Shown here: one piece after another, positions 1-64,000 of the stretch
Numbering within the stretch: position 1 is the first letter of the stretch
How the letters are laid out: each line of letters begins with the position of its first letter
Source of the DNA: Candidatus Saccharimonadota bacterium
GTDB lineage: Bacteria > Patescibacteriota > Saccharimonadia > Saccharimonadales > Saccharimonadaceae
Direction: 5' to 3'
DNA length: 64,000 nucleotides
Assembly (NCBI GenBank): GCA_030531645.1
Contig: JAUNNB010000002.1
Coordinates: 8,988-72,987 of the forward strand
Translations under genes and position numbers: made by a program
Notes under the pieces: model-generated
What the model was told of the DNA's origin: nothing
The model's input: the letters and a program-made list of their open reading frames with translations, nothing else
Databases searched by the model: none

Positions 1-94
1 TGTCGTCGCCTAGACAATAATGTTCTCATCTCTTTTGGACTAAGCTGATCAATACGCTTAACCCACCCACCTTTGACAAGGAGCGGAATCGTGC

Positions 95-388
95 CTAAAA
101 TGGCATATCCTCAGTGGTCGCCCTATCGACATCATCTTCAGTTGGAATTACATCCTTTGATGCGGCTTCGGCTTTTGCTACTTGAATAGACACGCCGTCA
201 TCTTTAAAAATAGACACTATCTTCGGCTCAGATGTTGCAGTCGCATGAAGCTTGATGAACATCGATGATCCATGAGGGGAGGAGAGAAGAACGCCAACCT
301 CGTGATAGCGATTCTTCTCAACCCCGTCCTTTTTGTAAGTTCCGTTTTTAACTTTTAGTGTACCGATTTTACTAAACACTTCAGCCAT
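95..388 (-). CDS. Phage single-stranded DNA-binding-like protein
   Basis: 97 aa, beta-rich N-terminus and acidic tail ending EDMPF, typical of SSB C-termini; AAGGAGG RBS; downstream of the exonuclease/annealase genes. Confidence 0.55.
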   Translation of the reverse strand: MAEVFSKIGTLKVKNGTYKKDGVEKNRYHEVGVLLSSPHGSSMFIKLHATATSEPKIVSIFKDDGVSIQVAKAEAASKDVIPTEDDVDRATTEDMPF

Positions 389-412
389 TTTTACCTCCTT
401 TGAAGCACCTTA

Positions 413-496
413 TTATCGACGGTTGTCTTCGCCAACCTTCATTTCAAGTTGACGCTCATACCAATAGTTATACGCTCGAATTGTCTCTTCACTCAT
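413..496 (-). CDS. 27-aa phage microprotein MSEETIRAYNYWYERQLEMKVGEDNRR
   Basis: Not in the ORF track; ATG overlaps the end of the upstream ORF (AATGAGTGA), is preceded by AAGAGG, and the ORF fills the gap before the SSB-like gene. Confidence 0.45.
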   Translation of the reverse strand: MSEETIRAYNYWYERQLEMKVGEDNRR

Positions 497-692
497 TTGA
501 CCTCTTTTCCGCTTTTAACTGTGCAAGTATTGCCGCCGATTTCTCAGGCTCAAGCGCATTAACGATTTCCGCTGCATTGGCATCGATTCTAAGTTGTATA
601 CCATCGTAATCTAATCTGACCTGCGCAAATAGATAGTTGATAAGCACATCGTATTTGACTGACTTATCGATGATCTCTAGATTAATATCCAT
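489..692 (-). CDS. Hypothetical phage protein (67 aa)
   Basis: In the operon with RBS AAGGGAG; no recognisable motif. Confidence 0.65.
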   Translation of the reverse strand: MDINLEIIDKSVKYDVLINYLFAQVRLDYDGIQLRIDANAAEIVNALEPEKSAAILAQLKAEKRSNE

Positions 693-703
693 ATTCTCCC
701 TTC

Positions 704-1495
704 TTAAAAGCTTAGATTTTCGATTTGCTCTGCGAGATTGTTGATACGTTGCAAGGCTACTTTCTCGAAAGCTTTTGCTTCTATGAGTTTCGCATCGACG
801 TCTTCTCGTTTAATATCAAAAATTTGAAGTTCCAAACCCGGAATTACATCCGTGTAGACAATGAAATGTAAGACTTCCAAATCTTCGTTGACCATGAAAT
901 ACTTGAGGACTTGTGGCTCATATTCAGTAGGATAGTGATTTTCTGCATAGATCTTCACAATCTCAGCCGAGCCGAGGCATTTAACCTCGCAAGCTTCACG
1001 GACTTTGCCGTCTTCGCTAGTAATGCAGCCATCTGGCGACACATAGGCTGATTCATCGTAGTCTGAAACCCAAACTACAGATTCCTTATCGATTTTCTTG
1101 CCGGTCTTTTCTTCAAAGGCCGCTAGTGCTTCAGGCTCAAGGATGTGGCCTCGTGCCATCATGCTGAATGGCTCACCACCAAGCTGTTCAACATAATCGT
1201 TTGGAGTAATTGGTCTCGCAACTCGTTCCGCTACGATTTCGTAGAATCGCTTCTTTGGCTCGCCCTCAAGTTTTAGCTCAGCTAAGTCTTCCGGCTCAAG
1301 CATTCCAGCAAGCTCTTTGACCGTAAGTTTTTTATCCGCCGGTGGAAGTGGCTGAAATTCTTCAAGTTTTTCAACTACTTTGGCTTTGAGCGGTAAACCG
1401 GGAATCCACAAATCTTTAAATTCGGATCCGCCGGACTTACCCTTACGGAACTCTAGCCATTCTTCGCTATTTTGCTGGAGTTTTATTACTTTCAT
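704..1495 (-). CDS. YqaJ-like viral recombinase / lambda-exonuclease family
   Basis: Motifs QNSEEWLEFRKG, MARGHILEPEA, SPDG and EVKC match the YqaJ PD-(D/E)XK pattern. Confidence 0.85.
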   Translation of the reverse strand: MKVIKLQQNSEEWLEFRKGKSGGSEFKDLWIPGLPLKAKVVEKLEEFQPLPPADKKLTVKELAGMLEPEDLAELKLEGEPKKRFYEIVAERVARPITPNDYVEQLGGEPFSMMARGHILEPEALAAFEEKTGKKIDKESVVWVSDYDESAYVSPDGCITSEDGKVREACEVKCLGSAEIVKIYAENHYPTEYEPQVLKYFMVNEDLEVLHFIVYTDVIPGLELQIFDIKREDVDAKLIEAKAFEKVALQRINNLAEQIENLSF

Positions 1496-2081
1496 TTAAC
1501 TCTTCCTTTCTTATATCTTTAGCAACGATAATATCTTTATCGAAACGCATTTCCTTGGACATGTTTTGCCAGACTTTTAATAAAGCTTCCATGCTCTTCG
1601 CTTCAGCTATGTCTTTTAGGATAGCTGCTTTTTCCGCCTCAGCTTTCTCTTTCTTAAAATCTTCAAATTCTTCCATTTCCTCAGAAGTTGCTACCTCACC
1701 AGATGTTGCATAACCAAGCATTGCGAGCGCACGTCCAATAGCTATCGTCTCATTTTTCTCGAAGCCTTTTTCACCTTTAACCTTGGCCGAATACATCAAA
1801 GAGCTCGCTTCTGCATCAGCAGAGTCGAGAGCATCTTTTGAGCTAACGCCAGATTTCAGTAAGTCGTAAAAGTCGGTTTTGTCTCTCCAAACATACGCAT
1901 GATGGATGAGGTCGCCATTTTCACTTACAGAGTACTTAACTGCAATCTTTGAATGAGGGTTTTTCGCACGAAACTCGTTTAAACGATCTGCAACTTTTGC
2001 GTAATCGATTTCTACTGATTTTTTCTCACCAGTTCTCTTATCCGTGTACTCTTTCTTTATCTTCGAAGTTTTAACCTGCAT
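1467..2081 (-). CDS. Putative phage single-strand annealing protein (Rad52/Sak-like)
   Basis: DYAKVADRLNEF and ETIAIGRALAMLG motifs; immediately upstream of the YqaJ exonuclease, as in Red-like modules. Confidence 0.6.
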   Translation of the reverse strand: MQVKTSKIKKEYTDKRTGEKKSVEIDYAKVADRLNEFRAKNPHSKIAVKYSVSENGDLIHHAYVWRDKTDFYDLLKSGVSSKDALDSADAEASSLMYSAKVKGEKGFEKNETIAIGRALAMLGYATSGEVATSEEMEEFEDFKKEKAEAEKAAILKDIAEAKSMEALLKVWQNMSKEMRFDKDIIVAKDIRKEELNESNKTPAK

Positions 2082-2466
2082 AAGCCATCCTCGCTGTTAA
2101 ATCCGCTTCCTTCAGCTTCGAATAACTATTCTCAGCGTCATCCAAAGCCTTACTGATTCGACGATACTTTTTTGCGCATTTTATGACACTTCTGAAATCT
2201 TCGTAACTGAATTCGGTTAGTTGATTCAGCAACTCATTATTATCAGAATTGAACTCGATTTTTGTGGTTGAGTCTTCCGAAGTTAGTCTCTTTAAATAAA
2301 GATTTGCCCTGTGGTATTTGCGAGCAACTTTGACAACACCTCTGAAGCCATCGTCGCTCATATTTATGAGTTTGTCCGCCACTTCTGCGAGTTTCGCAAC
2401 GTGAACGATTTTGACATTAACGGAGCGATCTACGCTTATCACCTCGCTAACGGTAACTTTTGTCAT
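2071..2466 (-). CDS. Hypothetical phage protein (131 aa)
   Basis: First gene of the module, RBS AAAGGA, overlaps the next ORF. Confidence 0.7.
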   Translation of the reverse strand: MTKVTVSEVISVDRSVNVKIVHVAKLAEVADKLINMSDDGFRGVVKVARKYHRANLYLKRLTSEDSTTKIEFNSDNNELLNQLTEFSYEDFRSVIKCAKKYRRISKALDDAENSYSKLKEADLTARMAYAG

Positions 2467-2649
2467 TTTATTCCTTTCACTTCCACTTGACTGGCTCTCA
2501 ACATCCAGTCAAGCTTCGGTAAGATTAAATTGATATTGTGAAGCCTTGACCCTTGTTGCCGACCACTTTAATCGTTGTGCGTCGTGCTGAACAGAGGGCT
2601 TTCGCCTTCTCAGAGATGATAAATTAATTGGCTAGTTATCACCTCAGTC

Positions 2650-2714
2650 AAAGAAAAAAGCCGGCTTTAAACCGGCAAAACAAAACATCCCCCAGAGTAA
2701 TTCCGAAGGATGTT
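2650..2714 (-). terminator. Two tandem intrinsic terminators downstream of tRNA-Lys
   Basis: AACATCC/GGATGTT stem plus T-tract (2677-2714) and GCCGG/CCGGC stem plus TTTTTT (2650-2676) on the minus strand. Confidence 0.7.
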
Positions 2715-2727
2715 GAATATTCTTAAT

Positions 2728-2804
2728 TGGTGAGTCGGGTGGGGTTCGAACCCACGACACCAGGCTTAAGAGGCCCGTGCTCTGACCAACTGAGCTACCG
2801 ACCC
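2728..2804 (-). tRNA. tRNA-Lys(CTT)
   Basis: Full cloverleaf: acceptor GGGTCGG/CCGACTC, anticodon arm CGGGC-CTCTTAA-GCCTG, T-loop TTCGAAC, encoded CCA. Confidence 0.95.
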
Positions 2805-2831
2805 AAATTGTAAAATACAGGGGTGAGCAAT

Positions 2832-2874
2832 TATCTTAATAGGTAAGTGCTCTAACCAGCTGAGCTACCGGCCC
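2832..2874 (-). pseudogene. Truncated tRNA 5' half (candidate att junction)
   Basis: GGGCCGG-TA-GCTC-AGCTGGTTA-GAGC-A-CTTAC-CTATTAA: acceptor 5' strand, D arm and anticodon loop are present; no T arm or acceptor 3' strand follows. Confidence 0.75.
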
Positions 2875-2886
2875 TCACCTCGAATT

Positions 2887-2915
2887 ATTATATCACGCTC
2901 AGCTGGATTTTTCAA
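2887..2915 (-). promoter_or_regulatory. Sigma70 promoter for the tRNA half and tRNA-Lys
   Basis: TTGAAA-17 bp-TATAAT with extended TG. Confidence 0.75.
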
Positions 2916-2920
2916 GCGTT

Positions 2921-3841
2921 TTAAGTCCACAAACCGCGTTTCTTAGCGCCTTGGAACTCTTTTAGGAGTTCTTTTTGTTTCTTGGACATATTTGTAGGGG
3001 TATCGACTGTGACGGTTACGATATGTGGGCCGCGATCGCCATCGGTGCGCATAACCATACCATGGCCAGAGAGCTTGAATGGAGTACCGCTCTGGGTTCC
3101 GGCTGGGATCTTCATAGTCACAATACCATCGATAGTCTCAACATCAACTTCACAACCAAGGGCTGCATCTACCATTGGCACATGGATTTCGGAAAGGATA
3201 ATGAATCCTTCACGACTGAGAGTCTTGTGTGGTTTGACACGAACTTGAACATAAAGGTCACCCTTGGTGCCGCCTTTTTCAGGTGGTTCCCCACCGTAGC
3301 CGGTTAAGCGAATGGCTGCACCATCTTGAATGCTGGCAGGAATCTTAACCTTGATATCGCGACCAGAAACAGAAACGCTCTTAGTAGTACCGAAAACGGA
3401 CTCTTCGAATGTAATTGTGACTGAGGTTTGAAGATCTTGGCCACGATTGGCACGACGACGTCTGGCGCCACCGCCGAATCCGAAGAGGTCGCCTAGAATA
3501 TCATTCAAATCTACGCCACCGCCACCAAAATCGAAATGGACATTTTGGCCGTTGTAGCTATATGAACCACCGAATGGATTGCCACCACCAAATGGGTTAC
3601 CACGGTCGTCGGCACCGACGCCAGCAAAACCGAATTGGTCATAGCGAGCACGCTTTTGTTTGTCGGATAAGACTTCGTGAGCTTCGGTGGCTTCCTTAAA
3701 CTTGGCTTCAGCTTCTTTATCACCTGGATTGCGATCTGGGTGGTATTTCATAGCTAGCTTGCGGTAAGCCTTCTTAATCTCGTCATCACTAGCGCCCTTG
3801 CTGACGCCTAGGACTTCGTAATAATCTTTTTTACTTGCCAT
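2921..3841 (-). CDS. dnaJ: DnaJ-class co-chaperone (type II, no zinc finger)
   Basis: J-domain with HPD, G/F-rich linker, C-terminal domain; no CxxCxGxG repeats. Confidence 0.9.
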
Positions 3842-4632
3842 TATTTAGCCTCCGTTTTGCGGTGAGAATGAGGTGGTTGCTTGAGGAATTTGAGGATTTC
3901 GTCGGCAACTTTGTCTGGACATTCATAATTAATGAGGTGGCCGGCATTCTTGATAAAGATGCATTCGGCATCGAATTTCTCGGCAAGTTTCAGGGTTGCT
4001 TTCTTGGATACGATGCGGTCTTTTTCACCAGCGATAAATGCAGTGTCTTTCTTGAAATTGAAGTCGGCAACGCTATATTTGCTGGAGAATTTGGCGGCGG
4101 AGCGCAAATCCTTTTTATTCCTAGTTTGCAAGGCGCAGACATTGACGACATTGATAATCTCTTTTTTGTTCACACTCTTGCGGTCGATGAGGAGATACTC
4201 GGTAGTGATGGTACTAATTATTTTAGGTGGGAGAATGTGTACGAGGGGAGATAAATTAGAGATAACCTTTGGTGGATTGTTGGAAATTGGGGACATCAAG
4301 ATAAGTTTATCTGCAATGAGATTTGGGTATTTTTCGGCGGTAGCTGCAGCGATGATAGAACCCATAGAATGACCAATAATAACTGGACGCTCGATGTGGT
4401 TTTTGCGGATATAATCGGCGAGCCAGTCGGCATAGCCATCCTTGGTGAAGAACTCTGGCGGGAGGGTTTCGTCGGTGAAACCGTCGCCGTCGATATCGAT
4501 GGCAGGTGGAATGCTAGGGGTATAAACCTCGTAGTCTTCGAGTTTTAGCTTGGTGGCAATATCTTTGACACCAAGACTATTCCCACGAAAACCGTGCATT
4601 AAAATTAACGGAGCTTTTTTAGGCATTTTCAA
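3841..4632 (-). CDS. Alpha/beta-fold hydrolase
   Basis: HGF oxyanion motif, GHSMG nucleophile elbow, GEKD and GH catalytic residues. Confidence 0.85.
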
Positions 4633-4846
4633 CCTCCTTCAAAGCTTTCTTGATGGCTGGGCGATCGAAGCCGAGGATCTCGGCGATAGTGTTGCCTTTT
4701 TTATCTGTAATTACGGTGAATGGAACGGAAGTGATTCCCTCGCCTTCGGAGGCATCAAGTTCTTTATATTTAATTCCCTCATCATCGAGCCACTCCATGA
4801 GAGCGTGGCAATAAATACAGGTTTCGGTAGTGTAAACTTTAATCAT
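4619..4846 (-). CDS. Glutaredoxin/NrdH-like protein
   Basis: CIYC active site, SVP cis-Pro motif, GFD motif; 75 aa. Confidence 0.85.
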   Translation of the reverse strand: MIKVYTTETCIYCHALMEWLDDEGIKYKELDASEGEGITSVPFTVITDKKGNTIAEILGFDRPAIKKALKEVENA

Positions 4847-5486
4847 TTAGACCTCCTAATGAGATTGGATGGTTGGTGGCGAATTCAAATAGTGCATCAA
4901 TGACATTGGCGTAGACTTCGTCGCGGGTAGCGTTGGCATCTACGTTGGCGAGCAAGTTTAACTCTTCGTAATGTTTCAAAACTGGGAGAGTTTTTTCGTT
5001 GAATTCATTGATGCGGCGCTCGAAAATTTCAGGCGACATGTCGTCGGCGCGGCGTCCGCGATCGTTGAGGCGTTGAGCAGCTTGCCAGCGATTGCGCACT
5101 ACAACTTCTGGAACTTCAAGATTAACGACGGCACGAATAGGGTGGTTTCCGGCGTTGGCAAATTTCATAACTTCGTTTTCTTCACCAGACCAACGACCGA
5201 TGCTGGAAAGGACTAGAGGTTTTTCAGACAGGTTTGGATGGCTGAAATAAGGTAGGACGACCTGATAGAATGTGTCGGTTGGAGCCAGGCTACCATCGCT
5301 AGTTAAATCGACATTGTTTTCACTTTCGTAACGGCGGATGATGTCGCCGGAAGAAAGGAATTCACCTTCGAGGTCGGTAGCGAGACGGATACCAATGGTA
5401 TCTTTGCCACTCATTGGCAAACCAAAGATATTAATGGACCCAGAGCGGAGCCAGATTTTTAGAAAATCGATTTTGTCATACATCAT
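4839..5486 (-). CDS. adk: Adenylate/NMP kinase (short LID)
   Basis: P-loop GLPMSGKDT, LSSGDIIR, RGRRADD and RINEFNEKTLPV motifs. Confidence 0.8.
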   Translation of the reverse strand: MMYDKIDFLKIWLRSGSINIFGLPMSGKDTIGIRLATDLEGEFLSSGDIIRRYESENNVDLTSDGSLAPTDTFYQVVLPYFSHPNLSEKPLVLSSIGRWSGEENEVMKFANAGNHPIRAVVNLEVPEVVVRNRWQAAQRLNDRGRRADDMSPEIFERRINEFNEKTLPVLKHYEELNLLANVDANATRDEVYANVIDALFEFATNHPISLGGLND

Positions 5487-5956
5487 TAGTTTGTTTCCTC
5501 CTTAGGAGCCTCTGGGGCTGATATCTTTTTTACTTTGACCATAGCTGGACGAATCACATTGCCATCGTAGAGATAGCCTGGGCGAAGTTCTTCGGCGATA
5601 ACTTCTGTGTCGCCGTCGCTATCGTCCATAGAGATAGCATCATGGAAGTCTGGGTTGAACGGTGTTTCGGGAGCGGAATTAATCTTTTCAATTTTTAGAT
5701 CGCTCATGGTCTTTTCAAGGGTTTTCTCAACTGGTGCGAGTTCTGGGTTGGCGGAGAACGCGCGGAACATGTCGTCAATGAGCGGGAGAATCTTCAGGAT
5801 GGTGGATTCGGCGCCGGCTTGGCGAGCTTGTTCGCGCTGAATTTCGGATTGTTTTTGGTGATTAGCGAAATCTGCTAAGGCACGCTGATATTTTTCTTGG
5901 AGTTCTCCAAGTTGCTGTTCATAATTTTGCTGAACTTTTTCTTCTGCTTTTTTCAT
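5486..5956 (-). CDS. grpE: Nucleotide exchange factor GrpE
   Basis: YQRALADFAN, FNPDFHDA and GYLYDGNVIRPAMVKV motifs; follows hrcA. Confidence 0.92.
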   Translation of the reverse strand: MKKAEEKVQQNYEQQLGELQEKYQRALADFANHQKQSEIQREQARQAGAESTILKILPLIDDMFRAFSANPELAPVEKTLEKTMSDLKIEKINSAPETPFNPDFHDAISMDDSDGDTEVIAEELRPGYLYDGNVIRPAMVKVKKISAPEAPKEETN

Positions 5957-6720
5957 AGTGTTTCCTCCAATAATAATCCTGCTCTGCGAACAAGGCTACA
6001 TACTAATTGATAATTTTGACGGGTCGGGCCGAGCACGCCGATGTATGACGAATCAGACAAAGGTGAACGGAATTTGCTGATAATCAGACTGACGCCGGAA
6101 GTTTTGCCGATTGGGTTTTCCTCGCCGATGAAGATGTTGAGCGGCTCACCTGGGCGGGCTTCACGGAGCCAAGGTTCGAGATTATCTAGTAATTTGGCGA
6201 CGGAGCGGATGCGGCTGTTGTCCATAAACTCAGGTTGTGAGAAAAGGCGAGACATACCGGAAAGATAGAGTTGGTCGCCGATGGTGGCGAGGCCTAAATT
6301 ACCGGTTAGGTCGACGAGAGCATCGGTAGCCATACGGATGGCGTGATCGATGCGAGTTTGAGAATGGATGCGAACTTCGAGGGCGTGAATGCCACGGTCG
6401 GCTGGAGCTTCTAAGAGATATTTGGCATCTTTGAAACGATCGCTTGGGGCGGTTTTGGAAGCGGCTTCGGCGGTTTCGGTGAGGGTGTTTACATAATAAC
6501 GGTAACCGGCATCGGTTGGAATACGACCAGCGGAAGTATGTGGCTGGGCGATGAGGCCAAACTTTTCAAGATGGGCCATTTCCGCACGAATAGTGGCGCT
6601 AGATACGTCAAAAAGGCGAGCCAAGGTGACGCTCCCAACAGGGGCGGCGACTTCAGCATATTGTTCAATGATGGCAAAAAGAATATCTTTTTGGCGTTCG
6701 GTCAATTTTGATGTATCCAT
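5953..6720 (-). CDS. hrcA: Heat-inducible repressor HrcA
   Basis: LTERQKDIL, SSATIRAEM, QPHTSAGRIPTDAGYRYYV and GVLGPTRQNY motifs. Confidence 0.95.
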   Translation of the reverse strand: MDTSKLTERQKDILFAIIEQYAEVAAPVGSVTLARLFDVSSATIRAEMAHLEKFGLIAQPHTSAGRIPTDAGYRYYVNTLTETAEAASKTAPSDRFKDAKYLLEAPADRGIHALEVRIHSQTRIDHAIRMATDALVDLTGNLGLATIGDQLYLSGMSRLFSQPEFMDNSRIRSVAKLLDNLEPWLREARPGEPLNIFIGEENPIGKTSGVSLIISKFRSPLSDSSYIGVLGPTRQNYQLVCSLVRRAGLLLEETL

Positions 6721-6746
6721 AATGCTCCCTTTCTTATATTTTAGTC

Positions 6747-7349
6747 CTAACGCTTATTCTCGGCAATAACTTCGTCCACAATTCCGTATTTTTTAGCTTC
6801 TTCGGCGCTCATCCAGTTGTCGCGGTCCATGTCTTTCTCGACCTGAGCAAGCGATTTACCGGTGTTCTTGGCAAAAATTTCAGCAAGGCGTTTCTTGAGG
6901 AAGATGCCCTCCTTCAATGCAATTTCCTGGTCGGTAATTTTGCCTTCGGTGCCAGAAGATGGCTGATGAATCATAATGCGAGAGTTTGGCAAGACAAAGC
7001 GTTTACCTTTGGCACCGGATGAGAGAAGCATCGCACCCATAGAGGCCTGGAGGCCAATACCGATGGTCTGGACATCTGGGCTAATGAAGTTCATGGTGTC
7101 GATGATAGCGAGACCATCATAAACGGAACCGCCAGGTGAGTTGATGTAGAGCTTAATATCTTTCTTTGGATCGGCGTGGGCGAGGAAGAGAAGCTGGGCA
7201 ACCACGAGGTTGGCGGTGTGAGAATTTACATCTTCGCCGAGGAAGATAATGCGATCTTCGAGGAGGCGAGAGTAAATATCATAGCTTCTTTCGCCACGGC
7301 CAGTGTCTTCAATAACGGTTGGGACTAGGTAGTTTTTTGAATTTTTCAT
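6747..7349 (-). CDS. clpP: Clp protease proteolytic subunit
   Basis: [26 protein letters not shown] (catalytic Ser), MIHQP and DRDNWM motifs. Confidence 0.97.
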
Positions 7350-8335
7350 TAGTTTCCTTTCTTTAGATTAGTTGCTTCTGGAACAGCGGTGGAATCGATG
7401 TGGTCGGAGATTTCCTTCTGTTTCACGGCATATTCGTTGTATTCGTTGATTAACTCATTTAGCTCGTCGATTTTGGCGCTGAGGTTTTTGTAATACTCGT
7501 TGAATTTATCGATTTCGGTCTGGAGCTCGTTACGCTTAGCGATGTAAGTGGCCATATCGATTTCTTCGACGGAAGTATTGAACTCTATAATCTTGTTATT
7601 GAGTTCTTCACCCCAGTTGTGATAGAAGGTGGTCTCTGACTCAACTTCTTCGGATTTGGCGTTGATTTCTTCTTCGAGCTTCTTGAGGCGTTTTTCAATG
7701 CCACGATATTTGTCGCTATAGGAATTGAATAAGTCAACGATATGGTCTTGGTTTTTGAAATACTTGGCGTAATGGTTTTCTAGGTTTTCTGGGAGATCTT
7801 TGATTTCGGTGCCAAGGCGAGAGTGGAGCTCATCGTAGAATTCATCTGAGCCGTAGAGTTCCATAGTCTCACGGAGCTGGGCATCCTCTGGGAGTTTGTT
7901 ATAGAATTCAGCGAGCTCGGTGGTGATGGAGTTTTTCTCCCAGAATTTGAGATGGGTCCAAATAGCGTGGAGAAGTTCGTGGGCGGTAGTAGACTCAACG
8001 ATGCCTGGTAAGTCGGTGGTGGTGATGTTGTAAAGATGAATGCTACCGGAGCGAGGTTCATAACAACCGAGCACATAGGCGGAAGCATCGCTGGCGGTAC
8101 AATGGCTGTTGAACTCTTCGTTATCTTCGAGTTTTGGAGCAGAGGCTTTCAAGATGCGAGTGCCGGTATCGGTGAGCTCGAGTTTGTCCATAAGGCTAGA
8201 AACTTCTTCGGTCGGGGTGAAGCTGTTTGCTTTGAAATAATCTGGCCCATCAAAGAGGAAGAACAAAGATACCGCACAAACTTGAACTAGGATTATCCAA
8301 GCGAAAACTCTAAAGATTTTAGGATTTTTTACCAC
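7349..8335 (-). CDS. Membrane-anchored protein with HEXXH zincin-like motif and C-terminal coiled coil
   Basis: N-terminal TM segment, AHELLH motif, downstream ELH, heptad-rich tail; coupled to clpC and clpP. Confidence 0.7.
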
Positions 8336-8337
8336 GA

Positions 8338-10839
8338 TTATTTCTCCTTTTTATCAATAATTAATATGAGCTTGTCTTTCTTTAAATCAATAGTTGCGAT
8401 TTGACCGCGTTTGATTTCTTCTTTGATGATGGCATCGGAGATGAGAGTTTCGACATTATCTTCAATGGCGCGGCGGAGTGGGCGGGCACCGTTCTTTGGA
8501 TCATAGCCAAGATTGATGAGCCAGTCTTTGGCTTCTGGGGTAATCTTGATGCCGATAGCTTTGGTGGCAAGGCGCTTCTTTAGCTCATTGATGAGGTTAT
8601 CGAAGATTTTTTCAACTTGCTTGTGAGTGAGTGCGTGGAAGACGAGGGTTGCGTCGAGACGGTTGATTAGCTCTGGGCGCATGGCCTTCTTGAGAGCGCG
8701 GAGGGCGGCCTCCTTGGAATATTCATACTCCTCGGCGAGTTTCTTTTCATCGGCCTTAGTTTTGACAGAGAAGCCGAGCTCTTGGTCGTCATACATTTCG
8801 GAAGCACCGAGGTTGGATGTGAGAATAACGACAGTGTTGTTAAATTTAATTTTATTGCCTTGGCCATCGGTCAAAACGCCATCTTCAAGGATTTGGAGAA
8901 GCATATTAAAGACATCTGGGTGGGCTTTTTCGATTTCATCAAAGAGGACCACGGAATATGGACGACGACGGACGGCTTCAGTGAGCTTACCACCGTCATC
9001 ATAGCCGACATAGCCGGCTGGAGCGCCGACAAGACGAGATACATTGTGCTTTTCGCCGAACTCGGACATATCAATTTTAATGAGGGCATTATCACCGCCA
9101 AAGACTTCGCGTGCAATGACGCGGGCGAGCTCGGTTTTGCCGACGCCGGTTGGGCCCATAAAGATAAATGAGCCAATAGGGCGCTTTGGATCACCGACAC
9201 CAGAGCGACCACGGCGGATAGCCTTGGAAACTACTTCAATGGCTTCATCTTGGCCGATGACTTGTTCTTTCAAGTGGTCTTCTAGATTGACTAGAAGTTT
9301 CATCTCAGAACCGTGAACCTTAGAAACAGGGATACCGGTTTTGAGGCTAATAGCAGTAGCAAGGTGTTCTTCGGTGAGCTTTGGTACCTTCTCGGACTTG
9401 CCTTCCTTTGCGGCTTTCTTGGCGCCTTTTTCAGCGGTTTTGAGTTCCTTTTCAAGCTGAGCAAGGCGGGTCTTGTAGAGAGCAGCCTTTTCGAAATCCT
9501 GCTCGTCTGCGGCTTTTTCGATTTTCTCGAGGAGAGATTGTTGTTCGATTTTGAGCTTCTTGTAACGACCACCACCTTTCTTGTCGTGAGCGACTTTGCA
9601 AATAGCGGAAGCTTCATCGATAACATCGATAACTTTATCTGGCATAAAGCGATCGTTGATATAACGGCTGGACATATTGATGGCGGTTTCAAGAATACTG
9701 TCTGAAATGGTGACAGTGTGGTGCTTTTCGTAGTGGGACTTAATTCCCTTGAGGATGCGGAGGGTGACAGCTGGAGATGGCTCTTCGACAACGACAGTTT
9801 GGAAGCGGCGAGAGAGAGCGTGATCTTTTTCGATGCTCTTGCGGTATTCGTCGAGGGTGGTTGCGCCGATGAGGCAAATTTGGCCACGAGCGAGAGCAGG
9901 TTTCAAAATGTTGGCGGCGTCCATAGTGCTGTCTCCGGCGCCACCTGCGCCAACTAAGAGGTGGAGCTCATCGATGAAGAGGATAATTTCTGGGTTCTCG
10001 ATAGTTTCATCAATAACGCCTTTGATGCGTTCCTCAAAATCACCACGGAGTTTAGCACCAGCGACCATAGCGCTGAGGTCGATTTCTATGATGCGCTTGC
10101 CGATAAGTTGGCCCGGGACTTCGTTTTTGGCAATGCGAGTAGCGAGACCTTCGACAATGGCGGTCTTACCAACGCCGGCTTCGCCAATGAGAACTGGGTT
10201 GGACTTAGTGCGACGACAGAGGACGGTAACAGTGCGCTCGATTTCGTTATCACGGCCAATGACGGTGTCGAGTTTGCCTTGGCGGGCTTCTTCGGTGAGG
10301 TCGCGGCCATAGCGAGCGAGGTATTTGAGTTGTTTTTTGTTCTTGAACTTAGCTTTCTTATCTTCAATCTTAGCTTCTTCGGCCTGCTTGACGGCGAGAT
10401 CTTCGATAGTGTCAGCCACTTCATCGAGGTCTAGACCGAGCTTCTGGAGGATAATTGCCGCATGGGAATTAGGCTGAGCGACAATGGAATGGAGAATATG
10501 CTCAGTGCCGATGATTTTGAGCCCCATTTCTTTAGTAAAGACGGCAGCCATTCTGAGAGTGAGGACAGCAGCCTCGGAGAGGGACATCATAGAGAGTTCG
10601 CCAGCCGGAACATCGGTGGCAGGAGCGGAGATTTCGCGCTCGACAGTGTCTAAGTAAATGCCATCATCAGCAAGGATATGGGCGCCAGTAGAAACATCTT
10701 GGTCTAGGATACCGAGGAGAAGATGTTCTGTGGAGATATAACCTTTGTTGTATTTCTTCGCAAAGAAGTCGGCCTTCTGGACCGCAAGACGAGCATTTTC
10801 GGATAGACGATTCATCATCTCTGTAAATTCATCGTTCAT
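8338..10839 (-). CDS. clpC: ATP-dependent Clp protease ATPase (ClpC-type)
   Basis: Clp N-domain, two Walker A motifs ([16 protein letters not shown]), UVR-like middle coil. Confidence 0.92.
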
Positions 10840-10861
10840 ATAGCCATTATACTCCTGTTAA

Positions 10862-10888
10862 TTAGCACTGTCAAGGGTCGAGTGCTAA
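10862..10888. promoter_or_regulatory. CIRCE element (HrcA operator) overlapping the -35 of the clpC operon promoter
   Basis: Minus strand TTAGCACTC-N9-CAGTGCTAA (one mismatch to consensus) containing TTGACA; TATAAT 17 bp downstream (10846-10851). Confidence 0.9.
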
Positions 10889-10944
10889 AATACTGTAGTA
10901 CTGTCGGATTGCGAGATGTTGGATGATGAAGCCTGCGAATTGTA

Positions 10945-11406
10945 TTACTGTTCTGCCATGAGAAGACAGTAGCCGTCCTCACTAATATCTGCTAACAATA
11001 TGAGCCCGAGAATGATCCTGTCTCTTGCCAAAATATGTTGGTCGCTTTTTGGAACGCCAAGCTCACCCTTTTTTGCAGTAATATATGAAATTTCTATGAA
11101 CTTCGTCTTTTTTGAGTAGCGCTTAACAGAGTCAAAAGTATAACTATCGAGCCATTCGTAATCTATGTCTAGACAGCCTTCGTCGGTGAATTCTGCTTCG
11201 TAAATACGTTCGTCCTCTGGTATTCCTAGAATATCGTAGCATTCGTCTATTTTCTTCTTAACTTTTTCATAGTCTGAAATAAAATATACACGGTATTCAT
11301 CTCTATCGCATTCGTCGGATTTGAAAAATTTCTTTGGGTCATCACTTGGCTGTGAATAGCCGAATTTCCCACGTTTCCTCGCAAATGTTGAATAGTATCT
11401 TCCCAT
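10945..11406 (-). CDS. Hypothetical protein (153 aa, start MGRYYS)
   Basis: AAGGAGG RBS before the ATG at 11406; AT-rich; divergent from the HTH-Panacea gene. Confidence 0.7.
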   Translation of the reverse strand: MGRYYSTFARKRGKFGYSQPSDDPKKFFKSDECDRDEYRVYFISDYEKVKKKIDECYDILGIPEDERIYEAEFTDEGCLDIDYEWLDSYTFDSVKRYSKKTKFIEISYITAKKGELGVPKSDQHILARDRIILGLILLADISEDGYCLLMAEQ

Positions 11407-11521
11407 TTTAACCTCCTTTATGTAAATAATTATATACATTGGTTTTGATTTTGCAATAGAAAATATAAATATTTTTGTATTTTTTATTGACTGTATGTTA
11501 AAAATAATATACAATTAAGGT

Positions 11522-12229
11522 ATGGAAGATAAGAATATTTTCAGGATAAATCTGCGTAAGTATAGAAAGATGGCTGGCCTCACTCAAGAGCAGTTTGCAA
11601 AACATCTCGGCATTTCTCGCGTTTCTTATAATAAGTTAGAACAGGGAGACCGTGTCCCTAGTCTGGATGATATTACTAATATTGCACGCATTTTGAATAT
11701 AAGCATGCTGGATCTATTGGATATAGGAGTTATTCCGGAGGCTCATGCACATGAAAAATTTGAGCAAGTATATCATTATATCTTGAATAATTATTTCCCT
11801 GAGGGTATTCCTAAAACTAAACTAGCGAAGATTTTATATCTTATAGACTTCTCAAATTATTACTTGTATTTAGATCCAATGACAGAAGCTACTTATTTCC
11901 ATAAGCCGTATGGTCCCGTAGCGGATGTCTTTCTGGAGCTCACAGATGCTTTGTATGAAGAAGCTAGGATAGATATCCAGATTAATGGCGAAGCTATGCT
12001 TATAAAGCCAGTTGAGAAGCATGATGATAACTTGATTACAGATAGGGATAAAAAATTGATTGAGAAGGTGTGTGATTATTGGAAAGATAGAAGGACGAAA
12101 GAGATAGTGAATTTCACGCATCAGCAGCTGCCTTATAAGACTAGTTATCCTAATAACAGAATCCCATTTTACTCAATAGGACAGGAGGCCCCAGACAATG
12201 TTTTCGCACCAGTTGATATCTACGGATAA
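11522..12229 (+). CDS. XRE-HTH plus Panacea (DUF4065/SocA-like) antitoxin
   Basis: N-terminal LTQEQFAKHLGISRVSYNKLEQG HTH; KTKLAKILYLIDF...PYGPV and LVNFTH-like (IVNFTHQQLPY) DUF4065 motifs. Confidence 0.85.
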   Translation: MEDKNIFRINLRKYRKMAGLTQEQFAKHLGISRVSYNKLEQGDRVPSLDDITNIARILNISMLDLLDIGVIPEAHAHEKFEQVYHYILNNYFPEGIPKTKLAKILYLIDFSNYYLYLDPMTEATYFHKPYGPVADVFLELTDALYEEARIDIQINGEAMLIKPVEKHDDNLITDRDKKLIEKVCDYWKDRRTKEIVNFTHQQLPYKTSYPNNRIPFYSIGQEAPDNVFAPVDIYG

Positions 12230-12632
12230 TTTAGCATTTTTAACCACATTTAGCGAGTACTCTTTAAGGCATTTTAAGAGGAATTTTGAAAAAGATTACC
12301 CTAAAAAGGTATGGAGAGAGACAGAAAAATCTATCCTCTATGAAATCTCAGAAATATCGAAGAATAATTTAGGATTTACTCAAAAAGTTGATGAACTTTG
12401 GCAAAAAGACAACTTTTGGATCTTTAAATATGATTTTCGTATTGTGGGTATGAAGAAATCTACTAGGTCGGCTGGCAATAGGTGTATTGTTTTTCTAGAT
12501 AATCTAAAGAAACAGGCAGAAATACTTCTGATTTATAGAAAGACGGATTTACCTAAAAATAAATCGGAGCAAGCATATATTGAAGCTGTTGTTAGAAACG
12601 AATTTCCTAGTTATTACAGCGCAACTAGATAA
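12198..12632 (+). CDS. Putative RelE/ParE-fold toxin
   Basis: Overlaps the antitoxin 3' end; KYDFRIVGMKKSTRSAGNRCIVF...EILLIYRKTD resembles the RelE-like K.R...GKSGG.R.IY...LL.IY.K pattern. Confidence 0.65.
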   Translation: MFSHQLISTDNLAFLTTFSEYSLRHFKRNFEKDYPKKVWRETEKSILYEISEISKNNLGFTQKVDELWQKDNFWIFKYDFRIVGMKKSTRSAGNRCIVFLDNLKKQAEILLIYRKTDLPKNKSEQAYIEAVVRNEFPSYYSATR

Positions 12633-12634
12633 GG

Positions 12635-12705
12635 CGAAACTGGCTCTATCCCAGGATCTCTGGGCAGGCATCCAGAACGGACGCTTTTCGAGCCAGCCTC
12701 TTTCA
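12635..12705 (-). ncRNA. Candidate small three-way-junction RNA convergent on the toxin gene
   Basis: Stems CTGGCTC/GAGCCAG, GCGTCC/GGATGC and CCCAG/CTGGG; TATAAT at 12712-12717 on the minus strand. Confidence 0.4.
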
Positions 12706-12758
12706 TCAATTATTATACTAAATCGCTAGAAAGATGCTAATAACTTTTATATTGCGTC

Positions 12759-12796
12759 AAAAGGTAATTACCTTTTCAATAGCATGATTACCTTTT
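12759..12796. promoter_or_regulatory. Perfect 18-bp palindrome plus repeated half-site (candidate operator)
   Basis: AAAAGGTAATTACCTTTT at 12759-12776; ATTACCTTTT repeated 20 bp later at 12787-12796. Confidence 0.55.
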
Positions 12797-12852
12797 CCCG
12801 ATAAGCATAAGAACCTATTGCAAAAATGTTTATGTTGTGGTATAATAGTAAC

Positions 12853-12992
12853 AGCTACAACTTTATTCAATACTTTAAAATACTGTTTGTTCACAAGCGT
12901 TAAATAGCGGCCATAATCGCAGTTTATGCTTGTTTTCGAACAGTATTGAATTGCAAAAGTTGTAGCGACTGATTGTGGTCGCTATTTTATTT
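12853..12992 (+). ncRNA. Candidate structured leader or sRNA (long hairpin plus overlapping terminator)
   Basis: Promoter TTGCAA-17-TATAAT (12818-12846); stems 12854-64/12956-66, 12879-89/12937-47 and 12893-99/12927-33; terminator 12963-69/12978-84 plus T-tract. Confidence 0.55.
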
Positions 12993-13010
12993 TATAAAGA
13001 AAGGAATAAT

Positions 13011-13340
13011 ATGTTTGCTGTAGTTGTTATAGCATTGTTATCATATAATATTTTAAAATCAAAAGTATTAAGACAAGAACCGTTAAATGATGCGAATGGG
13101 TTTTTACTGGGCTTCTTTAATCCAATATTACCAGCCTTGCTGATAGTAAACCAATTGGATGGATTGCGAATGCAAGTTAAAACTTCTAGCAGAACAAAAA
13201 GTAGAGCCATAGAAGATGGTATGTGGGATATGAAACGATCAGTTTGGACTGGGATTTTAGCTCGTCTTGTTTTATGTGGCATAATTTTCTTTATACTGAC
13301 ATATAATGGTGGTTATCATAGTTATCATACCTCGTATTAA
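13011..13340 (+). CDS. Small membrane protein (109 aa)
   Basis: AAAGGA RBS before the ATG at 13011; hydrophobic segments. Confidence 0.65.
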   Translation: MFAVVVIALLSYNILKSKVLRQEPLNDANGFLLGFFNPILPALLIVNQLDGLRMQVKTSSRTKSRAIEDGMWDMKRSVWTGILARLVLCGIIFFILTYNGGYHSYHTSY

Positions 13341-13365
13341 AAAGAGCCCCGAGGGGCTCTTTTTT
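13339..13365. terminator. Bidirectional intrinsic terminator
   Basis: AAAAGAGCCCC-GA-GGGGCTCTTTTT between convergent genes. Confidence 0.8.
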
Positions 13366-13612
13366 AGACTTCTTCTGTGTGACCACAGTCTTGGCAGACG
13401 GCAATTTTCTTTTGGACATTCTTGATCTTTTTGCGTTTCCCTACGAAAATCGCAAAGATGAGTGCCGGAATTGTGAATATGAGCCACTTTATGAAAATCC
13501 ACCACCAACCAATGCAAAGCCACCAGATGATGCCATGATGTTTTGTGACTAGCTCAGATTCGTTGACTACCTGAACCTGCATATTTGAGCTTTTGCATTT
13601 TGGACAATTCAT
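13364..13612 (-). CDS. Small membrane protein with split zinc ribbon (LITAF-like topology)
   Basis: CPKC at the N-terminus, Trp-rich hydrophobic hairpin, CQDC at the C-terminus. Confidence 0.7.
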   Translation of the reverse strand: MNCPKCKSSNMQVQVVNESELVTKHHGIIWWLCIGWWWIFIKWLIFTIPALIFAIFVGKRKKIKNVQKKIAVCQDCGHTEEV

Positions 13613-13621
13613 CTGATACTC

Positions 13622-14806
13622 CTATTCCCCGAGGATTTCACCGGCTTTGCGGATCATTTCTTCGAACTCATCGGTGCGGATGACCCAAATAGGTTTGGAG
13701 CCTTCTGATGCGATGTTGGTATGGCGCTCAGGCATATCGGCGACATTCTTGTCCTCGTCGAGAGAGAAGCCGAGGTATGCGAGCTTTTGACAGACCATCT
13801 TGCGGATTTCGTCGGAGCGTTCGCCGATAGTAGCGGTAAAGACGATTGCGTCTACGCCACCGAGAGAGGCAGCCATCTGGCCAATAGCGGTCTGAATGCG
13901 ATAAACATAGAGGGCGTGGGCGAAAGTACCGAGCTTATCGCCTTCGTCGCGGAGTTGGATAATCTCGCGCATGTCATCAGTTTTACCAGATACGCCTTTG
14001 AGGCCACATTCCTTATTGAGGTATTTCTCAAGTGCTTCATCAGAGGCGATCTTCTTGTTTTTCTTGATAGCGAGAGCAGCTGCGACATCGATATTGCCGG
14101 AGCGGGTGGACATCATAAGACCATCGAGTGGGCTGTAACCCATAGTGGTATCGTGGCTTTTGCCATCAAAGACAGCGGTAAGTGAAGAACCAGAACCGAT
14201 GTGGCAGACAATAAGTTTCTCTGGGAGGATTTCCTCTTTCTTCATGTAGTTGACGATAGAGCCAACAGAGAGGCCGTGGAAGCCCCAACGCTTGATATCG
14301 TATTTATCGGCGAGCTCTTGGTCGATAGCGTAAGCCTTCATAAGCTCTGGACGAGCAGTATGGAAGCCGGAGTCTGAAATGGCAATAATAGGGGTGCCAC
14401 GGAAGGTGACCATAAAGTGCTCGATTTCGGCTGCAACTACAGGAACATGGAGAGGTGCCTTTTTCTTGGCTACTTCAAGTTGTTTCAAACATTCATCATC
14501 AACGATGTGATCGTGTGAGAAGTATTCACCAGGGGCGGCAACGCGAGCTAGGATGGCATCGAGACCGCGAGCTTTGGTGATATAGCCTTCGTCTTCGAGG
14601 ATGTTATCGAGGTTGGCAACGGTAGATGTGAGTTCCTTGAAAGCACAGTTAATCTTTTTCTTGGAACCATCAGCCTTCTTCATCGTACAGACTATTTTGC
14701 CGCCTTCGAACTCGAAGTGGAACGAACATTCAAGCTTGTCGCCGTGGTAGAGAGCGTATTTACGAGAAGAACTCCCTGGATTAGTAATCAAAATCAGTTT
14801 TTCCAT
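13622..14806 (-). CDS. ackA: Acetate kinase
   Basis: NPGSSSRK, RWGFHGLS, HIGSGSS, MGYSPLDGLMMSTRSG and FTATIGE motifs. Confidence 0.92.
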   Translation of the reverse strand: MEKLILITNPGSSSRKYALYHGDKLECSFHFEFEGGKIVCTMKKADGSKKKINCAFKELTSTVANLDNILEDEGYITKARGLDAILARVAAPGEYFSHDHIVDDECLKQLEVAKKKAPLHVPVVAAEIEHFMVTFRGTPIIAISDSGFHTARPELMKAYAIDQELADKYDIKRWGFHGLSVGSIVNYMKKEEILPEKLIVCHIGSGSSLTAVFDGKSHDTTMGYSPLDGLMMSTRSGNIDVAAALAIKKNKKIASDEALEKYLNKECGLKGVSGKTDDMREIIQLRDEGDKLGTFAHALYVYRIQTAIGQMAASLGGVDAIVFTATIGERSDEIRKMVCQKLAYLGFSLDEDKNVADMPERHTNIASEGSKPIWVIRTDEFEEMIRKAGEILGE

Positions 14807-14927
14807 TAAAAACTCCTTTATTTCGCCTTATTATAGCATAATTTGCGGGCTTTTTAAAGAATTGCTAACAGATAAAATGGATGTGCTTATACTTGACAAA
14901 ATAGGGGAAGTGTGCTATAATGGAAGC

Positions 14928-15638
14928 ATGAGTAATAGGGATATTGTACCCCTTGTGGGGTCATTCACTGTTTTTATTGCTACTCTGTTAGCAATGGGTG
15001 GTTCTCATTTCAATGTCCACGATGCAAACCTTAACCTTGCGACTATGACATATAGTAAAGTCTCAAACGTTAAGGAGGTGGAATTAACAGAGATAAAGCA
15101 TAAGTCTGGCTCGGACACAGCTCGTAATAATACCCCTGTAACATATGGTCGTGGGGCAGTTACGGCTGGCAGAGATATTAGTTCATATATCCTCGTTGGT
15201 GGCAATAAGATTGAAACTTTTAATACCAGCGTGTCAAATAACGAATTCTCTGAAACTTATAATAAAGTAGGAATTTATAATGGAACTTTTTACTACGGTC
15301 ACAACTCTTCGAATGTGTTTGGAGTATTGGATCGTTTACCTGTTGGGACTGTTTTTACGATAGTTACCAACGGACAAAAACAAGATTACAAAATTGCATA
15401 TAAGAAAGTCTTATCGAAGGCTGTTATGCTCGATAAGAGCAGTGTTGAATCTACCCGTAGATTGAAAGCAATTTACAATGCAGGCTATCATGAGGATTGC
15501 GATTTCTCGATTAAGAATGGTGATTTAAAGTGCAAGAGCGCACATCCATATCACATTTCTTTGATGACTTGTGCCGGTACCAACTATGGTAACGGCGATG
15601 CATCACATCGTTTGGTGGTTGAAGCTGTTCGTGTTTAA
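14928..15638 (+). CDS. Sortase-like protein (class F-like)
   Basis: N-terminal TM, YGH, LMTCAG and SHRLVV catalytic triad; TTGACA-17-TATAAT promoter with the ATG 6 nt downstream. Confidence 0.7.
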   Translation: MSNRDIVPLVGSFTVFIATLLAMGGSHFNVHDANLNLATMTYSKVSNVKEVELTEIKHKSGSDTARNNTPVTYGRGAVTAGRDISSYILVGGNKIETFNTSVSNNEFSETYNKVGIYNGTFYYGHNSSNVFGVLDRLPVGTVFTIVTNGQKQDYKIAYKKVLSKAVMLDKSSVESTRRLKAIYNAGYHEDCDFSIKNGDLKCKSAHPYHISLMTCAGTNYGNGDASHRLVVEAVRV

Positions 15639-15674
15639 CAAGTAAAAAAATAACCCCCTTAGCGGGGGTTATTT

Positions 15675-16064
15675 TTATTTCTTTTTCTTCTTGTTGGCGC
15701 TGCCTAGTGAATTCTTAGTCATAATACAGACAATTGCGAAGAAGGCGTAGACTAGGAATGCAACGAGGTTGAATACCATAATTTCGCGGACCTCTTTGGC
15801 ATTGTTCATGAGGACGATGTTACCGATGATGCCAGTGGTGCCGTAGATAACGGCGGCGCTACCAGCGAAGATGCCGAGGCCGACGCTACCGGAATAGCCG
15901 ATGCTGATGGTGGAAATGAACATGACGAGTTCGGAAAGGATGACGCCACCGAAGGCCCATGCTTCGAGTTCGGTTTTGTTCACGCTGCCAGTGCCAAAGA
16001 AAATGGCACAACTAATGGCCACTGCGATAATAACTAATAATGTTAGTAAGATTTTGTTCTTCAT
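15675..16064 (-). CDS. Four-TM membrane protein (129 aa, start MKNKIL)
   Basis: Hydrophobic helices; lies directly downstream of tRNA-Thr; the longer ORF-track start runs through the tRNA. Confidence 0.7.
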   Translation of the reverse strand: MKNKILLTLLVIIAVAISCAIFFGTGSVNKTELEAWAFGGVILSELVMFISTISIGYSGSVGLGIFAGSAAVIYGTTGIIGNIVLMNNAKEVREIMVFNLVAFLVYAFFAIVCIMTKNSLGSANKKKKK

Positions 16065-16087
16065 TTTGATGCCCTTATTTAAAAATA

Positions 16088-16163
16088 TGGAGCCGCGAGT
16101 CGGACTTGAACCGACGACCTGCCGCTTACAAGGCGGCTGCTCTACCAACTGAGCTATCACGGC
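16088..16163 (-). tRNA. tRNA-Thr(TGT)
   Basis: Cloverleaf GCCGTGA/TCGCGGC, anticodon arm GCCGC-CTTGTAA-GCGGC, encoded CCA. Confidence 0.95.
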
Positions 16164-16200
16164 ATGGGATTATTATATCAAATGTGGCAAAAAACGCAAG

Positions 16201-17001
16201 TTATTGGACGAGTTTGCGACCAGAACGCCTGGCGCGCTTGGCTTCGGCGCGAGCGGTTTTGCGTTCTTCGCGAGTAGGTTTTTTGTTGCCAACTTTCTGA
16301 GGTGGATAGAAGACCTTGGTTTCGCGTTTTTGGAGGCGAGGGGTGCGGCCTTTGGCCTTGGCGGCTTGGGCTTTGCGGATGTTGTCCTCGGTGATCTTTT
16401 TCTCGATACGGGCGGAGGTTTCGGCGATACCTTCGGCATCCTCAGCATCCTCATAAATAGCGAGAATTTGTTTCAAAATATTGATAGAATTATCGAGTTG
16501 ATAGGCGGATTCAAGGGCTTCAACGGCAGCTTTGCGATTGCCCATACCCTCTTCGGCCTTGGCGAGGGCGAGATAACGAGCTGGCATATCATCTTCAAGC
16601 TCGAGAGCCTGTTTGAAAGCCATAGCGGCCTCTTCATAGGCGCCGGTTTCAAGGTAAATTAAGCCAACATTGTGAAGAGATGAAGCGTTGTTATCGAGAG
16701 ATTGTGCAATCTCGAAACACTCGATAGCCTCGTCATAATTCTTTTCGCGAGCGTAAAGAATGCCAAGGCGGTTATAAGCGGCGGCGTTCTTTTCATCGAA
16801 TTTCAAGATGGTAAGGAGGGCGGCCTCGGCGCGCATGGTCTTCTTCTCTTTCATCGACATCTGCGCGATGTTCCAAAGCTTTTTCATCTGGTTCTGGTAT
16901 TTCTCGGACTTATCTTCGATGGTTTCTTCTTTTGGCACAAAAATAGGATAGAAAAAGACGATGTATGTCGCCAACAAAATAATCAAAAGTATGCCCAACA
17001 T
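16201..17001 (-). CDS. Membrane-anchored tetratricopeptide repeat protein
   Basis: N-terminal TM; repeats AAAYNRLGILY, ASSLHNVGLIY and similar. Confidence 0.85.
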   Translation of the reverse strand: MLGILLIILLATYIVFFYPIFVPKEETIEDKSEKYQNQMKKLWNIAQMSMKEKKTMRAEAALLTILKFDEKNAAAYNRLGILYAREKNYDEAIECFEIAQSLDNNASSLHNVGLIYLETGAYEEAAMAFKQALELEDDMPARYLALAKAEEGMGNRKAAVEALESAYQLDNSINILKQILAIYEDAEDAEGIAETSARIEKKITEDNIRKAQAAKAKGRTPRLQKRETKVFYPPQKVGNKKPTREERKTARAEAKRARRSGRKLVQ

Positions 17002-17077
17002 GTAATCATTTTACCATAACTTGAGCGCGTTTTCAAAAAACTTTACGAGTTTTAAAAATCTATGTTATAATGAGCGT

Positions 17078-17536
17078 ATGAAGGAACAAGATTATCTGAG
17101 ACTACTGAATCCAGAGAATGTTCATACCAGCGTCTTTGAGCGAAAGTTTATGTACCTCTCTGATATTATTGACCCAATTTATCACGAATATGCTATCCGT
17201 TTGGAGCGTTCAGGACATACACTTGATCTCGATGTTATTCGTCCACATCACCAGATTGAGAACTTTGCAGAGATTGCAAAAATCCTTGTTTCCTATTTTG
17301 AATATGCTCTCACCGTGCGCGAAAAGTCTAACATTGTGATTTCTATGAACACGATGAAGTCTTCGATTGCGGATATCCGCCCAGTTGAATATTATGTGAC
17401 TATTAAAGATACCGGCAATTCAATTAATATCGACCAGCGCGAGCGCTTCTCAACTATGGGTGCAAAGGTGCGTACAAGAGTTGGTTTCGGCACGTCTATT
17501 GCAATTCCGATTATTGAACCATACGACAAGATTTAA
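17078..17536 (+). CDS. Stand-alone degenerate HATPase_c (GHKL)-like domain protein
   Basis: VTIKDTGNSI (G1-box-like) and VRTRVGFGTSIAIPI (terminal strands); N-box degenerate; no HisKA domain. Confidence 0.5.
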   Translation: MKEQDYLRLLNPENVHTSVFERKFMYLSDIIDPIYHEYAIRLERSGHTLDLDVIRPHHQIENFAEIAKILVSYFEYALTVREKSNIVISMNTMKSSIADIRPVEYYVTIKDTGNSINIDQRERFSTMGAKVRTRVGFGTSIAIPIIEPYDKI

Positions 17537-17561
17537 AGAACCCCCCCTAGCGAGGGGATTT

Positions 17562-18044
17562 TTACTGCGCGATGGCGCGGATGATAAGGCGGTGGGAGAA
17601 GTCGCCTTCGTCGAGCGATTCGCCGGCACAAGTCATTAGAATGAGAGTGGGGGTGTTTTCGGTTTTTAGAAGCGCGTCCATACTGATGTCTTCTTTGGCA
17701 TCGGCATACATCTCGATGACAGTGTAGGTGACGTCGCCGTAGGTGATTTTGTCGTGGAGTTTGACTTGGTGGAGGTTCTTGAAAATGGTGGTGGAATGGC
17801 CGATGAGAAGATCTTTATTTTTGGCTGAGTGATAGACGCCGGCTTCGGTGGCAGGGGCAATGAGATTATGGTCGTCTAGCGCAACTTGCTTGGGTGAAGT
17901 CTCAAGGCCGATGGATGGGATGAGGAGAAGATTGCTGGAGGCGGAAGTTTGATTGACTTTGATGCCAAAAAACACGCCGAGGGAGATGGCTAGAATAGCA
18001 AGCAACACCCCTGCAATTTTTAGTTTGAGATGGTTTTTTAGCAT
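17562..18044 (-). CDS. Sortase-like protein (class F-like)
   Basis: TM anchor, LLIPSIGL, IGHS, LMTCAG and SHRLII motifs. Confidence 0.75.
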   Translation of the reverse strand: MLKNHLKLKIAGVLLAILAISLGVFFGIKVNQTSASSNLLLIPSIGLETSPKQVALDDHNLIAPATEAGVYHSAKNKDLLIGHSTTIFKNLHQVKLHDKITYGDVTYTVIEMYADAKEDISMDALLKTENTPTLILMTCAGESLDEGDFSHRLIIRAIAQ

Positions 18045-18147
18045 AAACTCCTTTAGTTAATTATAGCATAAGGGATATGGTTTCTCCACAAAAAGGGCCC
18101 GCCGATGTTGCTAGCGGGCCTATCTATCGCAGGGGGTGCGTATAGAT

Positions 18148-18993
18148 CTAATTCATAGAGGTGCGAAGGTCTGACTGCTCTTCAAGGAGCTTAACTTTTC
18201 GCTTTGATGAATCTGAGATTTGGCTTAACAACCATTCCTTGTTGGATTGGTGTTTCTTAAGTTTCTTCCTGATGGATTTAACCTCATCTTGGATAATCTT
18301 TTCCCAAAGCCACTTGTAATCGTGTTCATCTAAGTTTATCGAGAGAGCCTTAAGTGCAGAATTGAGTCTGAAAGTAATGATTTGTTCAGTTTTCGCCAAT
18401 TTACTGCTTGTATGTATGATTTTAGACTCTACTTTCGGTAATTGGTCAGAAAAATCGCCAAGTTCTTCATCGATATTATGGAGCATGTCCTCTATGGCGT
18501 CGAGACGACGCAGTTTTTGATGGTTGTAGCGGAATTTGGGTTTTTCCGGTTCATCTCCCATCATTTTGAGCTTGTGCTGTGCATCAGTCAGCTCTTTGCC
18601 TAATTGGTCGTCCTTTTCTTCGAGGACTAAGTATTTTCTCTTGATACTCTCGAGTTTGCGCTCATAGATAGAAGCGTCCAGTTCCAAACAGCAGTATTTG
18701 AGCCAAGCGATATCTGGGCTTAGTTCGGCGCCTGTGGCGGACATCTGATCAATCTTGTCGATAATCATCTGCGGAACACCCTTAGCTCCGATAAATGTAA
18801 TGTCGCGCTGGGTTTTGACCTGCTTCTCATAACTCTTGTCCATTTTCCGTTGATTTTTCTCGATATCCTTTTTGAGACAGATAATATCGGTCTCGAGGTT
18901 GAAGCGCTCGAGTGACTTAGTGGAGCGTCTATCGAGGAGAATCGAGAGAAATGCAAAGAGGAAAAAAACCAATACAATATAGAAACCTACCAT
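18148..18993 (-). CDS. Hypothetical coiled-coil protein with N-terminal TM
   Basis: 281-aa ORF with GGAGGTG RBS, own promoter and terminator. Confidence 0.7.
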   Translation of the reverse strand: MVGFYIVLVFFLFAFLSILLDRRSTKSLERFNLETDIICLKKDIEKNQRKMDKSYEKQVKTQRDITFIGAKGVPQMIIDKIDQMSATGAELSPDIAWLKYCCLELDASIYERKLESIKRKYLVLEEKDDQLGKELTDAQHKLKMMGDEPEKPKFRYNHQKLRRLDAIEDMLHNIDEELGDFSDQLPKVESKIIHTSSKLAKTEQIITFRLNSALKALSINLDEHDYKWLWEKIIQDEVKSIRKKLKKHQSNKEWLLSQISDSSKRKVKLLEEQSDLRTSMN

Positions 18994-19082
18994 ATTCTCA
19001 CCTCCGGTGTACTATTTTCTGCGTTAAAAATAACGCTATCAATCTATCTTCATTATAGCATAAGTATCTTATCTTGTCAAGA

Positions 19083-19748
19083 TTAGATAAGGTTAGCGAA
19101 GAGTTGGAGCTTCAAATTGCCATTTTTCTTAATTCCCTCATAGGCGGCGATAAATTTAGGGATTTTGGCGACAAAAACGGTATTACCGGTCTTGAAATAG
19201 GCTTTGTAGGAGTATTCGATGGCGGTTTCGAGAACGCTCAAGGTGTACTCCTTGCGGGTGTCGGCCTTTATTTTGCCGATTTTTTCGACAATTTCAGCGA
19301 GATCTGAAGGTGTTTTGGCTTGAATGAGGTGCTTGGCCTCCTCAAAAATGGCTTTGTCGGCCTCTGGGGCGGCTTCTAAGGCGTTTTCTATCTTAGGGCT
19401 CATAATTACGGCTCTCGAGAGAATTGTGGCCAGAAGTGCCTTAGGTTGGGTTGTAAGAAGCAAAAAATGATAGTTTTCGCGGGGTTCTTCTAGGAGCTTC
19501 AGGAAGGCATTTTGTGCCTCTGGACGCATCAAATCAGCCTTCATAATGATGAAAAACATAGGCGAAGACTGCTTGGTGGTGCAGAGCTCGCGGATTTCGC
19601 GGATTTGGTCAACAGAGATAAAGCCATCTTTTGGTTCGATTTTGATGGTGTTTTTGGGGAGATTTTCTGGTATTTCTAAGGATTTAAGAATAACAGTCTG
19701 AGTTCTATCTAGAACATTTCTGAGGGTGTCAGTAGATTTATAGAGCAT
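19083..19748 (-). CDS. holB: DNA polymerase III delta-prime-like subunit (short)
   Basis: ISVDQIREI, ADLMRPEAQNAFLKLLEEP and LLATILSR motifs. Confidence 0.75.
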   Translation of the reverse strand: MLYKSTDTLRNVLDRTQTVILKSLEIPENLPKNTIKIEPKDGFISVDQIREIRELCTTKQSSPMFFIIMKADLMRPEAQNAFLKLLEEPRENYHFLLLTTQPKALLATILSRAVIMSPKIENALEAAPEADKAIFEEAKHLIQAKTPSDLAEIVEKIGKIKADTRKEYTLSVLETAIEYSYKAYFKTGNTVFVAKIPKFIAAYEGIKKNGNLKLQLFANLI

Positions 19749-20706
19749 TGCTGACCTCTATAAACTCTTTAAACTCAGCTGGAAGTGGAGTCTCGAAAGT
19801 GCGGCGGTCTGATTCTGGAATAGTGATTTCAAGAGAGGAGGCGTGGAGGAAGAGGCGGGTTTTAGGGTTTTCATTTGGACCATAGACGCGGTCGCCTAAG
19901 ATAGGGGTGCCGAGATATTTGAGATGGACACGGAGTTGGTGGGTGCGGCCGGTCTGGGGCTTCAATTCAACTAGGCTAAGAACCTTGGCATCTGTATCAT
20001 ATTTTTTGCGAATTTCAGGGGTAGTTTCTAGAATATGTGTAACTTTATAGACTGTGACAGATGGCTTGCCGGCTGGGTCGACGAGGAAGGTGTTAGGGCG
20101 CTTGATAGAGCGAAGAATTGGCAGGTCAATTTTGGCAGAATCGAGTTTAGGACGGCCCTCGATGATAGCGTAGTAAGTTTTGTGGGCTTTTCTATCCTGG
20201 AATTGCTTGCGAAGGAGGGTTTGGGTTTCTTCATTCTTGGCCAAAATAACGATGCCTGAGGTGTCGCGATCTAGGCGATGAACTAAGAGGCCGTAATCCT
20301 CGAGAGTTGGTTCGGCGCAGACTTCGCCCTTGGCCATTGAAAGGAGGCCGGCAGGCTTATCGACTACGAGGACATTTTCATCTTCGAAAATGGTATTTGG
20401 TGCGGCTTGCTTGATTTTTTCGGCTTTTACCTCTGGATTTGCAAGGTCTTCTGGAAGGTTCAACTGGATTTCGACTGGCTCCTCGAGAAGTTTATTAGGT
20501 TTAGTGATAACCTCGCCATTTACTGTGACATAGCCGTTACGGATAAAGCTCTGGAGGCTGGCACGGTTCCACTCTGGGTGGAGCTTCATAATGAGGTGGT
20601 CTAGACGGAATTTAGGGGCTTTTTCAGGGCCATCAGAAAGCTGGACATCGCCGTTGATAACGCGCGACATCTCTGGTTTGCTGAACTTTTTGCCCGTAAT
20701 AATCAT
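19738..20706 (-). CDS. RluA-family pseudouridine synthase with S4 domain
   Basis: RLDHL S4 domain, VVDKPAGL, HRLDRDTSG and GRTHQLRVHL motifs. Confidence 0.92.
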   Translation of the reverse strand: MIITGKKFSKPEMSRVINGDVQLSDGPEKAPKFRLDHLIMKLHPEWNRASLQSFIRNGYVTVNGEVITKPNKLLEEPVEIQLNLPEDLANPEVKAEKIKQAAPNTIFEDENVLVVDKPAGLLSMAKGEVCAEPTLEDYGLLVHRLDRDTSGIVILAKNEETQTLLRKQFQDRKAHKTYYAIIEGRPKLDSAKIDLPILRSIKRPNTFLVDPAGKPSVTVYKVTHILETTPEIRKKYDTDAKVLSLVELKPQTGRTHQLRVHLKYLGTPILGDRVYGPNENPKTRLFLHASSLEITIPESDRRTFETPLPAEFKEFIEVSNAL

Positions 20707-20766
20707 GCCTATATTATAACATAAAAATAGCCCTCTCGACAAGTCGGGAGGGCTGTGGTTTGGTGG

Positions 20767-21510
20767 TCATTGATCCATGTTGTTGACGCGGTTCATCATC
20801 TCTGTGTAGGCTTCTGCAATATTGCCCATGTCTTTTCTGAAACGATCCTTGTCTAAGACATCGCCGGTATTTGCATCCAAGATGCGGCAGGTGTCAGGAG
20901 AGATTTCGTCTATCAAGATGATAGTCCCGTCCGGAAGACGACCAAATTCGACTTTGAAGTCGATGAGCTTGCCACCACACTGAGCGAAGAAGTCTTTGAG
21001 CGCTTCGCCAATCTGGCGGGTTGCCTTCTGGATTTTGTCGAGTTCAAAACCATCCAAGATGCCCTGCTGGACTACATCTTCAGCCAAGATGGGCGGGTCA
21101 TTTCTGGCGTCGTCCTTCTCTGTAAATTCGATAAACATCGGCACAAAAGGCATCATGTCCGGAGTCTCGGGATAACGCTTGAGATAGGAGCCTGTAGCGA
21201 AATACCTGCCGATAACCTCGAGCAATATCGGCTCAGTCTTCAAAACAATCTTCGAGCATTCATTACTGCCGGGACACACATAGTGATTCTTGACACCGAG
21301 TTCATCCAGCTTGGTGAAAATTGCCTTGCTGATGGTGTTGTTGGCAACGCCTTTGCCACTGATGACATCTGTTTTGGCACCGTTGCCGGCCGAAATACGG
21401 TCGCTGGCTTCGAGTTCCAGATACTCATCGTGGTCTGTCTCATAGACATTGTTGGCTTTGCCCTGATGAATCAATTTTCCACGAGTTACATTAAGATCTT
21501 TAGGGTCCAT
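20767..21510 (-). CDS. purC: SAICAR synthetase
   Basis: QGKANNVY, GKGVANN, KDDARNDP, LIDFKVEFG, DEISPDTCR and DKDRFR motifs. Confidence 0.92.
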   Translation of the reverse strand: MDPKDLNVTRGKLIHQGKANNVYETDHDEYLELEASDRISAGNGAKTDVISGKGVANNTISKAIFTKLDELGVKNHYVCPGSNECSKIVLKTEPILLEVIGRYFATGSYLKRYPETPDMMPFVPMFIEFTEKDDARNDPPILAEDVVQQGILDGFELDKIQKATRQIGEALKDFFAQCGGKLIDFKVEFGRLPDGTIILIDEISPDTCRILDANTGDVLDKDRFRKDMGNIAEAYTEMMNRVNNMDQ

Positions 21511-21624
21511 AAAATCACCTCCTAAAAGAATACATTTTTTCCCTAACGATTATATTATAACATAATTATGGGGAAAATGGAAGAGGTGAGACACGGCACA
21601 AAAATAAGCCCCTAGAGGCTTGTT

Positions 21625-21699
21625 TGGCTGGGGATGAGGGATTCGAACCCCCGAATGGTGGGACCAGAACCCACTGCCTTACCACTTGGCGAATCCCCA
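21625..21699 (-). tRNA. tRNA-Gln(CTG)
   Basis: Cloverleaf TGGGGAT/ATCCCCA, anticodon arm GTGGG-TTCTGGT-CCCAC, encoded CCA. Confidence 0.95.
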
Positions 21700-21822
21700 A
21701 CGAATTCGCCCGATAAGTCGGACTTTACTTATTATATCACGATTACGCATAAAAAGCTAGTATCTTTTGCGCCGAGGCGTTTTTCTCTTGTAATTCCCTC
21801 TCAAATCGGTTATACTTATTTT

Positions 21823-23550
21823 ATGGGCAAGTTTTTTCATAGATTAGATAGTATCGAAGATGTTGAAGAATTTTATAAAGCGATTGATCGCAAACATCTT
21901 TCACAGGACCTCTCCCCAGAGCGTCCATATACATATTGGACAATTGAGCTTTATGATAAAGCTAATGGTATTAGAGGTGGTGGTGGGCTTGGTGTCCTTG
22001 CGGCCGATACACGTCGTGTAGCGGAGCGCCAGCAGGTGCCATTTATCCTCGTCACGCCGTTTTACCCATCTGAGCCACATCAGACTTATGTGAATTTTGA
22101 GAATGGTGCAACCCACGAAAACGTAAACTATGCCCAATATGGCTTCAACTTCGTCGATACGGTCTATATCAAGGCAAACAACCAGATTTGTAGTCTGGAT
22201 GTGATTGAAAAAACTTTAGGCTCTACCAAGATTATTTGTATTACCGAGCCAAACTTTGGCGAGCTCTATTCTGGTGAATCTGGTGGCGATCATCGTCTTT
22301 ATCAGGAAGTTTCGCTTGGTTTCGGTGGTTATCAGGCATTGAAACTTGCTGAGGTGAAGCCAGCCATTATGCAACTTAATGAGGTGGCTACCTTCTTCGC
22401 AGCGCTTGCTCGCCTCGATGAACTCGCATCTAATGGTATGGATGTTTATGAGGCTCTTGTCTATACCCGTAAGCACACACTCTATACGAACCATACTTTG
22501 GTTCAGGCGGCTGAAGCGTCGTTTAGCTATGAACAGTTTGAGCGTTTTGTCTTCCCTAACCTCAAGTCTAAGGCTGTGCGCAAGTGGCTTTCAGATAAGT
22601 TCGATAACGGCAGGCTCGCACTTAGCTCTGTCACGATTGAGATTGCAGAGCTCCGTTCTGGCGTATCTAAACTTCATGCTAGAGTGGCGAACTATCACGA
22701 TATCGCTGGTGAAAAGGTGAAATTTAAGGCCGTGACAAACGGTATTGATATCCCAACTTGGACTGCGCCTGAGATTGTTGAATATCTCCGCAACAAGAAT
22801 ATCTTGGACAAGTTCTACCTCCCGACTGCCGATTATCAATCTAGAATTGATTTGATTTCCGCAAGCGATATTAGAGATTTGAAAGCGGCTGGTCGTGCAG
22901 AATTGAACCAGGTGCTTGAACATCGCCTTGACCAATATGGCAAGCATCCGGTAGTTGAAGATGATGCCTTGGTATTTGATTTCAAGCGTCGTTTTGTGGA
23001 TTATAAGCGTCCTTGGTTGCCATTTGCTGACCCACAGCGCTTAGCTCAGATTTTGGAGAAATATAATATTCAGTATTTCTTGGCTGGTAGGGTTCACGAA
23101 GGTGATGACAGAATGGCGGCTAGACTCTATGACTTGCTCCAAACTGTAGATCACGACCCGATTTTGAAGAAACGCGTACACTATCTCCCAGATTATGACG
23201 AGGAACTTGGTCGTGCGCTCTCGGTAGGTGCGAATGTCTCCATTAATACCCCGATTGTTGGCCTCGAGGCTTGTGGTACTAGCTGGATGAAAGATATCGT
23301 GAATCTAGGTATGCTTGTTTCTACTCACGATGGCGGCGTGGCTGATGGTAGGCCGGAAAGCTATATTAATATCACTGGCAATACAGAGGATGAGGAGATT
23401 GAATCTCTCTACCTCGGTATGGAACAGGCTGCGAAGGCTTGGAGCTCTGATTTTGACCTCGAAGACATCATCAAAAAAGAACTCGTGGAGTTCTTGCCGG
23501 TTATCTCTGGCACAAGGATGCTGAGAGATTATCTAGATTTCTTGTTCTAA
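21823..23550 (+). CDS. glgP: Alpha-glucan (glycogen) phosphorylase, compact form
   Basis: GGGGLGVLAAD, QLNE, TNHT, VTNG, RFVDYKR and EACGTSWMK (PLP Lys) motifs; the start at 21823 avoids the tRNA. Confidence 0.88.
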   Translation: MGKFFHRLDSIEDVEEFYKAIDRKHLSQDLSPERPYTYWTIELYDKANGIRGGGGLGVLAADTRRVAERQQVPFILVTPFYPSEPHQTYVNFENGATHENVNYAQYGFNFVDTVYIKANNQICSLDVIEKTLGSTKIICITEPNFGELYSGESGGDHRLYQEVSLGFGGYQALKLAEVKPAIMQLNEVATFFAALARLDELASNGMDVYEALVYTRKHTLYTNHTLVQAAEASFSYEQFERFVFPNLKSKAVRKWLSDKFDNGRLALSSVTIEIAELRSGVSKLHARVANYHDIAGEKVKFKAVTNGIDIPTWTAPEIVEYLRNKNILDKFYLPTADYQSRIDLISASDIRDLKAAGRAELNQVLEHRLDQYGKHPVVEDDALVFDFKRRFVDYKRPWLPFADPQRLAQILEKYNIQYFLAGRVHEGDDRMAARLYDLLQTVDHDPILKKRVHYLPDYDEELGRALSVGANVSINTPIVGLEACGTSWMKDIVNLGMLVSTHDGGVADGRPESYINITGNTEDEEIESLYLGMEQAAKAWSSDFDLEDIIKKELVEFLPVISGTRMLRDYLDFLF

Positions 23551-23608
23551 AACGATATTAGGCCCAGACAAGTCTGGGCCTTTATTAGGAATAGAGTGTG
23601 TGTTCTTT

Positions 23609-24091
23609 TTACTGCTCTGTGGCAGGATGATCAAATGATACTTCGATTTCTCTGATAAACTCATACGGGTCTTCGTAAGAATCAACTGAGATAGAGCTTC
23701 TCTGGCTAATGTATTTGCAAGCAGCATCTCTGTCGCCCTTGATAACATTAATGAGAAGGTCGTTCTCGGGGTCTTCTTTGTCGCCGTATGCATAGAGCAA
23801 TTCCGCGAAACGATCCTGGTTTTTCTGCGCAGCCTTATTGCCAAAACCTAACATATTGGTGATGGTGCAAAGAATCTGCGTGTCGGCATAGCCCGGCTCA
23901 ATGTAGCCGATGATGGCGCTGCCTTCCTTGGATACGCGAACAACTACCGTGTTGTTCTTTGCCCGATGTTCATCAAAGAGTTGATCGATATATTTGAAAA
24001 AATTATCCTCAGTCATTATGAGATTACAGGGTCTCCTATTCGGATCCTCCAAAGTAACTCTTGATCTGATTTCTGCATTGAAATTGTCCAT
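23609..24091 (-). CDS. Hypothetical protein (160 aa)
   Basis: GAAAGGGGG RBS before MDNFNAE; terminator follows. Confidence 0.6.
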   Translation of the reverse strand: MDNFNAEIRSRVTLEDPNRRPCNLIMTEDNFFKYIDQLFDEHRAKNNTVVVRVSKEGSAIIGYIEPGYADTQILCTITNMLGFGNKAAQKNQDRFAELLYAYGDKEDPENDLLINVIKGDRDAACKYISQRSSISVDSYEDPYEFIREIEVSFDHPATEQ

Positions 24092-24332
24092 TGGTCTGTT
24101 CCCCCTTTCGAATAAAAACAACAACCTTAATAATTATTTACATTTATAGTCAAGTAAAACAAATTACATTTTGGACACACACTCTGAAAAGAACTATTGT
24201 TTATATCTGTTAGAGAGGCACAATAAAAAAACACTCCAACATAACCATTATAGCACAGATTGGCTAAAAAGTCAAGGGGTAGAGGCAATAAAAAAATACA
24301 CCCCGAAGGGTGTATTTTTGTTGCGACTAACC

Positions 24333-24731
24333 TTAACGCTTTGAGAACTGCTCTTTCTTACGAGCGGAGCGAAGACCATATTTCTTGCGCTCTTTCTCGC
24401 GTGGATCACGCTTCATTGAGCCTGCCTTCTTCAAGACTGGGCGGAGTTCTGGGAACTCAGCGACGAGAGCCTTAGAGATTGCGAGCTTGATAGCGTCGAC
24501 CTGGCCGGCGAGACCGCCACCAGAGACGCGGATGGTAATATCGTAATCCTTTTGCTTCTGAACGAGTGCGAGAGGATCGGTGATTTCAGCGACATAAGTC
24601 TTGTTGTTGCTGAAGTAATCCAATGCATCTTTGTCGTTAATGGTAAGTTTGCCCTTGCCTTTATAGAGGCGAGCACGAGCCGTGGAAGCCTTGCGGCGAC
24701 CGAGGCCGTAGGTGTATTTAGCTTCTGCCAT
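24333..24731 (-). CDS. rpsI: 30S ribosomal protein S9
   Basis: GRRKAS, GGGLAGQVDAI and RKKEQFSKR motifs. Confidence 0.97.
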   Translation of the reverse strand: MAEAKYTYGLGRRKASTARARLYKGKGKLTINDKDALDYFSNNKTYVAEITDPLALVQKQKDYDITIRVSGGGLAGQVDAIKLAISKALVAEFPELRPVLKKAGSMKRDPREKERKKYGLRSARKKEQFSKR

Positions 24732-25156
24732 TACTTAATCTCCTTTGGATTCTGAGCGGCATGTGTGTGCTCAGCACCTTCGAAGACACGAAGGCGAGCC
24801 ATGCGGTCAGCAGCGAGTTTGTTCTTAGGGAGCATTCCCTTAACAGCCTCTTTAATAGCATAATCAGGTTTCTTCTCAACGATTTCCTCGAGCTTCAAAG
24901 AGCGGAGACCGCCTGGGAAGCCAGAGTGGTGATGATACATCTTGTCGGTCATCTTGTTGCCAGTAACCTTGAGGTTCTTAGCATTGATGACAACAACGTA
25001 GTCACCATTATCGATATGAGGGGTATAAGTAACCTTGCTTTTACCCATAAGTTTGTCAGCGATAACGACAGCGAGTTTGCCGAGAGGCATTACGCTAGCG
25101 TCGATAACCCACCATTCGCGCTTGATGTCAGAAGACTTGTCATTGTAAGTTTTCAT
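24731..25156 (-). CDS. rplM: 50S ribosomal protein L13
   Basis: WWVIDA, PHIDNGDYVVVINA and AVKGMLPKN motifs. Confidence 0.97.
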   Translation of the reverse strand: MKTYNDKSSDIKREWWVIDASVMPLGKLAVVIADKLMGKSKVTYTPHIDNGDYVVVINAKNLKVTGNKMTDKMYHHHSGFPGGLRSLKLEEIVEKKPDYAIKEAVKGMLPKNKLAADRMARLRVFEGAEHTHAAQNPKEIK

Positions 25157-25611
25157 TACTTAGTCTCCTTTTTAGCTGGTTTAGCTGGCTTAGCTTCAGC
25201 CTTCTTAGGGGCTTCTTTCTTAGCCGGTTCCTTAGTGGCTTTAACTTCAAGGTTGATATCATCTACGAAGCTAATAGTAGCCATTTCGGAATTATCACCA
25301 CGACGATTTTCGGCACGCTCGATACGGAGGTAGCCGGAGTCGCGCTTAATCTGCGGAGCGATAACATCCATCAAGAGATCTGCCATCTCGATGTTGTCGA
25401 GACGAGAGATAAGAAGACGGCGATTTGCGAGACCACCACGCTTTGCAAGAGTGATGAGCTTCTCAGTTTCGCGACGCATTTCCTTAGCACGAGCCAAAGT
25501 CACGGTGACAGACTGATACTGAATGAGAGCACATTCCATTGAGCGCATAAGAGCGCGTCGCTGGTCGGTCTCACGGCCGAATTTGCGGCCTTTATATCCG
25601 TGCCTATGCAT
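25156..25611 (-). CDS. rplQ: 50S ribosomal protein L17
   Basis: MHRH...RKFGR and GYLRI...RRGD motifs; Lys/Ala/Pro-rich tail. Confidence 0.96.
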   Translation of the reverse strand: MHRHGYKGRKFGRETDQRRALMRSMECALIQYQSVTVTLARAKEMRRETEKLITLAKRGGLANRRLLISRLDNIEMADLLMDVIAPQIKRDSGYLRIERAENRRGDNSEMATISFVDDINLEVKATKEPAKKEAPKKAEAKPAKPAKKETK

Positions 25612-25613
25612 TT

Positions 25614-26564
25614 TTAAACTTTAAACTCCGTTAATTTTGCTTTAACTTCGTCTAATGCCTTTGAACCAAAACCTTTGAGTTCCTTGAGGTCGGAGTCTGA
25701 AAGAACTACGAGATCACGGACAGTCTTGATGTCATTGTTAACGAGGGCATTAGCCGTACGAGCGGAGAGGCCGAGGTCTTCGACTGGGACCATAAGGCTG
25801 GTATCATCCTGCTCTTCTTGAGTGCCAGGGGCTGGAGCTGATTCCACAGAGGTATCACCAGCGAGGGCACTATATTGGTTGACGAGGATAGCTGCAGCTT
25901 CCTGGAAGGCCTCACGAGGAGTGAGGGTACCATCGGTATCGACGGTAATAGTGAGCTGTTGCAAGTTGGTATCCTGTCCAACACGAGTGTTTTCGACATT
26001 GTAACGAACGCGAAGAACTGGGGTAAAGACGGCGTCGAGGGCAATCATGTCGCCATGAAGTCTCTCTTCACCACTTTTCTCGACAGTAAGATAACCGCGA
26101 CCTGTTTCGACTACAAAACGCATCTTGAGAGTGTATTTTGGATCATCGATGTGACAGATAACCTGGTTAGGGTTGGCGATTTCAACATCAGAGGTGAGCT
26201 TAATATCGCTAGCGGTGACGCGTGGGTCGCCGTCTTTAGCCTTCTGAGCAGAACCCTTAATCTCGAGCTCGAGCTCGACTGGGCTGTCAGTGTGGCACTT
26301 AAAGCGGATATTTTTGAGGTTCAACATGATGTCGACCACATCTTCACGGATGCCTGGGATGGCAGTGAACTCGTGTGTCGTTCCTTCAATACTGAAGGAT
26401 GTGATGGCAGCGCCTTTGATGCTTGATAGAAGAACGCGGCGGAGAGAGTTACCAAGAGTATTACCGTAGCCGTAGTAAAGTGGCTTGATAATAAAGCTGG
26501 CGCTGGTCTCTGAGTGCTCTTTGACTTCCGCAAGTGCTGCATCATGAATTAGTTTTACTGTCAT
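25614..26564 (-). CDS. rpoA: RNA polymerase alpha subunit
   Basis: GYGNTLGNSLRRVLLSSI, HEF and FTPVLRV motifs; alpha-CTD. Confidence 0.97.
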   Translation of the reverse strand: MTVKLIHDAALAEVKEHSETSASFIIKPLYYGYGNTLGNSLRRVLLSSIKGAAITSFSIEGTTHEFTAIPGIREDVVDIMLNLKNIRFKCHTDSPVELELEIKGSAQKAKDGDPRVTASDIKLTSDVEIANPNQVICHIDDPKYTLKMRFVVETGRGYLTVEKSGEERLHGDMIALDAVFTPVLRVRYNVENTRVGQDTNLQQLTITVDTDGTLTPREAFQEAAAILVNQYSALAGDTSVESAPAPGTQEEQDDTSLMVPVEDLGLSARTANALVNNDIKTVRDLVVLSDSDLKELKGFGSKALDEVKAKLTEFKV

Positions 26565-26572
26565 TTTCCTCC

Positions 26573-27190
26573 TTAGCGTGAGTAATACTCAACGATTAAT
26601 TGTTCGTTAATGCCCGCCTCAGCTTCTTCGCGCTTTGGCTTACCAGATACTTCGATCTTGAATTTCTTGACGTCGGCTTTCATCCAGCTGAGTGGTTGAG
26701 CGTTAGAACCAGCGACAATGTTTGCAAGATTCTTAAAGTATTCAGATTTCTGAGAACGTGGGCGAACTTCCAATACATCACCCGGATTGAGACGGATTGA
26801 TGGAATGTCGATTCTACGGCCATTCAAAGTGAAGTGACCGTGGGAAACTAATTGGCGAGCTTGGCGACGAGTAGTCGCGAAACCTGCGCGATAAACAACG
26901 TTATCTGCACGGCGCTCGAGGAATTCAAGCAAGTTTTCACCTGCTAGACCATCAGCTTTTTGAGCTTCACGCATTAGTTTTGCGAATTGCTTTTCGAGTA
27001 GGCCGTAAGTGCGGCGAACTTTCTGCTTTTCGCGGAGCTGTGTAAGGTAGAGGCTACCACCACGGACGCGCATGTCGCCGTGCTGACCAGGAATACCGGT
27101 CTTTTTGGCCATTACCTTGTGAGCTTTCGGCGCGAGGGCAACGCCTTCACGACGAGATTGTTTTACAATAGGGGATTTATCACGTGCCAT
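26573..27190 (-). CDS. rpsD: 30S ribosomal protein S4 (Cys-free type)
   Basis: KQSRREG, QLREKQK, LERRADNVVYR and QLIVEYYSR motifs. Confidence 0.97.
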   Translation of the reverse strand: MARDKSPIVKQSRREGVALAPKAHKVMAKKTGIPGQHGDMRVRGGSLYLTQLREKQKVRRTYGLLEKQFAKLMREAQKADGLAGENLLEFLERRADNVVYRAGFATTRRQARQLVSHGHFTLNGRRIDIPSIRLNPGDVLEVRPRSQKSEYFKNLANIVAGSNAQPLSWMKADVKKFKIEVSGKPKREEAEAGINEQLIVEYYSR

Positions 27191-27636
27191 TATGGTTTCC
27201 TTTCACCTTTCGGACGGACGCCACCGTGTGCGATAGGGGTCACGTCTGAGATGCTATCGATTTTGATACCGAGGCTGGAAATTGCACGAATCGCAGAATC
27301 ACGACCGAGGCCGATACCCTTGACGTAAACATCAACGGAATTTAGACCAAAGTCTTTCTTTGCGATATTACCAGCTTTTTCAGCAGCGATCTGAGCGGCG
27401 TAAGCGGTACCCTTCTTCGAACCACGGAAGCCGTTGGCTCCAGCGGATGAAGCAGCGATAACCTGACCTTGCTTGTCAGAGATGCTGATAATGGTATTGT
27501 TAAAGGTGGCCTGAATGTGGACCTGACCAGACGTGACAACACGCTTGGCCTTTTTACCTTTGGTTTTCTTTGCGACTGCTTCGGAAGTAACTTCTTCTGC
27601 AGTAGCTTCAACTTTTTTAATTTCTTCTTCTGCCAT
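27190..27636 (-). CDS. rpsK: 30S ribosomal protein S11
   Basis: TFNNTII, GFRGSKKGT and DVTPIAHGG motifs. Confidence 0.97.
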   Translation of the reverse strand: MAEEEIKKVEATAEEVTSEAVAKKTKGKKAKRVVTSGQVHIQATFNNTIISISDKQGQVIAASSAGANGFRGSKKGTAYAAQIAAEKAGNIAKKDFGLNSVDVYVKGIGLGRDSAIRAISSLGIKIDSISDVTPIAHGGVRPKGERKP

Positions 27637-27644
27637 ATTACTCC

Positions 27645-28031
27645 TTAAGTCTTACTTGCAGCTTTTGGCTGTGCACCACCAACCGCGATCGCCTTACCCT
27701 TACGAGTGCGTGCGTTCGTACGAGTACGCTGGCCGTTGACTGGAAGACCAGCCTTGTGGCGAATGCCTTTATAAGAATTGATATCCTTAAGGCGTTTTAC
27801 ATTGTTAGTTACGAGACGACGGAGATCACCCTCAACCTGATACTTCTGAGAGATAATATCGTTGAGCTTCTGCTCGTCAGCCTCGGTGAGATCTTTCACC
27901 CGAGTGGTAGGCTCTATCTTGGCCTCCGCAAGGATGGCTTTAGAGGTAGTACGTCCAATACCGTAAATGTAAGTGAGGGCAATCCACACTTGCTTTTCGG
28001 AAGGAATGACTACGCTTGCAATTCTTGCCAT
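27645..28031 (-). CDS. rpsM: 30S ribosomal protein S13
   Basis: [14 protein letters not shown] and [18 protein letters not shown] motifs. Confidence 0.97.
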
Positions 28032-28033
28032 GC

Positions 28034-28150
28034 TTAACCCTGCCTTTGCTTATTCTTAGGTTTCTTCTTGTTAATGACATGGAGAACACCTTTACGGCGA
28101 ACTAGGATGTCATCAGGGGAGATTTTCTTAACACTTGCACGTACTTTCAT
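28034..28150 (-). CDS. rpmJ: 50S ribosomal protein L36 (Cys-free type)
   Basis: Not in the ORF track; translates [38 protein letters not shown]. Confidence 0.95.
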
Positions 28151-28303
28151 TGAGTGTTAAAATCCTTTCCTTATTAATGTTTTGTAGGTAATTGGATACA
28201 TAAAAACAGTATGCGGCGAGCATATAAGATTTGGCTAATCGGAAGTGTATGACTTCGGCTCGCGAATACGATTTATTCCCCGTTCTCCACAAAACGGTTG
28301 ATA

Positions 28304-28525
28304 TTATTTAAGGCGGAAGCTGATGCGACCCTTCGTGAGATCATAGGGTGTAAGCTCGACTTCTACCTTGTCTCCTGGCACAAGGCGGATATAGTTTTTA
28401 CGCATTTTTCCGCTCATGTGCGCAATTATCGTATGGCCGTTCTCAAGTTCCACCCTAAATTGGGTGTTAGGTAAAGCCTCAACGACTTTACCGGTGAGTT
28501 TAATCACTTCCTTTTGACTAGCCAT
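28304..28525 (-). CDS. infA: Translation initiation factor IF-1
   Basis: [16 protein letters not shown] and [12 protein letters not shown] motifs. Confidence 0.97.
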
Positions 28526-28590
28526 AGATTACCATATCATTATATCAAAAAAGTCCCTGTTTTGCAAGGACTTTTTTGTAGAAAATCTAA

Positions 28591-29055
28591 TTATTTTTCA
28601 GATTTCTTTTGGCGCTGAGGAACGAGAACTTTCTCGAACTTACCACCAGCCTTTTCGATAGCTGCGATAGCAGTCTTAGAAGCGAACTGGGTAGAGAGTT
28701 CAATCTTAGCTGTAAGTTCACCACGAGTGATGACTTTAACAGATGCGTATGGGTTCTCAATGAGATCCTTATCAGCGAGAACGAAGTTGTCTACTTTGCC
28801 AGAAAGGCCGTTAAGAGCGTCGGTATAGACGACCTGAGCCTTAGCGTGGATAGACTTGAAGCCTTTGAGCTTTGGGATAGCCTGCATAATAGCACGCTGA
28901 CCACCCATGAAGCCTGCTGGCATCTTGCGATGACCAGTACGAGACTTCTGACCTTTAGTACCACGACCAGCGGTTTTACCACGACCGGCAGAGATACCAC
29001 GACCAGCACGCACTGGGCGAGCGTTCTTGTTTACTTTGAGATCATTATACTTCAT
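28591..29055 (-). CDS. rplO: 50S ribosomal protein L15
   Basis: GRGISAGRGKTAGRGTKGQKSR motif. Confidence 0.96.
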   Translation of the reverse strand: MKYNDLKVNKNARPVRAGRGISAGRGKTAGRGTKGQKSRTGHRKMPAGFMGGQRAIMQAIPKLKGFKSIHAKAQVVYTDALNGLSGKVDNFVLADKDLIENPYASVKVITRGELTAKIELSTQFASKTAIAAIEKAGGKFEKVLVPQRQKKSEK

Positions 29056-29867
29056 TACTTAGCCTCCTTCTTAGAGGTAGTTTTCTTGGCAGCTGGTTTC
29101 TTTGCTGCTGCTTTTTTAGGAGCGGCGGCCTTTTTTGCAGCTGGTTTTTCGGCTTTAGTTTCAGCTTTTGCTGGTTTGACGATTTTTTCGGCTTTCTTAG
29201 CAGCTTTGACTGGTTTGATGCCGAGCTCTTTGTTCATAGCGGTAGTGTTCCACTCTGAACGTGGAGTCTGTTGTTTCAAACCTTCGATAACTGCGTAAGC
29301 GATGTTTACCTTGTTGGTAGAGCCAAGAGATTTAGAAATAAGGTTCTTGATGCCGGTAAGACCGATGATGGAACGAACGACGCCACCAGCGATAATACCT
29401 GTACCAGGAGCAGCAGGTTTCATAAGAACATCTGCGCCAGTAACCTTGGTTTCAACTTCGTGACAGATGGTTTCGCCATCCATGTTGAAGGTAATCATAG
29501 ATTTCTTAGCCTTGGCGGTTGCTTTCTGGACAGCAGCGGTAACGTCGCCACCTTTAGCTACACCAATACCAATTTTGTTCTTCTTGTTACCAACAGCGAC
29601 AAGGGCTTTGAAACGCATACGGCGTCCGCCTTTGACGGTGCGGGAAACGCGATCGATGTTAATAGTAACTTCTTCGAACTCCTTTGGAGCCATGTCGCGA
29701 CCGTTGTTGCGGCCATTGCGACGGCGGTCACGACCACGCATTGGGCGGCCAGCCATGTCGCGAGTCTGCTTGGTAGCAGCGACACTGTCGTCCATACGAA
29801 GGGTGCCGGACTTGTTGATTACGCGTGGACCCTTCTGAGGAGCCTGGGCTTTATTTTCTTCTGCCAT
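29055..29867 (-). CDS. rpsE: 30S ribosomal protein S5 with N- and C-terminal extensions
   Basis: RVSRTVKGGRRMRF and PAAPGTGIIAGG motifs; PAAKK-rich tail. Confidence 0.96.
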   Translation of the reverse strand: MAEENKAQAPQKGPRVINKSGTLRMDDSVAATKQTRDMAGRPMRGRDRRRNGRNNGRDMAPKEFEEVTINIDRVSRTVKGGRRMRFKALVAVGNKKNKIGIGVAKGGDVTAAVQKATAKAKKSMITFNMDGETICHEVETKVTGADVLMKPAAPGTGIIAGGVVRSIIGLTGIKNLISKSLGSTNKVNIAYAVIEGLKQQTPRSEWNTTAMNKELGIKPVKAAKKAEKIVKPAKAETKAEKPAAKKAAAPKKAAAKKPAAKKTTSKKEAK

Positions 29868-29868
29868 A

Positions 29869-30198
29869 TTAGAACTCCAATCCTTCCTTGCGGGCGGCAT
29901 CAGCAAGAGCTTTCATGCGGCCAGCGTAAATGTTAGAACCACGGTCAAAGACAACTTTGGAGACCTTAGCTTTCTTAGCGGCTTTGGCGATCTCGGTGCC
30001 GATTTTCTCGGCGAGCTCGGTCTTTGTACCTTTCTCTTTTTTGCCAACTGTAGTGGCATAGGCGAGAGTTTTACCTTCGTCATCGTTGATTACCTGAGCT
30101 GTGATGTGCATATTTGAAATATGGACAGTAAGGCGAGGGCGTTCAGCGGTGCCGTGAATCTTAGCACGAGTGCGATTAGCACGATAAATAGCTTCCAT
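29869..30198 (-). CDS. rplR: 50S ribosomal protein L18
   Basis: RPRL, AQVINDD and VFDRG...GR..ALADAARKEGLEF motifs. Confidence 0.95.
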   Translation of the reverse strand: MEAIYRANRTRAKIHGTAERPRLTVHISNMHITAQVINDDEGKTLAYATTVGKKEKGTKTELAEKIGTEIAKAAKKAKVSKVVFDRGSNIYAGRMKALADAARKEGLEF

Positions 30199-30734
30199 TA
30201 TTTCTTACCTGCCTTTCCAGCCTTGCGAAGAATAACTTCGTCAACGTACTTAATACCTTTACCCTTGTAAGGTTCAGGTTTCTTAAGAGAGCGAATCTCT
30301 GCAGCTACCTGGCCGACTTTTTGCTTGTCGATACCAGAGACGGTAATTTCCATCTTGTTGGTAGTTAAAGTGATTCCCTCTGGGGCTTTATATTTAACTG
30401 GATGAGAGAAGCCAAGGGCCATCTCAATCTCTTGTGGGCCACCGCTGAGGCGGAAGCCAACACCGTTAACTTCGAGTTTCTTTTCGAAGCCTTGGGTGAC
30501 ACCAACGACTGCGTTGTTTAGGAGCGCACGCTGGAGACCGTGCCATGCACGGGATTTTGGTTCGTCATCCTTGCGGGTGACGATAATTTTGCCGTCTTCG
30601 ACCTTGGTCGAAGTGTTTTCCTGAACGGGAACTAAGAGCTGACCCTTAGGGCCTGCGACAGTGATTTCACTTTCGCCGACCGTGATTGTCACTCCCGTTG
30701 GAATTTCAATGGGTTGTTTTCCGATACGACTCAT
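30198..30734 (-). CDS. rplF: 50S ribosomal protein L6
   Basis: MSRIGKQPI and KPEPYKGKGIKY motifs. Confidence 0.97.
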   Translation of the reverse strand: MSRIGKQPIEIPTGVTITVGESEITVAGPKGQLLVPVQENTSTKVEDGKIIVTRKDDEPKSRAWHGLQRALLNNAVVGVTQGFEKKLEVNGVGFRLSGGPQEIEMALGFSHPVKYKAPEGITLTTNKMEITVSGIDKQKVGQVAAEIRSLKKPEPYKGKGIKYVDEVILRKAGKAGKK

Positions 30735-30859
30735 ATTATCCTTTAACTGTTAATATCCTAATCATTTTATCATAGATTAAGCTTTTTGACAAGGGGTAAG
30801 ATTGATGTCTTTTTGGAGATATTTGTGCTATTATATAAGTATAATTACTACAAGGAGGT

Positions 30860-31267
30860 ATGATGGGGATTGAGATAGCAAAAACGGAAATTCAGCCAAG
30901 GACCACTTCTCAAGAGGAATTCGAAGAGCAGTATCAACAGGTGAAAGATCAGATTGAGCAGACTAGCAACACTATTCAAGCAGAGCAATCTGCATCAAAT
31001 ACTGCTTTTGGTATCATAATGGGGGTGAGTATTACTGTTATTGCACTGATTTTTGTCTTTGTGATCGCTTATATATTTAGTCCTAAGTTGCGTGGCAAGA
31101 TGATGGGTAAGCAAATAAAGGCTACCAAGTATGCCATCGATGAGAATGAGGATGCTATTCGCGATATCACTTCAAAGACCGCAAACGCCACTAAAGACGG
31201 TATTGAAACGGTTACAGAAGCCGTTGCAAAAGGTGTCACAAAAGGTATTAAGAAGGGTAAGAAATAA
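30860..31267 (+). CDS. Hypothetical single-TM membrane protein
   Basis: AAGGAGGT RBS, TM helix, terminator at about 31274-31297. Confidence 0.7.
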   Translation: MMGIEIAKTEIQPRTTSQEEFEEQYQQVKDQIEQTSNTIQAEQSASNTAFGIIMGVSITVIALIFVFVIAYIFSPKLRGKMMGKQIKATKYAIDENEDAIRDITSKTANATKDGIETVTEAVAKGVTKGIKKGKK

Positions 31268-31351
31268 AATAGAAAAGGCGCCCGGAGGGGCGCCTTTCTT
31301 ATGAAATTGGTACGTTACCCTAATGAAAAGTCAATATCCTAGTGGTCAATA

Positions 31352-32560
31352 TTACGCTACAATAGGGCGTTTCTGAGCAGGCCTAGTCGCAGGCTTCTCA
31401 TATTGTTTCATAAGCTCACCCTGCAATTTCTTTCTATTCTCTCTTGTACGAAGCAAGATTTTCTGTTGAGCGTCATCAGCGCTACCAATGCTTTTACCCA
31501 TAAAATCTGGGCCTTTCAGCCTCACGCAAAGCTCCGAGAACTTCTTATTCAGATGCGTGGCCTGAGACCAGAGAATATGATCCTTCTTACTAATATCCTC
31601 GCCCAGCGCCTTCGCCTCGCGACTCTTTAAAGTATACATCTGCATCATCGTATAAGATTGTTCGGCTATCTGGCGCGCAATGATATATTCAATCTGGGCG
31701 CGTTCTTTCTCCTTGGTGATATTGTCCGTCTCAAGTAACTTCATCATTTTGATGCGGTCCACCCCTATAATAAATCTCAACATCTCTGGGTCTTTCAGTT
31801 CCTCGCCCTTTTTCCAGCCACCAAGCACCTTAAAATCTTTATTTACTCCATAACGAATCTGGGCCGATGGCTCTGGCATATACTGATATGTATCATTACG
31901 GCGCTTGGCGAATTTACCCGCAATCGCCTTATCTGAAGATGCTGAGGTCACATCAAATGCCATCGGAATACGAGTTTTCATCGTCTTACCGTCCTTTTCA
32001 TAGGTGATAGGCACTGACATAGCGAGATCCACCCCAGCCAAGACATCTTCAAAGTCACTCAGGTAAAACGGCTCAGCTTTACGACCATCATCATCAGCAA
32101 AAGACCCATATTCAATCATCGCGTAAGGTAAAACTTCCAACGCTTTATCCCAAAAATAGGCTGGGTCGTCTGGGTCTTCATCAAAACGAGCCTGCCTAGA
32201 TGCCAATTTCTCGTAATCATTAATCAACTTACCAACTGGGCGTGTTCCGCCATATCTACCCTGTTTTCTAGGGTCAAAATCCGAAAGTGAAGGCCTAGGA
32301 ATCTTTGCCATTAAGTATTCGCACTTCTTCTTGCACTTTTCTTGCTGCTTGAACCCCTTTAATCCACAGTCTGCCAGTAAGATATTATCTGGAATTATGC
32401 CCTGAACCTTTTCGGCACTCAAAATCTCAAAGGCTTTGGAGCCAGCCTTACCAAGAAGTTTCTCGAGGTTGTTCTTATTCCTAACCTCGCCGTCACCCAT
32501 GTCAACTTCTGTATTTTTCTCAACTTCTTTGTTTACGCGGCCTCCGCCGTCTTTTTCCAT
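31352..32560 (-). CDS. Hypothetical protein, possible restriction-endonuclease-like fold
   Basis: 402-aa ORF; E...SDFED..GVD...AFDVT acidic pattern. Confidence 0.6.
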   Translation of the reverse strand: MEKDGGGRVNKEVEKNTEVDMGDGEVRNKNNLEKLLGKAGSKAFEILSAEKVQGIIPDNILLADCGLKGFKQQEKCKKKCEYLMAKIPRPSLSDFDPRKQGRYGGTRPVGKLINDYEKLASRQARFDEDPDDPAYFWDKALEVLPYAMIEYGSFADDDGRKAEPFYLSDFEDVLAGVDLAMSVPITYEKDGKTMKTRIPMAFDVTSASSDKAIAGKFAKRRNDTYQYMPEPSAQIRYGVNKDFKVLGGWKKGEELKDPEMLRFIIGVDRIKMMKLLETDNITKEKERAQIEYIIARQIAEQSYTMMQMYTLKSREAKALGEDISKKDHILWSQATHLNKKFSELCVRLKGPDFMGKSIGSADDAQQKILLRTRENRKKLQGELMKQYEKPATRPAQKRPIVA

Positions 32561-32685
32561 ATAACCTCCGTATGTATTTGATACTATTTTAGCACTATGA
32601 AATTACGATATCAAGGGGTATAATCAGTAGGAACCTTTAGGTTTGCACACCACATTTCAGAGTGACACTTTAGAAAGGGGGTATT

Positions 32686-33060
32686 ATGGATCAATACAGA
32701 TTATCTTTCCTAAGTAGTATGCAGGCTGGCGATGCCTTAACTAGGCTCGTCTGGGAAGTTGAGGAGATGCATAAATACAGCGATAGACTCCTTCCCACAG
32801 CCCTCGCCTATATGGCACATAGTTGGATAAATAACGCACACGGTAAAGATTTGGCTGAAGTCTTCGTTTATCTCGAGGAAAATGCCCAGTCAAAAAATCT
32901 CGCTACCGTCGAACAGTTATTACAGACACAGAGTTATTATGGTCCAATTTTAGAGAAAACGCATATCGACCGCGCCGCCACATATCTATTTAATAGAAAA
33001 AATGGCACCGATAAAGATTTTGGTTTGAAACTATACGAAAAGTTGCAGCAGTCGCCCTGA
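32686..33060 (+). CDS. Hypothetical protein (124 aa)
   Basis: GAAAGGGGG RBS, terminator follows. Confidence 0.65.
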   Translation: MDQYRLSFLSSMQAGDALTRLVWEVEEMHKYSDRLLPTALAYMAHSWINNAHGKDLAEVFVYLEENAQSKNLATVEQLLQTQSYYGPILEKTHIDRAATYLFNRKNGTDKDFGLKLYEKLQQSP

Positions 33061-33214
33061 AATTTAGTTTTTAGGTCCACATTCGTGTGGGCCTTTAGGC
33101 TTTTTACAGAGGTGGTGATGTTATAGGACTTGACTTTTTATTGCGTTTATGCTATAATGGAATCATACATAGGCCGTAATTAGTATATAGAAATATAGGA
33201 AGGGGGTGCTAGGT

Positions 33215-33859
33215 ATGGTTAGCACATTACAGACTTATAAGTTGTTATTGATTGAATTGGTTGAGAAGGTATGTCTTTTAGATTCTATCTATAAGGATTA
33301 CGCTACTTGCGAAGATCTCATTAGTATTCTGGAGCCTTATTTCGAGACAAAGGAATTACCACATGTCGCACCTGAAGATTTATTTGCAGAGTACGAAGGT
33401 AATCTCAAGGAGATGTTGGTGAATGCTGAACCGATTTTGAAGAGCGACTACGGCTATGTAATGGGCTTTCCCAGTCTCGTCCAAGCTGCGCATCGTCTTC
33501 ATGAATCATACTTTTCAGCAAAACACTTAATGAAGCTCACTAGAGATAACTTCACAAGTTTCGTCCTGACACATTTCAAGAGTAATCTAAACGAATTCGT
33601 TCTTAATCCGGGCCCCAAGACTGCATCGGAAACAGGGTTTAACGAGCTCGTTCATGAACTCTCCTGCGTGAAAAAGGATGGTGATGAATCTATCAACCGC
33701 GAGCGCAAAGCTCGCAGAAAGTATTATCTTCACACCTTAAAGGAAGCTAATCCTGGTGATGAAATCCCGACTCTCCTCGAGCTCGAGACCGGCTTCTCTA
33801 TCTGGTACGAATCAATTATCAATGACTGCCTAGTAGTCGGCAACTTCGGACCCGTGTAG
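33215..33859 (+). CDS. Hypothetical protein (214 aa)
   Basis: TTGACT-17-TATAAT promoter, GGAAGGGGG RBS. Confidence 0.65.
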   Translation: MVSTLQTYKLLLIELVEKVCLLDSIYKDYATCEDLISILEPYFETKELPHVAPEDLFAEYEGNLKEMLVNAEPILKSDYGYVMGFPSLVQAAHRLHESYFSAKHLMKLTRDNFTSFVLTHFKSNLNEFVLNPGPKTASETGFNELVHELSCVKKDGDESINRERKARRKYYLHTLKEANPGDEIPTLLELETGFSIWYESIINDCLVVGNFGPV

Positions 33860-33874
33860 CACACGGGTCTATTT

Positions 33875-34588
33875 TTAAGTCTTGGAAACGAGGGTGGCGC
33901 GGAGGAATTGGCGTTTGAGCATAGTTTGTTGCTTGTCGCTCCAATCGCCCGTACAGGTGATGATGCTGATGCTTTCGGTGCCTTCGACTGGTGTCCTGGT
34001 GAGGGCGGCCATTTTCTCGTTGGCTTCATCTAGGGTGACAGTGATGTTGTCGTAAACGCGATAAGTGAGGAGAGCGCCGTTACCCATCTCGATGGTGATA
34101 GTGTCGCCAGAAACAAGTTTAGGTAGATCGTCGAAGAGGGCATAGTATTTGCCGAGGGCGGAATGACCGTCTAGGATGGCGGTGCCGCCAGTACCTGGGA
34201 GATTGGAACCATTCCACCAACCAACGTCGTAGATTCCCTTAGGTGTGTCCATACGGCCGTCTGATGTGGTGCCGACCGAGAAAATACGAGCGTTCTTGAC
34301 GCCAATCTTGGAAATAGAAAGATAGCGTGGCATATCTGGAGCAACGATGTACTCCTTAACCATCTGCTCGGTGACTTCAGTGGTGTCAATTTCTTCTTCG
34401 TCGGGGTTGTTGGCTGAGACATCGCCAGCAGAGAGAGCTATAGCGCGCTCAGAGCCTTCCATTGACTGGTAATAGTTATTCTCCCATAATGCAACACGCC
34501 CAAAGAAGATAGCGGCGATAAGGACAACAACGCCTAGAATAATTCGTTTGATGAGTTTTGAGTTATTCTTTTTTACTTCGAGAGTCAT
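33875..34588 (-). CDS. Class F sortase
   Basis: TM anchor, LSISKIGV, VGWW, AILDGHS, LFDDL and IITCTG...R motifs; directly downstream of secY. Confidence 0.85.
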   Translation of the reverse strand: MTLEVKKNNSKLIKRIILGVVVLIAAIFFGRVALWENNYYQSMEGSERAIALSAGDVSANNPDEEEIDTTEVTEQMVKEYIVAPDMPRYLSISKIGVKNARIFSVGTTSDGRMDTPKGIYDVGWWNGSNLPGTGGTAILDGHSALGKYYALFDDLPKLVSGDTITIEMGNGALLTYRVYDNITVTLDEANEKMAALTRTPVEGTESISIITCTGDWSDKQQTMLKRQFLRATLVSKT

Positions 34589-34605
34589 CTGCCCACTCCT
34601 CTAGT

Positions 34606-36015
34606 TTATTTGTAGTCATCGTAAGTCACCATCAAAGCGCGCGAGTCGACTTGACGGAGATTTTCGAGAGCGACAGTGACGACGATGAGGAGACCAGTAC
34701 CGGAGATGGAGAGACCGATAGGAGCACCGGTAAGAGCGATGAAGATGTAATCTGTGATGAATGGAAGCATGGCGATGAGGCCAAGTGCGAGAGATCCGAA
34801 GAGATTGAGGCGATTGACTACCTTGTCGAGGTATTCGGCGGTAGCATAGCCTGGGCGGACGCCCTCGATGAAGGCACCCTGCTTCTGAAGGTTGTCAGCG
34901 ATTTCTTTTGTATTGAAGATGATGCTGGTGTAGAAATAGGTGAACATCACGACTAGAATGAAGTAGAGAGCTGGGTAGATGAACCAGCGGCCGTTGATGC
35001 CTTCTGGATAGAGCTCTGCGAAGTTGTTAGCGCTAGGAGCGGTGAAGATGCTGGTGAGAGTTTCGCCTGCGCCATTACCCATGGTAGTAAGAAGCTGACC
35101 GATGAGTGATGGGAGAGACAAGAATGCAGTTGCGAAGATGACTGGAACCACGCCTGCGGCGATGAGCTTGATAGGAAGAATGGACTTGATATCGCCATAG
35201 GCTGAGTTGCCACGGACACGCTTCGCATAGTTCAAAGTGATGATGCGCTGAGCTTCGTTAATCTTCACGAGGAAGTAGATAACCACGATAAGTGCGATGA
35301 TGAATCCGAGTAGAATCCAGAAGACTGTTGGATCGACACCGATTTCGAAAAGACCGAAGACGCTGAGTGAGCCATTAGTAGTGTCGAAGAGAGCTTGGCC
35401 GAGTGAAGCGGCGGTGGCTGGGAACTGAGAAATGATAGATGCAAAGATGACGGTTGAAATACCGTTGCCGATTCCCTGCTCGGTGATGAGCTCACCCATC
35501 CACATCAAGATGATGGAGCCGGCGGTCATAGCGGTAACGGAAAGAATCCAGTCGTGAGTGGTTGGAACGAAGCCAGCAGAGCCGGTAGAAGCGGCATACT
35601 GATAGAGAATATAGATGTAAGCGATAGATTGAACGATAGCCAGAGGAACTGCAATCATACGAGTCCACTGGTTAATCTTGCGGCGACCAGTTTCGCCGTC
35701 TTGAGAAAGTTCCTCGAGGCGTGGAATAGCCTTGGTGAGGAGCTGGATAATAATACTAGAGGTGATGTATGGGGAGAGACCGACAAGAATAATCGAGAAG
35801 CTGGCAAGGCCACCACCAGAAATCAAATTAATAAATCCACCGAAATCAGAACTACCGATAAGGCCAGCAACTGCATCTTTGAAAGTGTTAGCATCGCCCA
35901 TTGGAACAGGGATATGTGCGAGGATGCGATAGGCGACTAGAATGCCAATCACGATACCGATACGCTTGAGCATATCTTTGTTTTTGAACGATTTAAAAAT
36001 GGTCTTGAAATGCAT
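34606..36015 (-). CDS. secY: Preprotein translocase subunit SecY
   Basis: LGLSPYITSSII-like motif, WMGELITEQGIGNGIS, GVVPVIFA and GTGLLIVV motifs. Confidence 0.97.
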   Translation of the reverse strand: MHFKTIFKSFKNKDMLKRIGIVIGILVAYRILAHIPVPMGDANTFKDAVAGLIGSSDFGGFINLISGGGLASFSIILVGLSPYITSSIIIQLLTKAIPRLEELSQDGETGRRKINQWTRMIAVPLAIVQSIAYIYILYQYAASTGSAGFVPTTHDWILSVTAMTAGSIILMWMGELITEQGIGNGISTVIFASIISQFPATAASLGQALFDTTNGSLSVFGLFEIGVDPTVFWILLGFIIALIVVIYFLVKINEAQRIITLNYAKRVRGNSAYGDIKSILPIKLIAAGVVPVIFATAFLSLPSLIGQLLTTMGNGAGETLTSIFTAPSANNFAELYPEGINGRWFIYPALYFILVVMFTYFYTSIIFNTKEIADNLQKQGAFIEGVRPGYATAEYLDKVVNRLNLFGSLALGLIAMLPFITDYIFIALTGAPIGLSISGTGLLIVVTVALENLRQVDSRALMVTYDDYK

Positions 36016-36126
36016 AAAATTAAAAACCTTCCGGTAATACTGGGTTTATTGTATCACAAAAGATAGCAAAAAACAAGAAAAATATCTGTTAAAAGACCCC
36101 GCGCATAAGCACGGGGTCCGGAAGAA

Positions 36127-36738
36127 CTAAATTGTAGTTTGCCGCCTAATGGCGATATCCTTGAAGATGCACTCATTGATTCTTTGGAACTCGAATTCCA
36201 GATCACTTAGGGTAATCAGCTTAGGTTCCATGCTGTGTAGTGAGTCGTTCATCCGCTTCATAAAATACTCCCGTCTGGCGTCAGTCTCAGTTGCGTTGCC
36301 GATAGACGGCGCGCAGAGTATTTTGTGAAGATGTTCCAGATTATCCTCAGGTGAACCAGCCTCCAGGTAGTTGTAAACATTCCCTGCGATTCCGCACATA
36401 CCGACCATGGTCTTTTTGACCGCGAGAAACTTGGTCCTGGCCGTCTTGGTCTTGCGCTTGACATCTTCCTCGAGCTCAGTAATGGCCTTTTCAAGACTAT
36501 CGCGCCCGGATACATAGCCGTAGTTGAAACGCAGGATGCGCTCGGTGGCGATGTATTGAATGCGCTCAGCCGGAGTCATAAACTCGATATTGAAGTGCGG
36601 GTGATCGCCCGTTACTTCTTCGATGGCCAATGAGCATTGCGTCGCGTATCCGTTGACACGCGCGCATTCGGAGCAGGCTTTCAGGTAGCCTACTACGAGT
36701 GAGTAGTACTTACAATTTAAAAAAGAACTTCCATCCAT
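36127..36738 (-). CDS. Hypothetical protein (203 aa)
   Basis: Own TTGACT-17-TATAAT promoter, AAGGGGGG RBS, terminator at about 36095-36118. Confidence 0.65.
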   Translation of the reverse strand: MDGSSFLNCKYYSLVVGYLKACSECARVNGYATQCSLAIEEVTGDHPHFNIEFMTPAERIQYIATERILRFNYGYVSGRDSLEKAITELEEDVKRKTKTARTKFLAVKKTMVGMCGIAGNVYNYLEAGSPEDNLEHLHKILCAPSIGNATETDARREYFMKRMNDSLHSMEPKLITLSDLEFEFQRINECIFKDIAIRRQTTI

Positions 36739-36921
36739 ATTCTATGGACCCCCCTTAGGAAAATTTACCAAGCTAGGCTTGGCATAATTTCATTATAGCA
36801 TAAGTTTATTAAAAAGTCAAGGTTGGCAGAGGTAATTATTGACTTTTTTAGTCATAAGTGGTATAATAGACAGGTTGATTGGTTAGAAAACCAAATAGAA
36901 AATTTACAGGAGGGTAGGAGT

Positions 36922-37821
36922 ATGAATAAGAAATGGAAGTTTGTTGTTCTAGGTCTCGAGGTCATCGCACTTATCGGACTCACGGTTGCTTTAATTGCGT
37001 TTTTACGCAGTGAAAAGAAGGCGTCTCAGCCGGTCCAGGTTGAAATCAAGGATGTGGATGAGATGCTTGTCGAAGAAGCATCTACGGTAGAAGCTCTAAC
37101 TGAAATAGTAGACGACTTGACAGCGGTGCAAACCGTGCAGGCTGCCGAGCTACAGACTGGCACGATTGGTGCTGGCACGATTGCCGTAGAGATGGCAGAA
37201 GTGTCCGCAGAGCCACAAGCAGTAGAATTGCCTTATCTTGTGGACGCGACACCATTTGTGTATTGTGATGTAAACGCTGGATTAAATTTGCGCGAAGGAC
37301 CATCTACAGAAAGTAAGAAACTAACCACGCTCCACCGTGGTGCTGCCGCTGCCGTAATTGGCGAAGAAAACGGTTGGTACCATGTCATTTATAACGGTAT
37401 CGAAGGGTATTTGGATAAGAATTATGTAAGTAATGCTATTCAGAGTGAATATCGGTTCGTTGTAAATCGAACGGAACAGATGTTTAGGATCTACAATAAC
37501 CGTACCGGGGAGGTTCTCTACGAGATTCCCTGCATCACGGGTAGACACGAGACTCAATATGAAACTCCGACCGGAATATTCTGTGTTTATTATATGCAAA
37601 AGAACGCCCATCTTCGTAAATATAATGTCGATGTTTACTACTGGGTCGCTATCAATGGCGGCATAGGTATCCACGACGCGAGATGGCGCACAGAAGACGA
37701 ATTCACCCCCGACCGTTATGGCTACGACGGCAGTCACGGCTGTATTAACATTACAGTTGCTAACATGCCGACAATATATAATCTCATTCAAAAAGGCAAT
37801 ATCGTTGAGATTGTAGAGTAG
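36922..37821 (+). CDS. L,D-transpeptidase (YkuD) with SH3b domain and N-terminal TM
   Basis: LNLREGPST...GWYHV..NGIEGY SH3b; IGIHDA...SHGCIN YkuD active site. Confidence 0.9.
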   Translation: MNKKWKFVVLGLEVIALIGLTVALIAFLRSEKKASQPVQVEIKDVDEMLVEEASTVEALTEIVDDLTAVQTVQAAELQTGTIGAGTIAVEMAEVSAEPQAVELPYLVDATPFVYCDVNAGLNLREGPSTESKKLTTLHRGAAAAVIGEENGWYHVIYNGIEGYLDKNYVSNAIQSEYRFVVNRTEQMFRIYNNRTGEVLYEIPCITGRHETQYETPTGIFCVYYMQKNAHLRKYNVDVYYWVAINGGIGIHDARWRTEDEFTPDRYGYDGSHGCINITVANMPTIYNLIQKGNIVEIVE

Positions 37822-37863
37822 CACAAAAAAGCCCGCCATACCCCCTTGGCGGGCTCTTTTATT

Positions 37864-38265
37864 TTAGTAGACTTTCACGAGGATTTCGCCACCGAGTCTC
37901 TGAGCGCGAGCTTCTTCGCCGGTCATGATACCACGGTTAGTGGACATGAGGACGATGCCACGGCCAGATTTGACCTTAGGGATTTCATCGGCTGCGCAGT
38001 AAACGCGACGGCCTGGTTTAGAAACCTTAGAAATCTCGTTGATGCGAGCGATTTCGCCCGGATTCACGATTACGACATGGAGGGTGCCACGAGGGGTGCC
38101 TTCTTCAACGTTAAAGTCGGCGATGAATTTAGCTTTTTTCAATGCTTCACATACGGCAACTTTAAGCTTGGAAGTTGGAACACGAACTTCGTTCTTGCCA
38201 ACCATGAGAGCGTTGCGGATACGGGTGATTAAGTCTGCGATTTGATCTGTTGATTGTAATGACAT
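37864..38265 (-). CDS. rpsH: 30S ribosomal protein S8
   Basis: DQIADLITRIRNA, SKPGRRVY and STNRGIM motifs. Confidence 0.97.
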   Translation of the reverse strand: MSLQSTDQIADLITRIRNALMVGKNEVRVPTSKLKVAVCEALKKAKFIADFNVEEGTPRGTLHVVIVNPGEIARINEISKVSKPGRRVYCAADEIPKVKSGRGIVLMSTNRGIMTGEEARAQRLGGEILVKVY

Positions 38266-38281
38266 ATTAACTCCTTTCTCC

Positions 38282-38551
38282 TTACCAACTGCTCTTTGTT
38301 ACACCAGGGATTTCACCCTTGCTTGCTTTTTCACGGAAGGTGATACGGCTCATGCCGAAGCGGCGCATATAGCCACGAGGGCGGCCGTCGAGCATGTCGC
38401 GATTCTTAAGACGGGTTGGTGATGCATTGCGTGGGAGCTTCTGAAGTCCTACGAGGTCACCAGCGGCCTTAAGTTCAGCGCGCTTAGCCTTATATTTCTC
38501 ATTCATTTGACGCCTTTTTTCGTCACGGAGAACTGCTGATTTCTTAGCCAT
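38282..38551 (-). CDS. rpsN: 30S ribosomal protein S14 (89-aa Cys-free type)
   Basis: MAKKS...[22 protein letters not shown]...GVTKSSW. Confidence 0.97.
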
Positions 38552-38552
38552 A

Positions 38553-39131
38553 TTACTTCTCCTCCTTCTCAAAAGGCATACCAAAGCTTTCTAACAATTT
38601 AATGCTTCCTTCCTTAGAGCCATTCTTAATAATAAATGTAACTTCGAGACCGTGTAAGACGCTGGAATCTTCGAAAGTAATCTCTGGGAAAACAGTTTGT
38701 TCCCTGAGGCCGAGGGAGTAATTACCCTGGGCGTCGAAGCTCTTCTTGGAGACGCCGTGGAAGTCACGAACATGTGGAAGAGCGACGTTGATTAAACGAT
38801 CGACGAATTCATACATCTTGTCGTTACGAAGAGTTACGAGGTAACCGACAGGAGCACCCATGCCTTTTCTGATCTTGAAAGTAGCGATAGACTTCTTTGC
38901 AAGACGAGAGGTTGGAGCCTGACCGGTAATCTTAGCGAGTGTAAGTTCGACGGTTTCGGTGAAGCGCTTATCTTCGCGTTTCTTACCGACGCCACAAGAT
39001 ACGATAACTTTTTCAAGTTTTGGAACCTTGTTGACATTGTCGAGTTTCAATTCTTTTTCAAGAGACTTAACAATCTCTTTGTTGTATTTTTCCTTAAGAC
39101 GTGGAATATACTTATCAGATTTAGCTACCAT
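38553..39131 (-). CDS. rplE: 50S ribosomal protein L5
   Basis: [11 protein letters not shown] and RDFHG motifs. Confidence 0.97.
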
Positions 39132-39358
39132 TACTTACCCTCCTTCTTAAGATTAGAGAGGTCGATGCCAAGGTGAACGGTCTTCTTGCCACCCTGTGGG
39201 CGATAAGCTGACTTTGCAATGTGGCGTTCGACTACATTGATACCTTCGAGGTAGGCTTTGTGTTCTTTTGGTGAGACCTTGACGATTTTAGCGGTTTCGC
39301 CTTTGTGGGCGCCAGCGATAACTTTAACAGTGTCACCAGTTTTCAAATTCTGTGCCAT
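39131..39358 (-). CDS. rplX: 50S ribosomal protein L24 (short)
   Basis: GDTVKVIAGAHKG KOW motif and EGINV. Confidence 0.95.
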   Translation of the reverse strand: MAQNLKTGDTVKVIAGAHKGETAKIVKVSPKEHKAYLEGINVVERHIAKSAYRPQGGKKTVHLGIDLSNLKKEGK

Positions 39359-39359
39359 A

Positions 39360-39728
39360 TTAGAGTACCTCCGGTGCTAAGCTGATAATCTTGGTATAAC
39401 CGAGGTCGCGGAGTTCGCGAGGGACTGGCCCGAAAACACGAGTACCTCTTGGGGTTTTGTCGTCGTTGATAAGAACGGCGGCGTTGTCGTCAAAGCGGAT
39501 GGTTGAACCATCTGGACGACGAATCTGAGCGCGGGTGCGGACGATAACTGCCTTCACCACAGCTTTCTTCTTAACGTTGCCTGTTGGAGATGCGTCCTTT
39601 ACGCTACAAGTGACAATGTCACCAACACGAGCGTAGCGAGCGCGAGTACCACCGAGGACACGGATTACTCCAAGTTCCTTGGCGCCACTGTTGTCAGCAA
39701 CGTGTAATCTAGTTTCCTGTTGGATCAT
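39360..39728 (-). CDS. rplN: 50S ribosomal protein L14
   Basis: [17 protein letters not shown]...ISLAPEVL. Confidence 0.98.
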
Positions 39729-40054
39729 TATTCTTTCTCCTTTTCAGCGGTTTCGACTGCTTCCGCTTTTTCATTCTTTACTTCTAAAACGTCTTCCTTG
39801 AGCGCAATAGTACCGTGAGATTTCTCGAGAACCTTAACGAGCTTGAAGCTACAGGTCTTTGAGAATGGGCGGCAGGCGACGATTTCGACCTTGTCACCCA
39901 TGTGGGCTTCGTTCTTCTCATCGTGAGCGGTGTATTTACGAGTGTGTGAATACTGCTTGCGATAGAGAGGATGAGTCTCACGAGAAGTGATAGAGACGGT
40001 GATTGTCTTGTCGCGCTTATCGGAAGTAACAATACCAATTAAAGATGTTGCCAT
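39728..40054 (-). CDS. rpsQ: 30S ribosomal protein S17
   Basis: GIVTSDK..KTI, HPLY and AHDEKN motifs. Confidence 0.96.
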
Positions 40055-40055
40055 A

Positions 40056-40286
40056 TTATTTACCTTCCTTTGCATTCTGCGCGGTAAGTTTGCGCGCGAT
40101 TTCTTTCTTAATCGAATTAATCATATGAGGATTTGTAAGAGTACCTTCGAAGAGGCTGCGGCGTGCGATAAGCAAGTTAGCCTGGAGTTCTTCTACGGAA
40201 AGCTTCTTCAAATCGACTTTAGCGTCAGATTTCTTGACGGTAGCCTTGGTGGCCTTCTCGTCAGCTTTTTTCTTAAGAGCAACCAT
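40056..40286 (-). CDS. rpmC: 50S ribosomal protein L29
   Basis: Position between rplP and rpsQ; NPHMINSIKKEIAR motif. Confidence 0.9.
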   Translation of the reverse strand: MVALKKKADEKATKATVKKSDAKVDLKKLSVEELQANLLIARRSLFEGTLTNPHMINSIKKEIARKLTAQNAKEGK

Positions 40287-40705
40287 TAGAATTCCTCCTT
40301 CTTGATAATCTTACAGCGAACCGGGAGTTTGTGAGAAGCGAGGCGAAGAGCTTCCTTAGCCTGCTCCTCGGTCACATCGGCGAGCTCGAACATAACTGTG
40401 CCAGCTTTGACCTTAGCGACGAAGAACTGAGGTTCACCTTTACCAGAACCCATCTTAACATCAAGAGGTTTCTTAGTAACTGGGGTGTGTGGGAAGATGC
40501 GAATCCAGATTTTACCACCACGCTTGATGTAGCGGGTGATGGACTGACGAGCAGCCTCAATCTGTTTTGAATTGATACGCTCATTGTCGAGTGACATGAG
40601 ACCCCAATCGCCGAAGCTCACAGTATTGCAGCGAGTGGCGATACCTTCGTTTTTACCTTTGCGGACCTTGCGGTGTGCGGTTTTTCTTGGAAGTAAAATT
40701 GCCAT
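40286..40705 (-). CDS. rplP: 50S ribosomal protein L16
   Basis: QIEAAR, WIRIFPH and MGSGKG motifs. Confidence 0.97.
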
Positions 40706-40707
40706 AA

Positions 40708-41334
40708 TTATTTCTCTCCCTTATAGATCCAAACCTTCACGCCGACGATACCTGCAATTGTAGGTGCGTGATGACAGTAGAAATCGATGTCTGCACGAAG
40801 CGTATGTAGAGGAACTGAACCCTCGATGAATTTCTCACGGCGGGACATCTCAGCACCGTTCAAACGACCGGCGACCTCGATACGAACACCCTTAGCACCA
40901 GCGGTCATAGTTGACTGAGTAGCCATCTTGACGGCACGGCGGAAATTCATACGCTTACCGAGCTGGAAACCGATATTTTCGGCAACGAGTTTTGCGGAAA
41001 GTTCAGGTTTCTTAACTTCTTCAACATTGATACGAACTGGGGTAGAAGTGAACTTTTCAAGTTCCTTCTTGAGTTCGTTGATACCAGCGCCTTGTTTGCC
41101 GATAACTGCACCAGCCTTGGCAGTCAAGATAGTGACTGTAGTAAGGTTGTCAGTACGCTCGATGTTAACTTTAGCGATGGTTGGGCGAGCCTTGAAACGA
41201 TTTTCGACGGTCTCGCGAATCTTAACGTCTTCGACTAACCAGTGACGGAAGTCGGACTTCTTAGTGAACCACTTGGAAGACCAATCCTTCGTAGTCTGAA
41301 GACGGTAGGATACTGGGTTAACTTTCTGTCCCAT
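40708..41334 (-). CDS. rpsC: 30S ribosomal protein S3
   Basis: MGQKVNP, GRLNGAEM and PLHTLRADID motifs. Confidence 0.97.
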   Translation of the reverse strand: MGQKVNPVSYRLQTTKDWSSKWFTKKSDFRHWLVEDVKIRETVENRFKARPTIAKVNIERTDNLTTVTILTAKAGAVIGKQGAGINELKKELEKFTSTPVRINVEEVKKPELSAKLVAENIGFQLGKRMNFRRAVKMATQSTMTAGAKGVRIEVAGRLNGAEMSRREKFIEGSVPLHTLRADIDFYCHHAPTIAGIVGVKVWIYKGEK

Positions 41335-41741
41335 TACTTGTCCTCCTTTTTAGATTCTTTTTTCTCGACTGGTTTCTTCTCTGCTTTCTTTTCCTTTTCT
41401 TCAGCAGCGACCTCTACGAAGATGTTTGAGCTGATCTTTTCGTAAGGGAGGGCGCGACCGCGAGATGCAGGAACATAACGGCGCATACGAGAACCGGCAG
41501 TAACAGAGATGCGAGCGATGCGAATAGTTTTCACATCGAGGCTTGCGCCAGAATTTAATAGGTTTGCCTTAGCAGATTCGACGGCCTTGAGGACCGGGCG
41601 GGCTGCACGGCGTGGGGTATTCTCGAGAATGACGATTGCGTCAGCGACGTAACGGTCACGAACGAGAGATGCGACGATAGAAGTCTTGCGAGGCTGGCTA
41701 TCGACACCTTTGATATATGCGTGAGCGAATTTAGTAGCCAT
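41334..41741 (-). CDS. rplV: 50S ribosomal protein L22
   Basis: PRK, SAKAN and PASRGRA motifs; position after rpsS. Confidence 0.94.
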   Translation of the reverse strand: MATKFAHAYIKGVDSQPRKTSIVASLVRDRYVADAIVILENTPRRAARPVLKAVESAKANLLNSGASLDVKTIRIARISVTAGSRMRRYVPASRGRALPYEKISSNIFVEVAAEEKEKKAEKKPVEKKESKKEDK

Positions 41742-42034
41742 TAGTTAGCTCCTTTCGCTGCAGCAGCTTCGGCGGCTTTCTTGCCACCGTGGCGCTTAAA
41801 CTTACGTGTAGGCGCGAACTCACCGAGTTTGTGACCGACCATGTTTTCGGTAATCAAAACTGGGACGTGGACCTTGCCGTTATGAACGGCGACGGTGCGA
41901 CCAACCATCTCTGGGAAAATTGTAGAGTGGCGAGCCCAAGTCTTGACGACGGTGCGATCTTCGAGTGAGAGACTCTTAATCTTTTTCTCTAGTTTATAGT
42001 CCACAAATGGACCTTTCTTAAGGCTACGAGACAT
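41741..42034 (-). CDS. rpsS: 30S ribosomal protein S19
   Basis: [10 protein letters not shown] and [13 protein letters not shown] motifs. Confidence 0.98.
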
Positions 42035-42037
42035 AGA

Positions 42038-42874
42038 TTATTTCCTCTTTCCTTCGTGACGACTACGCACGATCATTTTATTAGTTTTCTTATTATGGCG
42101 AGTACGATAACCGAGTGTGAGCTGACCCCATGGTGTACGAGGAGCTTTACCGGTACCGTGACGACCACCGTCACCACCACCGTGTGGGTGATCTGTTGCG
42201 TTCATCACAACACCACGAACGGTTGGGCGGATACCTTTATGGCGACGACGACCTGCGGCACCAATCTTGATATTCTGATGCTGGACGTTGCCAACTGTAC
42301 CGATAGAAGCTTCGCAGCTCACGAGAACTTTGCGGACTTCACCGGAAGGCATCTTAAGGGTGGCATAGCCATTTTCCTTAGCCATTAACTGTGCGCTTGT
42401 ACCAGCAGCGCGGACCATCTGGGCACCGCGGCCTGGTGTAAGCTCAATAGCGTAAATAAATGTACCAACTGGAATCTGTTCGAGTGGAAGACGGTTAGAA
42501 GTCTCAACAGGGGCTTCAGCACCGGTCTTAAAGGTAGAACCTTTAGTCATGTTGGTATCTGCGAGCGTATAATAATATACGTCATTTTCGTCCTTAATAC
42601 GAGCGATGCGTGCGGAACGATTTGGATCGTATTCGATTTCCATCACGGTATAGGTCATATCTTTAGGTAGATTGTGGGTAAGAATACGGTAATGACGCTT
42701 GACACCGCCGCCACGATGACGAACGGTGATGCGACCCGTATTATTCTTACCAGCCTGCTGCTTCTTAGCTTTGGTCAAAGACTTAAGAGGTTTCTTTGTC
42801 GTGATTTCGGCAAAGTCCTGAGTAGTCTTCTGGCGCTGAGCTGGAGTAGTAGGGCGATATTCTCTGAGGGCCAT
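42038..42874 (-). CDS. rplB: 50S ribosomal protein L2
   Basis: EYDPNRSARI and MNATDHPHGGG motifs. Confidence 0.98.
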   Translation of the reverse strand: MALREYRPTTPAQRQKTTQDFAEITTKKPLKSLTKAKKQQAGKNNTGRITVRHRGGGVKRHYRILTHNLPKDMTYTVMEIEYDPNRSARIARIKDENDVYYYTLADTNMTKGSTFKTGAEAPVETSNRLPLEQIPVGTFIYAIELTPGRGAQMVRAAGTSAQLMAKENGYATLKMPSGEVRKVLVSCEASIGTVGNVQHQNIKIGAAGRRRHKGIRPTVRGVVMNATDHPHGGGDGGRHGTGKAPRTPWGQLTLGYRTRHNKKTNKMIVRSRHEGKRK

Positions 42875-43203
42875 TACTTTTCTCCTTTCTTAGAGCTTTT
42901 GCTGGTCTCTTCTTCTTTAACCTCTTCAAATAGAGGGATCTTGTTGCCTTCTACGAGGGTAACATAAGCGATACGCTTGTCTTTGCGGAAAGTTGTGCCA
43001 GGATAAGCGTGTTTACCCTTGCTGAAACGAGTCTTTTTGCCTTTGCGGGTGAGGATGCGAACATCTTTAACTTTCACACCGTAGAGAGCTTCGACTGATG
43101 CGGCAACTTCTTGCTTAGAACCATCTTCGGAAAGGGTGAAGATGTAAGTATTATTAACCTGAGCGCGATATGCTTTCTCAGTAGTTTTAGGAATAACTAA
43201 CAT
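42874..43203 (-). CDS. rplW: 50S ribosomal protein L23
   Basis: TEKA, YGVKV and KRIAYVTL motifs. Confidence 0.94.
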   Translation of the reverse strand: MLVIPKTTEKAYRAQVNNTYIFTLSEDGSKQEVAASVEALYGVKVKDVRILTRKGKKTRFSKGKHAYPGTTFRKDKRIAYVTLVEGNKIPLFEEVKEEETSKSSKKGEK

Positions 43204-43808
43204 TATTTAGACTCCTTTCCAAGCAACCAGTTTTCAGTTGCTTTAAGAGCTGACTCACCAAAGACGATAGCGTCTGCGTTCATAATGTCGAAGACATTGA
43301 GGTAAGTAGCGCGGACGAGCTTAACATTTGGCAAGTTATTAGTAGAACGAAGAAGTTCTGGAGTCTTTTCTGCACAAACAGCGAGGACATTCTTGCCGTC
43401 GAGCTTGAGATTCTTAAGAGCTTTAGCTGCGGTTTTGACCTTGCCATCTGCCTTAAAATCAGCTTCAGTGATAACTTTAACAGCTTTGTCTGCGTTCTTG
43501 ATGCTGAGAGCTTGCATAATTGCAACCTTCTTAGCATTGCGGGCGAGATTCTTGCTGAAGTTTTCTTCGCCAGTGCGGCCACCAGCCACACCACCATGGC
43601 GCCAGATAGGGTTGCGGGTGCTACCAAAGCGTGCACGACCGGTGCCTTTCTGCTTCCAAGGTTTTTTACCACCACCGGAGACTTCGCTACGGGTCATAGT
43701 CTTTGCATGAGAACTACGAGAGTTAGCGAGATATGCATCGTAGGCGGTTTTGATTAATTCATAATTTGTAACTTCGAGACCGAAGATATCTTTACTTAGC
43801 GTAGCCAT
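43203..43808 (-). CDS. rplD: 50S ribosomal protein L4
   Basis: RSEVSGGGKKPWKQKGTGRARFGS motif. Confidence 0.97.
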   Translation of the reverse strand: MATLSKDIFGLEVTNYELIKTAYDAYLANSRSSHAKTMTRSEVSGGGKKPWKQKGTGRARFGSTRNPIWRHGGVAGGRTGEENFSKNLARNAKKVAIMQALSIKNADKAVKVITEADFKADGKVKTAAKALKNLKLDGKNVLAVCAEKTPELLRSTNNLPNVKLVRATYLNVFDIMNADAIVFGESALKATENWLLGKESK

Positions 43809-43809
43809 A

Positions 43810-44427
43810 TTACTCCTTTCCCTCCACAGTTACAATTCCTTTCTTAGGACCAGGGACTGCGCCTTTGAGACCTAAGAGATTATTCTCTTTGTCGATGTAA
43901 GCGACCACAAGGTTCTTGACCGTGACTTGATCATGACCCATGCGACCAGGCATTTTCTTACCCTTAAAGACTTTCTGAGGATACATCGAGCCGATAGAAC
44001 CGACTTTGCGGATGTCGCCTTTGAAACCGTGAGTGTTGCGGGACTCGTTGAAGTTCCAGCGCTTTACTGTACCGGCGTAGCCTTTACCTTTAGAGATACC
44101 GGTTACAGTAACCTTATCTCCAAGTTCGAAAGATTCGACAGTGATTATATCACCGAGTTTGATTTCAGCGATATCGTCAGTGCGAAACTCTTTTAATGTT
44201 TTAGGGGCGAGGTCTTTGCCTGCCTTTTTGACGTGGCCGTCAACCGACTTGCTCAGATTCTTACCCTGACCGTAACCAAGCTGCACAGCGTTATAACCAT
44301 CGGTTTCGACGGTTTTAATCTGAGTCACTGTGGCTGGGCCGGCTTGAAGGATTGTAACAGGGGTTACGAGTCCATCTTCACCGATGATCTGGGTCATACC
44401 AATTTTGGTGCCGAGAATGACTTTCAT
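43810..44427 (-). CDS. rplC: 50S ribosomal protein L3
   Basis: GTKIGMTQ, SKGKGYAG and KGKKMPGRMG motifs. Confidence 0.97.
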   Translation of the reverse strand: MKVILGTKIGMTQIIGEDGLVTPVTILQAGPATVTQIKTVETDGYNAVQLGYGQGKNLSKSVDGHVKKAGKDLAPKTLKEFRTDDIAEIKLGDIITVESFELGDKVTVTGISKGKGYAGTVKRWNFNESRNTHGFKGDIRKVGSIGSMYPQKVFKGKKMPGRMGHDQVTVKNLVVAYIDKENNLLGLKGAVPGPKKGIVTVEGKE

Positions 44428-44556
44428 CTTTTCCTTTCCTTTATCACGCAAGCACCTAGACTATCTAGTAGTTCCGATTTCGCTCATAGATTACGTCTAG
44501 AGGAGCAAAATGGCTTGCTATCTTAGTCTAGTATTCGCGTATTTAATATACTTTAC
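44428..44556 (-). promoter_or_regulatory. Structured 5' leader of the rplC operon
   Basis: TAAAAT at 44563-44568; nested stems CTAGACTA/TAGTCTAG and ATTTTGCTC/GAGCGAAAT. Confidence 0.5.
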
Positions 44557-44716
44557 GTGCTTATTTTATCATATTTTAAAATAAAAAACAAGGGGTTTGA
44601 TTAAAATAAACTTTACATTGACATATAAGCATAAGTATGGTAAAATATGCGCGAGGAGAGGTGTCGAGGCACCTTGAATTGACCTTTCAAAATCTTTTTT
44701 AAGGAGGAATTGAACA

Positions 44717-45580
44717 ATGCGCAAAGTTCAGAAGTTCCTGGCCATAGCGATTATGGCCGCCCTGTTCGTGTCTCTGGCGGTTCCCGCCGTGACACTGGCA
44801 GAAAACCGTAAGGTGGAAAGCGTGTCCTATGCTGATGTGTCCTCGTCTCATAAGTATAGCAGTGCAATCCTTGAGATCGGCGGCTACGGCGGCTTAGTAG
44901 ACTTCGCCTACTCCGGAGGTTATTTCTATCCTGACAACATCATAACCCAGGCTGAATTCGATGCCATCCTCGTTCGTTTGTATGGGGCTAACGCGAAGCC
45001 GTATGATGCTAATACGACTAAGGCCACCCAGGCATGGGCGACAGCGAAGCTTACCGAACAGGCGAGTGTCTATGGAGTCGATATGTGGTGGAGCGGCGGT
45101 GATAAGAACGCCACGATTACCAGAGGTCAGGCTTGTCTTTATATCAGTGGGGCGATTCACTGCGACAGCCGTCTGATACCCCAGGTGATCACGAACGATC
45201 AGAATCACAATAACCCGAATCCGAGCACAAGGCCACCTCAGCCGGCACCAGGCAACAACAATCCGCCGCCTCAGAATCCGAATGCCAACAGCATCTATAT
45301 TACCAAAGCCGAGTTTATCCAGCAGATGCTCTGTAGGTGGGATGCTAAGTATGTGGATACCCGTGAGATGTGCTCTTATGATTTCGCAACCAAAGGTTGG
45401 GCCTGCGATATGCTGACCAACACTGGTCATCAAATCTCAGGCGTGAACGGCAGAGGCGGAATTACCGTTAACTGGGATTGGAGTGGATGCTCTCGCGACA
45501 GCTACTGTAAGAAAACAGATGCAACAGAACTTATCAATGCGTTCATCAATTGTGACGTGGTTTTTAAACCGACAAAGTAA
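44717..45580 (+). CDS. Secreted SLH-like domain protein (paralog 1)
   Basis: Signal peptide; YADV..SH.Y...FYPD..IT.AEF..ILVRL and ITRGQA SLH-type motifs; Pro/Asn linker; Cys-rich third repeat. Confidence 0.7.
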   Translation: MRKVQKFLAIAIMAALFVSLAVPAVTLAENRKVESVSYADVSSSHKYSSAILEIGGYGGLVDFAYSGGYFYPDNIITQAEFDAILVRLYGANAKPYDANTTKATQAWATAKLTEQASVYGVDMWWSGGDKNATITRGQACLYISGAIHCDSRLIPQVITNDQNHNNPNPSTRPPQPAPGNNNPPPQNPNANSIYITKAEFIQQMLCRWDAKYVDTREMCSYDFATKGWACDMLTNTGHQISGVNGRGGITVNWDWSGCSRDSYCKKTDATELINAFINCDVVFKPTK

Positions 45581-45746
45581 TACTCCTCGTACCTTTAAAA
45601 AGGCTCCTTTCGGGGCCTTTTTAGTGTCTTAACACCTTAGGATATTGACAAAAAGCCATAAGTGTGATATAATAAAAGACGAAACCTGGCGATATTTCTT
45701 CTATCGCTGTTTTCGCACACTATATCTTTAGAAGGAGGTGTGAACT

Positions 45747-46295
45747 ATGAAGAAAATAGTTCCCCAAAAGTTCATCGCCATTTTTATGATGGCACTGCTA
45801 CTCTGTTCACTGTTGCCCACAACAACCGTTTCGGCAGCATCGAAGAAGTTCTCCTTTGCTGATGTGGAATCAAGTCATGTGTACTACAAGCAAATTATGG
45901 AGATCGGTAAGATGGGTGGCCTGAAAGGTCTGGCAAGGAAAGGAGAGAAATTCTACCCGGATAAGAAGATTACGAAGGGTGAGTTCTGTTCTATCTTGGT
46001 GAGGCTGTATGGCGAAGACAAGGTATCGGCAAGCGACAAGCCAAATCAGAAGGTGAAGCAATCTTGGGCGACCAAGAAGCTAACCAATCTAGCGGCAACA
46101 CTCGACGTCGATTTGAATTGGACAGGCGGTGACAAAACTGCAACTATCACTCGAGGCCAAGCTTGTAAGTTTATCAGCTCGGTAATTCATTGTGATTCAC
46201 GTCTGAATCCGAAGAATGTGGAGGTTAGCGTGACTAATCCCTGCCCTAGTGTAGGAATTCCACCAGTATACGGTTGGAAGCCAAAGAACTTTTGA
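45747..46295 (+). CDS. Secreted SLH-like domain protein (paralog 2)
   Basis: Signal peptide; FADVESSHVY...FYPDKKITKGEF..ILVRLYG and GGDKTATITRGQAC shared with paralog 1. Confidence 0.7.
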   Translation: MKKIVPQKFIAIFMMALLLCSLLPTTTVSAASKKFSFADVESSHVYYKQIMEIGKMGGLKGLARKGEKFYPDKKITKGEFCSILVRLYGEDKVSASDKPNQKVKQSWATKKLTNLAATLDVDLNWTGGDKTATITRGQACKFISSVIHCDSRLNPKNVEVSVTNPCPSVGIPPVYGWKPKNF

Positions 46296-46394
46296 AACTA
46301 TTAACTTTAAGTAACACCATGGAAGGCCCCGGAGTTTGGGGTCTTTTTCCGGCCCCAAAAAAGCCCCCTATAAAGGGGCTTTTTTAGTGGCAGA

Positions 46395-49300
46395 TTAGAC
46401 ATCTGCGAGATCTGAAGCGCTTGGCTCAGCATTTGCTGCTGCAGCGGCTTCGGCCTCAGCTTCTGCTTCAGCGGCGGAAGCGGAGTATTCGATTTCGTTG
46501 CCAGTTTCAAGTGGAACGATACCGGTGCCTACAGGAATCTTGCGACCGATGATGACATTCTCTTTGAGACCATGGAGCTTATCGACACGACCGTTGATGG
46601 CGGCGTTAATAAGAACACGGGTTGTATCCTGGAAGGATGCAGCAGAAAGGAACGAATCGGACCAGATAGAGACCTTGGTAATACCGAGGAGGAGGCGAGT
46701 AAACTCAGCAGGTTTCTTGCCAGATTTCTCGACTTCTTTGTTCTCGGCGGTGACGGCTGCGAGAGAGACGATATCGCCAGCGACAAAGCTTGTGTCGCCA
46801 GGTTCGTCAATCATCACACGGCTGAACATCTGACGAACGATAATCTCAAGGTGTTTGCTTGAAATTTCGTGGCCCTGAGCGGCGTAAACTGCGAGGACAT
46901 CGTTCATAATGTAACGTGCAGTAGCTTCGGCACCCTTGAAGCGGAGTTGGTCTTGGAGGTTCAAAGAACCGGTTGTGAGACGGTCACCTGCTTCAACAGT
47001 ATCACCGGATTTAACGAGCATTTCAGCGTCGCCAGGAATCTCGATGCGGACTGGGCCACCAGCGTTAGCGGTGAGCACAATACCACCTTCAACGAGCTGG
47101 GCGATGCCATCAAAGCTTGCGAAGATTGGGTCGACACCTTTGTTGCGTGATGCGATGAGGTCACCAGTTTTAACTGATGTGCCATCTTTCACCTTAGCGC
47201 GACGGCCTTCGAGCTCGACTTTTTCAGTCTTGCCAGCGATAGGGGTGATTTCAACTACATAGTGATTGCCATCTTCCCAAACATTACAAGTACCGTCGAT
47301 GGTTGCAATCCAAGCCTGACCTTTAGGGCTACGGGCTTCGAGAAGCTCCTCAACACGAGGAAGACCACGTGCGATAGCACCAGAACCTGCAACACCGGAA
47401 CCGTGCTTGGTATCGAGGGTAAGCTGAGTACCAGGCTCACCGAGAGACTGAGCGGCAATAACACCTACAGGCTGGTCGGCAGCGACGAGTTCACGAGTGG
47501 ACATATCGATACCATAAGCCTTGCGAGGGATGCCGTCGACAGCGGTAGTGGTGAGAACGGACTGGATTTTAACAGATTCAATCTTTTCATCAGCTTCGAT
47601 TTGGTCAGCAATTTCCTTGGTGATGAGCTCATCTGCTTCAAGATAACCTGGGACAGGTTCAGCAGTGTAACGACCATAGATACGCTGAGCGAATGGAAGT
47701 GAAGTTTCTTCAGTCTCTGAGCGGAATACTTCAAAGCCTGGATCTTCGGCTACTTCGTTAGTAGTGAAGGCATCCTGAGCCACATCGACGAGACGGCGGG
47801 TAAGATAACCGGAGTCTGCAGTACGAAGAGCGGTAGACACCTGACCCTGGCGAGCACCTCGGGTTGCGATGAAGGATTCGAGGGTGTTGAGACCATCTTT
47901 ATATGAAGATTTAACAGGAAGCTCGATTTCGTTGTTGTTAATATCGACCATGATACCAATTTCTGCGGATGCGAGCTTGATGTTGGAAACGGAACCACGA
48001 GCGCCGGAGTTGACCATCACTGCGATATCGGTATCCATTTCAGAGAGTTTCTCTTTGAGGAAGTCTGAAATCTTCTTATCAATATCACGCCATGAGGCAA
48101 CAATGAGCTTGTAGCGTTCTTCGTTGGTAACGAGACCTTGGTTGAACTGATCCTGAATGAGGGCAGCCTTGGAATCACCTTCGGCGATGAAGTCCTGGAT
48201 TTCAGGATAGGTTGGGTAGTCATCCTTACAAGTAGAGACAGATGCGATAGTTTCGTACTCGAATGCGAGATTCTTGATTTTATCTGCTGTCTCGACGGTG
48301 ACTTCCCCACCATAGTTATCAAAGACGTTAGCCATGACTTTCTTGAGCTGCTTAGAAGTCTGGACTGAGTTATCGAATGGATAATCTTCAGGGAGAACTT
48401 CGTTGAAGATGACGCGACCGAGGGTCGTATCACGGATTTCTTTCTTAGCGAACACGCGAATTGGGGTTTGAAGCTCAATATCGCCGTTGTCGTAAGCCAT
48501 TTCAGCTTCGTAGATAGAGCTATATGCCTTTACTTCCTTAGTTTCAGTACCGACCTTATCGTAGGTGAGGTAGTAGATACCGAGGACGACGTCCTGGTAA
48601 ATAGCAAGCACAGGGGCGCCATCAGCAGGTTTCAAGAGGTTCTTGGTAGCGGACATAAGTTCGCGAGCCTCAGCCTGAGCCTCATCAGAGAGGGGAAGGT
48701 GGACAGCCATCTGGTCGCCATCGTAGTCAGCGTTGAAGCCGGATGCTACGAGTGGGTGGAGTTGGATTGCTTTACCATCGATAAGTTTTGGTTGGAATGC
48801 CTGAATAGAGAGGCGGTGAAGAGACGGAGCACGGTTCAAGAGAACGCGGCGACCCTTAATTACCTCATCGAGTGCATCCCAGACGATAGCATCACCGTTT
48901 TCAATCATACGGGAAGCTGCGCGTGGGTTGGCGGCATGTTCATTATTGGTGAGCCATGAGACCACGAACGGTTTGAAGAGTTCGAGAGCCATCTGTTTTG
49001 GCAAACCACATTCGTTAAGTTTTAGATCTGGACCGACCACAATCACGGAACGACCGGAGTAGTCAACACGCTTACCGAGAAGGTTCTGGCGGAAGCGACC
49101 TTGCTTACCTTTGAGGAGGTCAGACAAAGATTTGAGCTTGCGGCGACCATTCTGTGAGTTAGCTTGACGACCATGAGCGGCATTGTTGTCGATAAGTGAG
49201 TCGACAGCCTCTTGGAGCATACGCATTTCGTTGTGAATAATCACTTCTGGTGCGTTGAGGTCCATGAGTTTCTTCAAGCGATTGTTACGGTTGATAACAC

Positions 49301-50282
49301 GACGATAGAGGTCGTTAAGGTCAGATGTAGCGAAACGACCGCCAGGAAGGCTAATCATTGGGCGTAGATCTGGTGGGATAACTGGGATGACCGTAAGAAT
49401 AAGGTCAGTAGGGTTAATACCAGCAGCTTTCATACCCTCAATGAGTTTGAGGCGCTTGATAGCTTTCTTCTGCCTTTGACCCTTGGTGTTTTCAGACTCA
49501 TTAGTGAGGTCTTCAATCATCTTATCAACATTGATTTCATCGAGCATCTGCTTGATGGCAGTTGCACCCATTTCAACGGTGATGAAATCTTCGTATTCTT
49601 CAGGGAGTTTGTCGCGGTAATCAGCCTCGGCAATAACTGCACCTTTCTTGAGGCCTTCGAGGATATTCTTGCGAGAAATGAAGTCGCTTTCGAGTTCTTC
49701 GATTTCCTTAGCTTCAGCTTCTGCAAGTTTCTTAGCATCGGCGCCTTCAGCCTTAGCCTCTTCTTCGTAGCGAAGTTTGATGGCCTGGGTTGCGGCATCG
49801 TGCTGTGCGATTAAATCGTTCAAAGTTTGGGCGATTTCGTCGTCTTTAGCGTCAACAATAAGATATGATGCAAAGTAAACGACTTTTTCGATATTCTTGA
49901 CGGTAAGGTCGAGAAGAAGGCTTAATGCAGAAGGTGAACCGTGCATGAACCAAACGTGTGCTACAGGGGCAGCAAGTTTGATGTGGCCCATACGTTCACG
50001 ACGTGCAATAGACTTAGTAACGAGATTACCATCTTTATCGACAGCGGCTTCGCGGGAGCGAACACCCTTGAGCTTGCTGTCATGTGGGTTAATGTCTTTG
50101 GTTGGACCAAAGATGCGTTCGCAGAACAAACCATCACGCTCAGGTTTCTGAGTACGATAGTTAATAGTTTCTGGCTTTGTGACTTCACCGTAGCTCCAGC
50201 TCAAGATGTCATCGGCGCTAGCAACGCTAAGACGAATTGAGTCAAAGTCGGAAGCTGAGATATGATTGTCCATCCAAGCCAT
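46395..50282 (-). CDS. rpoC: RNA polymerase beta-prime subunit
   Basis: RFRQNLLGKRVDYSGRSVI, NADYDGD and GLKENVIIG motifs; both Zn sites lack Cys. Confidence 0.98.
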   Translation of the reverse strand: MAWMDNHISASDFDSIRLSVASADDILSWSYGEVTKPETINYRTQKPERDGLFCERIFGPTKDINPHDSKLKGVRSREAAVDKDGNLVTKSIARRERMGHIKLAAPVAHVWFMHGSPSALSLLLDLTVKNIEKVVYFASYLIVDAKDDEIAQTLNDLIAQHDAATQAIKLRYEEEAKAEGADAKKLAEAEAKEIEELESDFISRKNILEGLKKGAVIAEADYRDKLPEEYEDFITVEMGATAIKQMLDEINVDKMIEDLTNESENTKGQRQKKAIKRLKLIEGMKAAGINPTDLILTVIPVIPPDLRPMISLPGGRFATSDLNDLYRRVINRNNRLKKLMDLNAPEVIIHNEMRMLQEAVDSLIDNNAAHGRQANSQNGRRKLKSLSDLLKGKQGRFRQNLLGKRVDYSGRSVIVVGPDLKLNECGLPKQMALELFKPFVVSWLTNNEHAANPRAASRMIENGDAIVWDALDEVIKGRRVLLNRAPSLHRLSIQAFQPKLIDGKAIQLHPLVASGFNADYDGDQMAVHLPLSDEAQAEARELMSATKNLLKPADGAPVLAIYQDVVLGIYYLTYDKVGTETKEVKAYSSIYEAEMAYDNGDIELQTPIRVFAKKEIRDTTLGRVIFNEVLPEDYPFDNSVQTSKQLKKVMANVFDNYGGEVTVETADKIKNLAFEYETIASVSTCKDDYPTYPEIQDFIAEGDSKAALIQDQFNQGLVTNEERYKLIVASWRDIDKKISDFLKEKLSEMDTDIAVMVNSGARGSVSNIKLASAEIGIMVDINNNEIELPVKSSYKDGLNTLESFIATRGARQGQVSTALRTADSGYLTRRLVDVAQDAFTTNEVAEDPGFEVFRSETEETSLPFAQRIYGRYTAEPVPGYLEADELITKEIADQIEADEKIESVKIQSVLTTTAVDGIPRKAYGIDMSTRELVAADQPVGVIAAQSLGEPGTQLTLDTKHGSGVAGSGAIARGLPRVEELLEARSPKGQAWIATIDGTCNVWEDGNHYVVEITPIAGKTEKVELEGRRAKVKDGTSVKTGDLIASRNKGVDPIFASFDGIAQLVEGGIVLTANAGGPVRIEIPGDAEMLVKSGDTVEAGDRLTTGSLNLQDQLRFKGAEATARYIMNDVLAVYAAQGHEISSKHLEIIVRQMFSRVMIDEPGDTSFVAGDIVSLAAVTAENKEVEKSGKKPAEFTRLLLGITKVSIWSDSFLSAASFQDTTRVLINAAINGRVDKLHGLKENVIIGRKIPVGTGIVPLETGNEIEYSASAAEAEAEAEAAAAANAEPSASDLADV

Positions 50283-50283
50283 A

Positions 50284-53200
50284 TTAGAGCTCCTCTCCGA
50301 GGTCAGTTGTGGCTTCTTCGTCAGAAATATCGAAGTCGTCCTCATCTACCTCTTTAATTGTTATTCCACTTTCTTCAAGTGCTTCCTCAGCTTCTTCAGA
50401 GGTGAGACTGATTGTATCGCCTTCAGATTCCTCTTCGAAGTTAGGGCTGTGTTTTGCGTAAATTAAACGATCATCTTGAGCGCGTTCGATTGCACGAGAT
50501 GTTTTCTCGATAGCAATATCGGCGTCAGTAGTTTCACCGTTATCAAGGAGGTCAACCTTGAGACCGAGACCTTGAAGTTCCTTAACGAGAACGTTGAAGC
50601 CTTCTGGGAGCTTTGGACCTTCGATAGATTGATTCTTGATAATAGATTCGTAAGCCTTAGCACGACCGTAAACATCATCAGACTTAATGGTGAGCATTTC
50701 CTGGAGGGTAGAGGCAGCACCATAAGCTTCGAGTGCCCACACCTCCATTTCACCGAAGCGCTGACCACCGTTCTGAGCTTTACCACCGAGCGGCTGCTGA
50801 GTGACCATTGTGTATGGACCAGTAGAACGAGCGTGAATCTTATCTTCGACCATGTGGTGAAGCTTAATCATATGCATGACACCAACGGAAGTTTCCTCGT
50901 TGAATGGCTCACCAGTGAGACCATCAAAGAGCTGGACACGACCGTTAGATTTGAAACCGGCTTTCTCGAGTTCTTTTGAGATAACTTCGTCAGAAACACC
51001 GTTGAAGGATGGGGTTGCGACCTCATAACCGAGAGCGCGTGCAGCCATACCAAGGTGAATCTCGAAGAGCTGACCGAGGTTCATACGAGAAGGCACACCC
51101 ATTGGTGAAAGTACGACATCGATTGGAGTACCATCAGCCATGAATGGCATATCTTCAACTGGGAGAATGCGGGAGACCACACCCTTATTACCGTGACGAC
51201 CAGAGAGCTTATCACCGACCTGAATCTTACGCATTTCAGCAACATAGATCTTAATCTGCATAAGGACGCCAGCTTTGAGCTCGTGGCCCTGTTCGCGGGT
51301 ATAGATACGAACGCCAACAACTTTACCAGAAGTGCCTGGAGTGAGGCGGACTGAAGTATCGCGGACTTCCTTGGCTTTTTCACCGAAGATAGCGCGGAGG
51401 AGGCGTTCCTCAGAGCTGAGCTCTTGCTCGCCCTTAGGAGTAATCTTACCTACGAGGATATCACCACCCTGAACTTCAGAACCAATGGTAACGATACCAT
51501 CTTCGCCGAGGTGACGGAGGGTATGTTCAGAGACATTAGGAATATCGCGGGTGACCTGCTCTGGTCCGAGCTTGGTTTCGCGAACTTCTACATCGTAATC
51601 TTTAATATTAATGGAAGTGAGGCTATCATCTTCAACGAGACGGCGTGAGATAACGATAGCATCATCCATGTTATAACCACGCCATGGCATGAAGGCAACG
51701 AGGAGGTTGCGACCAAGAGCGAGTTCGCCGTTCTTGATAGAGGCACCTTCGATGAGGATATCACCTTTCTTTACCTTATCACCACGGCTAACATTGACAC
51801 GCTGGTTGTAGCAGCGATCATCGTTAGTCTTTTCAAAGTGAACGAGTTTGTATTCTTTTTCACCAAGTTTGTCGTATTTGACGGCAACTGAGACACCGTC
51901 TGCCTTGACAACTTCACCTTTATCTTCGGCGATGACGAGTTGGGAAGTGTTGCGGGCAACTTCTTTTTCAATACCGGTACCAACGGTTGGAGCTTCAGTA
52001 GAAAGTAGAGGGACTGCCTGTTTCTGCATAGCGCAGGCCATGAGAGAGCGGTCAACACGGTTCTTCTCTACGAATGGGATGAGAGATGCGGAGACACCAA
52101 GAATTTCCTTGTGTGCGGCATCAACATGGGTAACACGGCTGGATTCCACCTGAGCAGGCTGACCGTGAACACGAGCAGATACCCATTCATCTTGGAATTT
52201 ACCATTTTTATCTAGTTTGACAGATGCATCAGCGATAATCATGTCTTGTTCAGCTGCAGCATCAACATAAACGACTTCATCAGTGACTTTGCCGTTCTTA
52301 ACTACGCGATATGGAGCTTCAATGAAGCCATATTCATTAACGCGTGCATAGGTAGCAAGGTTAAGCACGAGACCGACGTTACCACCTTCTGGGGTTTCTA
52401 CTGTACAGATACGACCGTAGTGAGTTGGGTGCGCATCACGGACATCGAAGCCAGCACGTTCACGAGTAAGACCGCCAGGACCCATAGAACTGAGACGACG
52501 CTTGTGAGTAAGCTCGCCGAATGGGTTGGTTTCATCCATAAGCTGTGAGAGCTGGGATGTAGCAAAGAATTCCTTAACTGCGGCCACAACTGGGCGTGAA
52601 TTTAAGAGCTGAGCTGGTTTGGCTTCAGCTGGGTCAGCCATAGACATGCGGTCGAGGATGTTGCGCTGCAAGCGGAGCATACCAAGACGGAATTGACGCT
52701 GAACGAGCTCGCCAACGAGTTTGACGCGGCGATTGCTCAAAGAGTCGATGTCATCGGCTGGATCCTGAGTATTGTTGAGACGAATGATTTCGCGAATGAT
52801 AGCGACGAGATCTTCCATCTGAAGAGTGCGGTGTTCACTGTCATTTGGCGTATCGAAACCAAGGCGTTGGTTAATCTTGTAACGACCAACACGAGAGTAG
52901 TCGTAACGCTTGTAATCAAAGAATGTGCGGTTAACGAGTTCGCGGGCGTTTTCGACAGTAGCGAGATCGCCTGGGCGAAGACGGCGGTAAACTTCGATAA
53001 GAGCTGCGGACTGACCGTTGGTATCATCCTTCTCGAGAGTTGCATCAATGTAGCTGATAGGACCGTTATCGATATCTGCAAATTTCTCTTTGATTTCGCT
53101 GTTCTTAGCGAGGCCAAGAGCACGGAAGAATGTTGTTACAGGGATTTTACGACGACGGTCAATCTTTACATAGATAGCGCCGCTGGTAGCCGTCTCGAAC

Positions 53201-53706
53201 TCGAGCCAAGCACCACGACCTGGAATAATCTTTGCACCGTAGTAATTCTTGGTGCCGATTTGTTCAGCACTGAAGAACACACCGGAGCTACGGATGAGTT
53301 GAGATACGACCACGCGTTCAGTACCATTGATAATGAAGGTGGCACGATCAGTCATCCAAGGATAATCACCGAAGTAGATATCCTGTTCGACGGTTTCACC
53401 AGTTTTCTTGTTGGTGAGTTCAGCTTTAACATGAAGCGGGGCTTCGTAGCTGACCATATTATATTTAGCTTCTTCGACAGTCATTACAGGTTCTTTGAAC
53501 TCGTAATCTGTGAATTTGAGGGCGAATTTCTGGCCGGTGTAGTCTTCAATCGGGTTGAGCTCGTTGAAAACTTCACGAAGTCCAGAACGCACAAAATCGT
53601 CCCAGCTGTCGCGCTGATGCGCCGTCAAATCTGGGACAGGCAGAGCTTGGTCTCCTTCAGTAAAAAAGACACGCTCAGCCTGCTTAGTAGGCTTTGAACT
53701 GCTCAC
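50284..53706 (-). CDS. rpoB: RNA polymerase beta subunit
   Basis: INGTERVVVSQL, THKRRLS, GDKLSGRHGNKG and GQRFGEMEVWALEAYG motifs. Confidence 0.98.
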   Translation of the reverse strand: MSSSKPTKQAERVFFTEGDQALPVPDLTAHQRDSWDDFVRSGLREVFNELNPIEDYTGQKFALKFTDYEFKEPVMTVEEAKYNMVSYEAPLHVKAELTNKKTGETVEQDIYFGDYPWMTDRATFIINGTERVVVSQLIRSSGVFFSAEQIGTKNYYGAKIIPGRGAWLEFETATSGAIYVKIDRRRKIPVTTFFRALGLAKNSEIKEKFADIDNGPISYIDATLEKDDTNGQSAALIEVYRRLRPGDLATVENARELVNRTFFDYKRYDYSRVGRYKINQRLGFDTPNDSEHRTLQMEDLVAIIREIIRLNNTQDPADDIDSLSNRRVKLVGELVQRQFRLGMLRLQRNILDRMSMADPAEAKPAQLLNSRPVVAAVKEFFATSQLSQLMDETNPFGELTHKRRLSSMGPGGLTRERAGFDVRDAHPTHYGRICTVETPEGGNVGLVLNLATYARVNEYGFIEAPYRVVKNGKVTDEVVYVDAAAEQDMIIADASVKLDKNGKFQDEWVSARVHGQPAQVESSRVTHVDAAHKEILGVSASLIPFVEKNRVDRSLMACAMQKQAVPLLSTEAPTVGTGIEKEVARNTSQLVIAEDKGEVVKADGVSVAVKYDKLGEKEYKLVHFEKTNDDRCYNQRVNVSRGDKVKKGDILIEGASIKNGELALGRNLLVAFMPWRGYNMDDAIVISRRLVEDDSLTSINIKDYDVEVRETKLGPEQVTRDIPNVSEHTLRHLGEDGIVTIGSEVQGGDILVGKITPKGEQELSSEERLLRAIFGEKAKEVRDTSVRLTPGTSGKVVGVRIYTREQGHELKAGVLMQIKIYVAEMRKIQVGDKLSGRHGNKGVVSRILPVEDMPFMADGTPIDVVLSPMGVPSRMNLGQLFEIHLGMAARALGYEVATPSFNGVSDEVISKELEKAGFKSNGRVQLFDGLTGEPFNEETSVGVMHMIKLHHMVEDKIHARSTGPYTMVTQQPLGGKAQNGGQRFGEMEVWALEAYGAASTLQEMLTIKSDDVYGRAKAYESIIKNQSIEGPKLPEGFNVLVKELQGLGLKVDLLDNGETTDADIAIEKTSRAIERAQDDRLIYAKHSPNFEEESEGDTISLTSEEAEEALEESGITIKEVDEDDFDISDEEATTDLGEEL

Positions 53707-53728
53707 TTTTCTCCTTACATTTAAGTTT

Positions 53729-53852
53729 AGTAATCTAGCGCCGAAGATTACTGCCTTACCTCACGGTTACCGCGCTAGATAACCGCCTCACAAGAAATAA
53801 GGCACACTCCTTCTTAGTGTATCATTATAACGCAAATGCAACACAATTGCAA
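53729..53852 (-). promoter_or_regulatory. rpoB promoter and structured leader with alternative pairings
   Basis: TTGCAA-17-TATAAT (53824-53852); two hairpins whose loops or arms are mutually complementary. Confidence 0.55.
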
Positions 53853-53918
53853 GAAGAATCTTAAATATCACTTTCTCGCTAGCGGGTTACCATCCGGACA
53901 GTCGCGAGAAGGCGATAT

Positions 53919-54812
53919 TTAAAGATTCTTTGACGATAGTTTACCATCGTCCTTAGCATTCTTTTGGGATTTGTAGTACTTAATTCCCTCTTTGGCGGCG
54001 TTGGCTTGGGCTTCTTGCTTCGTATTGCCGGTGCCGGTGCCTCTGACATGGCCACCGATGGTGAGCTGAATAGTAAATGTATGATTATGATCTGGGCCAT
54101 CGAGCTTGACGAGGTGATATTGTGGGATTTCACCATCAGTTTTCTGGGCGATTTCCTGGAGATGAGACTTAGGGTCGCGCCAGGCTTCTTCTTCGAGGAT
54201 TTGTGGCATATGAACTAATATATATTTATATACATGGCGTTTGGCGGCTTCATAACCTTGGTCAAGATAGATAGCGCCGGTTACGGCCTCGAAACAGTCG
54301 GCAACAAGTTTTTCATTGATGCGTTGACCGGCTGAGTTCTGCTGACCTTTGGACATGCGAATTAGATTAGTATAGCCGATTTCTTCAGAGGCGGCGAAGA
54401 TGGACTCTGTGCGGACAAGGCTAGCGCGCCAGGCTGTCATCAAGCCTTCCTGCTCATGGAAATGGCGGAAGAGGAAGTCTGATGTAACAAGTTCCAAGAT
54501 AGCATCGCCAAGATATTCTAGGCGCTCATTGTGCTCAATATGAGCTGAGCGGTGTTCGTTGACATAGCTACGATGAGTTAGTGCCGTAATAAATAGGCTT
54601 ACATCGTTAAACTCAAAGCCAAGGTGTTCTTTGGCGAAAGTTTGATATTTGTCGATGGTGTCTTTTGGGTATTTCTCATCAGGAAGGGTCTCCTCGTGTT
54701 TTTCACTGAGAGATTTGATGGTTTTTCTGATTTCTTCGATATTCAGGCCGTATTCGGCTGGATCGATTTCGACATCGCCACTAGGAACGACGGTTGGGTT
54801 GTATTTTTTCAT
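53919..54812 (-). CDS. rnc: Ribonuclease III (N-terminal extension)
   Basis: NERLEYLGDAIL signature; dsRBD DPKSHLQE...A.ANAA. Confidence 0.95.
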   Translation of the reverse strand: MKKYNPTVVPSGDVEIDPAEYGLNIEEIRKTIKSLSEKHEETLPDEKYPKDTIDKYQTFAKEHLGFEFNDVSLFITALTHRSYVNEHRSAHIEHNERLEYLGDAILELVTSDFLFRHFHEQEGLMTAWRASLVRTESIFAASEEIGYTNLIRMSKGQQNSAGQRINEKLVADCFEAVTGAIYLDQGYEAAKRHVYKYILVHMPQILEEEAWRDPKSHLQEIAQKTDGEIPQYHLVKLDGPDHNHTFTIQLTIGGHVRGTGTGNTKQEAQANAAKEGIKYYKSQKNAKDDGKLSSKNL

Positions 54813-54873
54813 TTTGCACCTTTCTGGGTCGTCTAGACGCTCGACTATTCAAGCGTCTAAGCGAACCTCGAAG

Positions 54874-55461
54874 TTAAACTTCGCCTGCACGGATTTTCTT
54901 ACGTGCGATTAACATTAATTTTTCAATATCTTCGTATTCGATAGCTTCTAGGGCATCTGTAAACGAGAACCATTTGATGGAATGCATCCACTTTTCTTTC
55001 TTAGGAGTCTCGTTGGCATCGACGGCACGTACTAGATAGACTTGAGTGGTCATAAGGACCAATTTGTCTGCGCGGCGGTACTTGAAATGGATTTTACCAA
55101 GCCAGGTCAATACGCTGATGTGTTGTAGACCGGCTTCCTCGCCAATTTCGCGAATAGCGGTGTCTTTGGCTGTTTCGCCCTGTTCGATATGTCCTTTAGG
55201 GATAGTCCAGCGATTCTTTGAGTCCTGAATCAAGAGAATCTCAATGTCCTTCTGGTCTGGGGTCATACGAAAGACGATACCGCCAGATGTTGGCTCACGG
55301 ACAATCTCTTGGATTACAGGTGATTTGCGGCCTTTGAGGCGTGAACGCAAAACATCAAAGCTATATTTCTTAGTAGTAGGACGATCTTCGTTCTTATTCT
55401 TTTGAGTCGGCTTCTTCTGATTTGGCTTTGGCTGACTTTTCTTCTGACTTTTCTGAGGCAT
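54874..55461 (-). CDS. NUDIX hydrolase
   Basis: Nudix box [24 protein letters not shown]. Confidence 0.9.
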
Positions 55462-55906
55462 CTTCGGAATTTCCTTCCTCTCCGAGCCCGAGCTGGCGGA
55501 AGGCTGTGCCTAGCACACCGTTAACGAACTTCGAAGAATTATCTGAACCAAATGCCTTAGCGAGTTCGACTGCCTCGTTAATTGCTACCTTAGGTGGAAC
55601 AACACGAGTCTCGAGCTCGTAGAGTCCGATGCGGAGGACATTGCGATCAATCGCGGCGATGGTATCAATAGGCCATTCAGGGGCGAGAGGGCGCAACTCC
55701 TCATCAAGCTTGCGTATATTTTCAATAACTCCGTGTGTGAGTTCAAAAACAAATTCGGTATCACCTAAAGCTTTAGCATAGGGTTCAATGTTTTTGGCGA
55801 CAATGGTATCCGCATCGGCAGTTGCGTCGCCAGCTTGTAAACGAAACTCGTATTCGTACAAGCTTTGGAGGACTATGATTCTGCCGAGGTGACGATTACT
55901 CGCCAT
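55394..55906 (-). CDS. nusB: Transcription antitermination factor NusB
   Basis: [15 protein letters not shown] and [13 protein letters not shown]...FVNGVL motifs. Confidence 0.95.
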
Positions 55907-55908
55907 AA

Positions 55909-56133
55909 TTAAACACTTTTCTTGGCGGACTTGACTGTCTTTTTGCATTTGCAAGGCGTCTCACCACACTTCTTGCAAGCACAAGTTTTAACCTTTAGAT
56001 TAGGGGTCTTCTTTGCAGTTTCAAATGCTTTGACTGGGGATTTTTTGTTCACTGCGCGAGCGAGCTTCAAGCGAAGGTGGCTGCGGCGCAAACCAGTTTT
56101 TCTAGGACTGCTTTGTTTTTTAGGTTCAGGCAT
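55909..56133 (-). CDS. rpmF: 50S ribosomal protein L32 with Cys-rich C-terminal extension
   Basis: [20 protein letters not shown]-terminus; upstream of nusB; [13 protein letters not shown] tail. Confidence 0.85.
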
Positions 56134-56318
56134 TTTTGCTCCTTTTAATATCTAATTTGTTCTATAATACCACTTATTGAGGAGTATTTCAAGAGCCAAA
56201 AGTGGTTTTTATAGGTGTTTTTCTGAATAAACATAAAAATTATACAAAATGCTAGTAAAGTTTTTTAATTATGTTATAATAAGGTGTATAAACTAATAAA
56301 AATACGGAGAATAACCCC

Positions 56319-56771
56319 ATGTCAACAATTGACCAACAGTTTGTAGAATATATCGTAAAAACACTTGTAAATAATCCGGATAAGGTAAACATTGATCGCA
56401 ATATTGATGAAAAAGGCGTGCTTCTCGCTCTTTCCGTCGACCCAGAAGATGTCGGTCGCGTGATTGGTAAGCGTGGTGCTACTGCCCAGTCTATCCGCAC
56501 TTTGCTTCGTGCTCTTGGCACTAAGAATGATGCTCGTTACAACCTCAAGATTGTGAACTCTGATGGTGAGCGCATCTCTGGTGAGCGCCCAGAACATATT
56601 GAAACTGCTCCTGCTGATTATGAGCATACAGAGCCAACTGCAGTTCGTACTGCTGAAGACATCGATGCTGACGAAGATGCTACTGATGAAGGTGAGGAAG
56701 AAGCTGAGACTTCTGAACTCGCTGAGAAGACTCGTGCTGAGCTCGCAGATCTTGATGATTTAGATATTTAA
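56319..56771 (+). CDS. khpA: KH-domain RNA-binding protein (KhpA/UPF0109)
   Basis: DVGRVIGKRGATAQSIRTLL motif; acidic tail. Confidence 0.9.
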   Translation: MSTIDQQFVEYIVKTLVNNPDKVNIDRNIDEKGVLLALSVDPEDVGRVIGKRGATAQSIRTLLRALGTKNDARYNLKIVNSDGERISGERPEHIETAPADYEHTEPTAVRTAEDIDADEDATDEGEEEAETSELAEKTRAELADLDDLDI

Positions 56772-56776
56772 CAATT

Positions 56777-56896
56777 AAAATAAGCCGAAATGCTATCACG
56801 GGGCCGTTCCTTCGAGCCCATCGTTATGGGTCTCAGTCACTGTTATTTCGCCCGTCGCGAAATGACTCCCCTTAGATAGTATTTCAGGCTTATTTT
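56777..56896 (+). ncRNA. Candidate 120-nt multibranch structured RNA 3' of khpA
   Basis: About 21-bp basal stem (56777-97/56875-96), GGGG/CCCC helix and two internal hairpins. Confidence 0.5.
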
Positions 56897-57427
56897 TTAT
56901 TCAAAGTCGTGGTTGACCTTTTCTATCTTGGTCATCACCCAGTCGTAATCTTCTTGTTTGAAGGTGGTACGGCAGAATTTGCAGAGGCCAGAGTTATTAG
57001 TTTCTAAGCTTTGACCGCACGTAGGGCATTTGGTGATAATGCCACGCTTCTTTGCGTCCTTACTCTTAGTAAATTCCAAGGAATATGTATCTACGGCACG
57101 ATAGTTGTCCTGACCTGATATAATTTTGTGTTCGTTTAGATCTAGGATATAGTCTAGATAGCGTGCTACAAGGGTGACTTTGGCCACATAATTCTCGCCG
57201 ACTTCATCAATACCATCTAAATGGCAGGATTTTACATTGAGCTCATCATACATTTGCCTTTGGTTCTTTTGTTTTAAATCCTCGACATTATTCACGAACT
57301 TGCTGTAAACTTCATCTGACATGAAGTGCTCTACTTCGCTCATCTTATCTAGCATTACTGCCGTATAAGTTTTTACGAAGATATTGCTGATGTTTGCGAT
57401 AAATGCAGTTTCGTCAAAGTTTTCCAT
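56897..57427 (-). CDS. TIM44-like domain protein with C-terminal zinc ribbon
   Basis: FDETAF..., EHFMSDEVY, CPTCG..CKFC and DWVMTKI motifs. Confidence 0.75.
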   Translation of the reverse strand: MENFDETAFIANISNIFVKTYTAVMLDKMSEVEHFMSDEVYSKFVNNVEDLKQKNQRQMYDELNVKSCHLDGIDEVGENYVAKVTLVARYLDYILDLNEHKIISGQDNYRAVDTYSLEFTKSKDAKKRGIITKCPTCGQSLETNNSGLCKFCRTTFKQEDYDWVMTKIEKVNHDFE

Positions 57428-57434
57428 TGTACTC

Positions 57435-58289
57435 CTAATTGGTCTTAGTTTTCTCTGTTAGAACGAATTCTTTAGATGTCTTTACGATGGTAGCGCGGCA
57501 GAATTCACAGGTTGATGTGGCACTATCTTTTACCTTTGCACCACAGTTAGGGCAGGTCTTTGGAGCCTTCTTGGTGGTCTTTGATTCGCAGGTGAACTTC
57601 AAGGTGTAGGCGTTCATCATCCAAGTGCTCTTGTTGCCACGGATTACCTTATTGGTGCCGGCATCGATGACATAATCCTTAAATTTGACGTAGAGGAAGA
57701 CATCCACGGTGGCTACGCCGTCAATTTCACGAACGCCTGTAACCTTGCAATCGAGCTTAGTGAAGTCATGCATTACGTTTTTGCCGTTCTTGAGCTTTAG
57801 AACATCAAGATCTGCAATGTAACTATTGGCAAGTTCGTTAGAGCAGAGTTTCTTCAAGGCGTCGTAGTCAAATTCCATCCAGGCGTTTTGGACATCGACA
57901 AACTTTGTATAGGCCATTTCACGGACAGACTCGAGAGTTTCATCTGGGAAGATTTTCTTGAGTTCTTCTTCGGAGATTTCATTTGGTGAGGCAGGCTTGG
58001 AGGTTATTGAACCTTTCGATGAAAGTACTATTACGATGATGACTATGACGAAGATAATCACTACCCCTGCTATGACACCTGCATCTTCAGATGAACCGCC
58101 GCTTCCGCTACTGTGTGAATGTGACGAGGAGGAAGAAGACCATGAAGATGAGGAGGAGGACGAATGCGACGAGCTACCGCCGGAGCTATAGCTAGAACTC
58201 CAGCCGGAGTCGGCGCCCACTCTAGGTCCTGCGATAACGGCGCAAGCTAAAACAAATAATGCAATCAAACTATAGTATAACTTCTTCAA
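57435..58289 (-). CDS. Membrane-anchored TIM44-like domain protein with Ser/Gly linker and zinc ribbon
   Basis: Signal/TM, poly-Ser, second TM, VQNAWMEFDYDALKKL and CPNCGA..CEFC motifs. Confidence 0.8.
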   Translation of the reverse strand: MKKLYYSLIALFVLACAVIAGPRVGADSGWSSSYSSGGSSSHSSSSSSSWSSSSSSHSHSSGSGGSSEDAGVIAGVVIIFVIVIIVIVLSSKGSITSKPASPNEISEEELKKIFPDETLESVREMAYTKFVDVQNAWMEFDYDALKKLCSNELANSYIADLDVLKLKNGKNVMHDFTKLDCKVTGVREIDGVATVDVFLYVKFKDYVIDAGTNKVIRGNKSTWMMNAYTLKFTCESKTTKKAPKTCPNCGAKVKDSATSTCEFCRATIVKTSKEFVLTEKTKTN

Positions 58290-58578
58290 AATGACCTCCT
58301 ATTTATTCAAGTATATCAAACTCTTGGCGAAATAGCCACAACCAAAAATCCACCTCTCTCATGGTGGATTGTCAGACATATATAAGGCTCTCAACCTATT
58401 TATATAGATTTCTCGCAGTTAGAGTCTCCCCTAAACTGGTTCTATTTTAGCATAACAATTTTAAAAATACAAGACTTTTTGATAAAAACATGAGCGTAAT
58501 TGACTTTTTTAGCAAAATATACTATAATGTAAGTATTAGGTACTCACGTTGTATATTTCAGTAATGGAGGGATTGCTT

Positions 58579-59085
58579 ATGACAGATAACAGAGAAATAC
58601 TGTTTGAAGCTATTGAGAATTCAGCTAATGAGCTTGACGCAAAATATGACCAAGTTGAGTCACTCAGGGCTAAGTTGGAGGTAGCCACTCGTGAATACGA
58701 AGATGCAAAAAATAATCTAAAAATTTGCCTACTGAAGCTTGACGAGCAAGATTACGAGGAGGTTGACGAAAAGTTATCGAGAAGAGCAGCGTATGTGCTC
58801 TCTGATATTAAGATCTTGGGCAAGGATATGATTATGCCGGATGATACGCCACTTGAATACACTGCGCTGAGAGGTCGGTGTTGCAATATGCTGAAAAGAG
58901 TGGGCGTGTACACGGTCGGTGGTCTGGTGGAATATGCAGAACATCCAACTAGTGGCGGTTATCTATACAACATCAGAGGTATCGGACCAGATACATTCAA
59001 TCGAATTATCAAATTCTTGACTAAACATACGAATTGTAAAAACGTCCAAGAACAGATCTTATATAAACAGCAATACCATCGTTAA
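58579..59085 (+). CDS. Coiled-coil protein with RNA polymerase alpha-CTD-like C-terminal domain
   Basis: LRGRCCNMLKRVGVYTVGGL...IRGIGP resembles the alpha-CTD L.VR..NCLK.AGI.TV.DL...N.G pattern; GGAGG RBS. Confidence 0.65.
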   Translation: MTDNREILFEAIENSANELDAKYDQVESLRAKLEVATREYEDAKNNLKICLLKLDEQDYEEVDEKLSRRAAYVLSDIKILGKDMIMPDDTPLEYTALRGRCCNMLKRVGVYTVGGLVEYAEHPTSGGYLYNIRGIGPDTFNRIIKFLTKHTNCKNVQEQILYKQQYHR

Positions 59086-59129
59086 CCACGAAAATGACCC
59101 CTATATAGGGGCCTTTTTCATGATTTATT

Positions 59130-59537
59130 TTACTCAGCGGCCGGAGTTTCTTCAGCTGGTGCTTCGGCAGGAGCTTCGGTTGCAGGTGCTTCCTCGGCTG
59201 GGGCTTCAGCAGGAGCTTCTTCCTTTGGCTGGTTCTTGCGAAGCTTGTCGGCGTGTTTTGCCTTAGACTGCTTTGCAGGAGCTTCTTTGTACCAAGCTGG
59301 AAGCTTGATGCCGTTCTTCTTGAAGATAAAGGCGACACGGCTAGAAGGCTGAGCACCGTTCTTCAAATAGAATTCAATTTTTTCTTTATCCAAGACAGTT
59401 TTCTTGGTGTCTGGGTTATAGTTGCCGACCTCAGCCACAACGCGCCCAGAAAGAGGGTGACGCTGGGATTCTTGGACGACTATCCTGTACGTAGGGTAAT
59501 GCGTACGGCCATTACGTTGCATGCGAATCGCGAGCAT
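59130..59537 (-). CDS. rpsP: 30S ribosomal protein S16
   Basis: MLAIRMQR.G, YRIVV and GAQPS motifs; EAPAE-repeat tail. Confidence 0.96.
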   Translation of the reverse strand: MLAIRMQRNGRTHYPTYRIVVQESQRHPLSGRVVAEVGNYNPDTKKTVLDKEKIEFYLKNGAQPSSRVAFIFKKNGIKLPAWYKEAPAKQSKAKHADKLRKNQPKEEAPAEAPAEEAPATEAPAEAPAEETPAAE

Positions 59538-59634
59538 TGTTTCTCCTTAAATTATTAACTAGCTTATTATAGCACAGATCGACGGACTTTTCAAGTCTTA
59601 AGGCAATAACAAAGGCCCCCGGAGGGGCCTTTGT

Positions 59635-60324
59635 CTAGATGATGGAACGCTTGAATCTGAGTTCTATTTCACTCATACTGAGCGGGAAAGGCTCCACGGC
59701 GTGCTTTATCTTATATTCGTGGTTCAATTCCTTCATAACCTTGTCAACGTGTTTCCGGAAGAAATCCCTCCTGGCTGTGCAGTTGCGAACTCTGTCAGTG
59801 AAGTCCTTGATGATGTCTTCAAACTGCGAAGTTTCGACACCTTCCAAGCCGGGAATCTGGCTCGCGTAATACTGCATCATCCGGAGTTCATTCTCCATTT
59901 TGAGTTTGTATCCGTTGACAACGTTGCTGGCATTACCATAGCTTCCGCCGTGATACTTCTGAAACGCATATTCAGCTGCTCTGACGGGATTCTCCCGTGC
60001 CGTGCCATAGATAGCGCCATTATTCTTGCCATACTTACCAGAGAAGACCAGGAATTTGTCCAGAGATTCGTAATACATTTTAATGTTATATACTTTCTCA
60101 ATCTCCTTGTTCGCTTCAGCTTGCGCTTCTTCGGTAATGACGATCTTGGGCTGCTCTATCTTCGGCTCAGAACCACCGTTGAAAGCCCAATCTTGGAATT
60201 TCTGGATTTCTCTCTCCCAGTGGTGAGCTTCTTCTTCATTGCCATCGTAGATAGCGTCTTTGCGCTTCTCTTCAAGCATCATTTCCATGTCATCTTGTTC
60301 AGTTGTGTAGGTGCTATTGCTCAT
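59635..60324 (-). CDS. Hypothetical protein (229 aa)
   Basis: TTGACA-17-TATAAT promoter, AAGGGGG RBS, terminator at about 59611-59633. Confidence 0.7.
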   Translation of the reverse strand: MSNSTYTTEQDDMEMMLEEKRKDAIYDGNEEEAHHWEREIQKFQDWAFNGGSEPKIEQPKIVITEEAQAEANKEIEKVYNIKMYYESLDKFLVFSGKYGKNNGAIYGTARENPVRAAEYAFQKYHGGSYGNASNVVNGYKLKMENELRMMQYYASQIPGLEGVETSQFEDIIKDFTDRVRNCTARRDFFRKHVDKVMKELNHEYKIKHAVEPFPLSMSEIELRFKRSII

Positions 60325-60470
60325 ACTATACCCCCTTGTGCAATTGATTTTGTAACACTATTGTTACTGCTTCCATTATAGCACACTTTGTCTATTTTGT
60401 CAAGATATAACAGGGGTGGGACACTAAAAGGGACGCCCGAAAAGGCGCCCTTTGATACAAGTTAAAGTGT

Positions 60471-61823
60471 TTAGTCGATATGGATTCCCCTGTGTTCATC
60501 ACCCTCCTGATTTTGGCCGAATTCGGTCGATTCGCCAGGCAAGATGATATTCATGAGAATACCTGCAATTGCACCGAAAGCCAACGCGGTGATCGTGATA
60601 GTAGTAGAACCGATAGGAATAGGAATTCCGCCAATCTTATCAACGGCCAGAGAGCCAAAGAAAACGATAATCGTGATGATAAGGTTGCGGGTATTGTCGT
60701 AATCTACCTTGTTCTTAATCAGGTTCTTTACACCGATGATGGAGATCATACCGTAGAGCATAAGACTGATACCGCCAACATTTGCGGCGGGCACGCTACA
60801 GATGAGTGCATCAAACTTCGGACAAAAGCTGAGAATGATTGCAAATACAGCTGATAAGCGGATAACGAAGGGGTCGAAGACTTTGGTGATGGTCAGGACA
60901 CCGGTGTTTTCGCCGTAGCTTGTGTTTGCGGGTGCGCCGATTAATCCGGCAAAGATGGTGGCGATACCGTCACCGAGCAATGTTCTGTGGAGACCGGGGT
61001 CTCTCAGATAGTCCTTACCTGTTGTGGCGCTGACTGCTGATGCATCGCCGATATGCTCCATACAGGTTGCGATTGAAATAAAGAAGATAGCGAAGAACGC
61101 CTTGGCGAATTTTGCACTAAAATCAATCGCGAACAAGCCCATATTAGCCGTGTGGACGGGCAGTCCAATCCAAGCCGCCTCTTTGATTCCTGTGGTATCA
61201 ACTACACCCATTGCGAGCGCAACGATGTAAGAGATGATAAGTCCAATGAGGATGGGCATCTTTTTGACTAAGCCTTTACCCCAGATGTTGATAATCACAA
61301 CCGCGCCAAAGGTAATCAGCGCGAGCGGCCAGTTAGTCTCGCAATTATTAACTGCGGACGGCATTAGGATAATACCAATAGCCATAACCATAGGTGCTGT
61401 CACGTACGGCGGGAAGAATTTCATAACGCGCTCAATCGTAAAGATACTGATTAAAATACTGAGAGCGACGTAAACTAATCCCGAAAATGCAATGGCTGCG
61501 CAGGCGTAGGGGAGGTTTTCGAGCTGAGTTCCTCCCTCTGTCACGGCAAGGATACCGCCGATATAGGCAAAAGATGAACCGAGGAACATGGGAACCTTCC
61601 GTTTGGTGATACCGTGGAAGATTAATGTTCCAAAACCTGCTCCGAAGAGCGCTGTTGAAATACTGAGGCCCGTAAGAAGTGGTACAAGGACTGTTGCGCC
61701 CATGAAGGCAAACACATGCTGAAATGCGAGCATCACAGTTTGGGGAACCCCAAGCTCTTTGCGGGCATCCCAGATGGGTTGCGAGTCTCCAGGTCGCGTT
61801 TTAGGACTTTTGTTTACACTCAT
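60471..61823 (-). CDS. NCS2-family uracil/xanthine permease (UraA/PyrP-like)
   Basis: QHVFAFMGATVLVP, FLGSSF, EHIGD and TSYGENTG motifs; multiple TMs. Confidence 0.92.
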   Translation of the reverse strand: MSVNKSPKTRPGDSQPIWDARKELGVPQTVMLAFQHVFAFMGATVLVPLLTGLSISTALFGAGFGTLIFHGITKRKVPMFLGSSFAYIGGILAVTEGGTQLENLPYACAAIAFSGLVYVALSILISIFTIERVMKFFPPYVTAPMVMAIGIILMPSAVNNCETNWPLALITFGAVVIINIWGKGLVKKMPILIGLIISYIVALAMGVVDTTGIKEAAWIGLPVHTANMGLFAIDFSAKFAKAFFAIFFISIATCMEHIGDASAVSATTGKDYLRDPGLHRTLLGDGIATIFAGLIGAPANTSYGENTGVLTITKVFDPFVIRLSAVFAIILSFCPKFDALICSVPAANVGGISLMLYGMISIIGVKNLIKNKVDYDNTRNLIITIIVFFGSLAVDKIGGIPIPIGSTTITITALAFGAIAGILMNIILPGESTEFGQNQEGDEHRGIHID

Positions 61824-61995
61824 AGTAAACACCTCACTTTCTGATAATTTTCTCTGTTCTGACTTGTCGACAAGCTAGAGCAAAACAGCAAATCTAGCTT
61901 GAGAGATTATAGCAAAACGGCTTATGATAGGCAAGCATAAGCATTTTGAGATAAAAAGAGCGCCCGGCGTGATACCGGGCACATCTTTTAGTGTC

Positions 61996-64000
61996 TTAAG
62001 CGACAATATTAATCAAATTGGCGCGTGGTGGAATGATGACTTTCTTTGGCTCACCAGAGACATATTTCTTGACATTTTCATCTGCTAGGGCGAGTTTCTC
62101 GAGCTTATCCTTGTCTTCGAGATCTGTCTTTGCGACCTGAAGTTTGGCACGGAGTTTGCCGTTGACCTGAACTACGAGTTCTACAGTGTCAGATTCGAGA
62201 GCTTTTTCATCCCAAGTTGGCCATTCATCGTCTGCCTTCAACGATTCAAGCATTTCGCAAGCGAGATGTGGGGCAAATGGCTTCAAGAGCTTGGCAAGGA
62301 CGATTAAGTCTTCCTCGGACTTGCCGTTTTTATAGAGGCCGTTGACATATTCCATCAGGCCGGCGACTGCAGTATTGAAGCCTGCGCGGCGCATATCTTC
62401 GGTAACTTTCTTGATGGTGGCGTTGCGAATCTGGATATTGGTCTTGGCATCGGCAGATTTCACTTCGTCGGTGAAGACGAGGGTCCAACAGCGGTTGAGG
62501 AAGCGGTAAACACCACCAATAGCCTTGGTGCTCCAAGCTGCATCTTCATCATATGGACCAATGAAGAGTTCATAGGTACGGAGGGTGTCGGCGCCATAGC
62601 CAGAGTCGATTACATCGAGAGGGTCAATGACGTTGCCCTTAGATTTACTCATTTTCTTGCCATCAGGGGCGTTGATGTAGCCGTTGTAGAGAAGTTTCTT
62701 GATAGGCTCACGGAAATTGAGGTAGCCCTCATCAGCGAAGAACTTACACCAGAAGCGGACATAGAGGAGGTGCGCCACAGCGTGGTCGCCACCACAGTAG
62801 ACATCGAGAGGTGCCCAGTAATCAATAGCATCTGGATTCCAGGCGTGTTCATCATCGTGTGGTGAAACATAGCGCCAGAGATACCAGCTAGAGCAGGCAT
62901 AGCCATCGAGGGTATCGGTTTCGCGGGTCATTTCTTCGCCATCAATTTCTACTTTGAGCCAATCTTTGGCCTTGGCAAGAGCACTGCGGCCAGTACTATC
63001 AGGCTTATAGTCTGTGACTTTTGGATGCATCACAGGGAGTTGATCTTCTGGAATGGCGTGTGGATTGCCGTCCTTATCGTAAGCGATAGGGATTGGACAG
63101 CCCCAATAGCGCTGGCGAGAGATGAGCCAGTCACGCATCTTGTAGGTGACTTTCTTTGCACCGATTCCCTGTTCTTCGAGCCACGCAACGATTTGTTCGC
63201 GAGCATCATAGGAATCAACACCGTTGAATTTGCCAGAATTGACGAGCTTACCTTCGCCATGATAGCAAATCTTATCACCATCGATATTTTCGCCGGAGCT
63301 CATAGAGACAGCATCAACATCGTCATTGGTCTCTGGTTTTTCGATAACTTCGATAATAGGTAAATCAAATTTCTGGGCGAATTCATAGTCGCGTTCATCG
63401 TGAGCTGGGACAGCCATAATGGCACCTTCGCCGTAGCCAAAGAGGACATAATCCGCAACCCAGATAGGCATTTTCTCGTCGGTGGCTGGATTAATAGCGT
63501 ATGCGCCGGTGAACACGCCGGTCTTCTCTTTGTTCTCTTGGCGTTCAATTTCAGACTTTTTGATGGCATTTTTGATGTATTCGTCGACTTTAGCCTTGGT
63601 AGTTTCGGTACAAATCTTGGCAACGATAGGGTGCTCTGGAGCGAGGACGAGGAAGGTTGCACCAAAGATAGTATCTGGGCGAGTGGTATAAACACGGATT
63701 TTATCCTTAGAACCATCAATATTAAAGTCGATATTAGCACCTTCACTGCGGCCAATCCAGTTTTTCTGGGCGGTCTTAATCTTTTCTGGCCAGTCGAGGC
63801 TGTCGAGGTCAGCAAGGAGTTCGTCTGCATAATCTGTAATCTTGAAGAACCACTGCTTCATTTTCTTTTTTTCAACTTCGGTGCCACAGCGCCAGCAATG
63901 ACCGTTTTCGACCTGTTCGTTAGCAAGAACGGTTTGGTCTACAGGACACCACCACTGGTAGCTTTCCTTCTGATAGGCAAGACCCTTCTTGAAGAGTTGC
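61996..64000 (-). CDS. leuS: Leucine--tRNA ligase (5' end outside the window)
   Basis: WCPVDQTVLANEQV, VYTTRPDTIFG editing domain, WLISRQRYWG and KMSKS motifs; frame open to the window edge. Confidence 0.96.
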   Translation of the reverse strand, partial: QLFKKGLAYQKESYQWWCPVDQTVLANEQVENGHCWRCGTEVEKKKMKQWFFKITDYADELLADLDSLDWPEKIKTAQKNWIGRSEGANIDFNIDGSKDKIRVYTTRPDTIFGATFLVLAPEHPIVAKICTETTKAKVDEYIKNAIKKSEIERQENKEKTGVFTGAYAINPATDEKMPIWVADYVLFGYGEGAIMAVPAHDERDYEFAQKFDLPIIEVIEKPETNDDVDAVSMSSGENIDGDKICYHGEGKLVNSGKFNGVDSYDAREQIVAWLEEQGIGAKKVTYKMRDWLISRQRYWGCPIPIAYDKDGNPHAIPEDQLPVMHPKVTDYKPDSTGRSALAKAKDWLKVEIDGEEMTRETDTLDGYACSSWYLWRYVSPHDDEHAWNPDAIDYWAPLDVYCGGDHAVAHLLYVRFWCKFFADEGYLNFREPIKKLLYNGYINAPDGKKMSKSKGNVIDPLDVIDSGYGADTLRTYELFIGPYDEDAAWSTKAIGGVYRFLNRCWTLVFTDEVKSADAKTNIQIRNATIKKVTEDMRRAGFNTAVAGLMEYVNGLYKNGKSEEDLIVLAKLLKPFAPHLACEMLESLKADDEWPTWDEKALESDTVELVVQVNGKLRAKLQVAKTDLEDKDKLEKLALADENVKKYVSGEPKKVIIPPRANLINIVA

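Follow-up and report, generated by a model that had tools for sequence, protein, structure and literature searches.

At one edge of a prophage, the first part of a tRNA gene stands behind a promoter and is closely followed by a complete gene for tRNA-Lys(CTT). Whose gene is the complete one, and what became of the rest of the broken gene? The locus lies in a window of 64,000 nucleotides (C2:8988-72987) from a 771-kb (0.77-Mb) genome, here called G000, which is 99% complete and comprises 12 contigs. Our answer, which we hold to be very probable, is that the prophage split the host's only tRNA-Lys(CTT) gene without rebuilding it and put a complete tRNA-Lys(CTT) of its own after the host promoter.

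The junction in the window

Coordinates without a contig name are those of the window. From the host side into the prophage, the features are:

2921..3841, minus strand: host dnaJ (Pfam DnaJ and DnaJ_C, E = 1e-30 to 1e-37)
2887..2915, minus strand: host tRNA-Lys(CTT) promoter, TTGAAA-17-TATAAT with an extended TG (promoter scan, 11/12 matches)
2847..2874, minus strand: 5′ remnant of the host tRNA-Lys(CTT), 28 nt (acceptor 5′ strand and D arm, tRNA positions 1-28)
2847..2857, no strand assigned: attL common core GGTTAGAGCAC (minus-strand reading), the same 11 nt as at C9:18715-18725 (attR)
2805..2846, minus strand: phage attP right arm, 42 nt, non-tRNA, with an anticodon-loop-like CCTATTAAG and a CTCACC motif
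2728..2804, minus strand: complete phage-borne tRNA-Lys(CTT) (ARAGORN; Rfam tRNA, 68.3 bits, E = 1e-14)
2714-2684 and 2676-2660, minus strand: two intrinsic-terminator-like hairpins that close the tRNA transcription unit (terminator scan)
1..2659, minus strand: prophage early genes, transcribed away from attL (Pfam and PHROGs)
2071-2466, minus strand: prophage 131-aa ORF of the early-gene region
1467-2081, minus strand: prophage 204-aa ORF of the early-gene region
704-1495, minus strand: prophage YqaJ-type exonuclease (Pfam, PHROGs)

The last host gene before the tRNA promoter is dnaJ, and further to the right come grpE, hrcA and clpP, all ordinary host genes. The promoter, described as a consensus one in the initial annotation, proved to be near-consensus and is the sole promoter-like match within 2300-3100. 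Its -10 box and the bases that follow are kept in the attL of a related prophage (contig k141_626554, below) and upstream of the intact tRNA-Lys(CTT) of the relative G007; because of the latter conservation, we assign the promoter to the host tRNA gene. Upstream of the phage tRNA, no promoter now lies closer than this one.

The 28-nt remnant reads GGGCCGG (from 2874), continues through a full D arm and ends in AC. The intact genes of five relatives (G005, G019, G004, G006 and G007) start with exactly these 28 nt (100% identity), and neither ARAGORN nor the Rfam scan (E <= 10) calls the remnant a tRNA. Directly after the core, the DNA diverges from the host tRNA, and the 42-nt arm contains no T arm. 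In free-phage contigs, an equivalent arm of 45 nt connects attP directly to the phage tRNA. The locus had been read as a tRNA 5′ half at 2832-2874, cut at an anticodon loop CTATTAA. That reading holds for 2874-2847, which is host tRNA, but 2846-2832 is attP-arm DNA, contiguous in free-phage relatives; the loop-like CCTATTAAG belongs to the phage arm, and the exchange is in the D arm, at the core GGTTAGAGCAC.

Like the host gene, the complete tRNA gene encodes the CCA and has A73 and a G2-U71 pair. All elements of the initial annotation, this tRNA, the two terminators and the phage genes among them, are present on the minus strand at the positions given there. A homologous tRNA adjoins attP in the unintegrated contigs G241, L091 and L092, the same terminator pair follows it in G241 and L091, and the prophage genes of the window are collinear with the viral contig G241 and with the k141_626554 prophage.

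Two further features of the leader were considered. A GGTGAG/CTCACC repeat, thought to close the tRNA half into a hairpin, is indeed present, but the leader folds no better than shuffled sequences (z = -0.66; 46/200 shuffles fold equally well). On this result, and because one arm of the repeat is host DNA and the other phage DNA, the hairpin is an unsupported feature. The second idea, that the right arm of the G000 attP is a decayed tRNA 3′ half (CCTATTAAG ... GCTCACC), is unproven, and the resemblance is absent in G241.

The far end of the prophage

If the host gene was cut, its 3′ part and an integrase would be expected at the far prophage end, as the initial annotation had foreseen. Both were found on another contig:

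C9:18715-18783: 3′ remnant of the host tRNA-Lys(CTT), at attR (genome-wide search)
C9:17537-18448: tyrosine integrase, 303 aa (PF00589, E = 3e-30; phrog_1, E = 8e-39)

The 3′ remnant spans the D loop to the CCA, and its overlap with the end of the C2 remnant is exactly GGTTAGAGCAC. Its 3′ acceptor strand, CCGGCTC, pairs with GGGCCGG of the C2 remnant with one G-U pair. Behind the integrase, attR keeps the 3′ 60 nt of the host gene (core included). Rfam finds only a local match here (30.8 bits, model positions 8-63), in which the D stem is broken and the acceptor stem is missing; ARAGORN calls no tRNA at either the attL or the attR junction. The genome contains no further tRNA-Lys(CTT) 3′ fragment.

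Pfam matches of the integrase are only to SAM-like and catalytic domains. The residues that we take to be catalytic (R, H-x-x-R, H, Y) are invariant between two aligned integrases, and int lies next to attP in the free-phage contigs. A second tyrosine integrase of G000 (C6:90062-90898; 48% identical to that of the prophage) is situated 1.5 kb from tRNA-Phe(GAA) (C6:92413-92488) and may mark another integrated element.

Beyond the integrase, C9 codes for TerL, an SPP1-type portal, a Mu-F head protein and a tape measure, while C2:1-11700 carries tail proteins, a CHAP lysin, a resolvase-like protein and the YqaJ module. The prophage thus extends over C2:1-11846 and C9:1-18714, 30.6 kb as assembled, compared with 33.6 kb in relatives. 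No overlap joins the ends C2:1 and C9:1, which have only a 12-nt word in common. Since the two G000 junctions lie on different, non-overlapping contigs, we infer the linkage of the prophage halves from relatives.

Several other features of the prophage deserve mention. A gene with an NYN (RNase-like) domain is found near the contig end (C9:58-576), and a family-2 glycosyltransferase gene together with a Stealth-CR2-like gene lies between terminase and integrase (C9:14588-16104); these genes are possible surface-modifying morons. The int-attP spacer (C9:18449-18714, L009) is conserved across the family (L056, L070, L091, L071 and L072). It contains a terminator after int, a promoter directed toward attP (TTGACA-17-TACACT, extended TG) and motifs such as GAAGATTAACAATCT, which could be Int arm sites or a small RNA. 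In the prophage, the spacer promoter reads outward across attR into host DNA.

In the tail region (C2:1-5951 and C9:1-1333; G241:1-5534; L086:13300-17200), C2 and G241 break at nearly the same point, which falls in the C-terminal domain (Gp10_C) of a DUF859 tail protein. Compared with G000 and k141_626554, G241 has its tail and lysin module inverted, and relatives have a stray 70-aa Gp10_C fragment on the opposite strand. AGTAGGAACTTA is common to C2:44-55 and C9:1-12 and would be an inverted repeat in the joined prophage. The tail-fibre tip looks invertible or cassette-switching; no invertase gene for such switching was seen.

The host gene before integration

Joined through the shared 11 nt, the two remnants make a 77-nt tRNA-Lys(CTT) (ARAGORN), which is 100% identical to the intact tRNA-Lys(CTT) of G005 and G019, both of the same genus; the intact gene of six further relatives is near-identical. 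Each of these eight same-genus genomes has one intact tRNA-Lys(CTT), and the arrangement of a partial gene followed by a full one, whose presence there would have counted against a role of the prophage, is absent from all of them. In several relatives, dnaJ lies 3-5 kb from the intact gene.

The right host flank of G000 (C9:19021 onward) adjoins tRNA-Lys(CTT) in no sampled relative, being located elsewhere, and an empty site with both G000 flanks was found in none of them. Nothing in G000 corresponds to the DNA that follows the intact gene in relatives. Two same-genus genomes have additional short copies of the tRNA-Lys(CTT) 3′ end immediately after that gene (G005:C13:1037-1060 and G021:C8:5593-5622). 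The tRNA-Lys(CTT) gene seems to be a hot spot for integration in general, used by classical reconstructing elements as well.

Unintegrated forms and the point of exchange

The origin of the complete tRNA is best seen in phage genomes that are not integrated. In the IMG/VR contig G241 (28.3 kb; integrase 71% identical), the order is int, the conserved spacer, GGTTAGAGCA, 45 nt, a complete tRNA-Lys(CTT), two terminators and the YqaJ module. Its first part is collinear with C9 and the part after it with C2 in reverse complement, which is the circular permutation that an unintegrated genome should show; the full tRNA is therefore phage DNA. The proposal that the phage supplied the full tRNA-Lys is thereby upheld: it lies 45 nt from attP and next to int in free-phage contigs.

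Most tRNA-integrating elements are known to rebuild the gene, and relatives of this integrase at 46-49% identity stand directly beside complete tRNA-Glu and tRNA-His genes. By analogy, the tRNA at 2804-2728 could be a host/phage hybrid formed at attL by classical reconstructive integration, the upstream 5′ piece being an older relic. That would not account for the whole 77-nt tRNA, 5′ half included, in unintegrated phage contigs, nor for the exact host gene that the upstream piece and the C9 piece make together. The phage tRNA also departs from the host gene in three stems (acceptor, anticodon and T), the 3′ part being 84% identical, and the genome offers no further tRNA-Lys(CTT) 3′ fragment. 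We consider reconstruction very improbable.

Both junctions occur on one DNA molecule in the metagenome contig k141_626554 (44,910 bp), which was recovered by stepwise exact-protein look-ups. Its attL (131-141) and attR (~33770-33780) are 33.6 kb apart. At the left end are the host promoter, the same 28-nt remnant ending in GGTTAGAGCAC, 45 nt and the phage tRNA-Lys(CTT); at the right end are int, GGCTAGAGCAC, the host 3′ part and host type I restriction-modification genes. The joined remnants likewise give a tRNA-Lys(CTT) attB. Three contigs of the same phage, 33,592, 33,608 and 33,614 bp long, have int, attP (GGCTAGAGCAC), 45 nt and the tRNA, with flanks that match attR-left and attL-right with one mismatch per 60 nt each.

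Contig k141_626554 bears on whether the locus has anything to do with a phage. Tandem tRNA genes are common and the G000 junctions are on separate contigs, so one might suspect that a tandem pair of tRNA genes has decayed or that the assembly is chimeric. This explanation, to which we give the least credence of all, is contradicted by this independent 44.9-kb contig that contains in one piece the promoter, the 28-nt remnant, the spacer and the full tRNA, as well as int, the core and the 3′ part. Two more attR-type junctions come from other samples (L070 and L073; integrases 74% identical). From comparison of all these contigs, the four att forms, the absence of reconstruction and the phage origin of the tRNA can be read directly.

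The related phages also help to locate the crossover. The G241 attP shares 10 bp with the G000 core, and the k141/L091 set shares 8 bp plus 2. Position 3 of the core differs (T/C) between host and phage in the k141_626554 prophage, with the host T at attL and the phage C at attR. As each base stays on its own side, strand exchange most likely occurred inside TAGAGCAC (2854-2847), in the D arm.

In all three lineages whose attL or attP side can be read (G000, G241 and k141/L091), the cargo tRNA is intact and lies 42-45 nt from the core. In further searches, a scan of genome contigs with the integrase gave only one distant relative, 22% identical, in a MAG labelled Saccharibacteria; the Lys-type attP arm pattern had no match in the viral-contig scan, and the Ala-type pattern matched only the contig already identified there (see below). 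We also asked if phage tRNAs avoid a perfect core of their own. All three have at least one mismatch to TAGAGCAC, at varying positions; with three related phages, too few for the purpose, this is a weak observation.

Possible dependence of the host on the phage tRNA

ARAGORN found 42 tRNAs in G000, with no other CTT gene; the only other Lys tRNA is UUU (TTT), intact at C6:55600-55676. (tRNA-Tyr and tRNA-Thr(GGT) are missing from the 42, probably lost in an assembly gap.) AAG accounts for 45% of the Lys codons, or 33 per 1000 codons. MnmA is present in G000 and a true MnmG was not found there. By established wobble rules, s2U34 tRNA-Lys(UUU) without the MnmG modification reads AAG poorly; with MnmA and no MnmG, the remaining tRNA of the host would therefore be a poor reader of AAG. 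Host dependence on the phage tRNA is thus plausible but not proven. tRNA-Lys(CUU) is not universally essential, E. coli living with UUU alone, and for this reason the dependence here could be a looser one than in the mycobacterial cases, which concern tRNA-Lys(UUU).

Could the same architecture exist with no dependence at all? The host would then live on its intact tRNA-Lys(UUU), as do some bacteria that decode AAG with modified UUU only, and the phage tRNA would be a fitness aid, an anti-defence gene or a codon-supply gene. Loss of a redundant isoacceptor may be tolerated among relatives, to judge from G354, where an attR-type junction lies in tRNA-Ala(GGC) and no second tRNA-Ala(GGC) is found. 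Yet the CTT and UUU genes are both kept in all sampled same-genus genomes, and the cargo tRNA has stayed intact, and close to the core, in each of the three lineages above. The frequency of AAG and the pairing of MnmA with no true MnmG also argue against relying on UUU for AAG. On balance we think independence unlikely, while giving it far more weight than the other alternatives.

A related puzzle is the choice of target. The 11-bp core, along with its left flank, also occurs in the host tRNA-Lys(TTT), yet the four prophages examined are all in the CTT gene. The preference may come from the attP-like right arm, if it recognises the anticodon arm, or from counter-selection of integrants that the cargo cannot rescue.

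A proposed course of events

Our preferred reading, replacement of the split host gene by the phage tRNA, can be put as a series of steps. A temperate, siphovirus-like phage of at least 30.6 kb would have integrated in the single tRNA-Lys(CTT) gene of the host, its 303-aa tyrosine integrase recombining attP with attB within the tRNA D arm, over a shared core of 11 bp, GGTTAGAGCAC. Because attP has no usable tRNA 3′ part, neither junction is a tRNA. Behind the host promoter, attL retains 28 nt of the host gene. The phage tRNA-Lys(CTT), 42 nt from the core, now stands in the place of the host gene, ~70 nt further downstream of the promoter. As no terminator and no other promoter lie between that promoter and the phage tRNA, it is presumably transcribed from there; it would probably be cut from the transcript by RNase P and 3′ processing enzymes. 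Once aminoacylated, as we suppose it is, the phage tRNA would replace the lost AAG decoder, and lysogens would need it.

Relatives that may use tRNA-Ala

The strategy may not be confined to tRNA-Lys. Two metagenome contigs (L071:4910-5245 and L072:1012-1385; the former is also the 34,106-bp IMG/VR contig L095) have integrases 60-63% identical and the same layout of int, spacer and core. Their core, (C/T)(T/A)AGAGCGC, occupies the same position and differs by one base from TAGAGCAC of the Lys phages; the arm resembles a tRNA-Ala anticodon loop (CCTTGCAGAGC) and is followed by the complete gene for tRNA-Ala(TGC). These phages would thus seem to use the same strategy on tRNA-Ala.

In G354 (99% complete, 50 contigs), a 60% identical integrase (L097, contig C35, ~1684-2060) is followed by TAGAGCGC and the 3′ part of tRNA-Ala(GGC), with no 5′ part. 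A second tRNA-Ala(GGC) was not found in this genome, in which only the CGC and TGC genes turned up; either the attL end is unassembled or loss of tRNA-Ala(GGC) is tolerated. Elsewhere in G354 (L105, contig C20, minus strand), a 13-nt tRNA-like 5′ fragment (GGGGATATTAGCT) stands one base before an intact tRNA-Ala(TGC) and may be the scar of another event.

We would tentatively extend these observations to a general scheme, while thinking it somewhat more doubtful than probable: int, attP and tRNA may form a portable, retargetable cassette in which the core, the anticodon-loop-like arm and the cargo are switched together and the cargo always takes the promoter of the host tRNA. Such a cassette would belong to phages of CPR bacteria, probably Saccharibacteria, and would include the conserved promoter of the int-attP spacer, reading outward across attR.

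Comparison with known systems

tRNA-dependent lysogeny was described in 2024 in actinobacteriophages (Guerrero-Bustamante & Hatfull, mBio, PMC10865867), the examples being Fionnbharth (K4), LeBron (L1), Cain (K6), BrutonGaster and OneUp (CQ2), Mollymur (DL) and Gaia (X). It is defined by a tyrosine integrase, an attB in a tRNA gene, a core of ~10 bp, no reconstruction and a phage tRNA of the same isotype (PMC10865867). In the table of examples, tRNA-Lys genes are targeted most often, and the isotype of the target changes between related phages (PMC10865867). Loss of the phage tRNA prevents the recovery of stable lysogens, giving a clear-plaque phenotype; in Fionnbharth, deletion of the tRNA from an int-attP-tRNA integration construct abolished the recovery of integrants (PMC10865867).

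At the level of sequence, the present locus has the properties by which that system is defined: a tyrosine integrase, an attB within a host tRNA gene, a tRNA rebuilt at neither junction and a complete phage-borne tRNA of the same isotype. The core is 8-17 bp in the actinobacteriophage cases (PMC10865867), 11 bp here and 8 bp in a relative. There are differences as well. The host here has a CPR/Patescibacteria-type genome of 0.77 Mb and is not one of the Actinobacteria. Unlike in the published actinobacteriophage cases, the core is in the D arm (positions 18-28), and therefore the promoter keeps only 28 nt of the host gene. The cargo tRNA is 42-45 nt from the core and behind the host promoter, whereas that of Fionnbharth is elsewhere in the genome and has its own promoter (PMC10865867). 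The broken gene is the CUU isoacceptor; because the UUU gene is still present, the essentiality of the broken tRNA is less certain. The integrase is short (303 aa), while those of mycobacteriophages are said to be lambda-like and to bind arm sites through an N-terminal domain (PMC10865867). Finally, the actinobacteriophage system has been tested experimentally, and the present one is known from sequence alone.

The question of whether tRNA-dependent lysogeny exists outside Actinobacteria was raised in the same paper, which pointed to prophage Lj965 of Lactobacillus johnsonii as a likely case, with a tRNA not rebuilt at the junction and a cognate tRNA encoded (PMC10865867). The likeness to our locus in these two points is by that paper's statement only, and the host phylum and the phage differ. 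Elements of the P4, P22, mycobacteriophage L5 or Boilgate type are alike in having a tyrosine integrase, an attB in a tRNA gene and int beside attP. Their attP, however, carries 40-50 bp of the tRNA 3′ part and rebuilds the gene, whereas here the identity stops after 11 bp. Our literature search found no paper on tRNA-dependent lysogeny in Saccharibacteria or other CPR. The mechanism is a known one, now met in phages of CPR bacteria, the host group being probably Saccharibacteria.

Implications

The locus provides a clean case, from its sequences, in phages of ultra-small CPR bacteria, with attB, attP, attL and attR all recovered. For annotation, it means that a phage gene is the sole tRNA-Lys(CTT) in this genome, the host gene being a split pseudogene. 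Prophage finders that are based on duplicated tRNA 3′ ends will miss boundaries of this kind. We know of almost no genetic tools for CPR-type organisms at present, and the compact int-attP-tRNA cassette, ~1.3 kb in length, is a candidate self-selecting integration vector. As to the biology of the hosts, their minimal tRNA set makes them sensitive to such replacement.

What the first reader, a model, noticed from the sequence alone, without database searches (positions are those of the whole stretch)
11522..12632. HTH-Panacea antitoxin paired with a divergent RelE-like toxin in a CPR genome
Seen: an XRE-HTH fused to a DUF4065-type domain, overlapping a 144-aa basic ORF with a RelE-like C-terminal pattern, in a visibly AT-rich islet with a leaderless promoter (TTGACT-17-TACAAT). 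Established: Panacea-domain antitoxins neutralise many unrelated toxins, including RelE-type RNases, and some act as anti-phage sensors. Inference: a new PanA-toxin pairing, possibly phage defence, in a lineage with few described defence systems.
Basis: partly seen in the sequence, partly recalled or inferred. Interest (0 to 1): 0.7.

Follow-up and report, generated by a model that had tools for sequence, protein, structure and literature searches.

The report
Panacea antitoxin with RelE/HigB2-like toxin
This is a real two-gene toxin-antitoxin cassette in a Saccharibacteria genome: a DNA-binding "Panacea" antitoxin followed by a diverged RelE/HigB-2-type toxin that probably cuts mRNA on the ribosome. 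The same kind of pair was already listed, untested, in a 2022 survey, so it is ordinary.

Summary
panA (11522-12229) encodes HTH_3 plus SocA_Panacea, both above Pfam cut-offs. It overlaps by 32 nt a 144-aa basic ORF (12198-12632, pI 9.45) that matches no Pfam, NCBIfam, PADLOC or PHROG model.

- **Fold:** an AlphaFold2 model of that ORF (pLDDT 85.5) matches almost only RelE, HigB2, YoeB and YafQ structures.
- **Catalytic residues:** a profile of 103 relatives hits V. cholerae HigB-2. It places R81, R95, Y113 and K115 on the four experimentally defined catalytic residues.
- **Linkage:** an HTH-Panacea gene lies directly upstream and overlapping in 39 of 41 related loci. A Shine-Dalgarno sequence for the toxin sits inside the antitoxin's conserved Q-E-D codons.
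- **Distribution:** the pair is patchy (12 of 401 genomes of the class) and lies in the most AT-rich 2.8 kb of the window. One distant relative is prophage-borne.

The "new pairing" claim fails. Kurata et al. 2022 (Dataset S1, cluster pT15/T14) already list HTH-PanA with HigB-2-like partners in Saccharibacteria, untested. This scan has reached the same verdict on at least eight other genomes. A phage-defence role is unsupported.

In passing: the GC-rich element abutting the toxin stop codon is an orphan DUF3800-IX RNA (Rfam RF02968).

The parts
10840..13621 (.). AT-rich accessory islet between clpC and ackA that holds the cassette
   Evidence: GC is 35.8%, the lowest 2.8-kb stretch of the window (median 46.3%). 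The neighbouring 153-aa ORF (10945-11406, -) has no homologue in 300 other genomes of the class. clpC-ackA synteny is not kept in the closest relatives.
11454..11489 (.). Inverted repeat (16-nt arms, 88% complementary, 4 nt apart) abutting and overlapping the -35 box; candidate operator for the HTH domain
   Evidence: I1. Related loci carry a conserved palindrome (CAACA-N5-TGTA) in the same position just upstream of TTGACA. Binding is inferred, and the DNA is AT-rich, so chance cannot be excluded.
11487..11515 (+). Sigma-70-type promoter TTGACT-17-TACAAT; the -10 box ends 6 nt before the panA ATG (leaderless geometry)
   Evidence: the same geometry is conserved in about 15 related loci. The transcription start was not measured.
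11522..12229 (+). panA: antitoxin, 235 aa, XRE-type HTH plus Panacea domain
   Evidence: Pfam HTH_3 and SocA_Panacea, both above cut-off. AF2 model has pLDDT 90.1; the HTH part superposes on C.AhdI, C.BclI, SinR and P22 c2 at 1.1-1.6 A.
11552..11713 (+). HTH_3 DNA-binding domain (residues 11-64)
11822..12136 (+). Panacea/DUF4065 domain, Pfam match (residues 101-205); the folded domain in the AF2 model spans about residues 73-228
   Evidence: The invariant tail motif IPYxLIxQEDPxHVY is modelled at pLDDT above 80 as part of the globular domain.
12183..12188 (+). AGGAGG Shine-Dalgarno sequence for panT, embedded in the panA Q221-E222 codons, 9 nt before the ATG
   Evidence: An SD-like core in the same Q-E-D codons is present in 32 of 34 related loci. 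This implies translational coupling and dual coding.
12198..12632 (+). panT: toxin, 144 aa, divergent RelE/HigB-2-like fold
   Evidence: AF2 pLDDT 85.5, pTM 0.82. Foldseek top 32 PDB hits are all RelE-superfamily toxins (RelE, HigB2, YoeB, YafQ, HigB, PfiT); best is 1wmi_A (prob 1.0, TM 0.69). Family profile against PDB: HigB-2, E 0.011. hhalign against a PF06296-type alignment: prob 78%, E 1.7e-5.
12438..12542 (+). Predicted catalytic core (residues 81-115): R81, basic loop 84-94, R95, Y113, K115
   Evidence: These align to V. cholerae HigB-2 Arg51, the Lys-rich beta2-beta3 loop, Arg64, Tyr82 and Lys84. The catalytic roles come from Hadzi et al. 2017, PMC5416850. In 103 family representatives K77, R95 and K115 are each 102/103, Y113 is 101/103 and E124 is 103/103.
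12632..12700 (-). Neighbour, not a conserved part of the cassette: DUF3800-IX RNA (Rfam RF02968), convergent with panT and ending on the last base of its stop codon
   Evidence: 47.1 bits against a gathering score of 36.8, E 2.5e-8, full-length match. It is absent beside the pair in 20 related loci. There is no DUF3800 gene or remnant in the islet.
12712..12740 (-). Promoter-like site TTAGCA-17-TATAAT that would drive the DUF3800-IX RNA
   Evidence: consensus match only.

Best explanation
This is a chromosomal, horizontally acquired type II toxin-antitoxin cassette of the PanAT kind.

Shown: the two genes exist. They are translationally coupled, with a 32-nt overlap and the toxin's SD inside the antitoxin's codons. 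They are inherited as a pair across many genomes.

Predicted from structure and alignment: PanT has a RelE/ParE-superfamily fold closest to RelE and HigB-2. It keeps the HigB-2 catalytic set (R81, R95, Y113, K115) and a basic beta2-beta3 loop.

Inferred mechanism: free PanT enters the ribosomal A site and cleaves translating mRNA, arresting growth. PanA binds and neutralises it. Neutralisation is probably through the globular Panacea domain, because the AF2 model shows no disordered neutralising tail and no extra PAD1, ZBD or Phd-C domain. The N-terminal XRE HTH dimerises on an inverted repeat overlapping the -35 box and autorepresses a probably leaderless operon. The trigger that frees the toxin, and any biological role (stabilising the islet, stress response, phage exclusion), are unknown.
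For: - **Domains of PanA:**. Models.
- **PanT family:** no known-family hit, but a conserved family of at least 201 clusters at 50% identity.
- **Fold:** AF2 plus Foldseek give the RelE superfamily.
- **Catalytic alignment:** the profile hit to HigB-2 aligns all four catalytic residues. hhalign against PF06296-type toxins gives E 1.7e-5.
- **Conservation:** K77, R95 and K115 are each 102/103, Y113 is 101/103 and E124 is 103/103.
- **Linkage:** an HTH-Panacea gene is directly upstream and overlapping in 39/41 loci. The same holds for 30%-identical relatives.
- **Coupling:** SD-like core inside the Q-E-D codons in 32/34 loci.
- **Charge:** basic toxin and acidic antitoxin.
- **Mobility:** patchy distribution, 12/401 genomes of the class and 1 of 35 other genomes of the genus; the AT-rich islet; a prophage-borne relative.
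- **Regulation:** promoter and operator geometry.
- **Literature:** precedent in Kurata 2022 and Ernits 2023.
Against: - No experiment exists. Toxicity, neutralisation, complex formation and RNA cleavage are all untested for this family; T14 is marked 'notest' in Kurata 2022.
- The window protein hits no RelE-type Pfam model at E up to 1.
- Foldseek E-values are modest (best 2.4e-3), and TM scores normalised to the query are only 0.4-0.46, because the protein is about 50 residues longer than RelE.
- The Arg51 equivalent is basic in only 53/103 family members.
- The invariant E124 has no known counterpart in HigB-2, so the chemistry may differ.
- RelE and ParE share a fold, so a gyrase target is not formally excluded.
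- A PanA-PanT complex could not be modelled with the tools available.
Confidence: 0.75

Rival explanations
1. An anti-phage abortive-infection system. The Panacea domain senses a phage cue and releases or activates the RelE-like toxin, so the cassette is primarily a defence gene rather than an addiction or stress module.
For: Ernits et al. 2023 hypothesise a sensor role for Panacea. Some relatives sit beside Type ISP or MmeI restriction-modification genes and PLD-like genes. One relative lies between the integrase and the endolysin of a predicted prophage, a typical site for exclusion genes.
Against: PanT matches no PADLOC model, and PanA matches PADLOC models only through the generic HTH. Other relatives lie among housekeeping genes. 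No phage data exist for this family. The sensor idea is a hypothesis even for studied PanAs.
Confidence: 0.15
2. The toxin is a ParE-like gyrase poison, or has another non-RNase activity on the same fold, rather than a ribosome-dependent mRNase.
For: RelE and ParE share one fold. The ParE-like PfiT structure appears among the Foldseek hits, ranks 3, 5 and 7. ParE domains occur among PanTs. The invariant E124 is not part of the HigB-2 catalytic set.
Against: The best and most numerous structural hits are mRNases (RelE, HigB2, YoeB, YafQ, HigB), and the PfiT hits have TM of only 0.31-0.33. The only sequence-level hits are to HigB-2 and PF06296. The HigB-2 catalytic Arg, Tyr and Lys are near-invariant.
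Confidence: 0.07
3. It is not a toxin-antitoxin pair. It would be an XRE-family regulator with a conserved, non-toxic small partner, or the toxin would be decayed and inactive in this genome.
For: There is no experimental toxicity for any member. The protein hits no curated family.
Against: The reading frame is intact. All predicted catalytic residues are retained in the window copy and are near-invariant over 103 diverged representatives, which implies purifying selection on the active site. Gene order, overlap and charge asymmetry are canonical for type II TA pairs.
Confidence: 0.03

Closest known systems
PanAT systems, specifically predicted PanT cluster pT15/T14 of Kurata et al. 2022 (PNAS 119:e2102212119, Dataset S1)
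   Same: HTH-Panacea antitoxin upstream of, and slightly overlapping, a small 'hypothetical protein' whose remote-homology best hit is V. cholerae HigB-2. Members are listed in Saccharibacteria (Ca. Saccharimonas aalborgensis, TM7 HOT_356) and are experimentally untested.
   Different: I could not fetch the listed accessions, so identity of this family with T14 is inferred, not shown. Overlaps listed for the Saccharibacteria T14 pairs are 11 nt, against 32 nt here and 23 or 26 nt in most relatives; start-codon calls may explain this. The nearest relatives of the window protein are only 55-56% identical.
Vibrio cholerae HigB-2/HigA-2 (Pfam PF06296; Hadzi et al. 2017 NAR, PMC5416850)
   Same: RelE-like fold. 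The basic beta2-beta3 loop, followed by the G-x-R strand and the (I/L)LL(I/V)Y-x-K strand, aligns. Arg51, Arg64, Tyr82 and Lys84 correspond to R81, R95, Y113 and K115.
   Different: PanT is 144 aa against about 110 aa, with longer N-terminal helices and a two-helix C-terminal extension carrying an invariant Glu-Thr. It fails the PF06296 model. Gene order is antitoxin-then-toxin with a Panacea antitoxin, whereas the PF06296-type locus examined here (L042) has toxin first and then an HTH antitoxin. PF06296 itself was not found above its cut-off in 301 sampled Patescibacteria genomes.
E. coli / archaeal RelE-RelB (PDB 4FXH, 4V7J, 1WMI)
   Same: Best structural match is 1wmi_A (prob 1.0, TM 0.69 normalised to the target). 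The predicted mode of action is A-site mRNA cleavage.
   Different: Sequence identity is 11-21%. The antitoxin is unrelated: RelB is a ribbon-helix-helix protein with a disordered C-terminus, against HTH plus a globular Panacea domain here.
B. fungorum MqsR-type PanAT and standalone PanAs (Ernits et al. 2023 PNAS, PMC10440598)
   Same: A Panacea antitoxin paired with an mRNase toxin, with the HTH proposed to autoregulate.
   Different: There the zinc-binding domain neutralises MqsR, and HTH-Panacea alone is insufficient. Here no ZBD, PAD1 or Phd-C domain exists, so direct neutralisation by Panacea is the likelier, untested, mode.

Membership tests
PanAT (Panacea-antitoxin TA systems) | Antitoxin carries the Panacea/DUF4065 domain (PF13274) | tested here: met
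   54.5 bits against a cut-off of 25.7, E 2.7e-14, full-length model match. The AF2 model of the domain is confident.
PanAT (Panacea-antitoxin TA systems) | Conserved two-gene neighbourhood of PanA with one partner family across diverse genomes | tested here: met
   PanA is directly upstream and overlapping in 39/41 loci. The same holds for 30%-identical relatives.
PanAT (Panacea-antitoxin TA systems) | The partner is toxic, and PanA neutralises it by forming a complex | not testable with these tools
   This needs expression and rescue assays plus pull-down. No complex prediction tool was available.
PanT cluster pT15/T14 (Kurata 2022) | Sequence clustering with the listed accessions (e.g. WP_015641600.1, WP_129619247.1) | not testable with these tools
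   The accessions could not be retrieved. Cluster look-up returned no WP numbers. Ca. S. aalborgensis was not among the pattern-scan hits, but that scan finds only close relatives.
PanT cluster pT15/T14 (Kurata 2022) | HTH-PanA partner, antitoxin-then-toxin order, remote homology to HigB-2 | tested here: met
   compared with the Dataset S1 rows.
RelE/ParE superfamily | Fold: beta1, two N-terminal helices, antiparallel beta-sheet, C-terminal helix | tested here: met
   Predicted only. AF2 elements in order are strand, three helices, four strands and two helices, with pLDDT 85.5. The Foldseek top 32 hits are all RelE-superfamily toxins.
RelE/ParE superfamily | Recognised by a curated sequence model (PF05016, PF06296, PF05973, PF15738 and others, or NCBIfam RelE/ParE) | tested here: not met
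   The window protein has no hit at E up to 1. Only 1 of 103 relatives touches PF06296, at E 0.014.
HigB-2-type RelE mRNases | Catalytic Arg51, Arg64, Tyr82 and Lys84 on the sheet face, plus a basic beta2-beta3 loop | tested here: met
   By profile alignment, R81, R95, Y113 and K115 occupy these positions, with loop GMKKSTRSAGN. R95 and K115 are each 102/103 and Y113 is 101/103. The Arg51 position is basic in only 53/103, but K77 on the same strand face is 102/103.
HigB-2-type RelE mRNases | Ribosome-dependent cleavage of mRNA in the A site | not testable with these tools
   Needs in vitro translation and cleavage assays.
Known anti-phage defence systems (PADLOC-DB 2.0) | Match of the effector to a defence-system model | tested here: not met
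   PanT has 0 hits. PanA hits only generic HTH models (control proteins, CapH, RmrA N-termini).
DUF3800-IX RNA (Rfam RF02968), the neighbouring element | Covariance-model score above the gathering threshold | tested here: met
   47.1 bits against 36.8, model positions 1-67 of 67.
DUF3800-IX RNA (Rfam RF02968), the neighbouring element | Adjacent DUF3800 (PF12686) gene | tested here: not met
   No DUF3800 gene or remnant lies in 10700-13700. Seven of the ten RNA loci examined do have one.

The most novel reading that the evidence does not exclude
The DUF3800-IX RNA at 12632-12700 is not just a leftover. In relatives this RNA usually lies convergent to a DUF3800 gene and within a few nucleotides of its stop codon. 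Here it has exactly that geometry with panT instead. That would suggest a modular 3'-end or antisense RNA that can partner different toxic effector genes, for example by limiting or sensing toxin expression. Equivalently, it could mark a cassette-exchange hotspot where a DUF3800 effector was precisely swapped for a PanAT module.
Probability: 0.1. Interest if true: 0.6.

Novelty: new member of a known kind. Interest (0 to 1): 0.2.

Why it matters
It matters little beyond annotation. It gives a name and a testable mechanism to a Pfam-less family that is widespread in Saccharibacteria, with at least 201 clusters at 50% identity. The predicted mechanism is a HigB-2-like mRNase with catalytic R95, Y113 and K115 and an invariant E124. 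It also supplies a clean example of an HTH-Panacea antitoxin that has no separate neutralising domain. Such an example would be useful for testing whether Panacea itself neutralises a RelE-fold toxin. The dual-coding detail, with the toxin's SD and ATG embedded in the antitoxin's invariant QED-x-HV codons, explains part of the conservation of the PanA tail. No new principle is at stake, because the pairing was catalogued in 2022.

Tried and rejected
- **Direct family searches of PanT:** Pfam, NCBIfam, PADLOC, PHROGs and PDB sequences gave nothing. The narrow 27-sequence profile against PDB also gave nothing. Only the broad 103-sequence profile reached HigB-2.
- **Linking the family to Kurata's T14 accessions:** this failed. 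The cluster look-up gave no WP numbers. NetFlax supplements do not list the accessions. The Parapedobacter hit L041 was a chance match inside a FecR-like gene, and that genome has no family member.
- **Insertion boundaries by synteny:** this failed, because clpC is not next to ackA in the closest relatives.
- **DUF3800-IX RNA as part of the cassette:** rejected. It is absent from 20 related loci.
- **A decayed DUF3800 gene in the islet:** no remnant was found.
- **Phage and plasmid databases:** no match to PanT.
- **Foldseek of PanA:** it matched only the HTH part. No solved Panacea structure surfaced.
- **PanA-PanT complex:** it could not be predicted, because the structure tool takes single chains only.

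Full report
**Observation**

The region holds two co-directional, overlapping ORFs. ORF 11522-12229 (235 aa) matches Pfam HTH_3 at residues 11-64 (E 9.2e-16). It also matches SocA_Panacea/PF13274 at residues 101-205 (E 2.7e-14). Both matches are well above the curated cut-offs.

ORF 12198-12632 (144 aa) overlaps it by 32 nt. It has pI 9.45, against 5.67 for the first protein. It matches nothing in Pfam, NCBIfam, PADLOC, PHROGs or PDB sequences.

The stretch 10840-13621 has 35.8% GC. That is the lowest of all 2.8-kb windows in the 64 kb, whose median is 46.3%. TTGACT-17-TACAAT lies at 11487-11515, and the -10 box ends 6 nt before the ATG.

**The partner gene is real and linked**

A first search found 28 homologues of 100-148 aa, none with a Pfam domain. 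All share the N-terminal 'MF'. This fixes ATG 12198 as the start, not the TTG at 12213 that a gene caller used.

An exhaustive profile search found 201 clusters at 50% identity with E up to 1e-3.

In loci recovered through exact-protein look-ups and a scan of GTDB genomes, an HTH-Panacea gene lies immediately upstream and overlapping in 39 of 41 cases. This holds even for relatives only 30% identical to the window toxin. The overlap is usually 23 or 26 nt.

The toxin's Shine-Dalgarno sequence (AGGAGG at 12183-12188 here) is embedded in the antitoxin's invariant Q-E-(D/A) codons. The toxin's ATG sits inside the following H/N-V codons. An SD-like core is present there in 32 of 34 loci. This indicates translational coupling. 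It also explains part of the strong conservation of the PanA C-terminal tail.

**What the toxin is**

AlphaFold2 on the 27-sequence alignment gave a confident model (pLDDT 85.5, pTM 0.82). Its elements in order are one strand, three helices, four strands and two helices.

Foldseek against the PDB returned RelE-superfamily toxins in all of the first 32 places: archaeal RelE, HigB2, E. coli RelE, M. tuberculosis RelE2, YoeB, YafQ, HigB and the ParE-like PfiT. The best hit is 1wmi_A, with probability 1.0 and TM 0.69 normalised to the target. E-values are modest (from 2.4e-3). Query-normalised TM is 0.4-0.46, because PanT is about 50 residues longer than RelE.

Independent sequence evidence agrees:
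- A profile of 103 diverse family members hits V. cholerae HigB-2 chains as its five best PDB matches (E 0.011-0.016).
- hhalign of that profile against an alignment of bona fide PF06296 toxins gives probability 78%, E 1.7e-5, over the beta2-beta4 core.

The alignment places window R95 on HigB-2 Arg64, Y113 on Tyr82 and K115 on Lys84. Extending it by one residue places R81 on Arg51. These are exactly the four residues whose alanine substitutions lower HigB-2 activity 170- to 3000-fold (Hadzi et al. 2017). The Lys-rich beta2-beta3 loop is also mirrored (GMKKSTRSAGN).

Across the 103 representatives, K77, R95 and K115 are each 102/103, Y113 is 101/103 and E124 is 103/103. The Arg51 position is basic in 53/103.

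The protein is therefore best read as a diverged, enlarged HigB-2/RelE-type toxin, with ribosome-dependent mRNA cleavage as the most likely activity. This is inferred, not shown. It is not a member of PF06296 by score. PF06296 itself was not found above its cut-off in 301 sampled genomes of the phylum.

**The antitoxin**

The AF2 model of PanA (pLDDT 90.1) shows three parts: an XRE-type HTH (residues 3-66), a short lower-confidence linker, and one globular domain from about 73 to about 228. That domain includes the invariant tail motif IPYxLIxQEDPxHVY.

Foldseek matches only the HTH part, to C.AhdI, C.BclI, SinR and P22 c2 at 1.1-1.6 A. There is no PAD1, zinc-binding or Phd-C module.

Ernits et al. 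2023 showed that such added modules do the neutralising when present, and that standalone Panacea can neutralise directly. Direct neutralisation by the Panacea domain is therefore the more likely mode here. This is inference.

An inverted repeat with 16-nt arms (11454-11489) overlaps the -35 box. Relatives of the 140-aa clade carry a conserved CAACA-N5-TGTA palindrome at the same place. Both fit HTH-mediated autorepression.

The leaderless geometry of promoter and ATG recurs in about 15 related loci with diverged spacers. Other clades use Shine-Dalgarno leaders.

**Distribution and mobility**

- The family was found in 12 of 401 sampled genomes of the class.
- It was found in only 1 of 35 other genomes of the same genus, at a different locus and only 34% identical.
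- Most hits in GTDB genomes are Saccharibacteria MAGs. A few are in MAGs labelled Eubacteriales, Bacilli, Sphaerochaetaceae and Coriobacteriia.
- The neighbouring 153-aa ORF is unique among 301 genomes searched.
- One distant pair lies in an IMG/VR contig between a large serine recombinase and an endolysin.
- There is no match in GenBank phages or PLSDB plasmids.

All of this fits a mobile accessory cassette.

**Comparison with what is known**

Kurata et al. 2022 report 343 HTH-bearing PanAs, with MqsR-like and ParE domains among PanTs. Their Dataset S1 lists cluster pT15/T14. Its HHpred best hit is HigB-2 at 99.73%. It has HTH-PanA partners in antitoxin-then-toxin order in Ca. Saccharimonas aalborgensis, a TM7 oral strain, Cryosericum, Flexibacter and Pedobacter. 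All are marked 'notest'.

I could not fetch those accessions. Identity of this family with T14 is therefore probable but unproven. Either way the kind is catalogued.

After I had reached this conclusion, the scan's own records showed at least eight earlier follow-ups on other genomes with the same verdict.

The defence idea has only circumstantial support. Some relatives have restriction-modification neighbours, and one is on a prophage. Others have housekeeping neighbours, and there is no PADLOC match.

**Side finding**

The GC-rich element that ends on the toxin's stop codon (12632-12700, minus strand) is a full-length DUF3800-IX RNA: Rfam RF02968, 47.1 bits against a gathering score of 36.8. 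It is preceded by a promoter-like site at 12740-12712.

The genome's other copy sits directly upstream of a true DUF3800 gene. In six other genomes of the family, the RNA lies convergent to a DUF3800 gene and within a few to about 20 nucleotides of its stop codon.

Here there is no DUF3800 gene or remnant, and panT occupies that position. The RNA is absent beside the pair in 20 related loci, so it is not part of the cassette. The preserved geometry may reflect cassette exchange at a hotspot, or a more general role of the RNA.

**Verdict**

This is a well-supported, ordinary member of an already catalogued, experimentally untested kind of type II toxin-antitoxin system. Interest is low.

Noticed in passing
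window 12632-12700 (-), promoter-like site 12740-12712 (-): Full-length DUF3800-IX RNA (Rfam RF02968, 47.1 bits) convergent with panT and ending on the last base of its stop codon, with no DUF3800 gene nearby. In relatives the RNA usually abuts the 3' end of a convergent DUF3800 gene, so PanAT occupies the place of that gene here. This identifies the 'three-way-junction RNA' of another first-stage note.
   Followed up: partly
G000 contig C5:30453-31200 (L063:1501-2213): The genome's second DUF3800-IX RNA copy lies between a DUF2806 gene and a DUF3800 gene (PF12686, E 1.2e-14), co-directional with both. A further DUF3800 gene on contig C6 has no detected RNA.
   Followed up: partly
L001:4405-5688, L004:4423-5718, L005:1992-3287; L048:3402-4901: In some relatives a third gene overlaps or abuts the toxin's 3' end: a 427-431-aa DUF2130 protein in one clade and a 499-aa protein without Pfam domains in another. 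These are possible accessory genes of three-gene PanAT variants. No such gene exists in the window.
   Followed up: no
L107:1377-6466 (IMG/VR UViG_3300027891_000022): A 30%-identical HTH-PanA and PanT pair sits between a large serine recombinase and an Amidase_2/PG_binding endolysin in a predicted viral contig, so it appears to be prophage cargo.
   Followed up: partly
window 10945-11406 (-): A 153-aa ORF divergent from panA has no family hit and no homologue in 300 other sampled genomes of the class. It is a strain-specific orphan in the same AT-rich islet.
   Followed up: partly
L001, L003, L004, L007, L022, L026, L028-L032, L036, L037, L039 (about 55 to 20 nt upstream of the panA -35 box): A conserved motif AAAACGCAACA-N5-TGTA-N-TGTATTATTGACA precedes the leaderless panA promoter in the 140-aa toxin clade. 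It is a likely PanA operator. The window has a different inverted repeat at the same position.
   Followed up: partly
L040:2294-3084: A Lachnospiraceae MAG carries an intact HTH-PanA followed by only a 28-residue remnant of the toxin's C-terminal part. This may be an orphaned antitoxin after toxin decay.
   Followed up: no

Follow-up and report, generated by a model that had tools for sequence, protein, structure and literature searches.

The rod-shaped RNA that precedes an orphan 109-aa gene in a 64,000-nt stretch of a Candidatus Saccharimonadota genome (contig JAUNNB010000002.1, positions 8,988 to 72,987; hereafter the window, in whose own numbering coordinates are given) belongs to a new RNA family, which has no Rfam entry and which, as far as sampled, is confined to one Saccharibacteria family. 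From the arrangement and covariation of its homologs, we consider it probable, by a modest measure, that this RNA is a portable 5' leader that acts as a transcription attenuator for accessory genes. Each copy would constitute a self-contained accessory-gene head, comprising (i) an extended -10 promoter, (ii) the rod, (iii) an abutting terminator, (iv) a Shine-Dalgarno (SD) sequence, and (v) the gene. The family comprises at least 49 aligned copies, occurs in roughly one in four genomes sampled from one genus, and carries two independent layers of covariation; as a leader family, it would offer a handle on the way in which accessory genes exchanged horizontally are expressed in Saccharibacteria, and its conserved head could be used as a marker for accessory cassettes in CPR genomes. 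The genomes of these and other CPR bacteria are tiny and encode few known regulators, and, to our knowledge, almost no regulatory RNAs have been described in them.

The window copy is headed by a promoter that matches the consensus at 10 of 12 positions and that carries the TG of an extended -10 element at 12838-12839 (Table 1). Its transcript probably starts at ~12853, and the rod begins at 12854, in line with the sequence-only reading, in which the promoter's predicted start coincided with the rod's first base. That reading had described a rod of three helices, whereas the predicted fold contains five helical segments and a one-sided 10-nt bulge, with a further 4-nt bulge separating P1 from P2. 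The terminator with its T-tract, the ribosome-binding site, and the 109-aa gene all lie downstream of the rod as it had proposed. Together, the rod and the terminator fold with -45.1 kcal/mol (z = -5.5), and none of 200 dinucleotide shuffles was as stable; in a scan of the plus strand of the 771-kb genome, in which energy was regressed on G+C before ranking, the rod stood ~10th among 19,244 windows of 120 nt. The terminator hairpin by itself accounts for -11.8 kcal/mol, and its stem followed by TTTTATTTTAT is the sole terminator-like site in 12000-14000.

Table 1. Features of the window copy and its immediate neighborhood (window coordinates).
Feature	Position	Strand	Detail or basis
DUF3800-IX motif (RF02968)	12632-12700	-	47.1 bits; gathering score 36.8
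Promoter	12818-12846	+	-35 TTGCAA 12818-12823, 17-nt spacer, -10 TATAAT 12841-12846
Leader RNA as modelled	12853-12995	+	predicted start to end of U-tract; ~140 nt if terminated
Rod, 113 nt	12854-12966	+	predicted fold and covariation
Rod P1, 11 bp	12854-12864/12956-12966	+	fold
Rod P2, 5 bp	12865-12869/12947-12951	+	fold
One-sided 10-nt bulge (hinge)	12870-12879	+	fold
Rod P3, two parts	12880-12889/12937-12946 and 12893-12900/12926-12933	+	fold
Rod P4	12902-12905/12922-12925	+	fold
Segment A (5' strand of apical stem plus apical loop)	12906-12918	+	complementary to segment C (13 consecutive pairs with 12971-12983)
Apical stem, 4 bp	12907-12910/12917-12920	+	fold
Apical loop, 6 nt	12911-12916	+	fold
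Intrinsic terminator	12962-12995	+	stem 12962-12985, then U-tract 12986-12995
Segment C (terminator loop plus 3' arm)	12971-12983	+	partner is terminator 5' arm or segment A
Shine-Dalgarno AAGGA	13001-13005	+	5 nt ahead of ATG; read from sequence
Cargo gene P0001, orphan, 109 aa	13011-13340	+	ATG 13011; two or three hydrophobic segments
Two-way terminator hairpin	13339-13364	.	closes the unit; common to a convergent 82-aa gene

The 109-aa cargo protein belongs to no Pfam family, had zero relatives among 5.8 billion clustered proteins, and gave a single marginal 33-residue match among 1.84 billion representatives, so that homologous loci could not be collected through the protein. At the DNA level, a BLAST-type search with window 12700-13400 against 60 relatives returned terminator-like scraps only, and an exact 21-mer of the element had no match in the genome contig collection. 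When metagenomes were searched for the two 11-nt rod ends at a spacing of 81-101 nt, 19 loci were obtained, six of which (L031, L032, L034, L036, L042, and L043) resemble the window beyond these ends, having a TATAAT/TACAAT box 6-7 nt upstream, a similar rod, and a near-identical terminator directly after it. Loci that share the 11-nt ends alone and that gave no covariance-model match (L025, L030, L033, L035, L038, L039, and a 'family B') were set aside. A first covariance model, R1, was built from four near-identical L031-type metagenome sequences with a supplied structure, leaving out the window copy; in a search of 216 kb of DNA, it recovered window 12853-12992 with 47.0 bits (E ~1e-8) and L036 with 49.6 bits. 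Because neither of these copies was used to build R1, the matches are independent evidence of homology in both sequence and structure.

A second model, R2, built from seven aligned copies, scores the window copy at 97.2 bits. Within the window's genus, 43 of 151 sampled genomes were positive, with 58 matches in all and never more than three in one genome; within the window's family, 17 of 151 sampled genomes, representing 16 of 95 genera, had matches, never more than four each. These counts are not independent events, since the genomes carrying copies are related. Among 126 sampled genomes from other families of the class, there was no match. Forty-nine homologs were brought together in one alignment (A8). 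The sequence-only reading had recognized no known riboswitch, T-box, SRP, or 6S consensus in the rod, and comparison with Rfam 15 agrees with it: window 12000-14000, searched at E<=10, gave chance-level matches over the rod (MicX, 15.9 bits; snR95, 14.7 bits), and 16 other copies, searched at E<=0.01, gave flanking tRNAs only. The surroundings (~1.5 kb) of 16 copies contained no hammerhead, and a literature search of open-access text returned no description of the rod RNA.

Covariation among the collected homologs is strong, both in the rod and in a second pairing described below. Across the rod, the apical stem, and the terminator in A8, 92.9% of cells are paired (a percentage inflated for the rod by the fitting of its alignment to the model), compared with 65.6% in shuffled alignments and 32-40% when the partner columns were slid. 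The same helices contain 526 cells with two-sided changes, against 141 after shuffling and 78-94 after sliding, and 36 of the 44 pairs have changed on both sides among the 49 sequences; in P1, pairing reaches 99.3%, and single positions show as many as six pair types. Although the alignment was fitted to the model, the comparison with slid columns and the values for P1 indicate that the rod helix is real. Across copies, P3 forms an almost perfect duplex, 17-25 bp long, and a one-sided bulge of ~10 to 25 nt, without conserved sequence, is present in every copy.

The helices contain 127 G.U pairs as against 10 A.C mismatches, and, in all copies tested, folding of the promoter strand is favored over that of the reverse by 3-11 kcal/mol (-45.1 versus -38.1 kcal/mol for the window element), as anticipated from the G-U pairs that the sequence-only reading had found to favor the plus strand. 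Both observations argue for selection on a plus-strand RNA rather than on a DNA palindrome. They also bear on the explanation that the element acts at the DNA level, as a palindromic MITE remnant or a recombination site without any RNA function, which would suit a long inverted repeat inside a low-G+C islet and the finding of cassettes between different housekeeping genes in different genomes, a sign that the units move. We regard this explanation as extremely improbable, since (i) the G.U excess reflects selection on one strand as RNA, (ii) a promoter at fixed distance and a U-tract terminator belong to the conserved unit, (iii) genomes with the element carry one to four copies, and target-site duplications are absent, and (iv) a degenerate pattern, sensitive enough to pick up about one in three known copies, had zero matches among 2.9 million viral contigs. 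A MITE or repeated palindrome in particular was rejected on the same G.U excess and on copy number, the rod RNA being present once in its own genome (771 kb, 99% complete) and at most four times elsewhere.

Almost every copy shows the same order of elements, namely a TATAAT box, the rod, a terminator with a U-tract, an SD sequence, and a co-directional gene. A TATAAT-like -10 box (at least five of six positions) lies upstream in 46 of the 49 homologs, its end being 5-6 nt from the first modelled base in 45, and the TG of an extended -10 element is present in 33. Rod length varies from 105 to 150 nt. The terminator stem GCGACU/RGUCGC and its U-run are kept in 46 homologs, and this stem is conserved as sequence, with zero two-sided changes. 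In 41 of 49 homologs, both an SD sequence and a start codon are found no more than 70 nt past the U-tract, the median distance from the modelled end to the start being 25 nt, and the nearest downstream gene is co-directional in all copies but one. With the SD and start so close past the U-tract, there is no space for a separate promoter, which identifies the RNA as the 5' leader of the gene and implies that the gene would be made by read-through alone.

The genes under this leader are diverse. At the six metagenome loci, they are DNA methyltransferases from three Pfam families, followed by a second methyltransferase and a 419-425-aa protein, or by a GmrSD/HNH nuclease. The cargo more broadly comprises N6_N4, EcoRI-like, and D12 methyltransferases; two GIY-YIG proteins; a T2SSE-type ATPase and a T4SS pilin; OmpA-like and Listeria-Bacteroides-repeat proteins; an oxidoreductase; and two recurrent families without Pfam domains, as well as orphans such as the window ORF. 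The sequence-only reading had taken the element for either a novel cis-regulator of a small membrane protein or a stand-alone ~140-nt sRNA; its novelty and regulatory nature are supported by the lack of an Rfam match and by the covariation, whereas specificity for a membrane protein is not, many unrelated genes lying downstream. Membrane-protein cargo as a class was rejected, N-terminal hydrophobic segments not being enriched (16 of 44 cargo proteins as against 31% of the genome's long ORFs). The upstream neighbors are unrelated housekeeping genes (e.g., ychF, infB, infC, rpsL, rpmE, and dus), which suggests that the units have been inserted at many different places, and no linked regulator emerged among them.

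Between the U-tract and the SD sequence, 39 of the 49 copies contain a GCGRC-like motif, and several methyltransferase-linked copies have an extra GGUCGC just ahead of the ATG. One possibility suggested by these repeats is a leader with several interchangeable pairing partners, the alternative being a protein that recognizes GCGRC. In three methyltransferase-linked copies (L036:4446-4476, L043:498-531, and L078), the bases before the ATG, GGTCGCTACAA, repeat the 5' end of the RNA; they are complementary to the 3' arm of P1 and the 5' arm of the terminator, such that fold-back pairing of the start region with the leader would be possible.

The second layer of covariation connects the tip of the rod with the terminator. 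An inverted-repeat search found 12902-12918 to be complementary to 12971-12987, within which segments A and C form an uninterrupted helix (hereafter A:C; Table 1), the extended duplex having -25.3 kcal/mol. Every copy inspected has this complementarity, although the loop sequences differ. In A8, 95.5% of A:C cells are paired, as against 84.5% after shuffling and 21-58% after sliding, and this percentage is not inflated by the fitting of the alignment, since A:C is absent from the covariance model. Eight of the 13 pairs have changed on both sides, with 66 two-sided cells compared with 20.8 in shuffled and 2-17 in slid controls, and an analysis of 36 sequences gave the same result as that of 49. 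One pair between the apical loop and the terminator stem, for instance, is C-G in 29 copies, U-A in 14, and U-G in 2. Because bases of the apical loop pair with bases of the terminator stem, A:C and the terminator are mutually exclusive.

The sequence-only reading had placed the competition between the rod and the terminator in the TAGC that the base of the rod shares with the terminator stem. Competition does exist, in the form of the apical loop against the terminator; the shared TAGC is energetically trivial, as forcing the full terminator costs only ~1 kcal/mol in the window and in nearly all homologs, where the two helices abut, and we therefore rejected it as the switch. A:C itself is disfavored in nested folds: when it is forced, the fold is a median of 10 kcal/mol worse than the rod plus the terminator (4.2 kcal/mol worse in the window), in a comparison that excludes pseudoknots, so that the A:C fold has to give up the rod. 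This suggests that A:C depends on a kinetic head start, on a factor, or on bending of the rod to allow a pseudoknot.

Two other readings draw on these results. In the first, the terminated ~140-nt rod is a stand-alone sRNA that acts in trans through its apical and terminator loops, read-through into the cargo gene being secondary. A promoter and a canonical terminator do bracket the RNA in almost every copy; its two loops are complementary, so that like molecules could pair with one another or with nascent copies; and genomes with up to four copies exist, some of them with common loop types. Moreover, A:C is retained where the terminator stem is broken, namely in L061 and L066 (three stem mismatches) and in L086 (one), in all of which it is perfect through double changes. 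Retention of A:C in L061 and L066 in the absence of a working terminator stem also fits poorly with a purely anti-terminator role. We nevertheless hold this reading to be rather unlikely, since in 41 of 49 copies the U-tract is followed at close range (within 70 nt) by the SD sequence and start codon of a co-directional gene without space for a separate promoter, which is the layout of a leader.

In the second, the element is a constitutive cassette head, in which the rod is a 5' stabilizer or an RNase III site, the terminator is leaky to a fixed degree, and A:C is a compacting or protective tertiary contact. The rod begins 1-2 nt from the predicted 5' end, which is the geometry of known 5' stem-loop stabilizers; its P3 duplex is a plausible RNase III substrate; the rod plus the terminator is the ground state by the median of 10 kcal/mol given above; and the unrelated cargo genes argue against one specific signal. 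On the other hand, the covarying pairs of the apical loop with the terminator stem are mutually exclusive with that stem, which a pure loop-loop contact does not need, and a stabilizer needs no terminator between itself and the gene. This reading is in our estimation decidedly unlikely.

Returning to the attenuator that we favor, the rod and the terminator would fold by default, such that transcription stops and a rod RNA of ~120-145 nt is released, and the downstream gene would be expressed only through read-through. The extent of read-through would be set by A capturing C and thereby blocking the terminator stem; as the loop half of C is transcribed ahead of the 3' arm, A may capture C before the stem closes. 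Candidate modulators of this capture are (i) a bend at the one-sided bulge, (ii) a protein bound to the apical loop or to the GCGRC repeats, and (iii) the terminated RNA acting on nascent copies.

A metabolite or ion riboswitch, with the rod as its aptamer, would likewise occupy a 5' leader and join a terminator and a competing pairing into what resembles an expression platform, and a compaction-type sensor, such as a metal-ion sensor, is conceivable. Against it, the helix sequences of the rod vary freely, the bulge is conserved in neither length nor sequence, and a conserved core of unpaired nucleotides is lacking: conservation outside the helices is poor, and where bases are conserved, they are engaged in segments A, B, and C. 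Further, the downstream genes share no common pathway, and there were zero riboswitch matches in Rfam. A riboswitch is therefore a very improbable explanation.

Judged from its sequence, the element has the layout of a generic intrinsic-terminator attenuator, in that a promoter and a terminator with a U-tract lie upstream of a co-directional ORF, and its alternative pairing, A:C, covaries and includes bases of the terminator 3' arm. Among known systems, the rod RNA would be most like the terminator/antiterminator leaders (riboswitch platforms, T-box, and protein-dependent leaders), here heading portable accessory-gene units. It shares with them a structured promoter-proximal leader, a terminator before the SD and the gene, and a terminator 3' arm that has a second, covarying partner upstream. 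It differs from them in three respects, namely (i) the rod RNA has no conserved ligand-, tRNA-, or known protein-binding core; (ii) the competitor is located at a great distance from the terminator, in the loop at the tip of a 45-50-bp rod; and (iii) the genes under it are mutually unrelated, and it has no Rfam match. An apical loop ~50 bp from the terminator for which it competes would make this an unusual attenuator design.

Countertranscript-driven attenuation in plasmids pT181, pIP501, and pAMbeta1 and the Anti-Q/prgQ system of pCF10 also offer parallels: they involve leaders of mobile or accessory genes, in which loop-initiated RNA pairing decides the fate of the terminator and the short RNA is abundant. 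Their partner, however, is an antisense RNA from the opposite strand, whereas both partners of the rod RNA reside on one transcript, and no conserved antisense promoter was seen at the rod RNA copies. The 5' stem-loop mRNA stabilizers (the ompA, ermC, and aprE leaders and the cryIIIA STAB-SD) resemble it in having a hairpin at the very 5' end of the transcript that can be moved between genes, but theirs are short hairpins, with neither a terminator behind them nor a covarying long-range partner. With the fbi fold-back of hok/sok, it shares a conserved pairing between distant parts of the transcript, and the window cargo is small and hydrophobic; in contrast to hok/sok, however, the cargo is mostly not toxin-like (methyltransferases, nucleases, and pilus parts), and the window protein has 109 residues. 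Type I toxins are encoded by small hydrophobic ORFs, usually of under 60 aa, with an overlapping antisense RNA. A type I toxin-antitoxin locus was rejected on the grounds of a 109-aa orphan ORF, varied cargo, and the lack of an evident antisense RNA.

An extension of the attenuator, to which we attach little credence, is that it is self-addressed: the loop and the terminator would form co-evolving addresses, and the terminated RNA would feed back in trans on nascent leaders with the same address. If true, this would amount to a portable copy-number-sensing or bistable switch for swappable defense and surface-gene cassettes, and to a sense-encoded counterpart of plasmid countertranscript control.

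The window copy lies in a low-G+C islet (~10800-13400, with 31-38% G+C as against ~50% in its flanks) bounded by clpC and ackA. In addition to the rod unit, the islet contains a 189-aa gene, an HTH-Panacea antitoxin gene with an overlapping 144-aa partner, and a DUF3800-IX motif. Synteny around ackA in relatives did not define the boundaries of an insertion, the divergence (at most 74% identity) being too great. The HTH-Panacea gene and the 144-aa gene form a two-gene module (window 11522-12632), which is kept at 44-52% identity in three other Saccharibacteria records and in one Eubacteriales MAG (L021-L024); the 144-aa partner has ~29 protein clusters, none with a Pfam domain. Elsewhere, the module has no rod downstream, and we therefore rejected the rod as a part of it.

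The DUF3800-IX motif ends at the stop codon of the 144-aa gene, not beside a DUF3800 gene, and has a promoter-like site of its own (12740->12712). In nine other genomes of the family, DUF3800-IX adjoins DUF3800 genes of ~205 aa, mostly in convergent orientation, and in one case in the window's own genome (C5:30453-30515), it is upstream of a co-directional DUF3800 gene. The rod RNA was rejected as an instance of DUF3800-IX, the RF02968 match lying outside the rod unit and on the minus strand, and no rod was found near other DUF3800-IX loci.

The searches also brought up other structured elements. Seven metagenome loci (L026-L029, L037, L040, and L041) contain a different rod of ~140 nt, with 20-nt ends containing GCTACAACTTTGA and with no match to R1 or R2, which fills exactly the space from ~6 nt past a -10 box to the ATG of genes unrelated to one another. 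An ATG is present at both ends: the 5' one opens a 9-codon ORF in L026, the one copy examined for it, and the 3' one is the start of the gene and is stem-paired with G.U pairs. This rod looks like an element inserted into leaderless start codons. In the window's own genome, other long intergenic rods of similar rank in the fold scan lie at C6:47681, C7:22641, C8:4361, and C6:187881, the last of which directly follows a TATAAT box and has a T-run at its end. Four intergenic copies of a ~75-nt GC-rich core clamped by a long AT-rich helix (window ~56775-56900 on the minus strand, C6:135121, C7:19001, and C7:52121) matched no Rfam family at the gathering score. Finally, L038:1797-1904 contains a tRNA-like sequence inside a 13-bp helix, the ends of which are identical to those of the window rod (GCTACAACTTTCT...AGAAAGTTGTAGC).

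Follow-up and report, generated by a model that had tools for sequence, protein, structure and literature searches.

A 120-nt fold beside a khpA-like gene is probably one of the intergenic copies of a palindromic insertion element confined to the genus Candidatus Nanosyncoccus

What fills the gap between a khpA-like gene and its convergent neighbour in this Saccharibacteria genome, and does it have any bearing on the gene beside it? The structure lies at 56777-56896 of the window, by which we mean the whole 64,000-nt stretch of DNA that was analysed, and the genome is 771 kb in size and 99% complete. A preliminary description had offered three readings of the locus: a novel non-coding RNA, an autoregulatory 3' element of khpA, or a miniature inverted-repeat element inserted in a terminator. 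We consider it very likely that the 120-nt structure belongs to a family of non-coding palindromic insertion elements specific to the genus Candidatus Nanosyncoccus (Saccharibacteria), and is one of its intergenic copies; the family is probably kept as a palindrome at the level of DNA, and the copy at this site is likely to serve as a terminator.

The predicted RNA fold of 56777-56896 is stable in both directions, at -51.8 kcal/mol for the plus strand (z -8.5, equalled by 0 of 200 shuffles) and -49.0 kcal/mol for the minus strand (z -6.3), and the helices of the preliminary description were all found where it had placed them. The element has the shape of a three-way junction atop a long stem, with a single G.T pair and a single bulged A in the basal stem (56777-56797 / 56875-56896). 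It takes up the whole of a 125-nt gap with convergent genes on either side, the 5' arm starting 5 nt past the stop codon of the khpA-like ORF and the 3' arm ending on the base that precedes the stop codon of a minus-strand 176-aa ORF. The features of the locus are as follows, those of the element itself being given without a strand.

56319-56771, plus strand: upstream convergent gene, a KH-domain (khpA-like) 150-aa ORF; khpA-like is the name used in the preliminary description
56777-56797: 5' arm of the basal stem, copy-specific and A/T-rich, partner 56875-56896
56798-56799: 5' half of the internal loop that separates the arm from P1, reading AC in this copy and TC in most family members
56800-56803: 5' strand of P1, GGGG, closing the three-way junction, partner 56868-56871
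56806-56840: P3 arm, an interrupted helix with two symmetric TC/TC loops, a bulged G and a CGTT loop
56817-56830: hairpin CCCAT/ATGGG at the tip of the P3 arm, listed in the preliminary description
56842-56866: P2 hairpin GTTATTTCGC/GCGAAATGAC, 10 bp, with a T.G/G.T mismatch near the base and loop CCGTC
56868-56871: 3' strand of P1, CCCC, from the four-copy comparison
56872-56874: 3' side of the internal loop, TTA, from the four-copy comparison
56875-56896: 3' arm of the basal stem, reaching the stop of the minus-strand gene, with a plus-strand T-run next to it
56897-57427, minus strand: downstream convergent gene, a 176-aa ORF with its stop codon directly against the element

The khpA-like ORF has features of its own. 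Its C-terminal tail of about 70 residues (56550-56771, plus strand) is strongly acidic, and the corresponding ORFs of relatives are 124-147 aa long as against 150 aa here. The usual length of KhpA is about half of that.

One alternative is that the locus is a self-cleaving ribozyme, a riboswitch or another catalogued RNA family. The three-way-junction architecture and the conserved loops would suit this, and by eye the minus strand has a CUGA...GAA resemblance to a hammerhead core; the core spacing of a hammerhead (CUGAnGA, stem II, GAAA) is absent, however, and that candidate was rejected. Against Rfam 15 the element reached no family at gathering score, and a search with E values up to 10 returned two chance-level snoRNA matches (E 2.9 and 5.8) confined to its 3' edge. 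The preliminary description had made its case depend on the lack of a match to a known family, and no credible one emerged. Moreover, copies of the element lie within ORFs in both orientations, which is a misfit with a cis-regulatory RNA, and we regard this alternative as almost certainly wrong. Elsewhere in the window, at 12632-12700 on the minus strand, a DUF3800-IX RNA motif matches Rfam at gathering score (47.1 bits).

The preliminary description had advised looking for further copies in the genome, and a search with the central 80 nt of the element brought the number in the window's genome to four, with cores 78-100% identical. Of the three further copies of the core, which are 78-90% identical to it, one separates tsf from frr, another an S41 peptidase gene from the pyruvate kinase gene, and the third ppa from a 98-aa ORF. 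A BLAST-level search in relatives gave only short chance matches, and a covariance model was therefore needed. Built from the four own-genome copies, the model found 8 matches in the window's genome and about 918 in the genus, where 124 of 151 genomes carry 1-25 each and 27 have none, and it found none in the rest of the order (147 genomes from 119 other genera, two of them in the same family). In an exact-pattern scan of named genomes the hosts proved to be gut MAGs of goat, sheep, cattle and buffalo, labelled either Candidatus Nanosyncoccus or 'Candidatus Saccharibacteria bacterium'; the same type of scan gave no match in viral contigs. Homogenisation of cores within a genome was considered and rejected, with copies at different sites of the same genome being 0.66 identical versus 0.72 for copies at the same site in different genomes. 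One intergenic copy in the window's genome (positions 1484-1612 of locus L003, on contig C7) ends 17 nt before the start of a 98-aa ORF, in a divergent promoter region, and a transcript of this ORF from an upstream promoter would have the element as its leader.

This distribution bears directly on whether the locus could be a stand-alone small RNA gene, or a 3'-UTR element of khpA bound by KhpA/B. KhpA/B proteins bind structured RNAs, and a stable fold beside khpA is what this explanation would lead one to expect. However, the khpA loci of the 11 closest relatives (~70-83% identity) have no copy near the gene, and the gene downstream of khpA is not conserved among relatives. The same core occurs after tsf, after the S41 peptidase gene and beside ppa, other copies lie inside dozens of unrelated genes elsewhere, and no promoter of its own is evident; the explanation is therefore very improbable. 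The idea of a khpA autoregulatory 3' element finds no support, given the absence of the element after khpA in 11 of 11 relatives, and that of a novel ncRNA gives way to a multi-copy repeat found mostly inside unrelated protein genes. Since none of the nearest khpA loci carries the element, the KH-domain gene is its neighbour and not its functional partner.

Across the family the element is ~115-130 bp long, with a conserved core of ~75 nt clamped by arms of 20-26 bp, and the core comprises P1, the P3 arm and the P2 hairpin in a three-way junction. The four own-genome copies can be aligned without gaps through the arms, the 2x3 internal loop, the 4-bp P1, P3 and P2. The P1 strand GGGG is invariant in all four, the main family having GGA/TCC; the P3 arm, which has a CGTT cap in the four copies, is the best-conserved part of the family; and the P2 hairpin of these copies has 10 bp, a T.G pair that never varies and a CCCGTY loop. 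The loop motifs CGTY, CCGTC and TC/TC are conserved in the family. All three 2x2 loops are TC/TC on the plus-type strand and GA/GA on the opposite one, and 82-93% of 121 copies retain this pattern; in RNA and DNA alike, tandem G.A pairs are stable. Covariation, which had been proposed as a check on the fold, was found among the four paralogous copies, with compensatory changes in 18 of 35 pairs and both hairpins affected. The alternative pairing of ACGGG with CCCGT is possible in each of the four, and the hairpin extension AGTCA/TGACT that had been described for the window copy is indeed present there but is lost in two of the four.

Most copies of the element lie inside genes. Within a census set of 147 unique copies, 128 (87%) fall in long ORFs that read through them, as do 35 of the 42 copies in a second set that comes from two fully enumerated genomes. 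Taking the orientation of the preliminary description as reference, the host mRNA carries the reverse complement in 98 copies and the same orientation in 30. At least four reading frames are used by the in-gene copies and the resulting peptides are unrelated, therefore the feature that the copies share is the nucleic acid and not a protein. Judging from the open frames, the in-gene copies are presumably kept in both mRNA and protein, and they would be translated as extra surface loops. The host genes belong to about 30 protein families, named with Pfam: aminoacyl-tRNA synthetases (ArgRS, IleRS, LeuRS, ValRS and AlaRS); tRNA-modifying and related enzymes (TsaD, TrmD, TruB, Dus, MnmA, QueA, TGT, MiaA, a U5-methyltransferase, GatB, FemAB and an IscS-like enzyme); GTPases (Obg, Der, LepA and BipA); DNA enzymes (PolA, TopA, UvrB, RecX, MgsA, RuvX and TatD); and a P-type ATPase with a few more. 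A single ArgRS ORF (locus L031) contains three copies and remains open throughout, and in ArgRS alignments three loops are occupied in some sequences and empty in others, while the enzyme of the window's genome has no copy. When TrmD is compared with the solved structure 3ky7, the insert corresponds to ~37 extra amino acids between adjacent residues. Alleles of TrmD or ArgRS with an insert would contain predicted peptides such as ...SPVTTGARERSE.... At three argS loci of other genomes (L142, L091 and L081) the same ArgRS loops hold different inserts, 30-60 aa long, that escape the covariance model and could be degenerate copies or belong to additional repeat families.

The pattern of pairing provides a possible indication of the level at which the structure is maintained. 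Over the 147 copies, 93-98% of modelled pairs are Watson-Crick, and G.U is no commoner than A.C on either strand and for any direction of the host gene, the one exception being pair 26 of P2, which is G.T in ~80% of copies. The suggestion that one G-U pair in the basal stem favours the plus strand thus has no counterpart across the family. Selection for an RNA on one strand would let G.U pairs persist, and their rarity on both strands is the pattern of a DNA palindrome, from which we infer that the pairing is maintained as such and not as an RNA of one defined strand. Pairing would in this case be kept because single-stranded DNA folds into a hairpin or cruciform, and the replication fork is the probable place for this.

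Orientation is linked to the composition of the surrounding DNA. The strand that reads the element in reference orientation is locally G-rich in 129 of the 147 copies, independently of the direction of the gene (88/98 and 27/30 in the two classes); 52 of 61 site groups and 7 of the 8 copies in the window's genome show the same. The association with GC skew is weaker in the two fully enumerated genomes (27/42, p = 0.09, in 20-kb windows), and we read the co-orientation with replication as real but imperfect. Four contigs of the window's genome (C4, C5, C7 and C8) have a GC skew of ~0.2-0.27 over 10-40 kb with little gene-strand bias, and skew of this strength could serve replicore mapping in these MAGs.

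It is conceivable that the element serves its host, either as an mRNA module that unites tRNA-handling enzymes in a regulon or as a DNA structure that is oriented with replication and to which a host protein binds, with both its spread and its persistence being selected. Evidence for this comes from a single ArgRS site with 8 orthologous copies, in which 97.7% of cells are paired, double changes outnumber single ones by 27 to 2 and the P3 arm is invariant; P3 arm and junction together have 2 variable columns in ~52, with the flanking argS coding DNA 67-78% identical. Resident copies in ArgRS are thus more conserved than the coding DNA around them, which argues that the element is not plain junk DNA. 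Furthermore, tRNA-binding enzymes account for 16 of 33 host genes versus 4 of 28 neighbours that are not hosts (Fisher p = 0.006, from small and non-independent samples); random insertion does not predict such a bias, and it counts against plain selfish insertion. The conserved loop motifs and the orientation with GC skew point in the same direction. However, in seven other ortholog sets the core is just moderately better conserved than its flanks, and strong purifying selection on the core was therefore rejected as a general rule. The two orientations relative to host mRNA are equally well paired, which argues against a single functional mRNA strand. The variable copy number, with some genomes of the genus free of matches, and the absence of the element from every sister genus searched are also difficult to reconcile with a host function, and the host bias itself is drawn from small samples. 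On balance a host-serving signal is an unlikely explanation for the element, which would instead behave as selfish DNA of the Rickettsia-palindromic-element type, with most copies in frame in housekeeping genes and a minority just past stop codons.

The arms are where individual copies differ. Among the four paralogous copies they are A/T-rich, wholly different and yet always paired. Three in-gene copies of the window's genome have cores 93.5-98.7% identical and arms 46-58% identical, each arm pair being self-complementary over 21-24 bp, and the same pattern of copy-specific, self-pairing arms recurs in a second genome (G011). We propose three explanations for this: the arms may be made anew at insertion, for instance as an inverted duplication through template switching at the fork; the cores may be overwritten by conversion that leaves old arms behind; or hairpin-templated correction may make the arms diverge much more quickly than the cores. 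On whether an arm derives from the target, the gap lengths at the three ArgRS sites gave discordant answers. Outside the arms the flanks showed no direct repeat, and a 10-nt motif (TTCC-TC-GGAA) stands at both junctions between core and arm. The proposal of a miniature inverted-repeat element in a terminator comes close to this evidence, except that the terminal inverted repeats common to all copies of a classical MITE were not found, the arms being copy-specific, and that the arms may be the element's own and not those of an earlier terminator.

The element is probably mobile. No pair of empty and filled alleles at high identity was found in the ArgRS alignments or in a search for the host gene of an own-genome copy, an ABC-ATPase, where a protein search for an empty-site allele gave no homologue above 79% identity. 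The Y1 transposase (PF01797) occurs in 7 of 151 genus genomes and was found in none of G000, G011 and G103, nor in the element-rich genomes. Reverse transcriptase (RVT_1) ORFs of ~380-400 aa are present in 97 of 151 genus genomes, often 2-4 in each; the enzyme was rejected as a partner, as it does not co-occur with the element and is absent from the window's genome and from G011. Neither a mobilising partner nor a parent insertion sequence therefore emerged from the scans for these two enzymes.

The same observations permit a different emphasis, in which the element is a maintained, strand-oriented structural signal and not passive selfish DNA. This would call either for a new mode of insertion, with an inverted duplication made afresh wherever the element lands, or for a host function as a DNA structure at the fork or as an mRNA tag of a translation regulon. 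The retention of the core in essential genes, the re-pairing of the arms, the co-orientation with replication and the concentration in tRNA enzymes lead us to retain this reading, to which we give rather low credence.

At the window locus itself the element most likely acts as a bidirectional terminator and as the 3'-end hairpin of both convergent genes. An A-run and a T-run border the stem of this copy, each strand thus reading a stem followed by a U-run, and the khpA gap has no other terminator-like site; a bidirectional role is therefore the most economical reading of the sequence. A simple terminator scan does not call the copy because the loop is too large. The intergenic copies number 26, and 24 of these can be classified, with 7 in convergent, 13 in tandem and 4 in divergent gaps. 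Gene 3' ends host 20 of the 24, usually 0-30 nt from the stop codon, and the 13 tandem-gap copies are almost always 0-30 nt past the upstream stop.

Several consequences follow for the study of these bacteria. Folds of this kind in Saccharibacteria should not be labelled as sRNAs or riboswitches in annotation. The load is considerable, at up to 25 copies per 0.7-Mb genome and up to three per ArgRS gene, and the in-gene copies amount to hundreds of natural experiments in which essential enzymes receive inserts of 30-40 residues. Known transposition mechanisms do not account for arms that differ between copies, for an orientation linked to replication or for the preference for tRNA enzymes, and these features could together reflect spread based on the replication fork.

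The element shares properties with several classes of bacterial repeat. MITEs such as Correia, ERIC, BOX, RUP and SPRITE (PMC10969869) are likewise small, multi-copy, non-autonomous and hairpin-folding; some of them supply terminators or in-frame fusions, and SPRITE and Correia resemble the present element in having intergenic copies at gene ends (PMC10969869). The Nanosyncoccus element differs in that its conserved part is the middle and not the ends, in the absence of any visible target-site duplication and in its lack of shared terminal inverted repeats, and on this last ground we reject its identity as a classical MITE. With REP/REPIN-RAYT and with IS200/IS605-derived palindrome-associated elements it has in common imperfect hairpins, conserved mismatches, a replication-related bias in strand or orientation and the logic of single-stranded DNA. 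REPs, however, are extragenic, whereas 83-87% of Nanosyncoccus copies are genic, and the few genus genomes with a Y1/RAYT transposase are not the element-rich ones; identity with REP/REPIN-RAYT therefore fails on both location and cognate transposase.

No published account of elements of this kind, whether from Saccharibacteria or from the candidate phyla radiation, came up in a full-text literature search. To our knowledge, palindromic insertions that keep the reading frame have been seen as a peculiarity that hardly occurs outside Rickettsia, and Nanosyncoccus would represent a second, independent case, in an ultra-small episymbiont of a different phylum.

By analogy, the closest known kind would be the Rickettsia palindromic element (RPE; Ogata et al. 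2000, as summarised in PMC10969869). As far as that summary extends, both are hairpin-forming repeats of ~100-150 bp with no gene of their own and no known transposase, both are confined to one lineage of reduced-genome bacteria, and both often lie in frame within unrelated housekeeping genes whose ORF stays open. The likeness is one of kind and no sequence relationship is claimed, the two coming from different phyla; common descent is unlikely because the Nanosyncoccus element is restricted to its genus. They differ furthermore in the genic fraction, which is higher in Nanosyncoccus (83-87%) than in RPEs, where the same summary places it at roughly half, and the three-way-junction core, the tandem TC/TC (GA/GA) loops, the copy-specific arms, the tendency to follow GC skew and the skew of hosts towards aminoacyl-tRNA synthetases and tRNA-modifying enzymes set the Nanosyncoccus element apart. 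The comparison with RPEs suggests that reduced genomes repeatedly tolerate, or even use, in-frame palindromic elements.
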